Positions 1-64,000 of a DNA stretch of 64,000 nt are shown here, piece after piece. The stretch's first letter is position 1. Each line of letters opens with the position of its first letter. A program made the position numbers and the translations under genes. Source of the stretch: Sphagnum compactum (Eukaryota); assembly GCA_965153455.1 (NCBI GenBank), contig OZ234493.1:14188213-14252212 (forward strand), given 5' to 3'. The notes under the pieces are model-generated. The model saw only the letters and a list, made by a program, of their open reading frames with translations. It did no database searches and was not told where the DNA came from.

Positions 1-2379
1 CACCACTGCCACCAGGGTAGTTAAACGGATTCCCTGGGTCATTGCTGTCTTCATCATACCTATACAAGACCAACCCAAGGTCATGTCAACTACAAACTGG
101 GGAAAAACATTTGAAATGTTACATTGTATTGTAACTTGTTGTGTTTAATTCACATTATTATCAAAACCCATTTAAAGCATATTTTTAAATTTTTCACATT
201 ATCATTGTGTGATCAATAATGTTATTGCAATTTTGTATATTGTTTACACATACGATGTTTAAAATGTTGTTTAAGTTGTAATGCATTTAAAATCAAATGT
301 GAATGTTTTTGAAAAAACATGATATACATATTTTTATAATCTTCATTTTAAAAATCTTATTATTTTTAATAAATTATTATTAGAAATTCAACATATGAAC
401 TAATAATAGGTTCACCCCATAGTTGTTATTTAACCTTACAACAATATTTTTTACCCTCCAAATATTATAATTCGGTTATTGACTCCAACCTTCACCAATA
501 AACATGAACTTGAAATAATAAAAAACTATAACCTTTGAATAGTGAAGCACCTAAACCAATCGATATATATGATCATTGAAGAATAAATGTTAAATTGTCA
601 AATATTCACCAACATGATATGCTGTTTTAAAATGGAAAGTCATGCCCTTAAAATTAAATGTTTAATGTCATATACATAATTGCATTAACCATAAATTTGA
701 AAATTATATCAATAAAAAATAATAACATTTTTCAAATTTTGAAATTAGTTTTTTTAATTAAAAAATATTATTTGTTTAAAAAAATTATTGATTACATCTA
801 ACTAATTCATGTATGACCTCCAAGGGAAAAAAATCATTTACATGTAATAATACAACTATTAACCTTTCAAAATATTGTTAAATTGGAATTTATTACTAAT
901 TATGAAAAATTATAATTATAATTTTGCAAATCCAAATGCTTTATAGGATGTGAAAGAATTGTTGTCCTTACAATATGGTTTCCTTGTGACAATGTTTTAT
1001 AATGTCAATGAGGTAAGAGTTGAGACAAAAGTTTGAAACTTGTGCTTTTCAATTTCCATTCGTCATCATCTTTTGTATCTTTTTAAGCTATTCCAACAAT
1101 ACCATAATACATTTCTAGGTTCGACATCCCTTTGTATTGAAGGTTTAAAAAACAATTATGAAGCCAAAATTTGTTTACCCGACGTTTTTTTATGGGCATG
1201 ATAGTTTAGTTTTGTAAAGAATTGTGTTATTCTATCACATGTTTTTTTTCGTTTTTAAAAAAAATTTGTGTATGTAATAAATCTAAAAAATAAGCCCTAC
1301 TCTTTAGTGATTGATGGAATGTCAATGGTTGGTGCCATGTTTCCTGCAATGGAGGTTTTGGGATCAAAACCTCGATTGTGACGCAAAATGTTTGTATAGA
1401 ACATTAGTGATGAAAAAATGCCGATATTTTTTAATTTAAATAAATTTTTGTTGAAAATTCAAAAACAACTGCATCGAAATAAATTTTTCAAAATAAATAT
1501 ATTTCAACAATAAGATGCCAAACTTGAAAAGGTATTACAATAGTGTCAATAATAATCAAGTGTCGTTGTTCCCTCACATGATTATTATCATTATTGTTGT
1601 CCATTATTATTTTTACAAGAAGGTTTTTTTACAACTAAATGTTAACTTGTGATCACATGAGGGTAAACATGTGAGCGTACAAGAATCTTTTCAAAATATT
1701 TTTTGCCACAAATATAAAATATTCTTGAAATATGCCTTGCCACATCAAATATTTAATTGACATCGAAACATATTTATTCTGCCACATGACAATCTTTTAA
1801 ACATGGATGAAATTTGACAATGAATCAAAACTTTTGTAACATTTGAATACAATGAGATTTGGAAATGAATAAAGTTTGTATAGGAGGTGGCATTTGTTGA
1901 AAGGCTTTACATAATTCTTGAAATTGGAATATGGAATAAATTGAATAAGGGAAACATTATTTTTAATTGAGGCACATCAATGTTGTATATTTAATTTCAA
2001 TTTACTTTTTTACAAAACTCAACAATATAAATGAGATGGATTTTTTTGCACTTCACATTCATGAATAAAAGTGAATGAGAAAAATAAAAAAAATATGTAT
2101 AAATATAATATTCCGTCTACAAACATTACGAGTTCATCGATTTGGATTATGCTTCATTTTCTACATTAAACAATTAAAATCAATTCACTTTAACACAATT
2201 TGTCAAGTGTTGAATTTTATTCCAACTACAAGTTGGATGATGATTGAATTTTCATTTGCCCATTACATGTTACAAAATGTAGTACACGTGCTCATAGTGC
2301 ACCCACTTCCCATACCCACACAAAGAAGTTACCATTGTGATAAAATCCATGAAAGTGTCAACTTCTTTCCTGTTGACAT
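1..2379 (-). CDS. Tentative 5' part of a gene running off the left edge (exon ending 2333, ~2.3-kb intron, exon 59..1)
   Basis: On the minus strand a GC-richer block (~2750-2333) ends at TG|GTAACT, and an acceptor TGTATAG| precedes 59. The spliced frame from ATG 2379 reads MSTGKKLTLSWILSQWYDEDSNDPGNPFNYPGGSG. An alternative ATG at 57 gives the signal-peptide-like MMKTAMTQGIRLTTLVAVV. No family recognised. Confidence 0.3.
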
Positions 2380-5300
2380 TGTCCCATTGTTTTCTGAATG
2401 CCATCTTCAAGTCGGTTTCTTCTGTGGACTTTCTGCGTCTGATAATCCACCGAAGTCGCTGTGATTATTCTTGTCTGATGATGATGTAATACATCTTTGC
2501 CTGAATGCTGTCTCCATCTAGACTCGCGTCTAAAGAAACTCTTGCGCACGATGAGGCATTCGTCCCTGCATTCCTTTAACGTCTCGGCACCCTGATGGAT
2601 TCCTTTGTCCCGGGATCTGCCGATTCTGTACCAACCGGCAGGCAGTAGCAACAGCATCTTGAGTGTAGGGAGAGGCAGCTGCAGCTTGTAAGGTTGCGTA
2701 GAGAGAGGCAATCGGCAGCGGCTTGCGAATGAAACCCGGTGCTCCTGCAAACCGGCTTGATATCTTTCTGTCCTGCTTGCAGGGTCTTAGTTAGAAGTCT
2801 CGATCCTTTGTTATTTGAGTACTGGCTTATACCTACGTTGTTGGATCATGGGATGTGACGTCTGAGCCACAACATGAATGACATGATGTTGTGTGGAGGA
2901 ATCCATCTGGAAAGCACAGATTGAATTCATTTGTTCGTTGCGTGTGATTTGTTGTGCAGTTGAATCTAATCACCGAGGACCGAATGGCTCTTTTCCTTTG
3001 CCGGGACAGCAAGGGACTTGGTGCTGTCTCCACGTACCCTCGTGTGAGGAAGATCAAAGGTGGCGAATTCGAGGCTGCCTGCCTGCAGGGAGAACTGGAA
3101 CAGGAGGAGGTACACACATGCCATGCAATATGCATTAATGAACCTATCTTTCGCCGCATGCTACACACACCTTATCTCCCCCGTCGACATTGCTGTGGAT
3201 CTTGATGAATGCCGTGAACTCACTCTTGTTGGTAGACAGCTGCAATCTGCATTGCGTAGCGGTGATCGATCGAGTGCAACTGAACGCATGACTAGTCGAT
3301 ACCCTAGCAGAAGAACTTGTGTGGGTGTGGCAAAATCATTACTTACATAGCATGATCAAATTCCCACTTGTTTTGATATTAATTCAAGAACCACCATAAT
3401 GTGTTATCTTAATTTAGTTTGAAAGGAGTTAGCCTACCACTTATTACACATTAATTTGTTGACCATTGTTATTATGTAATGGAAAATGCACCTTGGAACA
3501 AAAGTAGTACTATTGGTTTTCCATTTGGCTAGCTATTATGATGATAACCACCACATGGACATTGCAATGTGGATTTATTTTGTAATGTGGTGAAATATAA
3601 AAATCCGTTAAAAAAAATCCATCCATGCTAAAAGAATTTGTTAAAAAAAGAACGATTTGGATCATATTCGATTCTTTCTACAACGCCCATAGACAAAGTG
3701 CTCTGTTTAAGATCAATTTTTCGATGCAATCGCTTTGATCCACCTCCTCAATGAAAAACGATAATATGCCTTGATGAATTTTTCCCGACAGACTTCCTTT
3801 TTAAACTAAAAGTCGAATTTTTCAGTGCTTTTCCCTTCCAACAACTATTTATCATGGTGTATTCGCTTTTTTCTTTTATTTAAAGTATTAATGACTTGCT
3901 TTCATTCAACTCACCTATTCACGAAATAACATTCTTAGTTTTTGCCAACCTTAACATTTTGAACAAAAATGTTGAACCATGGTTCTTTTGTTAAGTTTGT
4001 TGGACGAATTTACATTAATTTTCATTCAAAACATGTTGTGCAATGTGTTGATAAAGATATTTTAAACCTCTTTTGTTTAACTTGAAGTTTACATTTTTCA
4101 TATTGTCTTTTCAAGTTATGTTGATTTAATTATGTATCTCATCATCACTTTTTTTTTTATATCAAATTAATTCAATTACTAAAAATGTGTTAAGATGCTC
4201 AAAATGATTTTCAATGGTTTGATTCAAAACTAAGTTTCAATCTCCACCATTATTTGACCATTACTTTTATTTTAAACATTTATTTATGAAGGAACATTGT
4301 TTGTTTTGTTTGTGGCATTGCAATCTCCCAAACCATAATTCCTTTTGTTGCATTCTTTGTACTATTGGAAAACCCTTGATGAATAAGGGATCATTTAGTT
4401 GGTTTCATATTGTTATGACCTACATTGGAAAAGTTATTGAATATTGAAAAAGACTTTCACTAAAAGTTCAAGTAAATAAAAAATAATATTTATATGGGAA
4501 CTTGGATTTGCTTTTGGTATTTTTGAAAAGTTTTTAATGAATAAAACTTAATGAGGCCAATTTGGAAATTTTTAGACATAAGGTGCAAGAGGTGTTGAAT
4601 TATGGGTAGTTTTTGTCAAAACTGAAGTCCAATTAAATTATAAATAATGATTTTGGAAGGAAAAATTAATTGGGTAACCAATTCACACTTGGGTCAACAA
4701 CATAAGCTACATTAATATATTTGAATTTCAAGCCAAACCCTGATTTAAATTAGAAACATATACCAATGTTATAATATCAACATGTAAATTAAACTTTTAA
4801 TATTGATTTAAACTTTAATTTCAAATAAAAACCTAAATTAATGGAAAATCCTTAAATTAAAACCTTAATCCCAAACTTTAAACAAACAAATTAGTATAAA
4901 TTAAAACCTTAATTTGAAATAAAGAAACCTAAGGGCCATTATTTGTCACCTCATATTGATTTTGTTGTTATTCATAAAATCCCAAAAGAAGTTGACCAAA
5001 CACCAAAACCCAACATGAGATTGTTATGATTATCATTTAATGTGATTATGTAAGTGTGTTGCTAGGTAAAGGGGGGCTATTCGCTTCAAGATTTACCTTA
5101 GACACAATAAGTGACACTCTATTTCTTTTAACACTCCAAAATTATTAAAAGGGATTGGTTTTGGGTTAACCCTAAACTAAAGCCTTAATCCTAATTCAAG
5201 CTTTCATTTCAAGTAAAATCGTAAATTAATTTGAAATCCCCAAATAAATTAAAACATATATCTCAAACCTTAAATTTAAAATATCAATTTGATTGAAGCT

Positions 5301-7824
5301 TTAGTCCCAAACAGAAACCATGATCCAACACCTTAAACTAAAACCTTAATATCAAATAAAATTATAGTGCAAATTAAAATTTTAATATTGAAACATATGT
5401 TAAAACCCTAATTGTAGAACACAAACCCAAAATTGAAACCCAATGTGAATATTGAATTAAAAAACCCAATTTATTTTTTTCATATTGAAATAAAAACATA
5501 AACCAAAACCTAATTTGAATTCTCTAAATAATATGAAACCCATAATCACAACATTAATATTTCAAGTAAAATAAAAGTTTAACCATATTCTAAAATTACA
5601 AACTTAAACAACAATATCTATCCCAAGTTGAAAATATAACATTTAAACCTACACTTTAAATTCGAATCTTAAATCAATCTTGTACAATCAAATGGAAACC
5701 TTTATATCAATTCATAAAATAAAATTTTAATTTGAACTATGAAAATCTGAAACTTTGAAATAAAACCACAATTTGACACCTTAAATTAAAGCCTTAAAAT
5801 AAACTAAAAATTTAATTTTAAATAATAGCCTAATTAGGTTTAGCTTAAATCTATTATGTTTCTTAAGTGCTTGAATTTAATTTAGGCATCTAAGATTAAA
5901 TTAAGGTTTTGTTTAAGGCTTTAGGTTTTTATAAATTTAGATTAAGACTTTAATTTGTATTCTCATATTAGCGTAAGGTTTGGATTCAATTTGAATCACA
6001 ATAGCTTCCATAACCCCCATTTGTGTGGGTCTTATTGAACATTTTTTTTATATCGAAAATAACATGACATGGCAAAAAATGAACAATAAACAAAAGATGA
6101 ATGCTTTGACATTAGGGTTAGGGATACAAGATGTGATGGTTGGTGTTAAAGCTTTCAGAGTGAAAGGGTGTGTCTACAAGAAGCTTGACATGGTGAAGTG
6201 CATGGAATCAACCCAATCATCTTTAGGCCAAGATGATGGAATGAAAGGAACATTTGTTATTTCTAGTTTGTTGGTTGTTGTAAAGCTAAGATGTTTGAAA
6301 GGATTTTTTTCTTAGTGAGCATTTGAGGTGTGGCAATGGCATTCATGTTGAAGATTATGTTGTTTAGTTATATTTGTGAAGCATCATGCATCATGTTCTA
6401 AAAATTTGAGGTGGTGATCAATTTGCCTATGTGTTTTATTTTTGTTGTTTTGTGTTTAAGTTGGTAGGAACACTTGAAGGTATTTGGTACTAAGAAGGAT
6501 TGGTTTTGGCACATACTTTATATTTGTGCATCCATATTGTTGTGGACCTACAATTTTGCGGATCTTTTGTGTTTATAACCATGATGAGTACCAAAGGTCT
6601 AGAGACATTTGAAGTGGGTAATGAGAAATAATTCAATGTTAAAAGGCAAAGAGCAATGAAAATTTTATGAACATTGTCATATGGTCTATTGAAAACAAGA
6701 GCGCTATGACAAAAAGATTCCCAAACATGATAGAGTAATTGATCCATGATGCTAGAGACATATGTTTTTCTTTTATATGAACTTGATGTGTCACCCATAG
6801 AATGGTGTGCCATCTTATGAATTCATATGAAATGTGTATATGTTTTGGAAATTTTGTATTGAAAATTGTTAAGGTTTGTATTTTAAACCATTTTGGTCTT
6901 ATTATGTGGGTGCATTCTTGAGTTCATCTACCCAATAATGAGATAATTTATTAGAAATATGAATGCTCAACTACCCAATAGACATACGATAACACCAACA
7001 AGATAATATCAACAACTTAAATAAAGTTTGAAAAGAACTTGTAACAACTAAAAATAAGCAAATCACCAACAATTGTGCAACCACTCACACCACATTACAA
7101 CCTTGATACACATAGATTAAGACACATAAAACAACAAAAAAATAATCCACCACCACCTCCCCCCCTCACGGTTAAAACAAAACCCTAACCCATAGCAACT
7201 TGGTGTGAACATGATTGAAATCTCACATGACCACCTTATTGCAAACAAGACAATTTAATATCAAAATCACACCAATGCCCGGATGCAATAGTTCTTTTAC
7301 CCATAGGGGGAAAGGGCATTGAACAAAACTTGGGTGTAGATGTGTCAATTGCCTTCTTCTTTAGTGGGGTCGGAGATAGTAGGATTAGATCCATGGAAGC
7401 AAAATCCAAAATGTCTAGAAAGGAAAAAAAAATAAAATCAGAAAACATTTATAACATCTGACTTCCAGGTTAGTAATAAAGGAAAACTACATTTCTTACA
7501 TAGTCTTTAAGCCATTGGGACATCTTGTCTTCAAGTCAAAACTTATATACTTACCATGGAGCCCAACAAGTGCACAAACACAACAACAAATGATGAGAAT
7601 TACCAAAAAAAACATCACCCAAAGCAAAAGCACATATGAAAAACTGATATGAAAATCATGTACTCAAAACTTACAATCGATTGATATGATATCAACACTA
7701 AATCACAAAGAGGTTGTAGTATACCTATATTATCATCATCATCATCATGTGTCATCCTCTCTTGGGTGAGCTTGCAGTGGCCCAGGATGGATGATGGGCA
7801 TGGAGATCCATAGACAAGCAAGGT

Positions 7825-8945
7825 ATTACATAATGTAAAGGGCGTCGTGGTCGTCAGGCGTGGTCGTCTGGCGTGGTCGTCAGGCATGGTCGTCAGCCGT
7901 GGTCTGGCGTGGTCGTCAGGCGTGGTCGTCAGGCGTGGTCGTGATGAAATGAAGCTTTTTTCATTCATCATCTGACCCGTCCATCCCCGGGCAACGTCGT
8001 GGTCGTGAAGCTTCGAGATAAAATGAAGCTTTCCATGCAGACGTCGGGATGAAATGAAACTTTCCATCTGTCCGTCCGTCATCCATCCCGTCATCCGTCC
8101 CGTCATCCATCCAAACAGAACAAATATATTTTTTTAAAAGGGAGAAAACTAGAAAAAAAATAAAAACAGAAAAACACTTTAACAATTAGAAACTTTTTGT
8201 AAACACTTAAACATGAAACAAAAAAGGGAAATACAGTAAAATAATCTTAAAAGAAAATTAAAAAATAGATGACAAAAATAAGAAACAAATCAGAGAGCAA
8301 AAGAAAGAGAAAAAAAAACCATACTTGAAAAAAAATGAGGTTTGTCTTCTTTTTCCAAACTTCAAACCTGCATCTAATCAAACAAAAAATTATTTTTATT
8401 ATAAAACATATTAGAAAAACTAGAATATTTTTTGGAAAAGGAAATAAAAAGAAAATAAATAAATAAACGCATAATTATTTTTTAAAATGAAGATAGACAA
8501 AATAAGAATAGAAAAAATTAAAACATGAAACAAACATAAACAAAAAAGTAAAACACAAAAACTATAAAAAAGGAATGGAAACAAATGAAACAAGGAAAGG
8601 GAAATACAGTAAAATCATTTTAAAGAAAAAAAATTACAAAAAAGAAGAAACCAAATAAAGAGTAGGAAATAAGAAAAAATAAAACTTATAATAATGAAGA
8701 AAAACCCTACTTGAAAAAGAATGAGGTGTGTCTTCTTTCTCCAAACTTCAAACTTGCATCCAAATAAACAAAAATACAAAAGTGAAAAAGAAACACTTTA
8801 TTTTTATTTTACAAAATAATAATAAAAACAGAAAACACATAAAAATAAAAAATAAAAAAGATAAAAGTTTAAAAAAAAAACTAAAACATGAACCAAACAT
8901 TGTTGAAATAACACACCTGTGCATTAGGCACGGGGTTCAAACTAG
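7825..8945 (+). mobile_element. Non-autonomous Helitron-like element (3' end clear, 5' end approximate)
   Basis: 3' hairpin CCTGTGC-ATTAG-GCACGGG (8916-8934) followed by CTAG (8942-8945) then T, the canonical Helitron terminus. Interior has a GTGGTCGTCAGGC minisatellite and an A-rich duplicated block (~8209-8374 vs ~8583-8760). No clean 5' TC seen. Confidence 0.6.
7843..7945. repeat. 13-bp minisatellite (GTGGTCGTCAGGC)n, ~7-8 imperfect copies
   Basis: Directly visible tandem units; they explain the repetitive ORF 7615..8106. Confidence 0.9.
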
Positions 8946-8991
8946 TATAGTATATACGGTGAATGTTCTTCACACAAATCCTGTTTTTTCA

Positions 8992-9425
8992 CTAGTTTTG
9001 TTCTCATGGGTGGTCGCCATTTTGACAAGTAGGAAAACAAGAGTTTTGTTCTCATGGGGTACTTTGACATAGAAAACAAGAGTTTTAGTTCTCATGGGTG
9101 GTGTGCTACTTTGACATAGAACACAAGAGTTTTAGTTCTCATTTTGGGTGGTGCCATTTTGACAAGTAGGAAACAAGTGTTTTGTGAGTTTTGTTCTTAT
9201 GGGTGGTTGCCATTTTGACTTAGAAAACAAGAGTTTTCTTCGCTTCTCTTCTCATGGGCAGTGTGCCACTGTGACTTAGAAAACAAGAGTTTTGTTCTCA
9301 TGGGTGGTTTGTCATTTTGACTTAGAAAACAAGAGTTGTTCTTCTCATGGGTGGTGTGCCATTTTGACTTAGAAAGCAAGAGTTTTCTTCTCATGGGTGG
9401 TTGCCATTTTGATTTAGAAAACAAA
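8992..9425. repeat. ~45-55-bp tandem array (TAGAAAACAAGAGTTTTGTTCTCATGGGTGGTTGCCATTTTGACT consensus), ~9 copies
   Basis: Recurring AGAAAACAAGAG, TTCTCATGGG and CCATTTTGAC blocks; the array ends ~70 bp before ATG 9494. Confidence 0.9.
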
Positions 9426-9493
9426 GATCGCGACCCAAGAGTGGGAGAGAGCTGGTGTTCTTCCTGAGGGTGGGTGGGCGGGAAGCAGCAGCG

Positions 9494-12400
9494 ATGGCCT
9501 TCGCTTCCGGGCTGGGGCTTGCTACGCCCTACTACCCCTCAACCTTCTTCTCCTCCTCATTCACCCATTGCCATCATGCTCATCATCACTTGCACCTTCC
9601 CCTGCAACGCTCCTACTTCAATTTGGCAATTCCGCTGCGACTTCTAATCACTCCGTCAGTACATTGCTTCTATGTCTCTGTGTGTGTGTCTCTCTCTTTG
9701 CTGTCTCTTGAATTATTTGCTACTTGGAAGAAAGGATGGAAGATGTTATAGGCAAATCTCAGTGCCTATTGAAATGGAAATGGTGAAGTTCTATAGCTCA
9801 CTGTTCAGAGTACAGGATTGTTAGGAGCATCATGGCACATGTTTGTGCTCTTCTTGTTTATAGGATATTTTTGCCTCAGTGAGTGAGATTCAATGCAACA
9901 ATCCTTCTGCTGCTCAAGGGTTTTGGGTGTGTGAGGAGAATAAGAGGTGTGCAAAGTAGTTTTGTAGATTCGAGCTTGAAGACTATGGGCTGGCTTGCTT
10001 GCAAGCCTAAAAAAAATAATTTCTATCAACTGTGAAGGCCATTGTTTGTGGAAGAATGATTTGAAAAACACACAGGTGCATGCAGGCATCTGACAGAATG
10101 TAGTGATCCCTGGAAGCGAGCAGCTTTTCCTACTGATGATGCTGCAGCAGCAGCAGCAGAAAATGGATATGGTGTACCAAAATTCTCCGATAACAACACT
10201 TCAGGCATTGAGGAGGGAGCTGATGAAAGCAAAAACTGGAACTCTGAAGCATCATGGTTTGCAATTGTGGCAATCATCATGGCTGCAGGCTTGGCTGTTG
10301 GCATTTTGTTGAAACAAACTTCTCTACTTGGTGGCACACGGAGCGAAGCATCACATTTGCTAGCAGACCTTTCTTCTACTACCTCTGGCTCTTCAGAAAT
10401 GGCAGCCAAGTTCCATGTCAATTTGTTGGGTACTGATTTCTCGCTTGGAGAACGGTCTCCAGGGTGAGGTTTCTGTTTTTTTGAGCCCTAGGGCTTTCAG
10501 AATGCATTTTGCTGCTTGCAATGCTCATCTGCAGTCTCTCATGATGTGTTTGTTGCTGCCTCTTATGTCTCTTCTTTGATGTAGAAAGTGTGATTGATTG
10601 ACCCTCCCCCAAATGAGGCTCTCTGGTTTTCCAACTGTGGATGCAAAATTCCTGGATAATTTTTTGTAGGTGGGTTTATTTCTTCCTGCTGATGGCTGCG
10701 GGTTTCGGGTTGTTTGTGAGTGAGGAGGCACTGAACGTCTGGGTGCGTGTCTCAAAACTTGTTTTCTCAGTGACCACTTTTCTCATCTACTTCTTCTTCT
10801 TCTTGGTTTCTGTTCAGTGACCCATGTACTTATGTGATCTGGGTTTATGGCGCACCAGCTTCAGCATAACCATCCATCTGTTGTGGGCTTTGCAGGTTGG
10901 GACATCACTAGGGCGATGTTTAACATGGGACCAAACCAGAGAAGTTCTGGTGTCATCTCTGTCTGCAAATGCTTCTTTCATCACTTCCACAGTACTATGG
11001 GTTTACTGGTATGGACCAAGAGGTCCACAAAATAATTACCTTCACTTTTTGTGGAAAATAAGTTCAATGCACTGTTTAACAGAGATACTGCTCTTTGCTG
11101 GCACTCTATTGATGCTACTACTACGACTACTGATACTCTTTGGAAAAATTGGTTCTGAAGTTTTTTTGTGACTTACTAGCTGCTGCATGTTTGCAGGGGT
11201 GTCTGTATCAGTGACATGGTACCATTCTATGCTGGTAGAATAGCTGCAAAGTCAGGGACTGGCAAGACAATTCGGGAGAAGGTCTGTTTACATATTGTCT
11301 GACATTGGGCATATCAATTATGTTGAAGAGTGCCCGATTCTCAGTTGATCAGATATCAGGGAAACCATCCAAGGCTATTGGAATTCTATTGGGGTGGGGA
11401 TGATATAATATCACTTGCGTAGCACTTAGTTTGTCCATCGTTATTTGATGTGAGTGAAAGGTATGGGACTTCACACTTGTGCTGCTGATATGAGGCAATT
11501 GATTGATGCCGCAGTTAGGAGTGAAAAAAGAGAAATTTGAGCAGCTCACTGCCACAGTACAGCGATATGGCAACTTAATTGGTTTTGGTGGGTCTATCAA
11601 CCTTGCAAAAATGCAAAGTCATCCAAGTGTAAACTTTCCTAAGTTGAGGATGTTCACATCATGAATTATTTCGTGATATCTCCATGTCTGTTGGTTATGA
11701 ATCCATTTGTTGTGAAGTTAGAGATGGTGGAGAGGATTTGGCTTGTTAGATGAGCTGCATCTAATCATGTCAAGCTCCAGTCCTAAGGGTGCTTATGTTT
11801 TAGGGTTTAGGGTTTAGGGTTGCACATACAAGTCCTTTTGTCGAGATCCAAGTGTAAGCTTTCCTCAGCCGAGAATATTTACAGTATGAATAATTTTGTG
11901 ATATCTCCATGTCTGTTGGCTGTGAATCCGCTTGTTGTGAAGTTACAGATGGTGGAGAGGATTTGGCTTGTTAGATGAGCTGCAGCTAATCATGTCAAGC
12001 CCCAGCCCTAAGGGTGCTTATGGTTTAGCCTGAATCTAGGAGGTGTTAGTCATGGCAAATATCAGGGGATAGTCATGGACTCAACCTGCTAGAGATAAAG
12101 GTGTTGCAAGCATTTACTTGCAGCATGAAGTTTGAATATCTAACAAGCTTGAACTGGGGTGGTTGTGTTGGGTGACAATGAAATATAGACCCAAGATGAT
12201 TTGGACCAACAGAGTGCTTTCTCTAACAATTATGGCAAAATATGCCAGAAGGTCATGCTCGTGTGTACTTATGTCTTTTGCTGAAACTCCTGTGCAGTGG
12301 AGCGATTTTCTTTGGGTGTGCGAAATCCTACATCATTTCTAGCCGGTTTTGTGGTAAGCACTTTTCCATTTCCAGTGTATCTGGGACAATGCTTGTAAGA

Positions 12401-13298
12401 GACATGTCAGTTCCTTTTGAAGAGTGTTTTGAATTCTTTTCAGTTTTGAGTGTTGTTTACTTTTCCAAAATTAGGGTTTAGGGTCCAAAATCATGAACTT
12501 GCTGCTACTTGGTTGAAGTTCTGCTTCTCACGGAAGCTGGCAAATTTGCAGGGAATTTCACCATCGAATTATTTTTTGGGTGTCTGTTTGGGTGGACTCA
12601 TTACTCTGCCCATACAGGTAAACTATAATCAATTGAGCTAATAGACTTGATGCTAGCAAAAACTTGACATCCTGAAAATACCTTGTGTGCCCATCTATCT
12701 TTGCATGAGAATAGTTTGCTTGTACATGATGGTTGCACTCTGTGGTGTTTCCTGATTGTTCCAACTTTTCATCTCCTATGTTTGGTTTCCAATCTCAGCA
12801 TAACCAAAAAATGTGCCATATAAAGGGAAGGATACACCTGATTGACAGTCAGTTTGCTTCTTGAAAAATAGATAGGTATTGGAGTGCTGCTACGAGACCA
12901 GCCAGTGGCTGCACTAGCTGGAGTTGCAGCTGCTGTGGTAAGCACTCACTCTTCTTGAGTTATGATATCAGGTTTCCTCCTTCTTCTTGCATTGTGATGT
13001 TATGACTCTGGGTAGCCCAACAGTTGAAGATACTCCTTCACATGTAGTTGGCAAGTTTTGGGTCATTCTTCTTGTTTTCTTTTTCTTCTGTTAGAGACTC
13101 TGATTTTCCTGCCCTCTCCAAGTTTGCCAAGAATGGGTTTGGTGACATTGAGATGGCCCAGAATTCTTCAATGTATGACTCAAATACAATTCCCTTTCTG
13201 GTGTGTAGGGCATCTGGACCATCTTGCCATATGCAGCAGCTGCCATTGCCTCTGCAATTTATGTAATACGCCAAAACCTCATCAAGCAATCTTTTTGA
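9494..13298 (+). CDS. DedA/VTT (SNARE-associated-Golgi-like) membrane protein, probably chloroplast-targeted; exons 9494-9654, 10086-10463, 10670-10742, 10896-11008, 11197-11281, 11515-11587, 12298-12353, 12552-12617, 12872-12937, 13209-13298
   Basis: All introns are GT-AG and phases are consistent. The spliced product includes ERSPGWVYFFLLMAAGFGLFVSEEALNVW, WVYWGVCISDMVPFYAG, YGNLIGFVERFSLGVRNPTSFLAG and GISPSNYFLGVCLGGLITLPIQ (DedA-like helices). The N-terminus is Ser-rich and acid-free like a transit peptide. The exon 1/2 junction is the least certain. Confidence 0.85.
11621..12028. repeat. Intronic ~180-bp tandem duplication (~11621-11800 and ~11846-12028) with (TTTAGGG)3 at the end of copy 1
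   Basis: Both copies start ATCCAAGTGTAA and share GTGATATCTCCATGTCTGTTGG...AGATGGTGGAGAGGATTTGGCTTGTTAGATGAGCTGCA...CCTAAGGGTGCTTATG. Confidence 0.9.
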
Positions 13299-13892
13299 GG
13301 TTAGGGCTCACTAGGCAAACTCCAATGCATGATATGACTGTGTCTTTGAACAGTGTAGCTGAAATTCAGAGCACAAGAAGGGGCAATGCCGGTAGTTAAA
13401 GAGATAGTTGACACAGTTTTGTCATATTTGTATGGTAGTTGTATAAGGGATTCTTCTTTGTAGAATTGCATTCATAACTCGCACCACGAGTGGACACTAC
13501 TACCATTGACAATTGCTTTGTACATGCTTTATGGTTTACCCAAATTTCTGGGCCGATTATTGTAATACTTATGTACACGCATCACAGGAGCTGATGAAGT
13601 CATTGGGTAGTCATGGCAGTCTACTATGTTGTTGGACTGCAACAGCCTCACAAGCAGTTGGTTTCTTTCTCGAAGTTTATACTAGTCCTGCATGATGTTT
13701 TTTTCTTTACAGTAAGCCATTGTGTTGTAAAGACGACTTTGTGCACTTTTGCACAAGATGATAGAAAGAACATGAGAGGAGGAAGAGAGACTGCAGCTGA
13801 TCAGATCTGATCAGCTGCAAACAAGAGGGCAAGAAGAAATTACAAAACAAAAAACTGAAGTGCAGCTGTGGCTTCTTTCCTACACCTCCTTC

Positions 13893-14190
13893 TAGTGTTG
13901 TTTTTACTGGCTAAATTTAGCCAGTTGGTTTCTTTCATTCTCTTTTTTTTCCCCAAAATGGCTAAAATATGTGTTTTTTGGTTCTCTAGTTGCCAAATTT
14001 TGACAACTAAAAAAATAAATCTTCAGATTTCTCTATTGGGTTCTAGTATGTAGCCAAAAATATGAAGGATGCTTCAACTTTTTTGTTTTCATATATTTCT
14101 CTATAGCCAATTTTGGCTAAACTGTCTTATGGATAATCGCCACTTCAGCTACATCATAAAATTGAAAAAAAAGAAAAAAAGAAAACCCTG
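13893..14190. mobile_element. hAT-like MITE
   Basis: Ends TAGTGTTG.../...AAAACCCTG (degenerate CAG(T/G)GTTTT TIR). Flanks CCTCCTTC and CATCTTTC match 6/8, consistent with an aged 8-bp TSD. Related copies lie at ~33595-33880, ~44734-45050 and ~61346-61590. Confidence 0.5.
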
Positions 14191-14358
14191 CATCTTTCGC
14201 TCCTGCATTTGAGATCCCTTAATGAAGTGTCGTTCCGTTCAGCACGTCGATCGAGATCCCCGAAAACACGTGTCTGCATTTCAAGACCAGGAGATCTAGC
14301 TAGCTTCTTCACAACTGAGGTCCTGAAACTCGTGGACCTTCTTTTGGCCAGGTGTATC

Positions 14359-14795
14359 GAGATCCTGTAAAACATGTGGGTCCCACTTTCTGGACAAAAA
14401 ACAAAAGACTGTTTCGGGATCTCGAGTTGTCCAACTCTTTGTTCGCTTCATGATGACCTTAGCGAGTGGATACCGTGTGAACATGTCCCTGGGCCGAGAT
14501 CCCAATGATAACCAATCAGAGTGCTCGACAGATTCCATAAAATTAAATTTCTAGTGTGAAAGCGTGTCTCTCTCTCTCTCGATAGTCGACCAAGTATTGA
14601 GATCCTGTAAAACGTTTCGGGATCTCGATTTGTCCAACCTTGTGTTCGCGTCATCATGACCTTAGCCATTGGATACTGTGTGAACAGATCTCCGGGCCGA
14701 GGTCCCTCTGTTAACCAATCAAAGTGCTCGATAAATTCCATAGAATCAGATCTGTAGTGTGAAACCGTTTCTCTGTCTCTCTCTCTCTCTCTCGA
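14359..14795. repeat. Tandem ~200-bp duplication in the HIG1-gene promoter
   Basis: Copies at ~14359-14583 and ~14600-14795. Each has GAGATCCTGTAAAAC...GTTTCGGGATCTCG, GGGCCGAG, AACCAATCA and a terminal CT microsatellite. Confidence 0.85.
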
Positions 14796-15219
14796 GCGCG
14801 CTCTCCCCCTTTCACCGTCTGTCTGTGCGACGAGGAAGTGCAAAAGGACGTGGGACGCAAGATGATCTTGTTGAATCTGGATCAGCAGAATCTCACAACT
14901 TGTGAGAGATTTTACACTTCGGGATCATAGTTTGTGGTTTACAGAATCTGATTTTCGATTAGGGTTTTCGCAGAATTGCGCAATCCAATCAGGAGTTGTT
15001 TTTCTTCTTCTCCAGGCGTTGGAGGTTGCTGCTGCTGCTGCAGCAGGATCTCCTTTAATAGGAATCATCATCTGGAGCTTTTTGGAGGAGGATTTGGGTG
15101 TTGGGTGTCTTCGGGATCATAGGTCTAAAGAAGAAGAAACAAGCAAAGCAAACAAAGGAAGCACGCAAGCAAGAGGGGGTTTGGTTTTCTGCGGTGTGTT
15201 TTCCGCGGAAGGTGGTGGA

Positions 15220-16010
15220 ATGGGTACCAGGGACCTAGAGAATCTGGATGCTGAGGACATGTTCAATGAAAAGGATCGGCGCAACCCTCTTGTTCTATGC
15301 GGTACTTTTTCTCTCCCCGCTGCTGCTGCGGATGATGCTGTTCTGACAAAGAGGTTCTTGCTGTAAGCCGCGTGGAAGTTCTGTGTTGGATTGAATGGGT
15401 TTTTTGTTTAACTCTGTAATCCTTTTCTTTTTGTTTTTTTGTTTTTTGTTTGTTTGTTTGGTTTTTCCTCCCGGGGCGGGGGGGGGTGGGGATGGGATGA
15501 TAGCAAGATGATGATGATGAAGAAGAGGAGATAGAATTCTTGATTTGTGAGAGAATTTGTCAGAAGCTGGAGTGAGAGTTCTTCAGAAGGTGGAGTAGGG
15601 TTTTGAGATGTCCACTGGGCTGTGAGAGTGTTGTTGCCTTGGTAATGTGTTTGCAAAGGCTCAGATGTGTGTGGCGGGTTTTTTCAGTGGTTTGGTTTTG
15701 GTTTTGCAGTGATTTTGGATTCCATTTGTACCAGTAGTGGTTGTAAGATTGGAATTATAAATTGAATGTAACTGCATCATCAAGTATTCTTCTTGTGATA
15801 TTGGCAAGTGAAGGTTTTCTTTCTCACCTGTGGTGGTGTTTTCTTGTGATAGGTGCCATTGCAACGGCTGGAGTATTAGGTGCAGGACTTCTGGCATTTC
15901 GCAAAGGAGATTTCAACCGTAGCCAACAGATGATGCGGGCCCGTGTTGGATTTCAAGCAGCCACTGTGGCACTCATGGTTGGAACAGTGTACCTCCAGGG
16001 AAAAACCTGA
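15220..16010 (+). CDS. HIG1-domain (hypoxia-induced gene / Rcf1-like) mitochondrial inner-membrane protein, 79 aa; exons 15220-15301, 15853-16010
   Basis: Spliced product MGTRDLENLDAEDMFNEKDRRNPLVLCGAIATAGVLGAGLLAFRKGDFNRSQQMMRARVGFQAATVALMVGTVYLQGKT carries the NPLV...SQxMMRARVxxQ HIG1 signature; phase-1 GT-AG intron. Confidence 0.92.
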
Positions 16011-18216
16011 TCAGTTTTATTTTACATGTGGTATAGCTTGAAGCTTGTTTGCTTCTTCATGATTTTGTCTCTCCCTTTTATCTGTGGTAGGCAATATATG
16101 CTAGGTTGCAGACTAGAAGAAGATCAGGCAAGGTGCAAACCAGCTTTGAATGAATCCCTTTGAAGTTCTGGTTTTAACTTTAGGATGTGGATGTTGTAAG
16201 CATTTTTGCACATGCTATTGCATCACTTTTTCCTCTAGGGCTATTTCTTTGAAGTACAGTGTTAGGGTTTTGAGGCATGGATGATTTATCTTCTTCAATG
16301 ACTCAAAATGTTGGATTGTTCTTTATGGAATTTGAGCATCCTCTTTTCTCCAGTCTTGGCAGGTAAGTGCCCCAAGATTTGTGCCCCCCCCCAACCACTG
16401 CCATCCTCTTTTTTTCACCCGGTGGCATCCACCACACAGTAGCTTATTCCATTTCGGAGGATTTGGTTGCAAAATTTCTGAGTTTTTGTGTTCAATCGTA
16501 TACCCACAATTGGTACAGTTTCCATCCAACCTGCATAAGATTGATCTTACAGAGCCCACTATTCTCAAAATTTCACACTCTGCTATTGCTCAGCCTTGTG
16601 CAAAATCCCTCTTCCAGAAGACAAATCTCAAACATCCAAAGAAAATCAGACACGGCCAAGAATGTTGTTGACTGTAGTGTGGAGTGCATATAAAAGACTG
16701 CAAGTGGGTTCTTGCACTCTTTTATTCTTGCACCCTTTGTTCCTTTTGAGCTCCTTCAGAAATTTTGCTACAAGAGAAACTCTGAGTTTTTTGGCTCTCA
16801 ATACTCTCCAAGAATGTGTAGTTTACAATGGTGTACTGATGGATCATAACAGCATTTCTTTAATTGTTTCCTGATAAGAGAACACTTCTTTTTCTGCAGG
16901 ATTTCCAAGCTTGTTATCTCAATCAATCTCAAATAACAAATAGGACAGTTCTTAAAGTCAATTGTAGAGGGCTTTCTGTTCCTATTTGGGTAACAATTAT
17001 GCTTTCAAACTTGATACGAAATCAAAATTAGGTTTTAATATATAAAATGTCCATGATATGGGCAGACAAATTATGAATGCAGAAGAGAAATTTGATACCT
17101 ATGAAGCTTCGAAGCTGGATTCTGTTCAGTTCCACAAAGTGACACAGTGCTGCTCATACTCCTGCACACATATGAAAACAAAAAAGATACCACAAATTTC
17201 TTGCTGCGTGTTTCTTCAAATGGAGGAATGAAAACAACCATTAAGGAAGGGTGGGGGGAAAAACCAAAAAAGAAAAGAAAAAAGAAAAACAACCATCTGT
17301 AAAACCCTTCTTGGTGGATCTAAATTGAGTAGTCACAGTACTTAAGAGAGTGCTACATACTAAGCACATTTACAGGTCCAAAGTCGGACTCAAAAATCAG
17401 TTTCACACTATTCAGAACCTGAAGCTCATTAGTGCCCTAATGGAGATGAGTAATACAAACATGCATACGAACTTAGCCTTTGTATCATGAGAAAGTGGTA
17501 AAGAAGTTTGCTTTGGGATGCTCATTCTAGATCATAATAATCCTAGAAGAATTCTGCAAAACCACAAACTAATTTGTGTGGGATTGTGCAAAAGAATTAA
17601 TTCTCCTCTGCTTTTTTGCTCCTAAATTCTCCAGTGCAAATTCTTGACTTGTTAATTTTATGAGCAACAGAGAGTGTCAATCATGCCACAGCCACCACAC
17701 CAGAGTTCTCCATGTGCTCTAGAATTTGTGAATTCTCTACTGATTTTTTATTTTGTCAGTACAATCTATCAATCAATCTCTCTGACACCCTTCCTTTCTT
17801 TCTTGCTGTTTTGTTTTGTCTTGGATCCAAGAATTGGAATTTGGATTTTGTCAAAACATCAGCTTTGATCTCTTACAAAAAATAGAGCTTTACTGCTCTG
17901 CAGAAAACACAGAGGTTTTGCACCAATTTGCAGTTTGAGAATTTGGGGAAAATTCCTTCTTCCTTTGATCAGCATGCATCTTGTGCAGGCACCTTCACGA
18001 CAATTGTTGAAAGTGTTGGAGTTGGAGAATTTTTTGGCGAATTCCTTCGACTTCCTTTGAGCACATGCATTTTCTTGGAGGTTAAAGCGTAGCTAGCAGC
18101 ACCAGAAGGGGGAAGTCAGCTATGTTTTGCTAGAAGCAGTAATCCATCCTCAAACCCATTTCAGGAACTCAGCTGCTGCTAGTACTAGTCAAGCTGCTGT
18201 CTGCGGCTGCTGCAGG

Positions 18217-19920
18217 CTAGGGATGTGAGCCAAGCATTCTCGACAGCAATTGCACTGTCACAGTATGACCGAATGGAACTCGCAGGTCCACGATCCGACG
18301 AGGCTTGGTAACAACATCAATGATGCGCAGCAAGCTTGAAGAATCAGCAACTGTAGTCGAGGCTGCCGCCGCATGAGACGTTGTCGAGGGCGGCCGCATG
18401 CTACTGCAAGCTGAGTCGACCCAGTTGGGTAGAGTACTAGAGGATGTTTGTCCGGCGGCGGCGCTGCATACGAAATTCTGGCACAAAGCCGCGGCGGTGG
18501 TGGATTGACAGCCGCGACTCTCCCCGCGAGGCGGCTGCACAATGCCACAAAGCTTACCGCCACGACCTACCAACTGCTCCAGATTCTGAAGCCGCGCATC
18601 CTCCATAAACACCCGCCATTCCGGTTCGTATTCTTCCGGGTCGTAGACACGGAGACGGCCGTTCACTTCATCGAGCACGAAAAGCTTACCGTCCACGGAA
18701 ACGCATTCGCCGGTAATTCCCTCACGGAGATGGCGTGCCATCTCAGTCCACTTACCAGTAGTGGGAGTGTAAACCAGTCCGACTTTTGCGAACACGCCCT
18801 TGCCGCTCACGATGTGGAGGTTGCCGCCGAGTGTAACCGCAGCCGTGGCTTCAGAGCTGCACTTGGAGGAAGTAGGTCCCGCGATGCGACGCCATGTGTT
18901 CCTTGCTACGTCGTAAACCTCCGCTGACTTGGCCACGTTCACGTCCCAGTCGCGGCCGCAACCGCTCACCACGTACACTAGATTCTCGTCTTCCGCTCCA
19001 ACCCCGCACGCACACCACTTCCTTGCCACCCGGAAGGGGGAACCGATAGTCCATTTGGACGTGATGGGATCGAAGATTAACGGATTCTCTAGCGCAGGTT
19101 CTAGTATTGGTCGCATGCGAGAGCGCCGTGCCCCTGCAGTTGTCGTCGTCGATCGGCTATAGTCCATGTCTTGTTCTTCTTGTTCTTCTGAGCAGTCGTG
19201 AACTTGCCCAGGTTTGGCTGCTGCGGCCGGGCGGTGATCGTGATCGACGCGAGGTGGTGGTGGTTGTGGTGGCGGTTTCCTCCATTTTAGGGCTGCTACC
19301 ATGACGAGCTTGGTGCGAGTGCTGGTGCATTGGACTGAGTACGAGACGCCGATGCATCCGGGTGCCGTCAGCTGGAAGTCCATGGCGTGAGGCGGCTGCG
19401 GGAGGTCGTGCCATCTCCCAGCTACCGGGTCGAAAGCATACCAGCGGAAACAGCCGTCTACGGGGGACTTGACGAGCGTGTACACCCAGTCGAGATCTAC
19501 CGTCCCGTGCTGCGCTCGCAGTCTTTGGAAGTAGAGATCGCTCAGGAGCTTACGCCACCCGTGGCTTACGCTAGAGATTGTTGCTAACGAGACACGAGCC
19601 AGGCATTCTAGGGCAAGAAAATCCGGCAGCCCTGGTAGGAGTGGCTGCTGCTGTTGCTGAGTCGAAACTGCTGTTGGACTTGCAGTAGAGTCTGTTCTCG
19701 AACAGCTAGCCGCCGCATCATGGCGCTCAAACTGTTGTTGGTTGACCATTCCGTGGCTCGACCTGCTAGGGATGCTCGAGTCGAGAATATCTGCAGAGCA
19801 TATCTGATCTTGAGAGTGATCTAAAAGGGCTCGCGTCAAGATCATGCTACCTTCTTGTTGTTGCAGTCGTGACGACAGTGTGGGCATAGTTGCATTGTGA
19901 TGGATGGAGCTGGTGGCCAT
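18217..19920 (-). CDS. F-box/kelch-repeat protein (SKIP25-like), intronless, 567 aa from first in-frame ATG
   Basis: F-box PLLPGLPDFLALECLARV...VSHGWRKLL; kelch blades (FDPVAGRW, RKWCACG, SAEVYDVARNTW, VYTPTTGKWTEM). The ORF is open from 19989 and the first ATG is at 19920. Confidence 0.9.
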   Translation of the reverse strand: MATSSIHHNATMPTLSSRLQQQEGSMILTRALLDHSQDQICSADILDSSIPSRSSHGMVNQQQFERHDAAASCSRTDSTASPTAVSTQQQQQPLLPGLPDFLALECLARVSLATISSVSHGWRKLLSDLYFQRLRAQHGTVDLDWVYTLVKSPVDGCFRWYAFDPVAGRWHDLPQPPHAMDFQLTAPGCIGVSYSVQCTSTRTKLVMVAALKWRKPPPQPPPPRVDHDHRPAAAAKPGQVHDCSEEQEEQDMDYSRSTTTTAGARRSRMRPILEPALENPLIFDPITSKWTIGSPFRVARKWCACGVGAEDENLVYVVSGCGRDWDVNVAKSAEVYDVARNTWRRIAGPTSSKCSSEATAAVTLGGNLHIVSGKGVFAKVGLVYTPTTGKWTEMARHLREGITGECVSVDGKLFVLDEVNGRLRVYDPEEYEPEWRVFMEDARLQNLEQLVGRGGKLCGIVQPPRGESRGCQSTTAAALCQNFVCSAAAGQTSSSTLPNWVDSACSSMRPPSTTSHAAAASTTVADSSSLLRIIDVVTKPRRIVDLRVPFGHTVTVQLLSRMLGSHP

Positions 19921-22900
19921 GAGCTGGGTGCAGCAGCATTGATCTGCAGAGGAGGAGGAGACCAGGATCCAATTCGCCGCACATGCCACAGAGTGATCAG
20001 AGCAGCCTGCTCGCCAGCTCCATGTTTTCGCGACCTAAAATGCTCCAGCTAACTGTCGAGAAACTGTAGTTTGTAATCTCAAGGGACCCTTGATCAGTCT
20101 CCACATAATTGCGTCTTCTTTTTCAGCTAGCTAGATCAAATGTCTAATTACAGCTAGTACCGGCTCACTTGTTTTTCTTGAGATTTTGCACTCAAGAATA
20201 TTATCATCCTGCAAACACCCATCACTGATATTCCTGCAGCCACGAGTCCACCACCCTAGTGATCTGGAAGCTGCAGCTAATGTCTCAAGAAAAAAATGCA
20301 AGCTGGGCCACACCCAAGCTTATTACAGACGAGAGCTATTCACAACCCATTACCACAAAACCAAACACAAACAAAACTGTCTGACCCAATGTTCTGAAAT
20401 TCGACACCAAGCTCCTCCTCCTCCTGCTGCTGTTTTCCCCACTCTCTAAATTAACTTGGACCAAAAACCCCCACAAAGAAAGACAAACAAACAAAGCTGC
20501 AAAACTAGTCTCCAGAAGTGACTCCCATGAACAACTTGGGAGGGATGGACTCTCAAGTCTTTTCAGAGACAAGAAAAACAACACAACAACCTGGAGGTTT
20601 TATAGCAAGCTACTCACTAGAGTCACTCACTCACATGGGAGTGGTCATGATCTGTATCATCCATTCCATCACGGGGACCACCGCCAAGTGGTCCACCAGC
20701 AACATGGCGAAGATCCGGATTTTGAAGCTTCAAAACTGACCGATCGTCAGCATCATTGTCAGCATCAAAAATATTTCAAAAGCTAGAAAAACCTGCAAGG
20801 AAGGATGAGAGCAAAAACTGCCGCTACTGTTGCAAGCAAACAATCGGATTGTATTCTCTTTTCTCCCTCAAATCGTTGCAGCAACTGTGCTGCTGCTGCT
20901 GCTTCTGCTCTCATGATCACGCAGGGGCACAAGATCCCGCCGCTGGTGGTGGTGGAGGATCACCACCACCATCACCGCCACCACAACAACACCGCCCTAG
21001 TAACATCCCCAAAAACAAACCAACCAACAAATACACACACAACGACAACGTGCTCCGACTCAAAATCCCCCCCCCCCCCACCCCAACTTCCACTTGAAGA
21101 CAAAAAAAGGGTCCCAAAAAAAAGTGCTCTCTAGAAAAGGTTTAGGGTTTAGATTCGATTGAGCACTTTTTTTTGGGATGCCCACAATCCCTCAAAGAAA
21201 GGAAAACCCAAAAGTACAATGTCTAATTGTACATTTTTCTTTTAAAAAAGAAAAAGAAAACTAAAAACCCATTCAAAGAATTTAATTCCATGAAAAAAAA
21301 ATCTAAAATAAATGGTAAAACACAATTAATTCCTCAAGGCAAAACTCACTCATCCCTTTACCATATATCAATGACCCAAAACAATTCAATTGTAATTTAA
21401 AAGTTATCATTTAATCAAAATTTATCAAACTAATTCTGTAGAAGAGAACCTTTTTTATTTATTCATTTGGAGTTGGGGAGTTGAGGAGTTGGGATTTGAG
21501 AAATGAAAAATAATAATAAGGGAGACAAAAAGGGAAGGCCAAAGAAAGGCCAAAAGACGCACAGCCCACAGGATCCCAAAAAAGGAAAGGGAGAGAGTTA
21601 GTCCCTCTCGTGGTAGGAACTTTTTACACTACTTAGTAGTACCAAAAGTTGCTTCTAAAAAAGTATTAAGTATATTCGACTTTAGTCTAAACCATGGTTA
21701 TCTTCTTCGAGTCCAAATCTAACATTTCCTGGGGTTAAATATAGGCCTATATATATAAACTCAAACTCAAACAAAATGTCTACATGAGTTAGTAGGTAGG
21801 ATCTATTTTGTTGGATGATTTTCTTCTACACCCAAGTTTTGTAGAAAGCTAAGACAATTTTATGCGTTGGTAAATATGATATAAAAAAGCTTCCAAAGCC
21901 AATATTTTTTTAAAAATTGACAAAATTTGGCCTCCAAACAAAATTTGGACGTTGGAACATGTACGAAGGATTTTTTTGGAAAAACTTTTTGGCCCATTGT
22001 TGTTGCCACATAATGAGGGCAAAAAAAAAACTGGAATTTGCCATATTTAGACACTAGGTTGTAGCATGTCACCCTAAAATATAGCATGATTCCTAAACCT
22101 TTTTACTTTCCTCTCTTGACTTGTAGCCATATTTGGGGCTAAAGTCCTTTTGATTTGATAGCCAACCCACCTACCTCACAAATTGGAGGGTGCAAAAAAA
22201 ACACACTACTACTACTTCCAACAATCTAAGAAAGACTTGTTCTTCATGTTTCCCTTGTCCTTTCTTCTGTGGAGTCCAAAGTTGTTCTATCATCTAGGTA
22301 TTATTCATAGATCATTGGGGTAGTAGGGGAGGGGGGATGGCATTTGGAGAAGAGGTTCAATTGCCCTACTAATGACAAGCCTGAGAAGAGAGAGAAATAG
22401 AGAAAGAGAGAGAGAGAGAGAGAGAGAGTTGATGAGTGAAGTAATTAAAGCTACTGACAAGGTTGCCTGCCCCATCAATAAGTCCACACCATAAACAGCA
22501 AAATTCAAACCTAGAAAAGCTGACAATCAAGATTTTCAAATCCCTAATTTGGAGAATTTGAATGAGAGAATAACACTAAATGACACCAACACTTTTGCCC
22601 TTGTCTCTGCATCATCATCCTCATTCATCATCATCCCTATTGCTGGCAAACCCTAAAATTAAGTTAAAATAAAGAAAATAGCTCAAGTCATGCAAAGTGG
22701 GTGTTGCTACTATCTAGGTTCTAGCTTAGAATTGTTTTGAAAAAGGCCATTTTCCATTTTTTTGAAAATTTTAAAACAAATATTAATGATGTAATTGAAT
22801 TCCACCATTTTGTGAACATAAAAAAGAGCCATCAACATCAACACAAATATTTTTTAATAAAAAAATTGAAATTCACCATTTTTAAAATGATATAATTTTA

Positions 22901-23469
22901 CAATGAGTTTTAAAACCTGATTTTTTTTAAAAAAAAACTAATGAGTTTTTTAAACATGGATTATTATTCTCATACACCAAGAAAAAAAGGGTAAATTTGA
23001 GGGATTAGTTTTGGGCTTTTTTTATGTGGCATCATGAACAATTATAATTTAAAAACTTGTCCATGATGCCTAAAAAAAACTAGGGAAAAAACATATATTT
23101 TAATTTACATAAATGGACAACAATTTAATATTCTAATGACAATGTTTCATTAGAATTAGTTTATGTAGGATGGGATTTTGGTGATCATCACTATGACAAT
23201 TTTAGAGCCATTCCAAATTATAATTCGTCATAGATCAAATTTCATTTTAGAATCGTTGTTTCTTGTTGTTTGTTTTGTAACATTTCAATGTTTTTGTCTG
23301 TTCGTATGTTGTTTTCTTGAATGCTTTGGTTTATTTAAGATTGGCAAGGTTTCATCAATACTCTTGTTTATCAATTGAAACACAAACTATACTACTATCT
23401 CCCAAAGTTTGTGCCCCTACCATTAGCCCATGCCAAAAATAGCAACAAAAAGTTGGGGCAATAAAAGTT

Positions 23470-24175
23470 TCATGCATGCAGCCAATGAGAAGGCTCAGAA
23501 AGCGCTCATGAGGTGTGTATTTTTTTTTCTTTTAGGGGGAAGGGGGGTTGGATTTTTTATTATTTTTTGGGGGTAGCCTTGTTCCCAATGTGTTCCCACC
23601 AGGTTCCCAAAGGAATCCTCAAGTTCTAAAGTTGCTCCCCAAGACATTCCCAATAGAGCGCCTCAGATTTATCTCATATGGTCTGCCCAAAGTTTAACTC
23701 TTGTGTATATAAACTCAAAAGGTAGGCCATAGTGGAGCACATTTGTTTCTATTTTGGCACTGAGGGTCCAAAGAGGTGCTTTTCTATTGCGGAGGGAGGG
23801 TCCCATATTATTCAAATTTTTTTGCTAATGGGCCAATCCGGCTCCTTCAAAAAGAAAAAAAGAAAAAGCAAAAGTTGTGAGCACACTCATGAACAACTAA
23901 TTAATATGAACCACACACTATGTCCCACTATAAATAATAAGTACCCCCAGTTTATAATGGGGGCATTAGCCCAGCCCAAAAATGGTGACCAACAGTTTTG
24001 GAACATAGAAATTTCATTTCATGCAGCCAATGGGAAAGCACAACATGCACTAAAAGTGCCTTCATTTTTTCTTTTAAGTTTTGGGGGGGGGGGGGGGGGG
24101 GGGGGTTTCATTTTTCCTTCGTTCCCAACATGTTCCCTTCAAGTTCCCAATGGGTTCCCAATGTGTTCCATGGTT
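23470..24175. repeat. Two adjacent copies of a dispersed repeat family (TTCATGCAGCCAATG...TGTTCCCAATGTGTTCC); further copies ~35480-36160 and reversed ~45200-45600
   Basis: Shared CAGCCAATG start, G-run, GTTCCCAA repeats and TGCCCAAA/GGGCCAAT blocks. Confidence 0.6.
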
Positions 24176-24410
24176 TGGATCCAATGTTTGAACGCTTGAA
24201 CTCTGAACCCTTGCATCCTTGTAGCACCTAAGTGAATCATATGGCATATTACCATTGAACCCAGGCCTTTCCCAAACTCCTTTTGGAAAGTATAGGCTAT
24301 TTTATGGAGTTTCGGTTTGCTCAGCTACTTTGTTAAGTTGTTGGCTTCACCTGTTTGTTGAGTCCACTTTGCTTCCTCACCAAAGTAGTCACTTTCTAAT
24401 AAGAAAAAAA

Positions 24411-24413
<3 letters not shown>

Positions 24414-24450
<37 letters not shown>

Positions 24451-24480
24451 TAGATAGATATGCATGTATGTATGTATATA
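24414..24480. repeat. (TA)n/(TAGA)n/(TATG)n microsatellite
   Basis: Directly visible. Confidence 0.95.
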
Positions 24481-25812
24481 AAAGGCAAGTATTGGAAACC
24501 CATCTGCAAAACGCAAATAAAAGCATAAAAACACATGTCAAGGAAAAACATAACAATCAAGACATCACTAATACATTAATAAAATAGAAGATTGTACACT
24601 AAAAAAGGCATCATCTATTGTAAATCGGCTACTGAGGGGTGTTCACTCACTATGATGGGTGAAAGAGATGAGTTTTGTTGTAAATGTGGTGCCACACTAA
24701 AAATTCGCAATGACTTGCGCACATTGGAGGTCTATGAACACATGTTGTCAATAATAAAAAAAAATAAGCATCACAGGAATTAAAGAGGACCATTGATGAT
24801 GGGCTACATTGGCTTGAACATAAAAAGGTAGAAAAAAGAGTCGAAACGAGGATGAAAACAACCATAAGTTTCTATGACAAGGGAAATAAAGTTGTTTCCG
24901 AATGTGCACTTTGCGTGTGAACATGTTTTTTCCTAAACGACGACTGTCATTGCATGTGTTGTTGTGAATGATGCACGTCATACCATATTTAGGTAGGTTG
25001 GATTAATTATAACAATGTTTGATAAGTCCCAAAACCATATTTGGTTATAAGAATGTCAACTCGTTGTCAAATGATTAAGGTGGGAAACCTCTTTCTAAAC
25101 CTATGTTCCACTCTTTAAAATAATAGTTATGATGATATCTCAGAAAGAATTGTGGGTTGTAGCGCATTCATTCACGCACAGACATTGAAGCTAATGAATC
25201 CCAAATCATCAATGGTATATCCACACTTACAACATGAAATATGTGCAATTACAGGATGTGACAAGTTATGGCAAGTATGTAATCTTGTAAGGAAATGAAC
25301 TAAGGACAAACATAATGCAAGTGCACAGTAGGACAAACTAATAACCAAGTGCCCAAGGTTGGACGTACATAAGATTATAAACATGTTAGTGCGATGTCCA
25401 AAGGAGCATTTAATAGAATTGTGGCAAACTCCTATTCATGTAGGTGGCTTGTTAAAAAAACATGTAAACAAAGATATAACTATACCCCAAAATTCTCAAA
25501 AGGGGGCCCCAAGATTTGATAATGGACATGGGGTAGTAAAGTTCAGGTACCATGTAGTGTTAATTTTTTAAAAAGGTGTCAATTTTGACATGTGCCATTG
25601 CATCAAAAAAATAAAGTGATCATCTCACTAAAAATGAATGACAAGTGCAAGAGCGACCAAAGCCCAACATCCCAAGAAGGTGCGGGCATCAAATCAAACC
25701 ATTAAAGGAAGGCCAAACCTCTATTTTTAAAAAGTAAAATGACATGATGATGAACCAAATGGCTCACCATAATGCCAAAAGATCCTACTCCCAACAAATT
25801 TTCTAGCATAAT

Positions 25813-26327
25813 TGACGCACCCCTAAACTCCTTGATAGACTCAATTGCGATAAATTCTTTTGCAGACCTCCGATTGAGGTGAGGTCTAAAACAAAGTTTT
25901 AGCCCTCTTCAAGAGCTTTCCAACGGTATGTGGCATGCCATCTGCACATAAGTAAATCAGGGCAATTCTCGACTTTTAGTGGTCGAGAGTCAAACTGCCA
26001 ATTTGACTCCCAACCCTTTCTTTTGGCTATAACTTATGTTTTAAGTGCCCAAATGGGTCATGCGAGCCCATTTAAGACATCTATGTTCCAAGAGATTTCC
26101 AATGATATAAGGACATCTTCAATCCAATGAGTTTTGACCCCTGCAATCGCCTTTTGAAGATTCGATAATCCATTAGGACTCCAACTCCCAAAGTGGAAGC
26201 TCACTTGGGAGTGTGTGGGTTCATTCCCTCCCACTCTTTTGCACTCCCGAACTCCCGGGCTACACTCTTGGCCCGCACCTTTGCAAGCCCTTGCCTTGGT
26301 CGTGAGCCCAAGGCTAGGGTTGCGACA
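25813..26327 (-). mobile_element. Solo LTR of an LTR retrotransposon, 515 bp
   Basis: TG...CA termini with imperfect inverted ends TGACGCA/TGCGACA. Identical 5-bp TSD ATAAT at 25808-25812 and 26328-26332. Orientation is inferred from a recalled family start, TGTCGCAACCCTAG. Confidence 0.85.
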
Positions 26328-27559
26328 ATAATCATGGTATGGAAATCAAATTGGACATAATGCTACAAAATACTTGGAGACAAAAATATGATATGCAATA
26401 AATAACCTGGGCATTAAGCATAATAAAGCAAAAACATCACAAAGGTTGCTTATGGATCTATAAGCATAAGGAGATTAACTATGGTGTTGAAATCCTCTTA
26501 AATCGCCTCTACAAAAAAGATTCCACAAATGGTGTAAAACCCATTCATGCATTTAAAATATGGAAATTTACATCGAGTGTAAAAAAGCTTAGAGGAAGTG
26601 ATATGGACAAATCTCATCCCCATGAAGACCAAATTACATACTTCATTAGCTAAATAAAGAATCTTAATTTTACAAATTATGCATGTAATCATTTAAAATG
26701 GGTACCACATATGGAAGATGACCAACAATATGTGTATCATTGGTGAATGAGGGAAAAACACAAGTAGTGGGTTGTTATAATAGGGCGAAAAATGCAAAGG
26801 TGTGTTAAGGCGAACAACATTTTGCCCAAAGGATCCCACTATCATGTACCAAATTCAAATGAAATGATTATGAAATCCCCATGTTAAAAAACTTGTGAAA
26901 AATATAATGGGGATGGGCACTCATAAATGCATTGGACAAATGGGAAAATTTGATCCAAGGTTTCAATAGAAGTTAACAATTCTTGAATATTAATTGTCCA
27001 TGATACAAAAATGAAGGCATTATGAACGTCCACCTATAATATCACCCAATCTGGATGCAAATCCAACATAACATAAACCTCATGGACCATTATTTCACAC
27101 CTTTTACGTGCCACCACACTAAACTAATGAAAACTAAAATGTTCTATTTTAGTATCCCAAAACTAAATGGTGAATGTGGGGTGACCAACTAATAAGTAAC
27201 TTTTCCAATCACAATGGGTCAGATGTCATCAACTTGCTTCTCAAAAACTAATAATTGTGATGCCATAAGCAAATGCAATACAAATGGGGAAACATGACCA
27301 CGAGCAATGTGCCCATATACCACCCAAAAAAAAATTTAAAAGGTGTAAGTTTACTTTTATTAGTGTTTTTTTTCCTGAAATTTTTGCAAATGGTGAACTC
27401 TCCATGGGCCTTTTTACATAACTTTGTTAAATTTAAGGATTTCAAGGCATCAAATTTTCCAAAAATTGAACCATTGGATGTCGAGTTTGTTGTGCTTTCG
27501 AGAAAATGAAAGCATGAATAGGTGGAAAATTTGGATTGTCACATTTGTAATTTTTTAAA

Positions 27560-27950
27560 TTACATATAAATGTAAAATTTAGCACCATATTTAAAATTAA
27601 CATTTTCAGTTTTTAAATTATGGATGTTGTCATAGACTTAATGGGAATCATCATAACAAATTTGGATGAATTTTTTTCAGAATTATGGACTCATAGTGGA
27701 CTTTTGAAATGACAACATTACGTCTGTTAGTGCATAGAAAAAATGAAAAATGTGAATTCAAAAAATATGTCAAAGTAGTGTCAAAAAATAATCATCAAAT
27801 GAATAATTTATTAGTGAAGTGCATTGAAACTTTCCTAATATATGTAATTTTAATTTTTAAAATTTTTAAATGATGTGATTGTTGTAAATTTTAATCCTTA
27901 AGAGTCCATTTCACATTAAAAATTTTAATCTTTTGCATGGATGTTTTGAT
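27560..27950. repeat. Dispersed repeat, inverted relative to a copy at ~39150-39560
   Basis: GACTTTTGAAATGA...AAAATGAAAAATGTGAATTCAAAAAATATGTCA matches the reverse complement of TGACATATTTTTTGAGTCCACATTTTTCATTTT...TCATTTCAAAAGTC. Confidence 0.6.
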
Positions 27951-30900
27951 GAATCACATGTTTAAAGATATTCATAGGTTAGCTTATTAATATTTATGAT
28001 TAAAAGCATAAGGGATAATTATAGGATTCAAGGTTTGAGAATTGTTAAAATTGAAAAAAAATTCACTAATATTAGATTATGGACTTTCAAACGCCACTTT
28101 TGAACCACATAACCATGCTTTCGCCCATTTGGGCAATGGAAAAACATCACATAGGGGTCAAAGTCACCTCATTAAGTGTACCTTGCATTTGTTTTTTTGT
28201 CTCATCAATGTTGATATGTGATCGTTTAACATCACCTCCATTGCCTCCCCCCTTCAATCTTTTGAAGATTTGTAGTTATTCCTCCCTACTACTTTATGAA
28301 CTCACATCATTGCCTTTCTTCAACCTTGCATCTTTCTTTAGTGCATCCACTTTCTATTCTAAAGTTGAGGTTAGTTAGATTTTTTTTTATGGAAATTGGT
28401 ATAAAAGATCAATGTTTCTCATTAATAGGAATGATTTTGTATTTGAAATATGGTTTGAATGTGAAAGGGATTGTAGACTTTATTGTGCATCATGGAGACC
28501 AATGACAAGGAGCAATGTGAAAATCTTTACCTTTATGGCTTTGGACTACAAACTGTCGCAAGGGGAAGTGTGATGGAACATGCAAAATGTAAATACATAT
28601 TCCTTTTTCTTCCCAAAGGTTTTAGTAGTTTTAGTAATTAAAGACTTTAATAGTTTTTTTACTTTTTAAATGGTCACCAATATGGTTCCAATATTTTTTA
28701 GAACAATGCCAATTTGGCAATATAGAGATTGAGGTGAATGGCATAGTTATTGTGCTCTTCAATTAAAAATTACATGACAACCTTTTTGGAAATTAAAAAA
28801 CCAAGCAATGGCAACTATAGGTATTTGGAAAAAGCTCTAGTTTGTGCTCCCATAAGATGTCAAATGTGTCAATTTAATCGTTTCATGAAATCCTAATTAA
28901 TTAGGGTAAATTGGGTTAACTTCATTATTTGGGTTTTTATTTCAAACTAATTCAAATGCGAATGAGATGTAGGATAATCTATGAATGGGATATAATCCCA
29001 ATTTGTGTGATCTCAAATCACTTGAGAATCCAACACATTTTATTGTTGTGTGCAAGTTTCTATGTGTTTTGTTCACAGCGTTAGGCTTTTCATTTTTATG
29101 TGTAAAAGTGATAAGCTTGGATTCTTATTTTCATTGTAAGTGAATGACCATCTTGTGTTTGAACATGTTGTACCATTCAAGATGTTTTCATGTTATGTTT
29201 TGTATGTGTAATTATAGCAATAGTTTTAGGCATTGACATAGGAATGCATAACAAAAAAAAATGTCATTTTTTTCATCAATAATTTGCAAACATTGTCCAA
29301 GGAATAAATTCAAGCAAAAACAAATCCTTCCATTACATCACATCAACCACATAAACCAATAGTAATGGTAACAAATCATATGAAGAGATAGCCTATGTTG
29401 TGACAACATTAACAATGTCCAAGTGTTCTTTGATGAAAACCCTAATCCTAGATCATGTTTTTTCTAATGACATCAACCCTCATCCAATGAAAACTACATC
29501 ACCAAAATCATAAACCTTCCAAATGTCAAACATCATCTAGCCCTATCCACAAAATTTGCAATTAATTAACATAGGCCTTGTCACCCAATGAAAAAATAAA
29601 TGCAATTTAACTTCTAATAGCTTAAAAATAATCCTTGATTAGTTTGATGCTTGAAGCAAAAAAACAATTAAAGCATGAACAACCTCAATGTTATAGGGGA
29701 TTCTATACATCCTTTTACAGCCCCCACAATGAAATATTTAAAGCAATTGATGATTAGACAATTGAGAATTCAACTTGTGAGTTTTTTGCTCCAAGAATAG
29801 AAAGAAACATTTAAATAATTTTTGTCATGCTTCTTGTATATCAATTTCATTTCATATTTTCCATTATTGTGGGATACAATGTGACTTTTATTATATATAA
29901 TAGTGCCTTAATAGATTCAACACCCCAATGTTGAATAATTAATTTTTAAAAATACATTAAAAAATGTTTTTTCAAAAACAATACTTGAATTTTTTTAATA
30001 TTTAGTATTTTCACCATAAATGAGGATGTTAATCATTTTTCATCCATTTTAATACATGACATTCATGCATTACATTTATTGATTCTTGTTTTCATTTGTT
30101 TTTATGTCATTTGATTTTGTTTATCACACTTCAATCCATTCGTAAAGATTTCAAAATGTAACCAATTTGCATAAAGATGTGTGAAGGATTTGAGTCATAT
30201 GCAAATGAGATATGAACTTTTTCACAAAAGATTGCACAATTTTCAAAATAAAAATTTAAACAATTATACACCAACATATGGAATAGTTGAAAAAAATTAA
30301 GAAACCCATGGTGAATAAATTGAAAACAACACTAGTAAAATTATTGGGAAAAGAATTGGGCATGGTCAATTTCATTGGATGCTTAAGTGTTTTTTCTTGC
30401 CCTTTTCCCCCTGCCTTCAAAGCTTGGGTTTCAACTTTGAACCCTTTTAAGGCTTCCATTTGGGTCTTCCTCATCCCCATTTATATGTGTGCATACCTTC
30501 AGCTTTGAGGTAGAAGGTCTAGTTGTCTTTCCGACTTCCCTTCGACTATTTGGCATGTAACCCTTTTGATGTGCTTGCTTGACATCTTTTTTTTTATTCT
30601 CACATTGGTGTCTTCTTTTCCCCCCTCGTGGTGGTGTAGCTAGTCATAGGGATATTAGGGAACGATTACGACAATTCTTAACATGCGATTAAAAGAAGCT
30701 TTAGGCAAAACATGTTCTTTAGGCCCAAGTGTTTGCAATAGCTCTCTCCCCAGTTTGAGCCCCCTTGGCAAACTCCCTTTCTTGAAGCACCCCTTCGGTT
30801 TTGGTTTCACCCCTGCCACATTGTCTTGGGCAAAGTGTCACTTTAAACATGTTGGGGAGTATGCTCATGCCATTAAAGCTCTTGCCCCCCTTGCCTTGGC

Positions 30901-31499
30901 CCCAACCTCCTTTAAAACCATTAGTGTTTTGCAAACACTTCGCCCTTTAAATTGTCCTCCCCGTATTAGGACTCCTTGTTGGATTTCCAACTTGATTTAA
31001 ATTTGAAATTATCTTTATATTCATTTAGGTTAACTTTCATTTGGTTGCCACATCTTTCAACTGGCGGTCTTTTAGGTATGTTTTTAACATTTTCAAGACC
31101 TTTTTGACCTTGAGGATTGAGCCAACGACTTTCGACAACTTTTCTAGGTGAGTTCCCATGTTGTTGTAGGTCATATCCCAAGGTCCATTGCCCGAGTTTT
31201 TGACACTACTATGTTTTTGGCTTTGGCCAAGCCTTATGGAAGCATTCAATCGATTGTAGTGGGTGAAGTCCTATACTAGTTAGTGAATAGAACTTTATGC
31301 ATGTAATTTTGTGATATTTTCTGCATTCATTTGTCGTTCCATCAATTTGGTGTGGTAGTCAAGGGGGGTGTGAAATAGTGGTTCATGGTGTTTGAATTGT
31401 TCTAGATGTCCATCCCAATTGGGTGGTGCTATAAATGGATGTCACAAATGCCTCAACACCATTTATACGAAAGTCATCTTTTAGGAGCTTCGTGTGGTA

Positions 31500-33330
31500 G
31501 GAGGCCAATCGTCTCAAGTTTTCCTTTTTGTTTGGTCATTCTATGCCCAGATGTTCCCGTTTTCTTTAGCCACAATTCCCTTTTGGGATATTTTTCAATC
31601 ATCCATTCTTTGGAAGGCACATGTTAGGGCGATCCGCTTGCCAAACCTCTTTTTGCATTAGCCCATTTTCATGCATTATGATGTTCATCAAAAGTTTTTC
31701 CCTCTTATATTTTCCCTTCCCTTGCAAACAACACCCACATCATTGGCCTAGCCCCATCATTCATCTTACATTTAACAATTTTGTTTCTTAGTTGATTTTT
31801 ATGGGGTTTATGGTCTAACCCCACAAGTGTTCAACTTGGTCACCTTCTGGTCCACCTTTGGTTTTTCTTTTCCCACTATTTTTGTTGCCCATTCGACAAC
31901 ATAAGGGTTTTGGGCTTTTTGTTTCTTTTTTCTTTTTCTTTCTTGGAAGATGTGTTAGATGAGGATGCTCGCATGTAGAGGTGCTTTCTTTTACTTGTAT
32001 TTTACCCAAAAGCCTTCCTATTTCTTGCATTGCTTCCCCCCATTCTCCATCTTTTTACACCAACTTGCCTTTTTCAACTTAACCTTCATGTAGGTGTTTG
32101 GGAGACTCTTGGGCCCTAGCTTTTTGGATTGCTTGCAAGCCCCCTTAATGCATCAACAGATCTCTCTCCCCATCTCTCTTAGGGGATCGGCCACATTTCC
32201 ACAAAACTCATTGTGCCAACGCCCTATTTGGGCAACTGTACATTTATTAATGCACCTATCGTTGCTGCCTGATTCTTATTTTATCATTGCCCTTTCTTAT
32301 TTGAAGCGATAGGTGCTAACAACTCTAGTATGTTCCCCTTCCAAGCCCATTTGAGGTTGACATGAAAACTCCTTCCTTTTAATGTAATGGCACACATTCC
32401 TCCTTTCATGTAGTTTGTTGAGAGTGGTTCAGGTCAATTGTAGGAGAATATTTAAGATGTATTGCATGACCATTCTTTCTCCAACATCATTTTAAAAATG
32501 GTTTCTAATTCACACCATGCATGCTTGAAGTCTTACATGGGCCAGGGGCGAGTGTTTAATTTTTTGCTTGCCCAATCACTCCACCTTTTTGTCTAACCAA
32601 TGATGTTTTCTCCTATGCTTTGCACACCAAGTTGGCCTCCCTCATCCTTTAGCCGTTGGGGTGACTCATTGTATTTGTGGCCAACCCTTAATCATGTAGG
32701 GACTCACCTTCTTCATTGTTCCCATGGTGAGGAACGAACTGCATCCCACAATGCGGTTTGAAATGTTTTTGCCCATTGCCAAAGATGCATGATTTTATGT
32801 TTTGCATTGAGCAAACCCATGTCCTTCCACCACCTTCCCTTTAGTCTTCTCGTCAACAAGTTGACATTGTGTTATTAGCAGATGACATTCACACCTTGGT
32901 TGACATGTTCATTGTCGATCCTATTTGAATATATTTGATTTTTTGAGCTACTTCATCTCGCAAGGTGACCGTGATGATCGTGGCCCAGGCAAATGAAAGA
33001 CTTTACCACGATCAACACCCAATAGACACATTCCTTCCCCTTGCCAAAAAGGGTTTTGGGTGCCTACACCAACATGCAAATGACTTTTTTCATCGATGTG
33101 CTAGCATGACATGGTCAGCAAAAGGAACCCATGGCCTTTTGACGATTCTATGTGCATTCTATAGGCAAATAATGTTGGTAGCCTAGCAAAGAACACATGC
33201 CGATTCTATCTTGAGGCATGTCGTTGTTGCATATGAAAGGTGTTCTAGGTTTACATCACTTTTAGATTTCCCTTTCCTCTTCTGATATTCTAATATGCTC
33301 CTTGCCATTGGTGAGGGTTCTAGAACATAA
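31500..33330 (+). mobile_element. Decayed non-LTR retrotransposon (RT + CCHC + restriction-like endonuclease; CRE/R2-type architecture), 5'-truncated
   Basis: RT motifs GTC*GDPLAKPLFALAHF...FPSLANNTHII (~31616-31745; compare QGDPL...LADD). Zn knuckle CICGQPL..GTHLLHCSHGEERTASHNAV (~32670-32760). RLE-like VDIVLLADDIHTLVDMFIVDP (~32860-32922) and FLPLAKKGFGCLH. Many stops and frameshifts. Confidence 0.8.
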
Positions 33331-36088
33331 TTTGTTCCTTTGCCCCTTTGTGACCCACTATGAGTTTTTGCGCTTTTGGCTCAAACTTGGGTCCTTTCCC
33401 TTTGTTCTTCCTTTCCCCCTTTGTTGGGTTCTTTGATCCATTTAGTAATCCCTAACTTTTCAAGCTTTTTGCTTCCCTCACTTCCACATTGAGTCATCAC
33501 AAGTAGAAAAAGTTCTCTACCTTTTTGCCTTTGGTATCTCAGTAGTTATTAATATTATTGTGTACATATATTCATATCTCTCTCTCTTTGGCAAGTGACT
33601 TTTTTTTGTGGCAAATTTTGTCATTTTGTGAAATTTCTTTTTCGAAAAATAAACATTTTGTTACAAATTCTCTGTTTTAAAAAAAAAAAATGCCAAGAAA
33701 AAAATAATGAATTTTTTTGACAATTTTTTTCACACTTGCCTATAATATGAAAGGCTGATTAAGATTTTATATTTTTATATTTCGAAAATCGCCAAATTTA
33801 GCTAAACATACTTATGGATTATTGCCACTTGAACAACATCATAAAATTGAAAATCAACAAATTGAAAAATATAAAATAAAATTTCTCTTTGGTGGCTTAG
33901 GACTCATAAGGAACTTTTAATGGGCAACTAAAATTTTTCTAGCCTCTAGATCAAGTGTTGGACGGTTCTTTACTTTTATGAAAAGCCTTGGGTTTGGTTT
34001 TAAAACAAAATTTAAAATCTCTCAATTTTGGTTCCACAAATAAACAAAATTTGTTCGGTTTTTTTTATAAAAAAAAGTTTCTATTCTAATTTTTGAAAAT
34101 CAGACCCGGTTCCAGTAATTCTTCCTAGCCCCATACTGGAATAGCCGCTAATTTAACTGTTGATTAACCTTCAAATAACCCTAGTTCTAATCTGGGTTTT
34201 ATTTTCAAAAACATGTATTTTGATTTTGGTACTAATTACACACATAAATAGAATTGTGAACCTGATTTTGTGCCTAATCCTCCTTTTTAGTTAAATGGTT
34301 TAGAAATAGTTTAGCAAGCCATTGTTAAATGAAACCTATATTCAATGTTTTGAGAAAAGGTGGACATTCAAAACATCATATTAATATTGAGTTGTCAAAC
34401 ATCTCTAAAATAATAAACTAAGGTAAAAACATTTTATGCATAACACATGTATGAAAACATTCCAATTTAAAATAATTGGAATATCTTACACACAAACACA
34501 TCAACCATGGTTATACAACTTCACATTTGAAAACCCGATTCCAATGTTTGTTGATGAGACTATGCAAATATGATTTTTGCCTTCCCTTTTTGAGTCCTTG
34601 ACAATTGTCTTCCTGATCTTAAGAATAGTGCCCTCCAAAATTCTAATCACAAGTATTGTAGTAGTTGAACATTCATGATAATCATAATCCTTTAGAATCA
34701 TGATGGTATGTATTATGTACCTTGAAACTTGTGCATCTCCTTTTTCTTGTGCGGTTTAGGTTTTGTGTGTCCAAGTTCCTATGTGTCCTAGTTCATGGTT
34801 TGAGTAATCGAAAGGTGAACCCTAAGAAAAATTAACTTTCTAAACCTAATGGCAATTTGGCACCATTTTTAATAGATTATCTAAGGATATGGTGCCAAAC
34901 CTACCTTAGAAATATATGGTATTGATTCTTATCCTTGATAGATGATAAAAAATTATTTATGTATTGGATGTGTTCAATTTTTAATTATTGGTTTTGGAAC
35001 ATGCTCCTTCTATTTTCATTTGTCATTTTGGCCTTTGGAATGTACAACATAGTTTTTTTTGGTGTAAAAACAAACTCCAACAAGAATGATAGAAAAGTTC
35101 TCTCATAACTTTAATTGAGAACAAGTTGGGATGTGGGGTATTTGGGGGTGTTCACCAATTCAATAACTTTAAAATGAACCATTTTGATTGGCCCATCACA
35201 CAATAAAAATAATAAAAATTTGGAGGCTTCTCAAAATAATAAAATTTATTTTGCAAGTTCTTATATAAAGTACCTCCCCTTTTGCCCACCTAAACAACTT
35301 GTCAAAAGAAGACAACTTTGAAATTACAACTTCAAAGTGATTCTCATTTGGGAATGCGTAACACCCATGCATTGTTTTGTGCTTATGACAATTTGGTTCA
35401 ATCCTAAAACACTTTTTCTCGATTCACTCCCATTGTCATTGCTTAACCTTGGTCATCAACACACTTATTTGGGTTTTTCTTGTTCCCAATGTGTTCCCAT
35501 TATATTCTCATTGAGTTCCCAATGGATTTCCCCTAGATGTCCCAATGACACTTTTGTTCCATTTGTTTTACCCAAAACTAAACTTTCATATATATAAACT
35601 ATAAAGGTGGACCAAATGGAAGCACCTTTGCACTTTCATTTTGGCAGATGCCCAATGTTTAAAAAAAATTAGTGATGGGACAATCAAAGTGGCTCCTTTG
35701 GAAGGAAAAAGAAAATAAAGAAATACATAAACTTTGGGTGCATACCCCAAACTAATTCATAGAAGTTACAATTAGGTACCCTCAACACCAATCTTTTAGA
35801 AATATAACTTTTAAGCATGCAATGAGATGGCTCAATTTGCACCTAGAAAGGCCAATCCCTTTTCCTTGGTGGGAGGGCGGCATGGTCAACATTCCCCTAT
35901 GTTCTATGTGTGTTCCACAAGCTCTTCCCCATAGCTTCACACTTTATCCCATATCTTTTGCCCAAAATACTACCTTAGTAACCTATATACCTAGAGCAAA
36001 GAGAAAGGCTTGGAAATATGTCCATAGGTTGAGTGGATCTTTTGGGTGATGGGCAAATCAAAGAAGCCATCACACCCTCAAAAAAAAA

Positions 36089-36122
<34 letters not shown>

Positions 36123-37599
36123 ACATTGGATGATACCCCACAACTAGTTAATAAACTAACAATAGGTCTAGTAGGAAAGCTTTGCTTTGCCTCATGAGCT
36201 TCCCAAGCGATTTTATAAAACCTATTGTGCAAAACTTTGGTTCCGAGCAAGAAAGGTTCACATGACATCACTAAGAAGCTCTCTATCTTGACATCAGCTC
36301 ATGACATCACTGAAAAATGCTAAATGTGACATCACTGTTCTCTCTGTTTTATTTAAACACAAGATCGTTGCACAAAAGTCTACAGTGGTAATAGCAGCTC
36401 GTGCACAATTCTATTACATACGGGCATTTTGCAATTCATAGTTCCCTATCCTCACCCAAGTGTGTAACTTGACTTGGTGGGATGTTAATTATTCATTAAC
36501 AAGCTTTGTTTGGTGCATTTTTTGAGCTTGTCTTTTTGCACTTTGCATGGTTCTATGTTGAATTGCATTGCATTAATTTTCATGTTTTGCATGTTTTAAG
36601 AAAAACATATGTTACTTATCTACTTTGACATGTTTTTGTTGTCTTAGGGAAGATTCAACATAAATTTTAAATATTAGAAAATATTAATCCTATGAACATG
36701 GTTGAAAAATATTTTGGACCACATTTTTGTGCCAAACAATGTTCATTTAGGGATGTTTACCATCTTCCTTTGAATGACCCACAAACCTCCATGCTTTGCT
36801 TTTGGTGGGTCTCGTATGAGAAATTTCTCCTAAGACCGAAAAAGCATTGAAACACTCCCAAACCTAACTTATTGAGAGCTTGCAAGTCACGGGTGTAGTG
36901 GGTTCAATTCATCTATAGGCCATGAGGCTAGTTGTTAGCTATAGATGTTATTCACATAGATCTCATTGATTCGGATTGTATCGGATGATCCTCTTGGCCC
37001 ACACAAAAGAGTTGACAAATTTTTGTGAGCCAAAGGCCCAAGAAAGGCGTCATCTGATACAATCACAATTTGTGACAAGCTATAAAAGACAAAAGTTTTT
37101 GAGAAGAAGTGAAGGTGACAAACTAGAACTTTTTGGGAGTAGTAGTAAGGACTCAAACTAGCAACAAGGTGGTAATGTTTCCTTGAAGGATATTGACAAG
37201 TGACACCTTTCTTTGGTGATGACTGTGTGCATCAGCTTAAAAAGAACACATGCCAGAACATCTGTACCACTGGCCTATACACACAAAACACAGCACTAGA
37301 ACCCTGAGTTTGGTCCAAAACCAGGTGAGATTCAAAAAAAAAAAGACCTGCAAAAAAGTACATTAGCTTAGCCTTCAAGGGTGGCAGGGTTGAAACTCAG
37401 AAATGCACAATTTGTTTTTGTGGTAAACTGAGTTACATCCTGTTTTGACCCCTGTTTTCCTGAGCGCCTCCACTGTTGCTGCTGCATATATTTTCACTGC
37501 TCCTACCTGTACAACTACTATAATTACCTCAAACCTTGTGCATTAGATGCTGAGTTTCAACATTCCATACCCAGATTTAATAAAACTTCATTACTTTGC

Positions 37600-37829
37600 G
37601 GAAATTTTTTAATTCACACCTTTTTTTTTGGGTTAAATTCACACCCTTTCTTGTGACAAGTCTCACTTTGAATACGTGGAAGGACGCAAGTGTGGGGTCT
37701 GTGGTCAATCAGGGCACAACTCGAGAACTTGCCCGCAGAAGTAATTGAACTGATAAAGGAACATACTCTTAAAGTTTAATCTGCATAAAATCGGACGCGC
37801 GAAGAAAGGGTGTGAATTTAAAATTTTCC
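37600..37829 (+). mobile_element. 230-bp non-autonomous Mutator-like (MULE) element retaining a transposase C-terminal zinc knuckle
   Basis: 21-bp TIRs (GGAAATTTTTTAATTCACACC vs reverse complement GGAAAATTTTAAATTCACACC, 2 mismatches). Perfect 8-bp TSD TACTTTGC (37592-37599, 37830-37837). Internal frame RKCGVCGQSGHNSRTCPQK*. Confidence 0.8.
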
Positions 37830-40800
37830 TACTTTGCAGACCTCATTCAAGAGGGGATATACGGAGTGAAAGAGGCCCAAAGACAGGGTGACTTTACTAG
37901 TATATGGTAAGTTTGGGAAAGGATGAGCCCAAAGCAAGCTCTATGTAAGCATCAAGTGATCAATTCCTATGTTCCTATGATCCCCCTTACACTAGACCAC
38001 CAACTTGGTAGAATGTTAAACACCCTCATCGAACTACCTATGTGAATGGGTAGGTAGGTAGGAAATAGAATTGGTAACTATCTACTATGAAAGTTGAAAA
38101 TTAGTTAAGTCTCCCCTCAGTGCCTACTAGGTAAGTAAGTAGATGCATGTGGATGGTTGGTACATAGAATCACTCTAGTTGGTTATGGGACATGAATACA
38201 ATAGGAAATCTTTCCTATGTATACACCATCCATCCATCCATCCATCTTGTGCATGGGTATTAGTTCACTCTAGCCCAAAATCATCTGGAATTTGGTTTGG
38301 CTCTTACCAGCTAGAGTGAACCAACATTCACTAACACACCATGCATGATGGATAGTGTGTGGATAGGAAACTTTTGTTTTTGTGGTTATGTCACTATAAC
38401 AAAATGTGGCTTTTCTTACACCAATAGGCCATGGCTCATGACATATGTGTGAGGTAAATTTTGCGATTTCATTGATCACAATGTCGAATATATATATATG
38501 ATGTTATTGTGAAATATGTTACACTAATATTGCAGTTTGACATCAAGTTATGCCATATAAAGTTGCAAAAATGTCAAATTAATATCAAATTGCAAAATTA
38601 ATGTAATATGTGTCACCAAAAAAATAAAATGTCATGGATGAAACCACAAAGTTTACATCACATATGTCTTATGAACCATTGATAGTAAAAAAAACCACAT
38701 GCTATTGTACCTAGTATGTTCCTATCCCATAGCTAACCACCTTAGTTAACTATGCATAAAATGTCCACTGCAACTACCTACCTTGTAACCACCAAGTGCC
38801 TTGAAAACTTACCTATCTACATAGTACACTTACATTGCTTATCTATGATACTACACACTTACATAGGTAGTTACTAGTTCCCTAAGTAGGAGAAAGAGGA
38901 AATATGAGGGTTTATGTGATGGGTTACCAAGGTAAATCAATTGTGGGTAATCCACAACTCAATCATAAAAGGGGGTAAAAGCATTGTCAGGTGGCTCACG
39001 TTTGACATTTTGAAAAATTCACATTTTACACTAACTATATAATTCTTACATTTAACATAATTATCAAACTATAAATCCTATAATTATCCCGTATGGTTTT
39101 GCTCACAAATATTAATAGACCACCTTGTAAATATCCCTAAACATGTGATTGGTCAAAAAATTTAAAGAAAATTTTAAAGATTTCAATGTGAAATGGAATA
39201 TCAATTGTAAAAAATGACAAAAATCACAACGAATTAAATTTTTAAATATGAAAAAAATTATAATGGAGAAAATTCAATGCATCTTACAATTAAATTATTC
39301 ATTTTATGATGGCCTATTTTTTATTTTTTATTTTGATATTATTATGACATATTTTTTGAGTCCACATTTTTCATTTTTATATGTGACAAACATAGTGTCA
39401 TCATTTCAAAAGTCCACAATGAGTCCATTCTTTTCTTAAATTCATCCATAATTTTTAATAAGATTTTCACTAAAATCTATTGCAACATGAATAATGAAAA
39501 AAATGAAAATTTAATGTTTGATATGATTTTACATTTTAAGTTCATCTATAATCCAAAAAAAATTACAACTATGATAGTCTAAACAATCCACCTAATTGTG
39601 TTTTTAGCCACGGGTTTCCATTGGATGGTGCATTGGTGAACCCATCTTGTCATATCTTGTTTATGACAATAGACAACCCGTAACAACTTTTGCAATTGTG
39701 ATATTTATTCTTCCACATCTAGTAATATTTAAAGTTCCATTGTAATGCAATGGTTATGTAAATGTATTCCACCAGATTCACCATCATATTATTTATAAGT
39801 TAGAGAAATCTTATTATTATTTCAAGTGAATATATTGGTTTAATCTATGACATTTTGAAAAACCAAATTGGGTGAAATGTGTTTCTTTAGTAGCGGATTG
39901 CTAGCATAAAAAGGTGATATAAATTAATGGGTTTTCATTTTGAGAAACAAAAGCAGAATTTAAGGCTAGACTTTAGTAGCAAGTACCCTATGAGGGAATG
40001 AATTTTTTAATTCTTGTCATTAGGATTGGATGTGTTTACAATTTGCACAATTGTCAAAATAAAATTCAATTTATGTGTTGTGATGCCATGGAATAAGTTT
40101 GATATGCAATAAAAGTGATGGTCCATAGGATTGACATTTCACATGGTACTTGAGAGTCTAAAAAACATTTCCATCATTACATCAGAACATTACATCATCC
40201 ATGTGTAGGCCATTGTGAAGGTCGTGGTGTGTAGTCGGCCTTAAATTCATTTTATCTCCCCCACTAATCTTTTTAACAAAAAGGCCAAAATGTCAGCTCT
40301 CCTAATTTTGCATTTCCTTCAATAGATTCCTTCCAAAATCTCATGATGAACTTTTTGTTTACAAATTTGATTGCGCACAAACTTTTAATCATGCATGAAT
40401 GGCACCTTTTTCTAGACTTTTAACATTTTTGTTTGGAGCATTGGTGTGAATTGATGACATTGAACTAAATGGAATCATCATAGAAAGAAATTCAACAATA
40501 GAAAGATGAAATTGGAAAGCCATTTTGACCACGATGTATTCAACCAAACAAAAAAATGTTCATATGAACATTTATCAAACATGAGTGATATCAATTGCAT
40601 GTTTTTCAATTTGATTAATTGTATCTAACAATTTTGAATCCACATTGTTTTTTATGACGGAAGTTTCATCTATTGTCTTGTTTGCGTGGATTGTTGGAGT
40701 AGTCAAAGGTATTGGAAATATAAAGAAAAATAGAATGCACACACAAGATCATGAAACATAAATTAGTATAGTAATTTGATCGTCATTTATTACAATGTAA

Positions 40801-41928
40801 TTGTGAAGAAGAAAATCTTGCTGCAACAACAACAACAAACAAAACAAAAAACCAACCACACTAATTATGAAGCTTGGCCAAGTAGTTTTTACAACAAGAA
40901 CAATTTTTAGAAAGTTTCAACTACAAAGCTCCCTATGAACTTGGTATCTATGCACAAGAAGCTTGATGGTATTTGTTGTGCTCGCAAATCCTCTCCATGT
41001 TGCCTTTCTAAGCAATGTATGCAAAAACGAGCAACAAAGTTCACATTCCTCTTCAAGGACAAAATTCTTCCCCTTCTTGTCTCTGATTGTCTTGGCAATT
41101 TCTGTTGCCACCATAGATCTTGGCTTCAACAAAGTTTCAACTAAATATTTTGCAGGATATATCATAATGGATTTTAGAGGTGAATGCTGATCCTTCTTAA
41201 GGTTGCCAATAGTTATACTGATAGTGGAGGTGGTCATGTGTGCAAAACACAATTTGGTGAAGTGTTGAAGGGTGCAGAATAATGAAGTGTTAGGGTGTGA
41301 GCCAATTCTGCTTCATTTGTATCCTAAATCTCGAGGCAAAGAGGTTAGAACTTGGAGGGGTAGAGGCAACTAGTTTTTCACTTCTTTTGGAAGGGTTTTC
41401 GGGTTTTAGGTTTTATCTGTACCTTTTCACAGTTAGCAGTAATTATATATTTGTAAAAAGCCATAATCTTCTTTTAAAAATTATACCCAAGAATTGTGAA
41501 AATTTGGAAATTTAAGATTTGTTATATAGGATTGAAATCTTTTGTTTTCTTTGTTCAGACAAGTGATTTTACAAACTCCCTTCCCACTTTCTCTGCTTAG
41601 CAATAGCTCCAACATACAGCATATATTGTAATGAGGTTTTTATTTTGCTAGAGGAGACTTTCGAATGCTCTGTTGTTGCGAAAAGCGTGTTTCTTCATAA
41701 ATTCTGCCTCTCGCCCATCTCTTTGGCCAGTGTCTTGGCTGATGTGAATAGCCTAAAGGAAATTAACTAGTTACCAATGACAGGAACTGGAATTGGAGGG
41801 ACTGATGGAAAATTCTTTGGAGAAAATTTTATGTATTAGTAGTAGTAGTAGTAGTGGCTCAGCGAGGACTGAACTCTATAATCAAACATAAGGCTGCAAA
41901 AATCCTTACAGTAGCAACTTCATCCTAC

Positions 41929-44214
41929 TCATACTGATGGGCTGCCAATGTCTTCTTCATTGAATCTCATGTGCTTCCCTTTTGGAGTTGGTAATCCTTT
42001 GAGGCGCAATGCTGTTGGAGAATCTGGACCTTCATGAAGAAGAGAGACAATATAAGTGAATTTGAAAATGTGGGCACATGGCTTTGGTAATTGTTGCTGA
42101 TGTGCTCAAGAGTTGAAACCCTGCTAAACATGTCAAAAAAAGATCAAAGAAGTATAGAGCATTTTTTTGCTCTTGTGTGTGAAGGAAGAAGAAAAGATAA
42201 TCTTGCTGCAGTCTAGAAGAAGCTTACCCTGCTGATGAGGAGGCTCAGCATGCACAATTAGAGCCTCTATCTCATCATCACTGTTGTAACTGAAGTGGAT
42301 ATGCTGGCCAGTACTTACTGGAAGTCCCCCAGCACCATCATTCTCTTTCATTGTGAATTGGCTGATTGCATCGCAGAGCTCATTGCACTCTCCATCCAGT
42401 TCAACATCTTCATACTCATCTTCATCATCTTCCAGGTAGTAGTCGTACTCTCCGAAACCCTCTTCTTGGTAACTCTTGGCCTTTTGGCCACTGTTCATAC
42501 GCTGCAGAGAATACTCTGTCCTGTTCTCAGCCATGGAGAACTTGGAGGGAGCATCATGTCTTTCCTCCAGGCGTGGTGAACTGACATTGACGACAACAGA
42601 GCACTCAGAGACATCGTCCTCATCATCCTCATCCACATGTTTCCCAACTTCGACATCTCTGCGCACCCAATCAGACGAGGTTGATGTCACTGTGCTCACA
42701 TCACTTACATTGGATAGTGATGGGCTCTTCTCCAAGAAGCAAATTACCTGCAAATTGTCCAAAACCACACAAGAACTTTTGGTGAGCTATTTATTATTAG
42801 CAAATGAGTGAAAACTTCTTGCAAAAACCAAGTTTCACAGAATTTTTCCTGACAACGAATGCATGTTCAGATGGTGGAAACCTAAGCACAATCTGCACTG
42901 AGCATACTGAGCAGTTGCATCTCTGGGAACAATGCAAGCTCTATCGAAAATGCTCATTGAAAGAGATTGATGACCATAAGATTTGGGAGCAAAAATGGTG
43001 TAAGAAGGTCCTTTACCTTCTCCAGATGCTGAACAACATTGATATCAAGTGTATTTGGCTCAGTCAAGCAGGACCTGTCCTTCTCCTCCTTTGTTGAAGG
43101 TGGCATTGCAGCAGCTGTTTCAAGAGGCAAGGTCTCTCCTTCCTCTGCTTTGTTTTCTGCCTGTACACATGTCTCCATGCACTAGACACAACTACTCCCA
43201 GCAGGGAAACCTGCATTGGTTTTACTGTTTGCATTCAGTTCTTCTTCTTCTTGGCCTGGGGACATGCTCACATCAACCTTGTCCTCAAAGACAGGTGGAG
43301 CAATCCTGAAACAAGGAGTAAATGCAGTGTGTCCGAAGCTGGAAGGAACATCATTGATAGGTGTGTTGGCAGGAGTGGGTGCTGCAAGCTCCCCTGGTGT
43401 ACCAAACTCAGAGGGCATTCTGTGAAGACCGGATTCACCCATCTCAAGCTTGCGAGGAAGTGTGTGCACCTGAGAATTTGTAGAAACGTCATCACCAACA
43501 CCACCAATATTAGGAATCATATCCAATAATCACAATCCAGATCTCATTCTGAAGCTTGATAAGGGTTCAAGCCTAAACCCTACATCCTAAACCAACGTCA
43601 TGTAGATTAGGAATCATATCGAATAATCACAATCCAGATTTCATTCTGAAGCTTGATAAGGTTCAAGCCTAAACCCTAAACCCTTGATACTAAAACATAT
43701 CGGCGAGTCTGATGATGAAGACAAGACAGTGGGTCTGATGAATTTTGAGCTAACCTGAGTGCAGCACAAAACTTCTCCTGCTGCAGGCACTCCTGCTGTT
43801 GCTTTGTGGAGTTCATGTAGTTTGGGGTAAGGTGTGCCCTTGAAGCTGCCCACTCGATCTCCTTCCTTAACCATCATTGGAGTAAGTCCTGAAGATGGCG
43901 ACTCATTTGTCTTGTCTGCAAGTGCTCTGCGTGAAGTATTTCTCACAGCTCCAGCTTTCTTACCACTGCCAAACAGGTCTGTGCAAAAGAGAAAAACCCC
44001 ATTTGCAAATGTGTAGCATTGTCAACAATCATTCTTTTTTCTGGAGAGCGTGGCGGTGTACTACAGACGTCAAGAAAACATTTTTGAGTGTGATGATTGT
44101 TGGTGGGCAGTGGTGGCAGTGGGTACCTTGTTTAGTAGGAGAGGCAGCTGCTGCAGCGATAACCTGCCGCACTACTTGTGGGGAGACGACATGTTGAACT
44201 CTTCTGCTCTCCAT
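41929..44214 (-). pseudogene. At5g66230-like protein (D-box/KEN-like RxALxDxTN, APTPANTP, C-terminal LRLKGLPTPKGKHxRF) with an in-frame TAG; exons 44214-44127, 43978-43755, 43469-43017, 42747-42228, 42029-41929
   Basis: GT-AG introns with consistent phases. Motifs RRALADKTNESP, LAAPTPANTP, ELCDAISQ, GQHIHFSYNSDDE and LRLKGLPTPKGKHMRF are recalled from that plant family. TAG at 43184-43182 interrupts exon 3, so the gene may be a pseudogene or use an unmodelled intron. Confidence 0.7.
43509..43684. repeat. Intronic ~75-bp tandem duplication, each copy ending in CCTAAACCCTA telomere-type motifs
   Basis: ATTAGGAATCATATC.AATAATCACAATCCAGAT.TCATTCTGAAGCTTGATAAGG(G)TTCAAGCCTAAACCCTA occurs twice (~43509 and ~43606). 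Confidence 0.9.
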
Positions 44215-44879
44215 AGAAGCTTAGTAGCTACGTGAATCTCTGTGTCACCTGCAAAAAAACACAACTTCGAAAGAAAAAAGAAAGAAAAACCAGAAGAGCA
44301 GAGTTCTTCCAAGGCAAAGAAGAGAGCAGCGGCAAAAGCTCCAAAAAACAAACTCAATGCAGCAGCAGCAGTGAAGATCTAACAATCAACAGAGGCAAGG
44401 AAGCAATCAATCAACAAGATACAGAAACGATCGATCGATCGAAAACAGGAACGAAACTGCGAATTTCAAGCAAGAAGAGCGCGGGGGTGGCTTTGAGAGC
44501 CGTTGAAGCGCAACAGACAGAAGGAGATGAATCTCATCCATAACAGCCCACACAAAGTTCATTCATTCATCCTTTTTTTCTTGAACACCAATTAGGGCTT
44601 GGTGGGAGCGGCGCAACTTCAAGGGTTTTTTTTTTTTTGAGTTTAGGGTTTTGTTCGCCTCAGCTAGTCCCAGTAATTAAGAGGTCGTAATTAATTAATA
44701 AATAAACAGGTCCTCCTAATACCTAAGGAATCTCAGTGTTTTTTTTTTTTGTGGCGAAATTTCGTAATTTGGCAAGAAATTTTTTTTCCCAGAAAATGAC
44801 CCCCCAAGAAAAACTCTAAATTTTTTTTTGTGATTTTTATGGATTTTTGGGCCATTTAATTAGCCACATCTAGACCTAG

Positions 44880-44950
44880 GAACTTCCTAGTTGGCCACTT
44901 CCTTGTTGGCCACTTCCTAGTTGGCCACTTCCTAGTTGGCCACTTCCTTG
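44880..44950. repeat. 15-bp tandem repeat (ACTTCCTAGTTGGCC) x~4.5 inside a MITE-like element (~44734-45050)
   Basis: Direct units are visible; the host element is bounded by CAGTGTTTTT and AAAAACCTG. Confidence 0.85.
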
Positions 44951-47900
44951 TAAAAATGCTACTAGGACATTCGCCATTTAATGCTAATTATGGCTAGGGA
45001 TCCCCGCGGGTGGACCTACTTGAGGAATTAGAAAAAAAAAAAAAAACCTGGTCCTAATGATGTTCCCTAGCATGTATAGGGAACATGTATACATGCTATA
45101 GGGAACATGAATACCTACTTGGGATGTATAGCATGATGCTTCATATTATTTAGTTGTGAAGGACGGACTCACAAAATTTCAACTACCTATTCTTTTAGTG
45201 TGGTGCTATTGGGAACAACAGACTTGGGAACCTATGGAGATCTTGGGGAAATTGGGAACATGATAAATGACCATTGGAAACTTGGTGGGAACATGAGGGA
45301 ATCGTATAATAATACACATTGGGAACACCAAAACAAAACAAAATTGTGCAAGACTTATGTCGTTCCCCGATAGTCCCACTGACCCATATTTTTGCCCAAA
45401 TTTGTACTATTTTACCCTATGTTGTTGTTGGGCCAATTTCAATTCTATTTAAATTGCTAAAGTTTAAAATTTGGAAACATTTTCTCAAGGGGGGTATCCA
45501 AGCTTGAAATTTTTTGGTTATTATAATGGGGCTAATTTCAACAAAGTGCATCACAAAAAAGGCATTGATCTTTCAATGCACTCATAATTAGTAAATAAAT
45601 ATCACACTATATTCATTAAAATGCAAAAATGCTAATTATAATCAAGAACAAAATGCATGACACAATGGTAATTAAAGTGTTAATAATAGATTAAATCATG
45701 GAATTTTACTAAGGATATAATAAAATTATGATTAATAAAGATGAAATTTCCAAGACATGAAAAGAAAAGGCAAATGAAAGCTCCATGTGAGCTTGTTAAT
45801 AAGAGCCATCAACAATTCAAAAAAAAATCATAAATTTTTTTGCAAAATTCCTAGTATCAATCAAAATGTGAACAAATGAATTGCATGTATAAATGGATGA
45901 AAAATAGATCGATGCACTCTGTTGATCCACTTTTCAAAAGTTTTTCTTCTCGTAAACGAACTATGAAGGAAAACCTTTTTAACAACCTTCTTTACATATG
46001 AACAAATCATGAAATGGAAACTATTGAAAACTCTCGTCCATGTGGACGACTTATTAATGGGACATTTTCTAAACAATTTCTTCTTACATATGGATGAACT
46101 ACTTTAGTCATTTTGCTCACTCTCGCTTTCATTCATCTCACTAGTTCATCCATTATTCTGTTGTGTTCTTGAAGGTCATTCATATATTTTTATTAGATTG
46201 CCAAATGTTTTGAACTTATTTTTTATCTTCAATGTTGCCAAATCTTCTTATATAAAACAAGGTTGTCAACATCCCTTTTTGGATGGATATCATTGGGATG
46301 TGTCACAAACCTCTAGACATCCCATATAAGGTGTCCTTGGTAATATTTAGTTTTGATGTAATCTTTTTGTTTAAGGGATGTCATGTCCAAGCTTAGGTGA
46401 TGTTGGCGATAACGAGGATGAGAAAATGATGAAAGGTCAACAAGCAATGAAAAAATGACAAGAATATAATGGGGGAAGAGAAACCATGAAATGATGATGG
46501 TGCACAAGAATATGAGGAAAGGATGATAGAGAATGGGAAAACGATAAGGAATGGCGATAAATGATAAAACACGAAGGGAATGGTGTTGGGAGATGATTGG
46601 CATTGGGAAGCAAGTGAAGGGATGGTGAGAACCATGGTGGGGGTGGTAGGGGATGTCAAGAACAAAAAATCAAAAAATGGGGGGGGGGGGAAGCAAACAA
46701 CAAGCACCAATGACAAAGGTGCCATGAATGACATTAGGGGACAATGGGAAGGACATTAAGCATAGCGAGGAAAGGTAGGTTTAAACCTTCACCTTAACCA
46801 AATAAAAAAACTATGGTGCAATTGTTTTTTAAATTAATGTTAATGGGACACCAAGAGAGGCTCTAAAAATATCTCCTCTAGCAAAATAAAAACCTTATTA
46901 CAATATGTATGGTGAGTTGAAGTAAGTGATAACATTGAGGTGTTAGGTTTGAATTCAGTAACTAAAATAAATCCAAAAAATCAAACAAACAAATTGTGTA
47001 TTTTTTGGGTCATGTTCTACAAAGTTACAAAATCACAACATGTGATTGTTGATGTTCATGAAGTTGGTTAGGGGAATTTAGTGTCTTTCACCTACTTTTA
47101 CCCTTGGGTAATTTATTGAAAAAAAAAAGAAACATCAACATGAAAGGTGAAAAGAATAGATAAAGGCGTTGATGTCAATCCACCAAAGGCAAAATAAAGA
47201 ACCCATAACAATAGGAAAAAAAATTTGTTTCCTAAAACAATAAATAGGTCTCTTTTGCTATTGTTATTCATTACTATGGGAGATTATGCTTTTGGAATTC
47301 ATTATTACTTATGAAAGACAATGTTTTAAATTGTCCTTTTAAGTATCACATTATTAAATAGTTATTTATTGTTCAGAAAAATGAGCCTACCAATTTAAGA
47401 ACCCTAAACCATCTTTAAATCCAAGACCATAACCCTTAACTAACCCAAATATGACTTAAATGTTTTTTAAAAAACCTAAAACCCCATGGGTTGGTTTTAA
47501 AAAGCTAAGTGTAGTGCCATGTAGATCCATTGGGTCCAATTTTCATACCCAAACCCAATTAGAAACCTAAATTTGGCTAATATTATTACTTTCCTAGTAC
47601 TTTCATTTGTCTTAGTGAACAAAAGTGTAGACTTGTTTAATTAATAATAGATGTTTGTATGTTGTTTACAACCATCTTGATTCAATACTTGGCAAAAATG
47701 TTCCTTCTAGATTGGGAGTTCACCTAGAAATTGATTTGTGTAGGTGGAAATTGAAAGTGTTTCTAAATGTTCTAACTACAATAAATTCAAAGTGCTTAAA
47801 ATTGTTTGTTCATTCAATGCCAACTTTATTTATTTTTGTTTTAGTTTCTGAAACAACATCAAGCACACAAAGTAACCTTTGAAGGCCTAATGGGGTTCAT

Positions 47901-50900
47901 TCATCAAGTTCAGATCATAACATATTTTAAAATCTTACTCGTAAAACATATTTTCATGCAAAATTTTACATCATTACAAAATGAAACCTATTTTCATCTT
48001 GAGGATCATCAATTGTTTTGCACAAAACATGATTATCTAGGGTAGATTCCATTTGGAAGAAGATATTTAATATCTAAAGTTTAAATGATCATTCACTATG
48101 AAATTCATGCTTGTAATTTTGCCCCACATCATGTTTACAACTAGCAAATATCTATCCAATACATTAATTTATCATTGTCACCCCTTGGTAACCCAAAAAA
48201 TGCACACCATATCCATGATTGATTGATAATGGCTTAAAACTATTTGATGTGAATGCCAATCACTATTTTAAAATTGTTGGGCTACCATGCCATAGGCCAT
48301 TCTTCCACCCATCATGGGATACAATCAATGAATGCAACACACCATGTTTTGTGACATTAATTTTGAGTTCATGATGAAAGATGGGGCAAACCAAATAGGA
48401 AATGGGTTGAGAACAAGTTCAAGTAAGAAACACAAAGGTCTCAAAATGTGAATATTGAAAGTTAACTTTCATTTTCCATTTGGAGTTGTGAGATATGAGT
48501 TTTGGCCAAAATGAAGGTTGAGAACTTTTAATTCCCTATCATAAGCATGAAAATCAAAATATAAAAAGAATTCCATGGTACATGAAAACCAAAACAAACT
48601 ATGGCAAATGCAAACCTAGATCTAAATCCAAACATAAATCATGAAAATCAAATAAAAAAAACACAAAATATGAAAACATGAACATGAAATGAATCAAACA
48701 AAACTACAATGCAAAATCGCATTTTACACTAATGTTGAATAGATTTAAAATAATGGGGTCCTACTTTTATTTATATACCCATGTAAAGACTTAGTTTTAA
48801 AAACTTTCATGAAAGCTTCCATGTGTATACCATCCACAAAACCTTATTGAAAACTTTATTAAATATGAATTAACTATAAGTTATGAATAAGAATTGAACA
48901 ACAATGGATGAAAAATTGATTTTCAAGGATGAAATTCCTGATGATGATGTTGATGATGGTGATGTTGGCCATGATGTGGGGGATGTCATCTATGATATTT
49001 TTAACCACTTTAAAACACAAGAAGTAGTTTCGAATGACTTCTAATCTAAATATGCAACATGGTGTTGGAAATATATTGTTGAAGATTATAACTTTACAAT
49101 TTGAAACTCTTCAATTGAAATTTGTGAAATAGTTATGAACTTGCAAACTTGCAAAAGTCATAATTTGGGAATTTTAGAACTCACATTTGGAAGTCCTAAA
49201 CATTGTAACCATTTTGATGTAGCTTCCACTATCAATCATATAGTATATTGTATAGGGACAAAAATGGTGCTGTCTTCCTAGGCCTAGATCATGTGACTGT
49301 AATGAATCCAAAGCAAATTTATGACTCAAAATTTGTTCCATTTGCACTAACCGTTTGAAACAAGCTACCGCATGAACATAAAGTTTGAATTTAGAACCTA
49401 GAGTTGGAACTTGGGATGACAAAATGTTTTTTCCCTTGTACACATGCAAGTAAGACCCAAAAATTTAATCGCAAAATGAATGTTGTACAACTAAACCTAG
49501 AAATAAACATGTAAGCATTCATCGTCATTATGGATGAATGATTTTTCTCGTTCATCTTATGTATGGGTGAAAAAAATTGCATTTACATGTTTTTAATAGA
49601 TAGAATTTCCATTAAAATTATGGATGAATGTGTTTATTTTGTCATTAATTTTGTAATTTTTTTCCATAATTTTAATCAATTAAAGCTCCATGAAACACAG
49701 TTTCCCTTCTTATGAAATGAAAAATATATGAAATTATTCTTATTTATTATTAGTAATAATAGAATAAAAGATCGAATCAATTTTCATTATTGAGCATGAT
49801 TTTTTTCAAATTTAACCAATGTTGTTGACAACATTGGGTTTTGAATGTTTTGACTATTTTTAAACTACATAATGTCATTGGTGATAATGAATTTTTTAAA
49901 TAAACAAAAATTCAATTTTAGCCACCTTAAAATTTAGTTTTTTTCAAACAACCTACTATCATAGATGATAATGAAGTGTTTTTTAATAATTATTTATTTT
50001 CAAAGCACCCCAATTTTTCATGAAGTAAATATATAATGTTGTTGACAATAATTGGGCCGGGGGGGGGGGGGTTTACACCCATTCCATGACAATATTTTTG
50101 GAATTGCTTAACAATGTTCTAAAAATGATTTCTTAAACAAAATTTTAAAAGTTCCATCATCATATTTTCCCCTGTAATCACAACTTCATTATCCATCGTT
50201 ATTAAATGATATTCAAGTTTGAAATATTAATACTTGGACAACAAATGAGGATGGATATAAATTATTTTGAAATTTATTTATTTTCTAATCATGGATGAAT
50301 TTCACCCAATGATTTATTTATTTAATCCAAATCATAAATGAAATTCATCCATGTAAAAATGACATTCATGCATATGAAATCATTTATCTATGAACATATT
50401 CATCCATGTAGGTGGATTAAAATCACATTAAACTTTAAGTTCCTGAACTTTGATGGAGAATGAGATATTGTGATTACAAATGATGTTATGTATCAAAATG
50501 GATGAAAAATGATTGACATTTTCAATCCTATTTGAAAATGTCAAATATGTAAAAAATACATTTTCATATTTTAAAATGCAAGCTAAAAAAACCTTGAAAA
50601 ATGTTATATTATATACCCAAAATGCATTTTTAATTAAAAAAATTATTATTCAAAATTTGTTGTATTAGATATTAAAATGTATTTAAATAAATAAATAAAT
50701 AGGGCTGAGAATCTCAAAAGAAAATATTATATTGAATTCTTACAACCTGGCAAGGGAAAAGAAAGGTAGAAAGGGTAAACAAAATAATAAAAAATAAAAA
50801 ATAAAAAATAAAAAAATAAAATTTAAAGAATTTAAAAACTGGGGCTGGGGCCCTGGTATGGTCAACTGGGTGGATCAATACCATTTTAACAGACAACCGG

Positions 50901-51267
50901 GCTATTCAGTACCTCACTAACCGGACTTGGTGGGCGGAGGAGAAGCGGATATGCAAGTCCGCCTGCGGGTACTTACCCGTCTAACCGGACCAGAAGCCCA
51001 GTTGTGTGAGAAGAGCGTTCTCTTCTTTGTTTGCAATTGCGCCACATGCAACTTTTCTTGTTCTCTTTCTCGCTCGCAAATTGAAGAAGCTATGACGATG
51101 ATGATGATGATGATGGCCGGAAGTTCTTCTGCGGATCTAGGACGAGAACAATTAGGTGATGTTTTTCTTGAGAATTGAGGAGACTTGCGTGAGGATCGGA
51201 AAACGGTGAGAGAGTCCGTCCGTCCGTCCTTTCTTTCTTCGGCTTTTCTTTTATGGTTTTGAAAGAC

Positions 51268-54200
51268 ATGATGCGGAGCACCAAAGTGTTGAGGAGGCAG
51301 CTGCTCGTGGATGACACGAAGATGTGTTCTCCAATGTCAGGTATTGAGACTAGTTTTTCAAGTCTTTTGTCTCCAAACTTGTGCCATGTGCATTTGCATG
51401 TTTTGTTTCCCTTCTCCGATTTCTAGGAGAGAAGTAAAGAGTAATAATGAGAGCTTTTTTTTTCTTGGAATGAATGTTTGTAATCGTTCAATGTGAAAAG
51501 ACTTCTTCTTGTTTTGTGTATCTCAAGAGTTTTTCAGCAAATCCAAAACTATTCACAGTACTACATTCACACGTGCTGATTTCTGAAGAGATGTCCTGTT
51601 GTTTTGAAACCATCATTTCGAACTTGATTTTTAAGAGTCTGCTTCTGCAGAAGTTGAGATTTGTTTCAATCCTCTCACTTGCAAATGTAGTGCTGCTCCT
51701 CATGCTCTTCAATTGAAAGACTCTGCTGTTTAGTGTTTGGGTTTAGGGTTTAGAATTGCCTGCAGTTATTTCAATGCCAGAAGATATCAGTGGTGCTATG
51801 CACATTGATCTTATTCCCATAGTACACTGTCGTCTCAGGATCTCAGGATCTTCATGTGAAACACAATCCTGACAACATAAGGAAATGGACGAAGGTTTGA
51901 GTGCAAGTTTTGTATGCTGGATATCAGTAGTGCTATGCTTGTTGGGGCCTGACAACATAAGGAAATGGACGAAGGTTTGAGTGCAAGTTTTGTATGCTGG
52001 ATATCAGTAGTGCTATGCTTGTTGGTCTCACTCCCATTGTAAACTGTTGCCTCATGATATCTGCTGTATGTGAAACAGAACCCTAAACCCTAAATCCGCA
52101 TAGCATAAGAAATGGAGGAAATTTTGATGGTTTTCAACTGCTTGCTGTTTTTTGCAGTGCAGAGAAGAATGAAGGAACGACTTTGGCATGAGTTCTTCTC
52201 AGATCCTTCACAGTGGTGGGATCACAGGTCAGAGAAGGTAAGATCACTCAAAATCCATTTGTGAGTATACTGTTATTCTTGGTTATGGTTATTATAGCAT
52301 GACTTCCTGCTGCTCCAAATGGTAACAGCTGATCAGTTGGGTCATAGGTGAACTCAAGGTATCCTGATTTCAAGCATAAGACAACACAGCAGGCACTCTG
52401 GCTTGATGGCATATTGACCCCGCCATGGGTGGAAGCAAAGCTGGCAGCAATGGCACCAAGGAGTATACAACCAAGTGTTTTTCAATGGAATGTGAGGCTT
52501 GCGAGATATGTTAAGTCTGGGCAATATGAGAAGACAGTGGATCTTTTTAAGCAAATGAAAAGAGAGGGAATGGTTCCAGATGATGTCACCTTTGTTCATG
52601 TCCTGAAAGCATGCTCAAGTTCACAAGCACTCAAGGAAGGCCAGCATGTTCATCAAGAGATAGTTCGACGAGGTTGTGAATCTAATATTGCAGTGGGTAG
52701 TCGCCTCATTGACATGTATGCCAAATGTGGGCGCATTGAAGATGCGCAGATAGTCTTTGACAGGATGCCAACTCGTGATGTGGTCTCTTGGACTGCATTG
52801 ATTCTGGGATATGTAAAAAGTGGACAAGGTCAGAAGGCGTTGCAACTATTGCAACAAATGCAACATGAAGGGGTGCTGCCAGATCGTGTCACGTTTGTGG
52901 GGTTGCTGAATGTGTGTGCTAGTGTAGCAGCACTTGATGAGGGCAAGCATGTTCATAAACTGATTATTCAGAGAGGCTGGGAATCTGATGCTTTTGTGGG
53001 CAGTAGCCTTGTTGACATGTATGGCAAATGTGGTAGCATTAAGGATGCAGAGAGAGTGTTCAACAGCATGAGTACCCGTGATGTGGTCTGTTGGACTAGC
53101 ATGATTTTAGGGCATGTGAAATGTGGGCAAGCACGTGAGGCATTGGAGCTCTTTCAACAGATGCAACATGAAGGGGTGAAGCCAGATCAAGTCACCTTTG
53201 TGGGGGTGCTGAATGCATGTGCTAGTCTCATGGCTCTTGAAGAAGGCAGACGTGTTCATAAACAGATTGTTGAGAATGGTTTTGACTCTGATGTTTTTGT
53301 GGGTACTAGCCTTGTTGACATGTATTCCAAATGTGGGAGCATTGATGATGCGCAGTTAGTGTTCCACAGGATGTCCACTCGCAATGTGGTCTCTTGGACG
53401 GCCATGATACTCGGACTTGTGAAATGTGGGAAAGGGCAGAAGGCATTGGAACTCTCACAACAAATGGAACAGGAAAGGGTGCAGCCAAACCAGATCACCT
53501 TTGTAGGATTGCTGAATGCATGCGCTAGTGTTTCAGCATTGGAAGAAGGCAGGCGTGTTCACAAACAGGTTATTGAAAGGGGTTGTGAATCTAACATTTT
53601 TGTGGGCAATAGCCTAGTTGACATGTATGCAAAATGTGGGAGCATTGAGGATGCACAGAGAGTGTTTGACAGGATGACCACACGTAATGTGGTCTCCTGG
53701 ACTGCAATGATTCTGGGTCATGTGAAATGTGGGCAAGGGCAGAAGGCATTGAAACTATTGCAGAAAATGCAACAAGAAGGGGTTCACCCACACCCTGTTA
53801 CCTTTGTTGGGTTGCTGAATGCATGTGCAAGTGTATCAGCTCTTGAAGAGGGCAGGCATGTTCATGAACAGGTAATTAAAAGTGGTTGTGGATCGGATGT
53901 TTTTGTGTGTAATAGCCTCATTGACATGTACGCCAAATGTGGTAGCATAGAGGATGCAGAGAGAGTATTCAACAACATGGGTTCACGTGATGTCGTCTCT
54001 TGGACTGTGATGATTTTGGGACGTGTGAAATGTGGGCAAGGGCACAAGGCGCTGGAACTATTTAAACAGATGCAATGTGAAGGTGTCCAGCCAGATCGTG
54101 TCACCTTTGTAGCGTTATTGAATGCATGCGCTAGCATACTGGTGCTTAAAGAGGGTAGGCATATCCATGAACAGATTATCCAGAATGGTTTTGAATCGGA

Positions 54201-55038
54201 TCTGTTTGTAAGTAGTGGCCTTGTTGACATGTATGCGAAATGTGGGAGCATTGAGGATGCACGGCGGGTTTTCAATGGCATGGCCAAATGTGATGTTGTC
54301 TCATGGAATGCCATGATTTTTGGACATGTGAAATGTGGACAAGGGCTTGAGGCATTGGAACTATTTCAGCAAATGCAACATGAAGGCGTGCAACCAGACC
54401 CTGTAACCTTTGTGGCAGTGCTTAATGCATGTGCTGGTGTAGCAGCACTCGAAGAGGGCAGGAGGGTTCATAAACAGATAATTGAGAGCAGTTGTGAATC
54501 TGATGCTTTTGTGGGTAGTAGCCTCATTGACATGTATGCAAAGTGTGGGAGCATCAAGGATGCAGAGAAAGTGTTTAACAACGTGGCTCTTGGACATAAT
54601 GTGGTCTCTTGGACAGCCATGCTTGGGGGCTATGCCATGCATGGCCATGGTAAGGAAGCTCTTGAACATTTTGAGCGAATGCGTAGAGAAGGTGTAGAGA
54701 TAAATGGTGTTACCTTTCTATCTCTTTTGTCAGCTTGTAGCCATGCTGGCTTAGTGGATGAAGGCCTGGACTACTTTAAAGCCATGAGTCCAGTTTATGG
54801 TGTTTCTGCAACAGCAGAGCACTATGCCTGCATGGTTGACCTCCTTGGCCATGCTGGCCGTTTGCAGGAGGCAGAGGATCTGATCAAGAGTAGCCAGCAT
54901 TGTATGGAAGATGCCACTGCATGGACAGCCTTGCTTGGTGCCTGCAGAGTTCATGGTAACTGTGAGATGGGAGAACGTATTGCAAAACGAGTTGTTGAAC
55001 TGGACCCTGGCAATTCATCAGGCTACATGCTTCTTTGA
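51268..55038 (+). CDS. PLS-class PPR protein with N-terminal OSB-type PDF motif, 24 PPR repeats, E1 and truncated E2 (~947 aa); exons 51268-51340, 52158-52237, 52348-55038
   Basis: Spliced N-terminus MMRSTKVLRRQLLVDDTKMCSPMSVQRRMKERLWHEFFSDPSQWWDHRSEKVNSRYPDFKHKTTQQALWLDG. Seven P1-L1-S1 triplets (xLxDMYxKCG x7) plus P2-L2-S2 (LLSACSHAGLVDEG, HYACMVDLLG) and E1 (WTALLGACRVHGN). An in-frame upstream ATG also exists at 51253. Confidence 0.9.
51868..52025. repeat. Perfect 78-bp tandem duplication (80-bp period) in PPR intron 1
   Basis: CCTGACAACATAAGG...TGCTATGCTTGTTGG at 51868-51945 and 51948-52025. It is embedded in an older diverged repeat (~51783-51889 vs ~52000-52116). Confidence 0.95.
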
Positions 55039-55520
55039 AACATCTATGCAGCTGCTAGCAAGTGGAATCTCTGTGCGAGTATTCATTGACAGAGTTTGGA
55101 GTGTGAAAAAAGACCCGGGCCATACCTGGATTGTGATGAATAACAAGGTACACACATTTGTTGCAGATGACCAACATCACTCTCAGATGATGGAAAGCTA
55201 TGCAGAATTGATGAGGTTATCCAGGCTCATGAACAATGCTGGCTATGTGCCTGATACAAAATTCTTACTGCACGACATAGAGGAAGAAGAAAAGGTGTCT
55301 CAATTGTGGCACTACAGTGAGAAACTGGCCATTGCAGTTGGGCTAATCAGCACACCTCCTGGTACTCTGATTCGCATCTTCAAGAATGTGCAGGCATGTG
55401 GTGACTGCCACACTGCCTTCAAGTTCATTGCAAAGATAGTAGAGAGTGATTATAGTGAGAAATGCCAATCGTTTCCATCACTTTAAGGATGGGTATTGTT
55501 TTTGCAGGGATTATTGGTAA
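55039..55520 (+). pseudogene. Decayed E2/E+/DYW cytidine-deaminase tail of the PPR gene
   Basis: After LL* the frame continues NIYAAASKWNLCASIH*. After a frameshift it reads VKKDPGHTWI (PG box)...GYVPDT...HYSEKLAIA...CGDCH..KFIAKIV. After a second frameshift it reads RVIIVRNANRFHHFKDGYCFCRDYW* (TAA 55518-55520). Confidence 0.92.
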
Positions 55521-58500
55521 TAGACATTGTCACAGGTGCTCTTGTCATCACACTGCAATAGTTAGAATAGATAAGTTAAGGGTGTTCACATTGTTAAGTA
55601 CATCATTTGAGTCTTCTGCTGATTTTTCAAGGAGCAGTGAAAAAGGATCACTAGGTTAGGTTCATGCAGAATAGAACAGTGGCAAGTTCAATTTGACAAG
55701 TTAAGTTTTGTCTGGGATCTCCAGTTTTGTCCAAAGCTGTGTTCACTTTGAGAAATGAAGCAAACATGAAGGAAAATACAGAACCAAAAACCTTGAAAGG
55801 TTTGAGAGGTTCAAGGACCTATGTCCAGAAGAGACTTGGCCACTATTCAAAGGTTCCAGTCTAAACTTTCGCAAGAGCTTCCACGAGTACCATCTCATAT
55901 TTGAACCCAGGTTTTGGAAGGTGGGTCTCTTCCTTACTTTCTCCCTGTAGTTGTCCTTGTTGAGGGTACATGGCAGAGTGGTCCAAATAGGAAAGCTCAA
56001 GTTCTCTCTGGTGCAATGCTAACTTAGTTGAAGATAATGAGACTGAAAAGCTTGAGTCTCTAGGACTGCCACCATCTTTACATAGAATTAGTTCAGAGTA
56101 TGGAGGATCCTTTAGAGCATCTCCACCACACCCACTATTTGCGCTTGTATCAGTCTTTCCCCCATTTTCTCTCTGCAGTCAGTTTCTCTATGTTTCATCT
56201 TCCTTTTCTGTGCATCTGTTTAGTTTCTCCCCTCAAGTCTTTTCTTTTTGTATTTCTCCTTGTGTTGTTGTTTGTTGCTAGCCAGTATCATGGCCGAGTC
56301 TTCCTGTTGTTAATGTCTCTTTCTTGGAGGACACTAAATCCTGGGCATGTTTACAGGCACAGAAGTGAGTATCACACTGTTTGATTGCTATCTCTGTCCA
56401 AAATTTTAGTGTACTGGCCATTTTACTGCTGTGTGTAGAGATGTGCTTATATTCTGGCAAAATTCTTGTATGTACTAATATGTATATAACCTTCACTGAA
56501 AAGTTCTGGAGATGCAAAATTCATGTCTTCTTAGACAAGAATTGTTGCCCATGACACAATTGTAACCATGAAAATCAAAGCAACTTGAAGCAGCTACCCA
56601 TCACTCATATAGTCAGTAACACACAGAGCATCTCCAGCAGTGCTCAATATGTGATGCCACAATAATAAACTTTCACATCCAAGTTTAGTTATGTACTCTT
56701 TTGCAACCCCACCAATACTCTGTTGTCTACAACTTGTTCACATTGCATTGCTCATATGAGACTCACCAAAACCTTTGTCTTCTCATTTTCAGTTGTACCT
56801 TTGACAATCTCGTTGCTCTTGTGTTGATGATTTTTGTTTTTTAAAAAAAGATTGAAGCCTTTTGTGTTAAAAATATTGCAAATTTTAAGTTTATGTTTAT
56901 TTTTGGAAAAAAGAAAAGAAAAGAAGATAAATTGTTATCATGCTTGCACTTGTGGTTGAAAGTAGAAGCAAATAAAATTCAATTTAAAACATGCCACTGA
57001 AAAGGAAAGGAAAACCCCCAATTTTGAAATGCAATTTTAAAAAATTAGTAATATCCAAATGGAACTAAAATGAGGAGAATTATTTTTTAAATGCACAATA
57101 GTTTTTCAATAAAAGGTTTAAAAGGTTCAAAACTTAGTGCACATGTAGAAGAATGAGTTATGTGTTGCAATGCAAAAAATACATGATGGATTTACATTCA
57201 TTGATAATATCAGGGTTATTCTCTCCATTTTGCGTGATATGAATTTTTTTTTGCAAAAATTTACCAAAAATCAGCCAAATTAGTTGAATTTTCACTTAGG
57301 AGGGGAAAAAAAAAAAAAACCCATAAATTTCTCAATGCCAAAGATACGTTTTTAATGTTTTGCCATTCACATTAGAACGTATCTTAATGCAAAAGAAGAA
57401 TTATGGAAACTAAAATATTATTTCACCATGCAAAAATATAATCTTCAAAAAAAAAAAAAAAATCCTCTTAAAGAAACCAAAAAAAATCCTTCTAAGATAT
57501 TATTATAACTCTATAACTAATCTCAAGTTTCAACACAAGCCCAAAATATATCATCTTTCAAAAAATCCTCACATAAAAAACACACCTATTTATTACCTAC
57601 CAACTGAGGGGCCTATAAAAGTCCCTTAAGCTACTACTATACTCTGTAATGAATCTAAACACAACATATCCTTACCTTCTTTCTTCATAATAGGCCAGCC
57701 CAAAAACCTTTGCACTACTTTATGCACTAAAATTAGGCTCATTGCAATAATAGAATGAACAATGATGTTCTTTCACCCATTAACATGATGAGTCCTAACT
57801 CTCTAACCACTAATTATGTGTAATTAATTGCATGTTTTAGGGTTTAGGGTTTTAGGGTTTGCATGTTTTAACCCTATATCACTACTAGTCTTTTAAGCTT
57901 GGCTTACTACCAACCCAATAAGGCCCATTTTACACCCCCACTTTCACATACATCACCACACTCTTTTTTTTTCCTTGGCAAATTTGGAAAACAATTGGGG
58001 AAAAAATTATATATATATATATATATATAAATCATTTCCTGAGTACTATAGCTTTCCATCTCATTAAAAAAAACATTTATTTGAGGAATAAAATATAGAG
58101 CAAACACTTTTTAAAAAAACCCAATCTACCTAATATAATGAACACCTTCATCATAATGAACTAACAAACACTTTACACTAGAGTCCTTTCATATAAGGAC
58201 CTTTCATAGTGTTATTATTATGTTTTGAAAATAAATAAATAAATAAAAATCTCCACAAAAAGAAAAGAAAGAAAGGGAAATTTTTATAATAAAAATGACA
58301 TCATTTTAGACCCCAAATCTTCCATTTTGGAAGATTATCCATAACAACATTGAGATTGCACATATATATCCATATACATTATTATTATTATTTTATTTAT
58401 TATTATTATTTTACTTAGTAATTATTTTCCTTGGACATGTTTAGAGTTATAAATAACTTGACCAAATTTGGGCAAAATAAAAAGTAGAAAAAAAAAAAAA

Positions 58501-59111
58501 CAAATTACTTACTTACATGGGGGCTTAACTCTCTAAAGTGTACCCAAAAAGGGCAATAATTACATCCATTAATAGATTAGGGTTTCCAACTAACATCCCT
58601 TTCCATCTTAATGAAGCCCTTCTCCCTTCCTTTTCCTTCCTAGTTTAAGGGAATTAATTCCACAGGCCACGTTTTGTCCTTAAATCCTAATTAAGGAATC
58701 CTAATTAAGGATTCCCTTAATTAATTAATTAACGGAAAACCCAAATGTTCTCATCTCCTTCTTCTTGGACGTCGTCCGCATTCGGTCCTTCTCGTCTCCT
58801 TCACGTCCGTGTACGCATTTCGTTCGTGGAACTCCGACAACTCCGTTCGCTTCCTTCCTTCCGTCTGTATTCGTCGTTTCTCGTCGCCACTTCCCCCCCT
58901 TCCCCTTCTATAAAACTCTCCCTTCTTCGCCACAGCGCAGCAGCCCGCAGGAGCAACGCCGCAGAGGAAGAAGTTGCTGCGCAGAGTTGTGCGGAGAGCG
59001 TTTTGCAACAGAGTTCTGTTTCGTTTTTTTGTTTGTTTGCTTGCTTGCTTCTTCTTCTCTTCTTCTTGCAGTGATAACTTGCAGTTCTTCTTTTGTTTGC
59101 AATTTAGTACC

Positions 59112-59927
59112 ATGAGGAATCGTCGGGACATCAGCTATATTCGGCCAAAGGTGCACAGCATGAAGCTCCGTCAACGACGAGTGCAGGCCCATCAGAATCG
59201 TTCTTCATCAACAACAAGGTCCTCCTCTCGCCGCCGAGGACCCCGTACTGCAATCTGCCCCTTGAAGATCATCACCGTGACGACGACGATGATGACTACG
59301 TCGAGCACCGCGAGTGAGGTGGCAGAAGCTGTACAAAAAACTCATGCTACGAGTCGTCTTTTTCGCTACAAGACGGAGATGCTAGCTGCTTTCAGATACC
59401 TTGATGCAGTGAAGCTGAGATTCGATCCGCCCATGCCAGGAAGAAAAATCTTCAACCGCAGGACGGCCTACAACGAGTTCGTTGACACCATGGCTGAGTT
59501 CAAGGAGCAGCGAATCGACATCACGGAAGTTGTGAACCGAGCCAACGAGCTCTTCGCAGGTCACCCCGACCTCATCCTGGGGTTGGGTCGGTTCCTACCC
59601 AATGGCGGTTCTCAGTACTTCGGATCATCGCCGCCTCCGGAACTTCATCTGCAGGTGGCCTTGAAGGCGATAGAGCGGCAGAGTCAAGCCACGACCACCA
59701 AGGCGATCGCGGTGGTGCGCAAGATCCAGGCTCTATTCTCGGTGCAGACGGACAAGGCACATCAGGAGGTCTACAAGAACTATGTGGCCATCTTCAACGA
59801 GTACATCGAGGGTACTACTAGCATCCCGGAGATGTACACCCAGCTCTCGCAGCTATTCCTCGCCGAGTACCCGGATCTGCTCGCGGAGCTCGCCGAGTTC
59901 TTCCCGGAATCCGCTCGCTCTGCATGA
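59112..59927 (+). CDS. Intronless stand-alone paired amphipathic helix (PAH1-PAH2, Sin3-like) protein, 271 aa
   Basis: PAH1: AFRYLDAVKLRF...YNEFVDTMAEFKEQRIDITEVVNRANELFAGHPDLILGLGRFLP. PAH2: AIAVVRKIQALF...VYKNYVAIFNEY...IPEMYTQLSQLFLAEYPDLLAELAEFFP. GC3-rich codons and an Arg-rich N-terminus. The start codon is uncertain (59112 or 59160). Confidence 0.85.
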   Translation: MRNRRDISYIRPKVHSMKLRQRRVQAHQNRSSSTTRSSSRRRGPRTAICPLKIITVTTTMMTTSSTASEVAEAVQKTHATSRLFRYKTEMLAAFRYLDAVKLRFDPPMPGRKIFNRRTAYNEFVDTMAEFKEQRIDITEVVNRANELFAGHPDLILGLGRFLPNGGSQYFGSSPPPELHLQVALKAIERQSQATTTKAIAVVRKIQALFSVQTDKAHQEVYKNYVAIFNEYIEGTTSIPEMYTQLSQLFLAEYPDLLAELAEFFPESARSA

Positions 59928-60272
59928 GAGCCGCCACCACCACCAGCAGCGCGAGAAGATTAAGCTTAATCTCTTTGTTTTTCTGTCGTTAGTCATGCTG
60001 GTTTGTTGCTGCTAATTCTAGTTTTATACCACAGAATTAAGCACATGGAATTCTTCTTCTTCGACTTGATGGGCAGTTTTATTGTTTGCCAAAAAACCCT
60101 TGCAATCTTTTCTCAAGAACATTAAGGATTTTTGTTTTTGGTTTTTGTTTTGTTTTGTTTTGTTTTTTTTTCCTGGGAGCTGTGGTAAAACTCAATGAAT
60201 GTGCAATGCTCATTAATTCTTTTTCAAGTTTCCTTCTTTCTTTCATTTCCCAAGTTGCTCATCACTTAGAGT

Positions 60273-60273
<1 letters not shown>

Positions 60274-60310
<37 letters not shown>
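60274..60310. repeat. (GA)n microsatellite
   Basis: Directly visible. Confidence 0.95.
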
Positions 60311-60314
<4 letters not shown>

Positions 60315-60968
60315 CCATGTGGAATTCATGTGAACATCTTATGCATTAGAATGCAAATTTTCTGTTGCCAATTGTTCATTGTGACATTGTCCTCTTTGCT
60401 TCATTTTATCCTTGAACTCATGTGGAGTTTGTTTGGGTTGCTTTTTTGTTGGGGGGTTTTTTTTTTGGGTTTGTTTTTGCCTTAATCATATGCAAGTTTT
60501 TCATTAGCTTAACGAGCTTAATTAGAAACAACCATGTTTTGCAGGATTTTTGTTTATGGGTTGATAATTCCACAACTGGAGGGGTTGTGTACATCATCAT
60601 GATCATGGAATTTCTTACATGAATGATCTTGATGAGGTTTTCATATTCTTCGGGTTTTCTTTTATAGTTCAATTCTTATATCATTTTTTTGTTTCCAATT
60701 TAATCGGGTTTCCAGAATATTTTGCTGCAAGAGTTTATTAGATCCAAGTTTTTATTTATTTATTTATTTATTTTTATTTTTGTGATTGATCTGATTTTTC
60801 TGGAATTGATCAGACCCTTTCCTTGGTCACCAGAATTGCTCCATTCCCAAATCTGAGCTCTTGCTCTTGCTGTTGATCATCCCTTTGATTTTTCTCATGT
60901 TTGGCTTGTCTATTGCACCATCTTTTTTCTGTTTCCTTTTCATTCCTTTAAACCAAATTATGATAGTA

Positions 60969-61000
<32 letters not shown>

Positions 61001-63099
61001 TATTATAAATTTTTAATAAATTAAATTTATCTGCTTAAGTTGGAAAATTGATGTATGCAATATCAACACCACCCAACAAATTACATCATCAAAAAATACC
61101 ATTTCTTAGCCATCTCTTTTTTTTCAATGTCTAATGAACTCAAGCCTCATACATACATACTTGGATACAAACTAGAAACCCAATACGAGTTCTCTTTCAG
61201 GAAGTCATTACAATAAATGATTTGGTTTGAGTTTTTGCTCCTTGTCCTTAGAAGCTGCCAAAGACATATTTCATTACCTACCTTGAGCCTTGAGGAAGTC
61301 TCTCCAAATCTCTAACTGTCTTGAACTAGAGTAGTAGGTACATAAGTGGGTTTTTTTGTGGAGAATTTTCTCCAGTTCTTTATATATTTATATATTTTAT
61401 ATTTTTAAATATTTTATATTTGTTTATTTTTCTGTCACAAATTCTCTTTTTTGGGGGGAAATTTTACCAAAAGAAAATTTCTTTAATTTAAAATTTTATC
61501 AAAATATGTCACAATTGCCTACAATGTGAAAGGGTGCTCAAGATTTTCTACTTTCATATTTTTAATATCATCAAATTTTGGCTAGAGAGTAAAGTAGATT
61601 TTTAAAAATAATCCTGCCTAGTTCTGGCAACCAAATAGGCTAAATCATTGCCTAAATATGGCCACATGTCACTTTTTTTTCCTCTCAAAATATGGCAACT
61701 TTTGGCAATTGTTTTCCCAAAAAAAAGCTTTTGTAAAATTCACAATGGGCAACATCACACAATTGAGGGGAACAAAAAAATTAGAAAAACCAAAAGTGGT
61801 AAATTCCTTTGTTAATTTTGTAACAATAAAAGAACCAAATAAACAAGTCTCTATTTTTGCAATGTGGTGGACTTTGAATAAAATCATTCTCAAATTTTGA
61901 CCAGAAAAATGGAGAATTTTGCAGCTCTTGTCTTGATTTCTAAGGTCTTTTATGGTTTTGAAGTGAAAAATTTTCAATAGTTTGAAGTGGGCTGCAAAAT
62001 TCACTTATGCAAGTTCCCTTTTTTCTATAGCAAGTAGTAAGCAGGGATTTGTTTTTTCAATTTAGCAATATCAAGAATTTGGCAAAGCTTTCCAAAAAAA
62101 AATAGCAGAATTAGTTGAATTTACACTAGAACCAAAAAAAAAAATTCCAAAATTTTCCCAATTATTTCTGTCCAAAAAGACAACAAAATTGTTTTCACAA
62201 TTGCAAGGAAATACGGCACAATTAGTAGAAGAGCCATACATCACACCCAAAAAATCCACTTGGACATTCGCAAATGTACAACACACTAAGTAATTTTCCT
62301 TGGGCTTGTTACAATTCCACTAACTTCATGATTTAGTGCATGACACAACACCACCCACAATTAGGGTATCGTCATAATTTTATCATTCATTTCTTGGCTA
62401 TATCCACAACAGAGCTCACTCATGTCTATCTATGTTTATCGGCCCACATAAGATAGCAATTAAATTAAATTAAATTTCTTGGGTTTGAGTTTTTGATCCC
62501 GTCCTTAGAAGCTGCCAACCATTAAACTTTTTTTTTTAACCTTGAGAAGGTCTCTCCAAATCTCCAACTCTCTTGAAATAGATTACATCTCATAACCTAC
62601 AAAACTTGTGTTATTATTCACACATTGGAGACAATTACTCAATACCCAAAACCAACAAAAGAACGCTAATTAGAAACCAATCAAAGATGATAACAAAATA
62701 ATAATAATAATAATAATAAGATGATTCAATCTTTAAGGAGAAAGTGAGTGTTCTTTGGAATTTTGATGGAATTTGGATGCAATCTTTAAACTTTTTTCCC
62801 AGATTTGGTTAATGTGTTTTTTTCCTCTATTCTCAACTCTTTGAAATTTAGCAGAGAATAGAATGATGTTAACACTTTAAAAGGAAAGAAAGTGAGTGTT
62901 CTTTTGGTACTTTGATACAATTTTGCAACTATTTCCTGAATTGGGTATCGTGGTTTTTTTTTTTCCTCTCTACTTCTCCAGTCTTTGAAGTTTAGCGGAG
63001 AAAATAATTACCAGTTTTGTCACAAGAAATCATGCAGGCTTACTTTACTTGAAAGATTTAGATGAAGTTTAGATTCTCATGCTTGTAAATTCATGATCA

Positions 63100-64000
63100 G
63101 GTAGCCTTGGACGCTACTTAAACCTGGACTCCAAATCCTTCTAAATGCTAAGCAACAAATACTCAAAACAAAACGGGATATTGGGTCTTTACCAGATGAT
63201 GGATTTTGTATACAAAAGAAGACGAACATTGTCAAGACTTGTTGGTGAAGAAAATTTTCTTGTACTCTGCATATTTCCCAGAGAAATAATCATCAGGAGC
63301 CATATCAGCAGTCAATGTGATTTCGTCCACATCTCTTTCCTCACGCTGCTCGTTGGGAGCAATAGAGACTCTGTTGTTGGCCACTACTGTCGCCACCCAC
63401 CACTCTTGGAATTTCTTGGATTTGACAAGCTCATCAACACATGTCTCGGTGATGTCCAGTGCCTTATACTCCCCTCTGCTCAATGGCTTTGTATGTGGAG
63501 ACTTGTGAAATGTGGAGTATAACTCATGGTGTAACAAGTGTTGTACCACTGCCTCTTGTCTCTTCCCTGGCACCATACAATAATACATCAGTATCACAAG
63601 ATCAGGCAATATTGACTTAGGTTTTTTCCCAAATGATGTAGGGGTAAATACTAGGGACTTCATCCCACATAACATGGGTTTATTGAAGACACCCAGACTC
63701 CTTCACATGTTACACTCAGTGTGTTTAACAAATGGGCTCAGATGATGCAACAGGATAAACTGAGACCTAATGATGCTTTTGGATGATTGTTGCCGACACA
63801 ACTCCTCATTGACAGAGCTTGTTCTCGCAACGCCAGTCCCTTCTTCCCAGGCATATTTTTCAGATTATCTGACTCACTCCGATTCATCATGATGATGGGT
63901 TTCTTCCCCTGCTGCTTCCTCACAGGAGAATGATGATGTGCAGCAGCTGGGGGGGATCTCTGCACATCTGATCTGTTCAGACAACACATCTCAATCTGGA
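63100..64000 (-). pseudogene. Possible decayed coding sequence of unknown family, may extend beyond the right edge
   Basis: GC-richer block. One frame reads AWEEGTGVARTSSVNEELCRQ...CNM*RSLGVFNKPMLCG...(147-aa ORF)...FFTNKS*QCSSSFVYK with sparse stops. No family recognised. Confidence 0.3.

Follow-up and report, generated by a model that had tools for sequence, protein, structure and literature searches.

The window analysed here, a stretch of 64,000 nucleotides from the moss Sphagnum compactum, holds on its forward strand a nuclear gene of the PLS class of PPR proteins with one PDF motif at its N-terminus. The motif belongs to a block of 62 amino acids that is encoded by exon 2 (52158-52237) and the start of exon 3 (52348-52461) and directly precedes the PPR array. 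The gene is composed of the following elements:

51253..51340, + strand: coding part of exon 1, from frame reading and RNA contigs
51341..52157, + strand: intron 1, 817 nt, GT (51341-2) to AG (52156-7), from RNA joints
52158..52237, + strand: exon 2, 80 nt, first half of the PDF motif (..RMKERLWHEFFSDPSQWWDHRSEK), from frame reading and profile/hhalign matches
52238..52347, + strand: intron 2, 110 nt, phase 0, GT (52238-9) to AG (52346-7), from RNA joints
52348..52461, + strand: start of exon 3, second half of the PDF motif (VNSRYPDFKHKTTQQALWLDGILTPPWVEAKLAAMAPR), in the same exon as the PPR array
52480..54951, + strand: PLS-type PPR array, from Pfam and the tandem repeat
54952..55038, + strand: beginning of the E1 motif (positions 1-28 of 63 of Pfam E_motif), ending with an in-frame TGA at 55036-55038
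55039..55520, + strand: decayed E1/E2/DYW remnant, found by tblastn against P0012 as three segments in three frames

Splicing, truncation and fate of the gene

The coding part of exon 1 has three start candidates (ATG 51253, 51268 and 51271) and gives a short leader, MVLKDMMRSTKVLRRQLLVDDTKMCSPMS followed by G, which runs to 51340 (phase 1) and continues in frame into exon 2. Transcription starts further upstream, as one RNA contig begins at 51124, and the transcript leader is rich in uORFs. Intron 1 contains a perfect 80-bp tandem duplication (51868-52025). The frame 52109..52264 carries ...RMKERLWHEFFSDPSQWWDHRSEK, its exon part ending at 52237 and the motif proper beginning at 52166. Intron 2 divides the PDF motif, with ...R-x-x-K before it and x-N-x-x-Y-P-D-F after it. 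The frame opening at 52348 begins with VNSRYPDFKHKTTQQALWLDGILTPPWVEAKL and continues for 896 codons through the PPR array.

RNA contigs span 51124-51337 and then join to 52155. This joint, which corresponds to 51340/52158 once the cut is moved by three positions, is found in two raw polyA reads of X23, and X1, X3 and X4 contribute one contig each. For intron 2, the joint (52235 to 52346, moved by two to 52237/52348) occurs in one raw read of X23 and again in a single contig from each of X1, X3 and X4; X1 and X4 also hold an unspliced 166-base contig (52210-52375). Stranded polyA coverage spans 51064 to 55800, and the X23 depth is zero in the intron 1 bins 51392-52047. In addition, the JGI gene model P0010, which matches the first 120 exon 3 residues at 99% identity, includes the join of exons 2 and 3; about 29 paralog ORF fragments read '...SEKV' and diverge afterwards. 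A first-pass annotation made from the sequence had quoted the peptides of exons 2 and 3 and predicted both junctions: the peptides lie at the positions it gave, and both joints are seen in polyA RNA reads. Its description of exon 1 as an Arg-rich presequence holds in part, since the first 30 residues contain three Arg, but also three Lys and three Asp. This leader contributes about 37 residues ahead of the motif, and the leaders of relatives measure 20-130 residues.

The array itself is detected by Pfam as PPR_2 (E 7e-145, 12 stretches) and PPR (E 8e-124, 16 stretches). Its P-L-S triplets recur with a period of 303 nt (101 aa) in 6.3 tandem copies of 76% DNA identity, complemented by terminal motifs, and these tandem P-L-S motifs define the gene as PLS-class. 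The homolog P0013 matches PDB sequences of PLS-PPR proteins and that of a solved synthetic PPR-DYW protein (9kfx, E 4e-282). The TGA at 55036-55038 stands where intact relatives have a Ser (..GYVLLSNIYA.., tblastn against P0012), and the X23 reads across it (depth ~7.6) show no alternative letter. Downstream follow a second TGA (55087-55089) and frameshifts near 55103-55119 and 55441-55443, and the HxE motif reads Y-S-E (WHYSEKLA), its His replaced by Tyr. The remnant keeps CGDCH and the ..CFCRDYW tail up to the original TAA at 55518-55520, matches the DYW deaminase (PF14432, E 1.7e-23) in a frame other than that of the array, and is transcribed as 3' sequence (X23 depth 2-8 over 54836-55800). 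An intact in-frame E1-E2-DYW region with the zinc-binding HxE and CxxCH motifs, as in a DYW editor, is thus missing from this copy; its two stops, two frameshifts and the Tyr in HxE rule it out as an autonomous editor.

The most likely product of the gene is a PDF-PLS protein of 952 aa that would itself be catalytically inactive. For this locus only, the alternative is a dead pseudogene, a decaying relic whose transcript would be noise and whose long frame would merely be young. The damaged E2/DYW part is what such a relic would display, as are the uORF-rich leader and a short exon 1 product with three Asp, and the annotated proteins of named species include no close match, the best ones being JGI ORFs. 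We nevertheless consider it somewhat unlikely. Four disruptions lie in the 480 nt downstream of the first stop, whereas the 896 codons upstream are intact, and the locus gives stranded polyA RNA spliced at both introns. The ORF P0001, 98% identical, stops at the same residue, which makes the truncation older than the divergence of P0001 and the gene in the window, though the frame has stayed open. Furthermore, 17 of 31 listed differences from near-identical RNA contigs are synonymous against an expected share of about 22% (21.6% of the possible changes); this count, beside which 7 further differences exist, pools contigs of three metatranscriptomes with one read polymorphism and may be taken as a rough sign of constraint on the 896-codon frame, not as a dN/dS estimate. 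With an end within E1 after a full PLS array, the product would resemble a truncated editing specificity factor and, in this, the E-class PPR proteins of seed plants that have no DYW domain and use one supplied in trans. Its truncation differs in being a recent decay, as the remnant of the DYW can still be recognised downstream.

Identity and origin of the PDF motif

On OSB proteins, the PDF motif is defined as a stretch of ~50 aa with a conserved Pro-Asp-Phe signature (PMC6963530, PMC4166229). A motif of this length and signature is present in the window, with ..YPDFKHK.. encoded at 52360-52380 inside the conserved block and P30, D31 and F32 invariant in 18/18 aligned PPR N-termini. A profile (A1) built solely from 18 PPR N-termini and searched with hmmsearch against 1.84 billion representative proteins matched 1232 proteins at E<=1e-3 and 533 at E<=1e-10. 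Among its best 150 matches, 138 fall outside the PPR-like proteins, and in 123 of these the motif is present at least twice. The matches to OSB proteins lie far beyond chance (E ~1e-30), those to named OSB2 and OSB3 proteins ranging from E 1e-30 to 1e-60; P0179, a named OSB3 of Morus, was recovered at E 1.8e-34 and P0196, OSB2-like of Telopea, at E 9e-30, and further named matches are OSB3 of Lupinus, Quillaja and Elaeis and OSB2-like of Phoenix. Pfam SSB exceeds its cut-off in the matched proteins P0172, P0185 and P0260 and was also found in L001.

The comparison of profiles by hhalign gave the same answer. Aligned to 27 PDF motifs drawn from seven proteins that are named OSB or match SSB (SSB being below the Pfam cut-off in two), A1 reached a probability of 99.8% (E 1.8e-28, 54 columns, 44% identity). 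The residues W, WWD.R, K, PDFKHK, LW and P.WV are invariant in the OSB motifs and the PPR versions alike, so that the gene in the window shares its motif, down to the invariant residues, with the OSB proteins (AtOSB1-4; OSB2 = PTAC9). Since A1 recovers OSB2/OSB3 and SSB OB-fold proteins and hhalign agrees, we regard the identity of the motif as a genuine PDF and the PDF-PLS architecture of the gene as virtually certain. The first-pass annotation had proposed this homology and stated beforehand that the lack of an HMM match to OSB motifs would refute it; such a match was found.

The gene is nevertheless not an OSB. An OSB protein has a central SSB-like OB-fold followed by C-terminal PDFs, whereas Pfam finds no SSB/OB-fold in the exon 2 and exon 3 frames of this gene and its PDF lies N-terminal to a PLS array. 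The two families also differ in their substrate, as OSBs act in DNA recombination surveillance and PPR-DYW proteins act on RNA.

In a motif tree based on 60 columns, a branch with an SH-like support of 83 sets 39 of the 44 PPR-linked motifs apart, with none of the 231 other motifs among them, which speaks for one origin; the remaining five are three motifs of P0142, the second motif of an Adiantum protein and one fragment. L004, an OSB-like gene from metagenome contigs that also contains SSB pieces, has its PDF motif interrupted at the same position by a phase-0 intron (...WWDNRKDK / gtaatc...tgcag / RNPKYPDFKHK in L004; ...WWDHRSEK / gtaaga...catag / VNSRYPDFKHK in the window). This common intron, known from one OSB-like gene lineage only, makes it most likely that exon transfer at the DNA level brought the PDF module in from an OSB gene.

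PDF-PPR proteins across plant lineages

The combination of PDF and PPR is not limited to this locus. PPR-like proteins with a PDF account for 168 of the 405 proteins collected, 122 of them with one PDF, 40 with two and 6 with three. Among the 135 longer than 400 aa, 134 have all their PDFs within the first 36% of the protein. A DYW-like tail is present at the end of 39. The PDF always stands directly before the first PPR motif, about 20 residues ahead of its helix, and both the spacing and the linker (..PPWVEAELAAMAPGTVQLNIFSWN..) are conserved. The named taxa are Sphagnum spp., Calypogeia fissa, Diphasiastrum complanatum and Adiantum capillus-veneris, with tandem arrays of two to three PDFs on lycophyte PPRs, a repetition also known from OSB proteins. 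Intact E1/E2-DYW regions behind the same N-terminus are found in P0005, P0012, P0013 and P0028 (from their sequences and PF14432). The presence of the class in Sphagnum, a liverwort, a lycophyte and a fern makes an old origin plausible. It also bears out the first-pass remark on similar N-termini in other moss PPRs, here a large PLS/DYW class in Sphagnum, while the accompanying statement that PLS-E-DYW proteins normally lack the motif is correct for the factors described in print but not for these lineages, in which the motif is frequent.

The intact relatives have the PLS array, E1/E2 and DYW in common with the known PLS-E-DYW editing factors (Physcomitrium PPR56/PPR65, Arabidopsis DYW-type), from which the copy in the window differs by having no working DYW. 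Such factors are described as a transit peptide followed by PPR and E/DYW, lacking any further domain at the N-terminus (PMC9459714); the PDF-PPR class adds one to three PDFs. The list of extra PPR domains in that Physcomitrium review includes no PDF-like motif, the terms OSB, PDF and single-stranded DNA are absent from the main text of a 2026 survey of editing-factor domain fusions (PMC13386178), and a link between PDF and PPR was not found in the literature searched. Other PPR proteins likewise combine the repeats with a second nucleic-acid-related module, namely PPR4 (N-terminal RRM), PPR-SMR, OTP51 (LAGLIDADG) and PRORP (NYN), and in PPR4 this module is N-terminal as the PDF is (PMC9459714). 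However, those proteins are P-class with RNA-directed modules, whereas the PDF is hosted by PLS/DYW-class proteins and is known as an ssDNA binder.

Possible function of the PPR-borne motif

AF2 models the PDF as a compact helix/two-strand/helix unit (pLDDT 87 alone, 80-92 in context), the exon 3 part comprising strand, turn, strand and the C-terminal helix. The predicted geometry between PDF and PPR is tentative, as the linker has a pLDDT of only about 68. Fold searches returned no solved relative suggesting a ligand; the top Foldseek rows were WW domains at a non-significant E of 4.2.

In plant OSB proteins the PDF is an ssDNA-binding module of roughly 50-60 aa. That of AtOSB1 is enough by itself to bind ssDNA (PMC6963530), OSB1 and OSB2 prefer ssDNA over dsDNA or RNA (PMC4166229), and OSB1 lowers R-loops (PMC8330923). 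As the PPR versions share all the invariant residues of OSB PDFs, the PPR-borne PDF has probably retained nucleic-acid binding. We tentatively propose, at just short of even confidence, that it serves as an ssDNA or nucleoid tether of the editing factor. The motif would act as a sequence-independent clamp on single-stranded nucleic acid, as it does on OSB proteins, and would keep the editing factor attached to ssDNA that lies exposed in the organelle nucleoid during transcription. From there, the PPR tract would encounter its target while the RNA is still nascent, raising the local concentration and allowing co-transcriptional editing. The argument for this mechanism is the conservation of residues. 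To our knowledge, the characterised editing factors of seed plants and Physcomitrium work without a PDF-like motif, which implies that the PDF is not needed for editing as such.

The position of the motif can also be read differently. The N-terminal end of a PPR tract is at the 5' side of the bound RNA, and a PDF directly before the first PPR motif, with conserved spacing and linker, would suit a contact with RNA at least as well as a DNA tether. It could thus have been repurposed for ssRNA and extend the PPR footprint at the 5' end, where contacts independent of sequence would increase affinity or stop the target from folding, with no part for nucleoid DNA. The binding of OSB proteins to RNA is weaker than to ssDNA, yet PMC4166229, in the part that bears on it, does not state that it fails. 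We rate this RNA-side role as unlikely, since the residues conserved in the ssDNA-preferring OSB PDFs are unchanged on the PPRs and give no sequence hint of a change of ligand, and since the two to three tandem PDFs of lycophyte PPRs resemble an OSB-like avidity for long single strands more than the capping of a defined footprint.

A role of the PDF in oligomerisation or in the recruitment of partners, such as OSB or other nucleoid or editosome proteins, is very unlikely. AtOSB2 is tetrameric (PMC6963530), but the PDF is credited with ssDNA binding and not with assembly (PMC6963530, PMC4166229). Small Trp-rich sheets such as WW domains do bind peptides, but the fold matches are far below significance and no partner is known. 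The boldest proposal of the first-pass annotation, in which the PDF would steer the DYW deaminase of intact family members to organelle ssDNA, is extremely improbable: all that speaks for it is that one chain unites a cytidine deaminase with a motif for ssDNA binding, whereas the PDF lies at the opposite end of a 600-1200-aa solenoid from the DYW and the PPR tract, which positions the deaminase, reads RNA.

The tether reading may be extended to a broader scenario, which we consider quite unlikely as a whole. In the hyper-editing bryophytes, lycophytes and ferns, a large share of the editing factors would be tethered to nucleoid ssDNA by one to three OSB-derived PDFs and would edit co-transcriptionally on the DNA template; the module would have been captured once, intron included, early in land-plant history, and other helpers would have replaced the tether in seed plants.

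In the C-to-U editing of plant organelles, PPR-DYW proteins supply both the target specificity and the enzyme, and they are being engineered as programmable RNA editors; OSB proteins guard organelle genomes through ssDNA binding. Both systems are linked by the conserved and abundant fusion of the OSB ssDNA-binding module with editing factors that is seen in four lineages of non-seed plants. It raises the testable idea that the DNA template, or R-loop-prone sites of transcription, serve these editors as anchor points. Censuses of PDF motifs that require an OB-fold, as the methods section of PMC13393729 appears to do, would miss most of the PDF-bearing genes in these plants. The locus in the window represents a DYW-less, still-expressed derivative in a moss. 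The PDF is an unstudied accessory domain of these proteins that may matter where moss or lycophyte PPRs serve as design templates.

Identity and predicted structure of the N-terminal motif

Pfam holds no model that covers the PDF motif: residues 1-40 of the exon 3 frame are without a match, and a DUF1132 match on the exon 2 frame (E 0.026) falls below the cut-off and was taken as noise. We aligned 18 PPR N-termini (62 columns, 15 of them invariant) and ran the resulting profile against 1.84 billion representative proteins. It gave 1232 matches at E<=1e-3, of which 533 reach E<=1e-10 and 64 reach E<=1e-30. Among the best 150 of the 1232 matches, 12 are PPR-like by phmmer against a window-like array and 138 are other proteins; the latter carry one copy of the motif in 15 cases, two in 54, three in 32 and four or more in 37, some of the single-copy matches being short N-terminal fragments of PPR genes. 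Named matches include 'protein OSB3, chloroplastic/mitochondrial' of Morus and also Lupinus (P0133 cluster), 'protein OSB2, chloroplastic-like' of Telopea, OSB3 of Quillaja and Elaeis, and OSB2-like of Phoenix. A word-index search of shorter proteins with the motif of P0005, an intact Sphagnum relative, matched 108 of 110 candidates, all PPR-type or fragments. That no OSB appeared there is due to the limit of the word filter, since the full-scan profile search did find OSBs.

The Pfam SSB model matches the motif-bearing proteins P0172, P0185 (Ceratopteris) and P0260 above its cut-off and P0151 and P0128 below it; no SSB match is present in P0179, P0167 and P0134. Such patchy matches fit the OB-fold of OSBs, called 'poorly conserved' in the OSB family study (PMC13393729). 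For a direct comparison, 27 PDF motifs were cut from seven proteins either named OSB or matching SSB. Profile-profile alignment of the PPR-type motifs with this set gave a probability of 99.8% (E 1.8e-28, 54 columns, 44% identity), which bears out the OSB consensus that the first-pass annotation had given. The N-terminal block is a PDF motif. Two further combinations, PDF with kinesin (P0169, Coptis) and PDF with an ICR2-like protein (P0151, Striga), were taken as probable gene-model fusions. In the OSB-like P0128 of Kingdonia uniflora (1160 aa), 13 stretches match the PDF, a number well above the one to five copies that the OSB family paper mentions.

AlphaFold2 models were built for a Sphagnum magellanicum relative of 310 aa (mean pLDDT 82, alignment of 35 sequences) and for the isolated 62-aa motif (pLDDT 87, with only 18 PPR-type motifs in a shallow alignment), and the two agree. 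The predicted PDF starts with an N-terminal helix (..EKLWREFFSDP); two strands follow, a short one at WWD and another at FKH, then a bridge at LW and finally a C-terminal helix (PPWVEAELAAM). Between the PDF and the first PPR helix the linker has a pLDDT of ~68, and this low confidence leaves the relative orientation of PDF and PPR free in the model. With the 62-aa model, Foldseek against the PDB returned a best E of 4.2 (a WW domain), and the best VIA-align match covered 45 residues at Z 2.9; 25 chains reached Z>=2, none of them Z>=5. Such weak matches to a predicted model do not show that the PDF fold is new. Searched by sequence, the PDB yielded PPR and DYW entries only and no solved PDF.

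Gene structure, origin and spread of the PDF-PPR architecture

The motif is divided between two frames. One (52109-52264) encodes ...RMKERLWHEFFSDPSQWWDHRSEK, and a second, starting at 52348, reads VNSRYPDFKHKTTQQALWLDGILTPPWVEAKL and runs for 896 codons without a stop. The last codon of exon 1 is completed by bases 1-2 of exon 2, and the exon 2/3 junction is in phase 0. The splice signals that had been proposed from the sequence are canonical at both introns.

Start and splice signals of the PDF-PPR gene
ATG 51253 (alternatives 51268/51271), plus strand: start of exon 1, which ends in phase 1
GT 51341-2 and AG 52156-7, plus strand: intron 1, canonical splice signals
GT 52238-9 and AG 52346-7, plus strand: intron 2, canonical splice signals

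Four RNA runs were compared with window positions 50900-55800: three metatranscriptomes as contigs (X1, X3, X4) and polyA raw reads labelled with the window's species (X23, ~12% of the run read). X23 contributed 154 reads to this interval; in nearly all of them the first mate maps to the minus strand, which fits a plus-strand transcript in the usual stranded library. Their depth is 0.4-10.8 across bins 51064 to 55800 and 0 in the intron 1 bins 51392-52047. The 51340/52158 joint is carried by two X23 raw reads and the 52237/52348 joint by one, each also by one contig in each of X1, X3 and X4, so that both predicted junctions are confirmed in RNA, at low read numbers. Intron 2 is also spanned by an unspliced contig in X1 and X4, and the exon 2-exon 3 join recurs in the JGI gene model P0010. 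An OSB exon mis-joined to a PPR gene is ruled out as an artefact: half of the PDF motif lies inside the PPR exon, and RNA connects the other half too. Joints within the PLS array (e.g., 53222>54451, 53712>54530) have no GT..AG ends and short sides, and we read them as cross-matches among repeat units or paralogs rather than as splicing.

Intron 1 contains an 80-bp unit in perfect tandem duplication (51868-52025, 2.0 copies, 100% match). The transcribed leader holds an upstream ORF (51093-51178) that starts with ATG ACG (ATG)6, encodes MTMMMMMMAGSSS... and ends at a TGA preceding the main ATG; RNA reads are seemingly cut at this ATG repeat (51086-51123). Elsewhere in the window, a 605-aa open frame on the minus strand (18217-20034) looks like a single-exon protein gene and sits in the only GC-rich stretch (GC 0.56 at 18001-20000), and a 337-aa open frame on the plus strand (58914-59927), downstream of the PPR gene, begins Ser/Arg-rich and looks helical in its C-terminal half.

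The position of intron 2 bears on the origin of the module. Metagenome contigs scanned with the OSB-like protein P0260 contain an OSB-like gene in genomic form (L004, L005 and near-copies), whose exons encode SSB pieces (E 2.5e-8, 1.4e-3) together with one PDF. The motif is split in L004 as ...WWDNRKDK, intron gtaatc...tgcag, RNPKYPDFKHK, and in the window as ...WWDHRSEK, intron gtaaga...catag, VNSRYPDFKHK; both introns occupy the identical place, in phase 0 and four codons ahead of YPDF. In addition, about 29 ORF fragments of Sphagnum-type paralogs lose sense just past ...SEKV, as expected if the intron is common to the family. Most PLS genes otherwise have few introns. The conservation of this intron with an OSB gene, here one OSB-like gene lineage, therefore argues from sequence for a DNA-level acquisition of the PDF module from an OSB gene. 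A further OSB-like sequence on a 1.4-kb metagenome contig (L001, 326-1000; SSB E 5e-18, one PDF) reads through without an intron, unlike L004 and L005; the contig probably derives from a transcript, or the sequence is that of an intronless relative.

PPR-like proteins with at least one PDF account for 168 of the 405 proteins retrieved, a count that describes proteins fetched by our searches and not any genome; 122 have one PDF, 40 two and six three. In 134 of the 135 PDF-PPR proteins longer than 400 aa the PDFs are confined to the first 36% of the sequence; in the remaining one, P0335, two genes have apparently been merged in one model. A DYW-like tail ends 39 of the PDF-PPR proteins. Named sources are several Sphagnum species, where one PDF is the rule, a liverwort (Calypogeia fissa, P0028), a lycophyte (Diphasiastrum complanatum) and a fern (Adiantum capillus-veneris, whose P0171 has two PDFs). 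Diphasiastrum contributes dozens of these proteins, and they often carry two or three PDFs (P0329-P0333, P0142 and others), which stand in tandem ahead of the PPR array. No seed-plant PPR with a PDF occurs among the matches listed (best 150 of 1232, best 120 of 495). In a FastTree phylogeny of 275 motifs, a branch with an SH-like support of 83 sets off 39 of the 44 PPR-linked motifs and encloses none of the 231 others; the nearest motifs outside belong to SSB-bearing or fern OSB-like proteins. With so few columns (60), this grouping is suggestive only.

The PPR array and the decayed C-terminus

The long frame matches PPR_2 (E 7e-145) and PPR (E 8e-124) in Pfam, and its array consists of 6.3 copies of a 303-nt period, equal to one P-L-S triplet. 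At the end of this frame the Pfam E motif is matched over positions 1-28 of 63 only, and a DYW deaminase match (E 1.7e-23) follows downstream in another frame. When the C-terminal part of P0012, an intact relative, is aligned by tblastn, the E1-E2-DYW region is spread over three frames.

Lesions of the E1-E2-DYW region (tblastn against P0012)
TGA 55036-55038, plus strand: first stop, at the Ser of ..LLSNIY.. in the intact relative
TGA 55087-55089, plus strand: second stop
near 55103-55119, plus strand: frameshift
near 55441-55443, plus strand: frameshift

The locus reads W-H-Y-S-E where intact proteins have C-H-H-S-E, so that the zinc-binding His of HxE is gone, and it retains both CGDCH and the tail ..CFCRDYW. 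The X23 reads (depth ~7.6) all agree at the first stop and the first frameshift, without an alternative letter or indel, which makes an assembly error unlikely; at the second frameshift the depth of ~1.9 is too thin to judge. P0001, a 98%-identical ORF, terminates at the same stop.

Upstream of these lesions the 896-codon frame is intact. Its 31 listed single-base differences (30 against near-identical RNA contigs and one read polymorphism) include 17 that are synonymous, compared with 21.6% of possible changes, in a pooled and rough count with seven more differences outside the list. We take the locus for a PDF-PLS derivative that lacks a DYW and is expressed, not for a gene that is fully dead; that the window's copy is a dead relic appears rather unlikely. 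At 53112, six of 12 X23 reads have A for G in a synonymous third position (GGG>GGA), a possible sign of an allele or of a paralog nearly identical in sequence.

A possible role for the PPR-borne PDF

In published work, the PDF motif of AtOSB1 alone is enough for ssDNA binding (PMC6963530), OSB1 and OSB2 prefer ssDNA over dsDNA or RNA (PMC4166229), and OSB1 reduces R-loops at mitochondrial repeats (PMC8330923). The PPR versions show no variation at the aromatic and basic residues that define the motif in OSBs, and tandem multiplication of the module is seen in both OSB-like and PPR contexts. The most economical reading of these sequences is that the PPR-borne PDF would still clamp single-stranded nucleic acid. 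Tentatively, the PDF may serve as a holder of the editing factor at nucleoid ssDNA: it would clamp exposed ssDNA of the transcribing nucleoid and keep the factor there, where its PPR tract would meet the nascent RNA.

The main alternative is a PDF that has switched to RNA and extends the footprint 5' of the PPR site. The fixed position of the PDF, immediately ahead of the first PPR motif, speaks for this switch, which we regard as unlikely. A role as a protein-contact module is improbable, and a PDF that directs DNA deamination highly improbable. Holding the editing factor at nucleoid ssDNA is our preferred, tentative reading.

Compared with OSBs, the window's gene lacks an OB-fold (Pfam) and is therefore not an OSB; it is a PLS PPR gene, and its intact relatives are DYW-type factors. 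PPR accessory domains listed in the notes to Table 1 of PMC9459714 are RRM, LAGLIDADG, SMR, NYN, CBS and SAP. The main text of a 2026 kingdom-wide survey of editing-factor domain fusions (PMC13386178) does not contain OSB, PDF or single-stranded DNA. The terms 'PPR' and 'pentatricopeptide' are likewise absent from the searchable text of the 2026 OSB family study (PMC13393729), whose methods appear to retain only proteins with both OB-fold and PDF. Across the full texts searched, no paper joins the PDF motif with PPR proteins. Within this searchable literature, the PDF is an undescribed and widespread accessory domain on the well-known PPR family.
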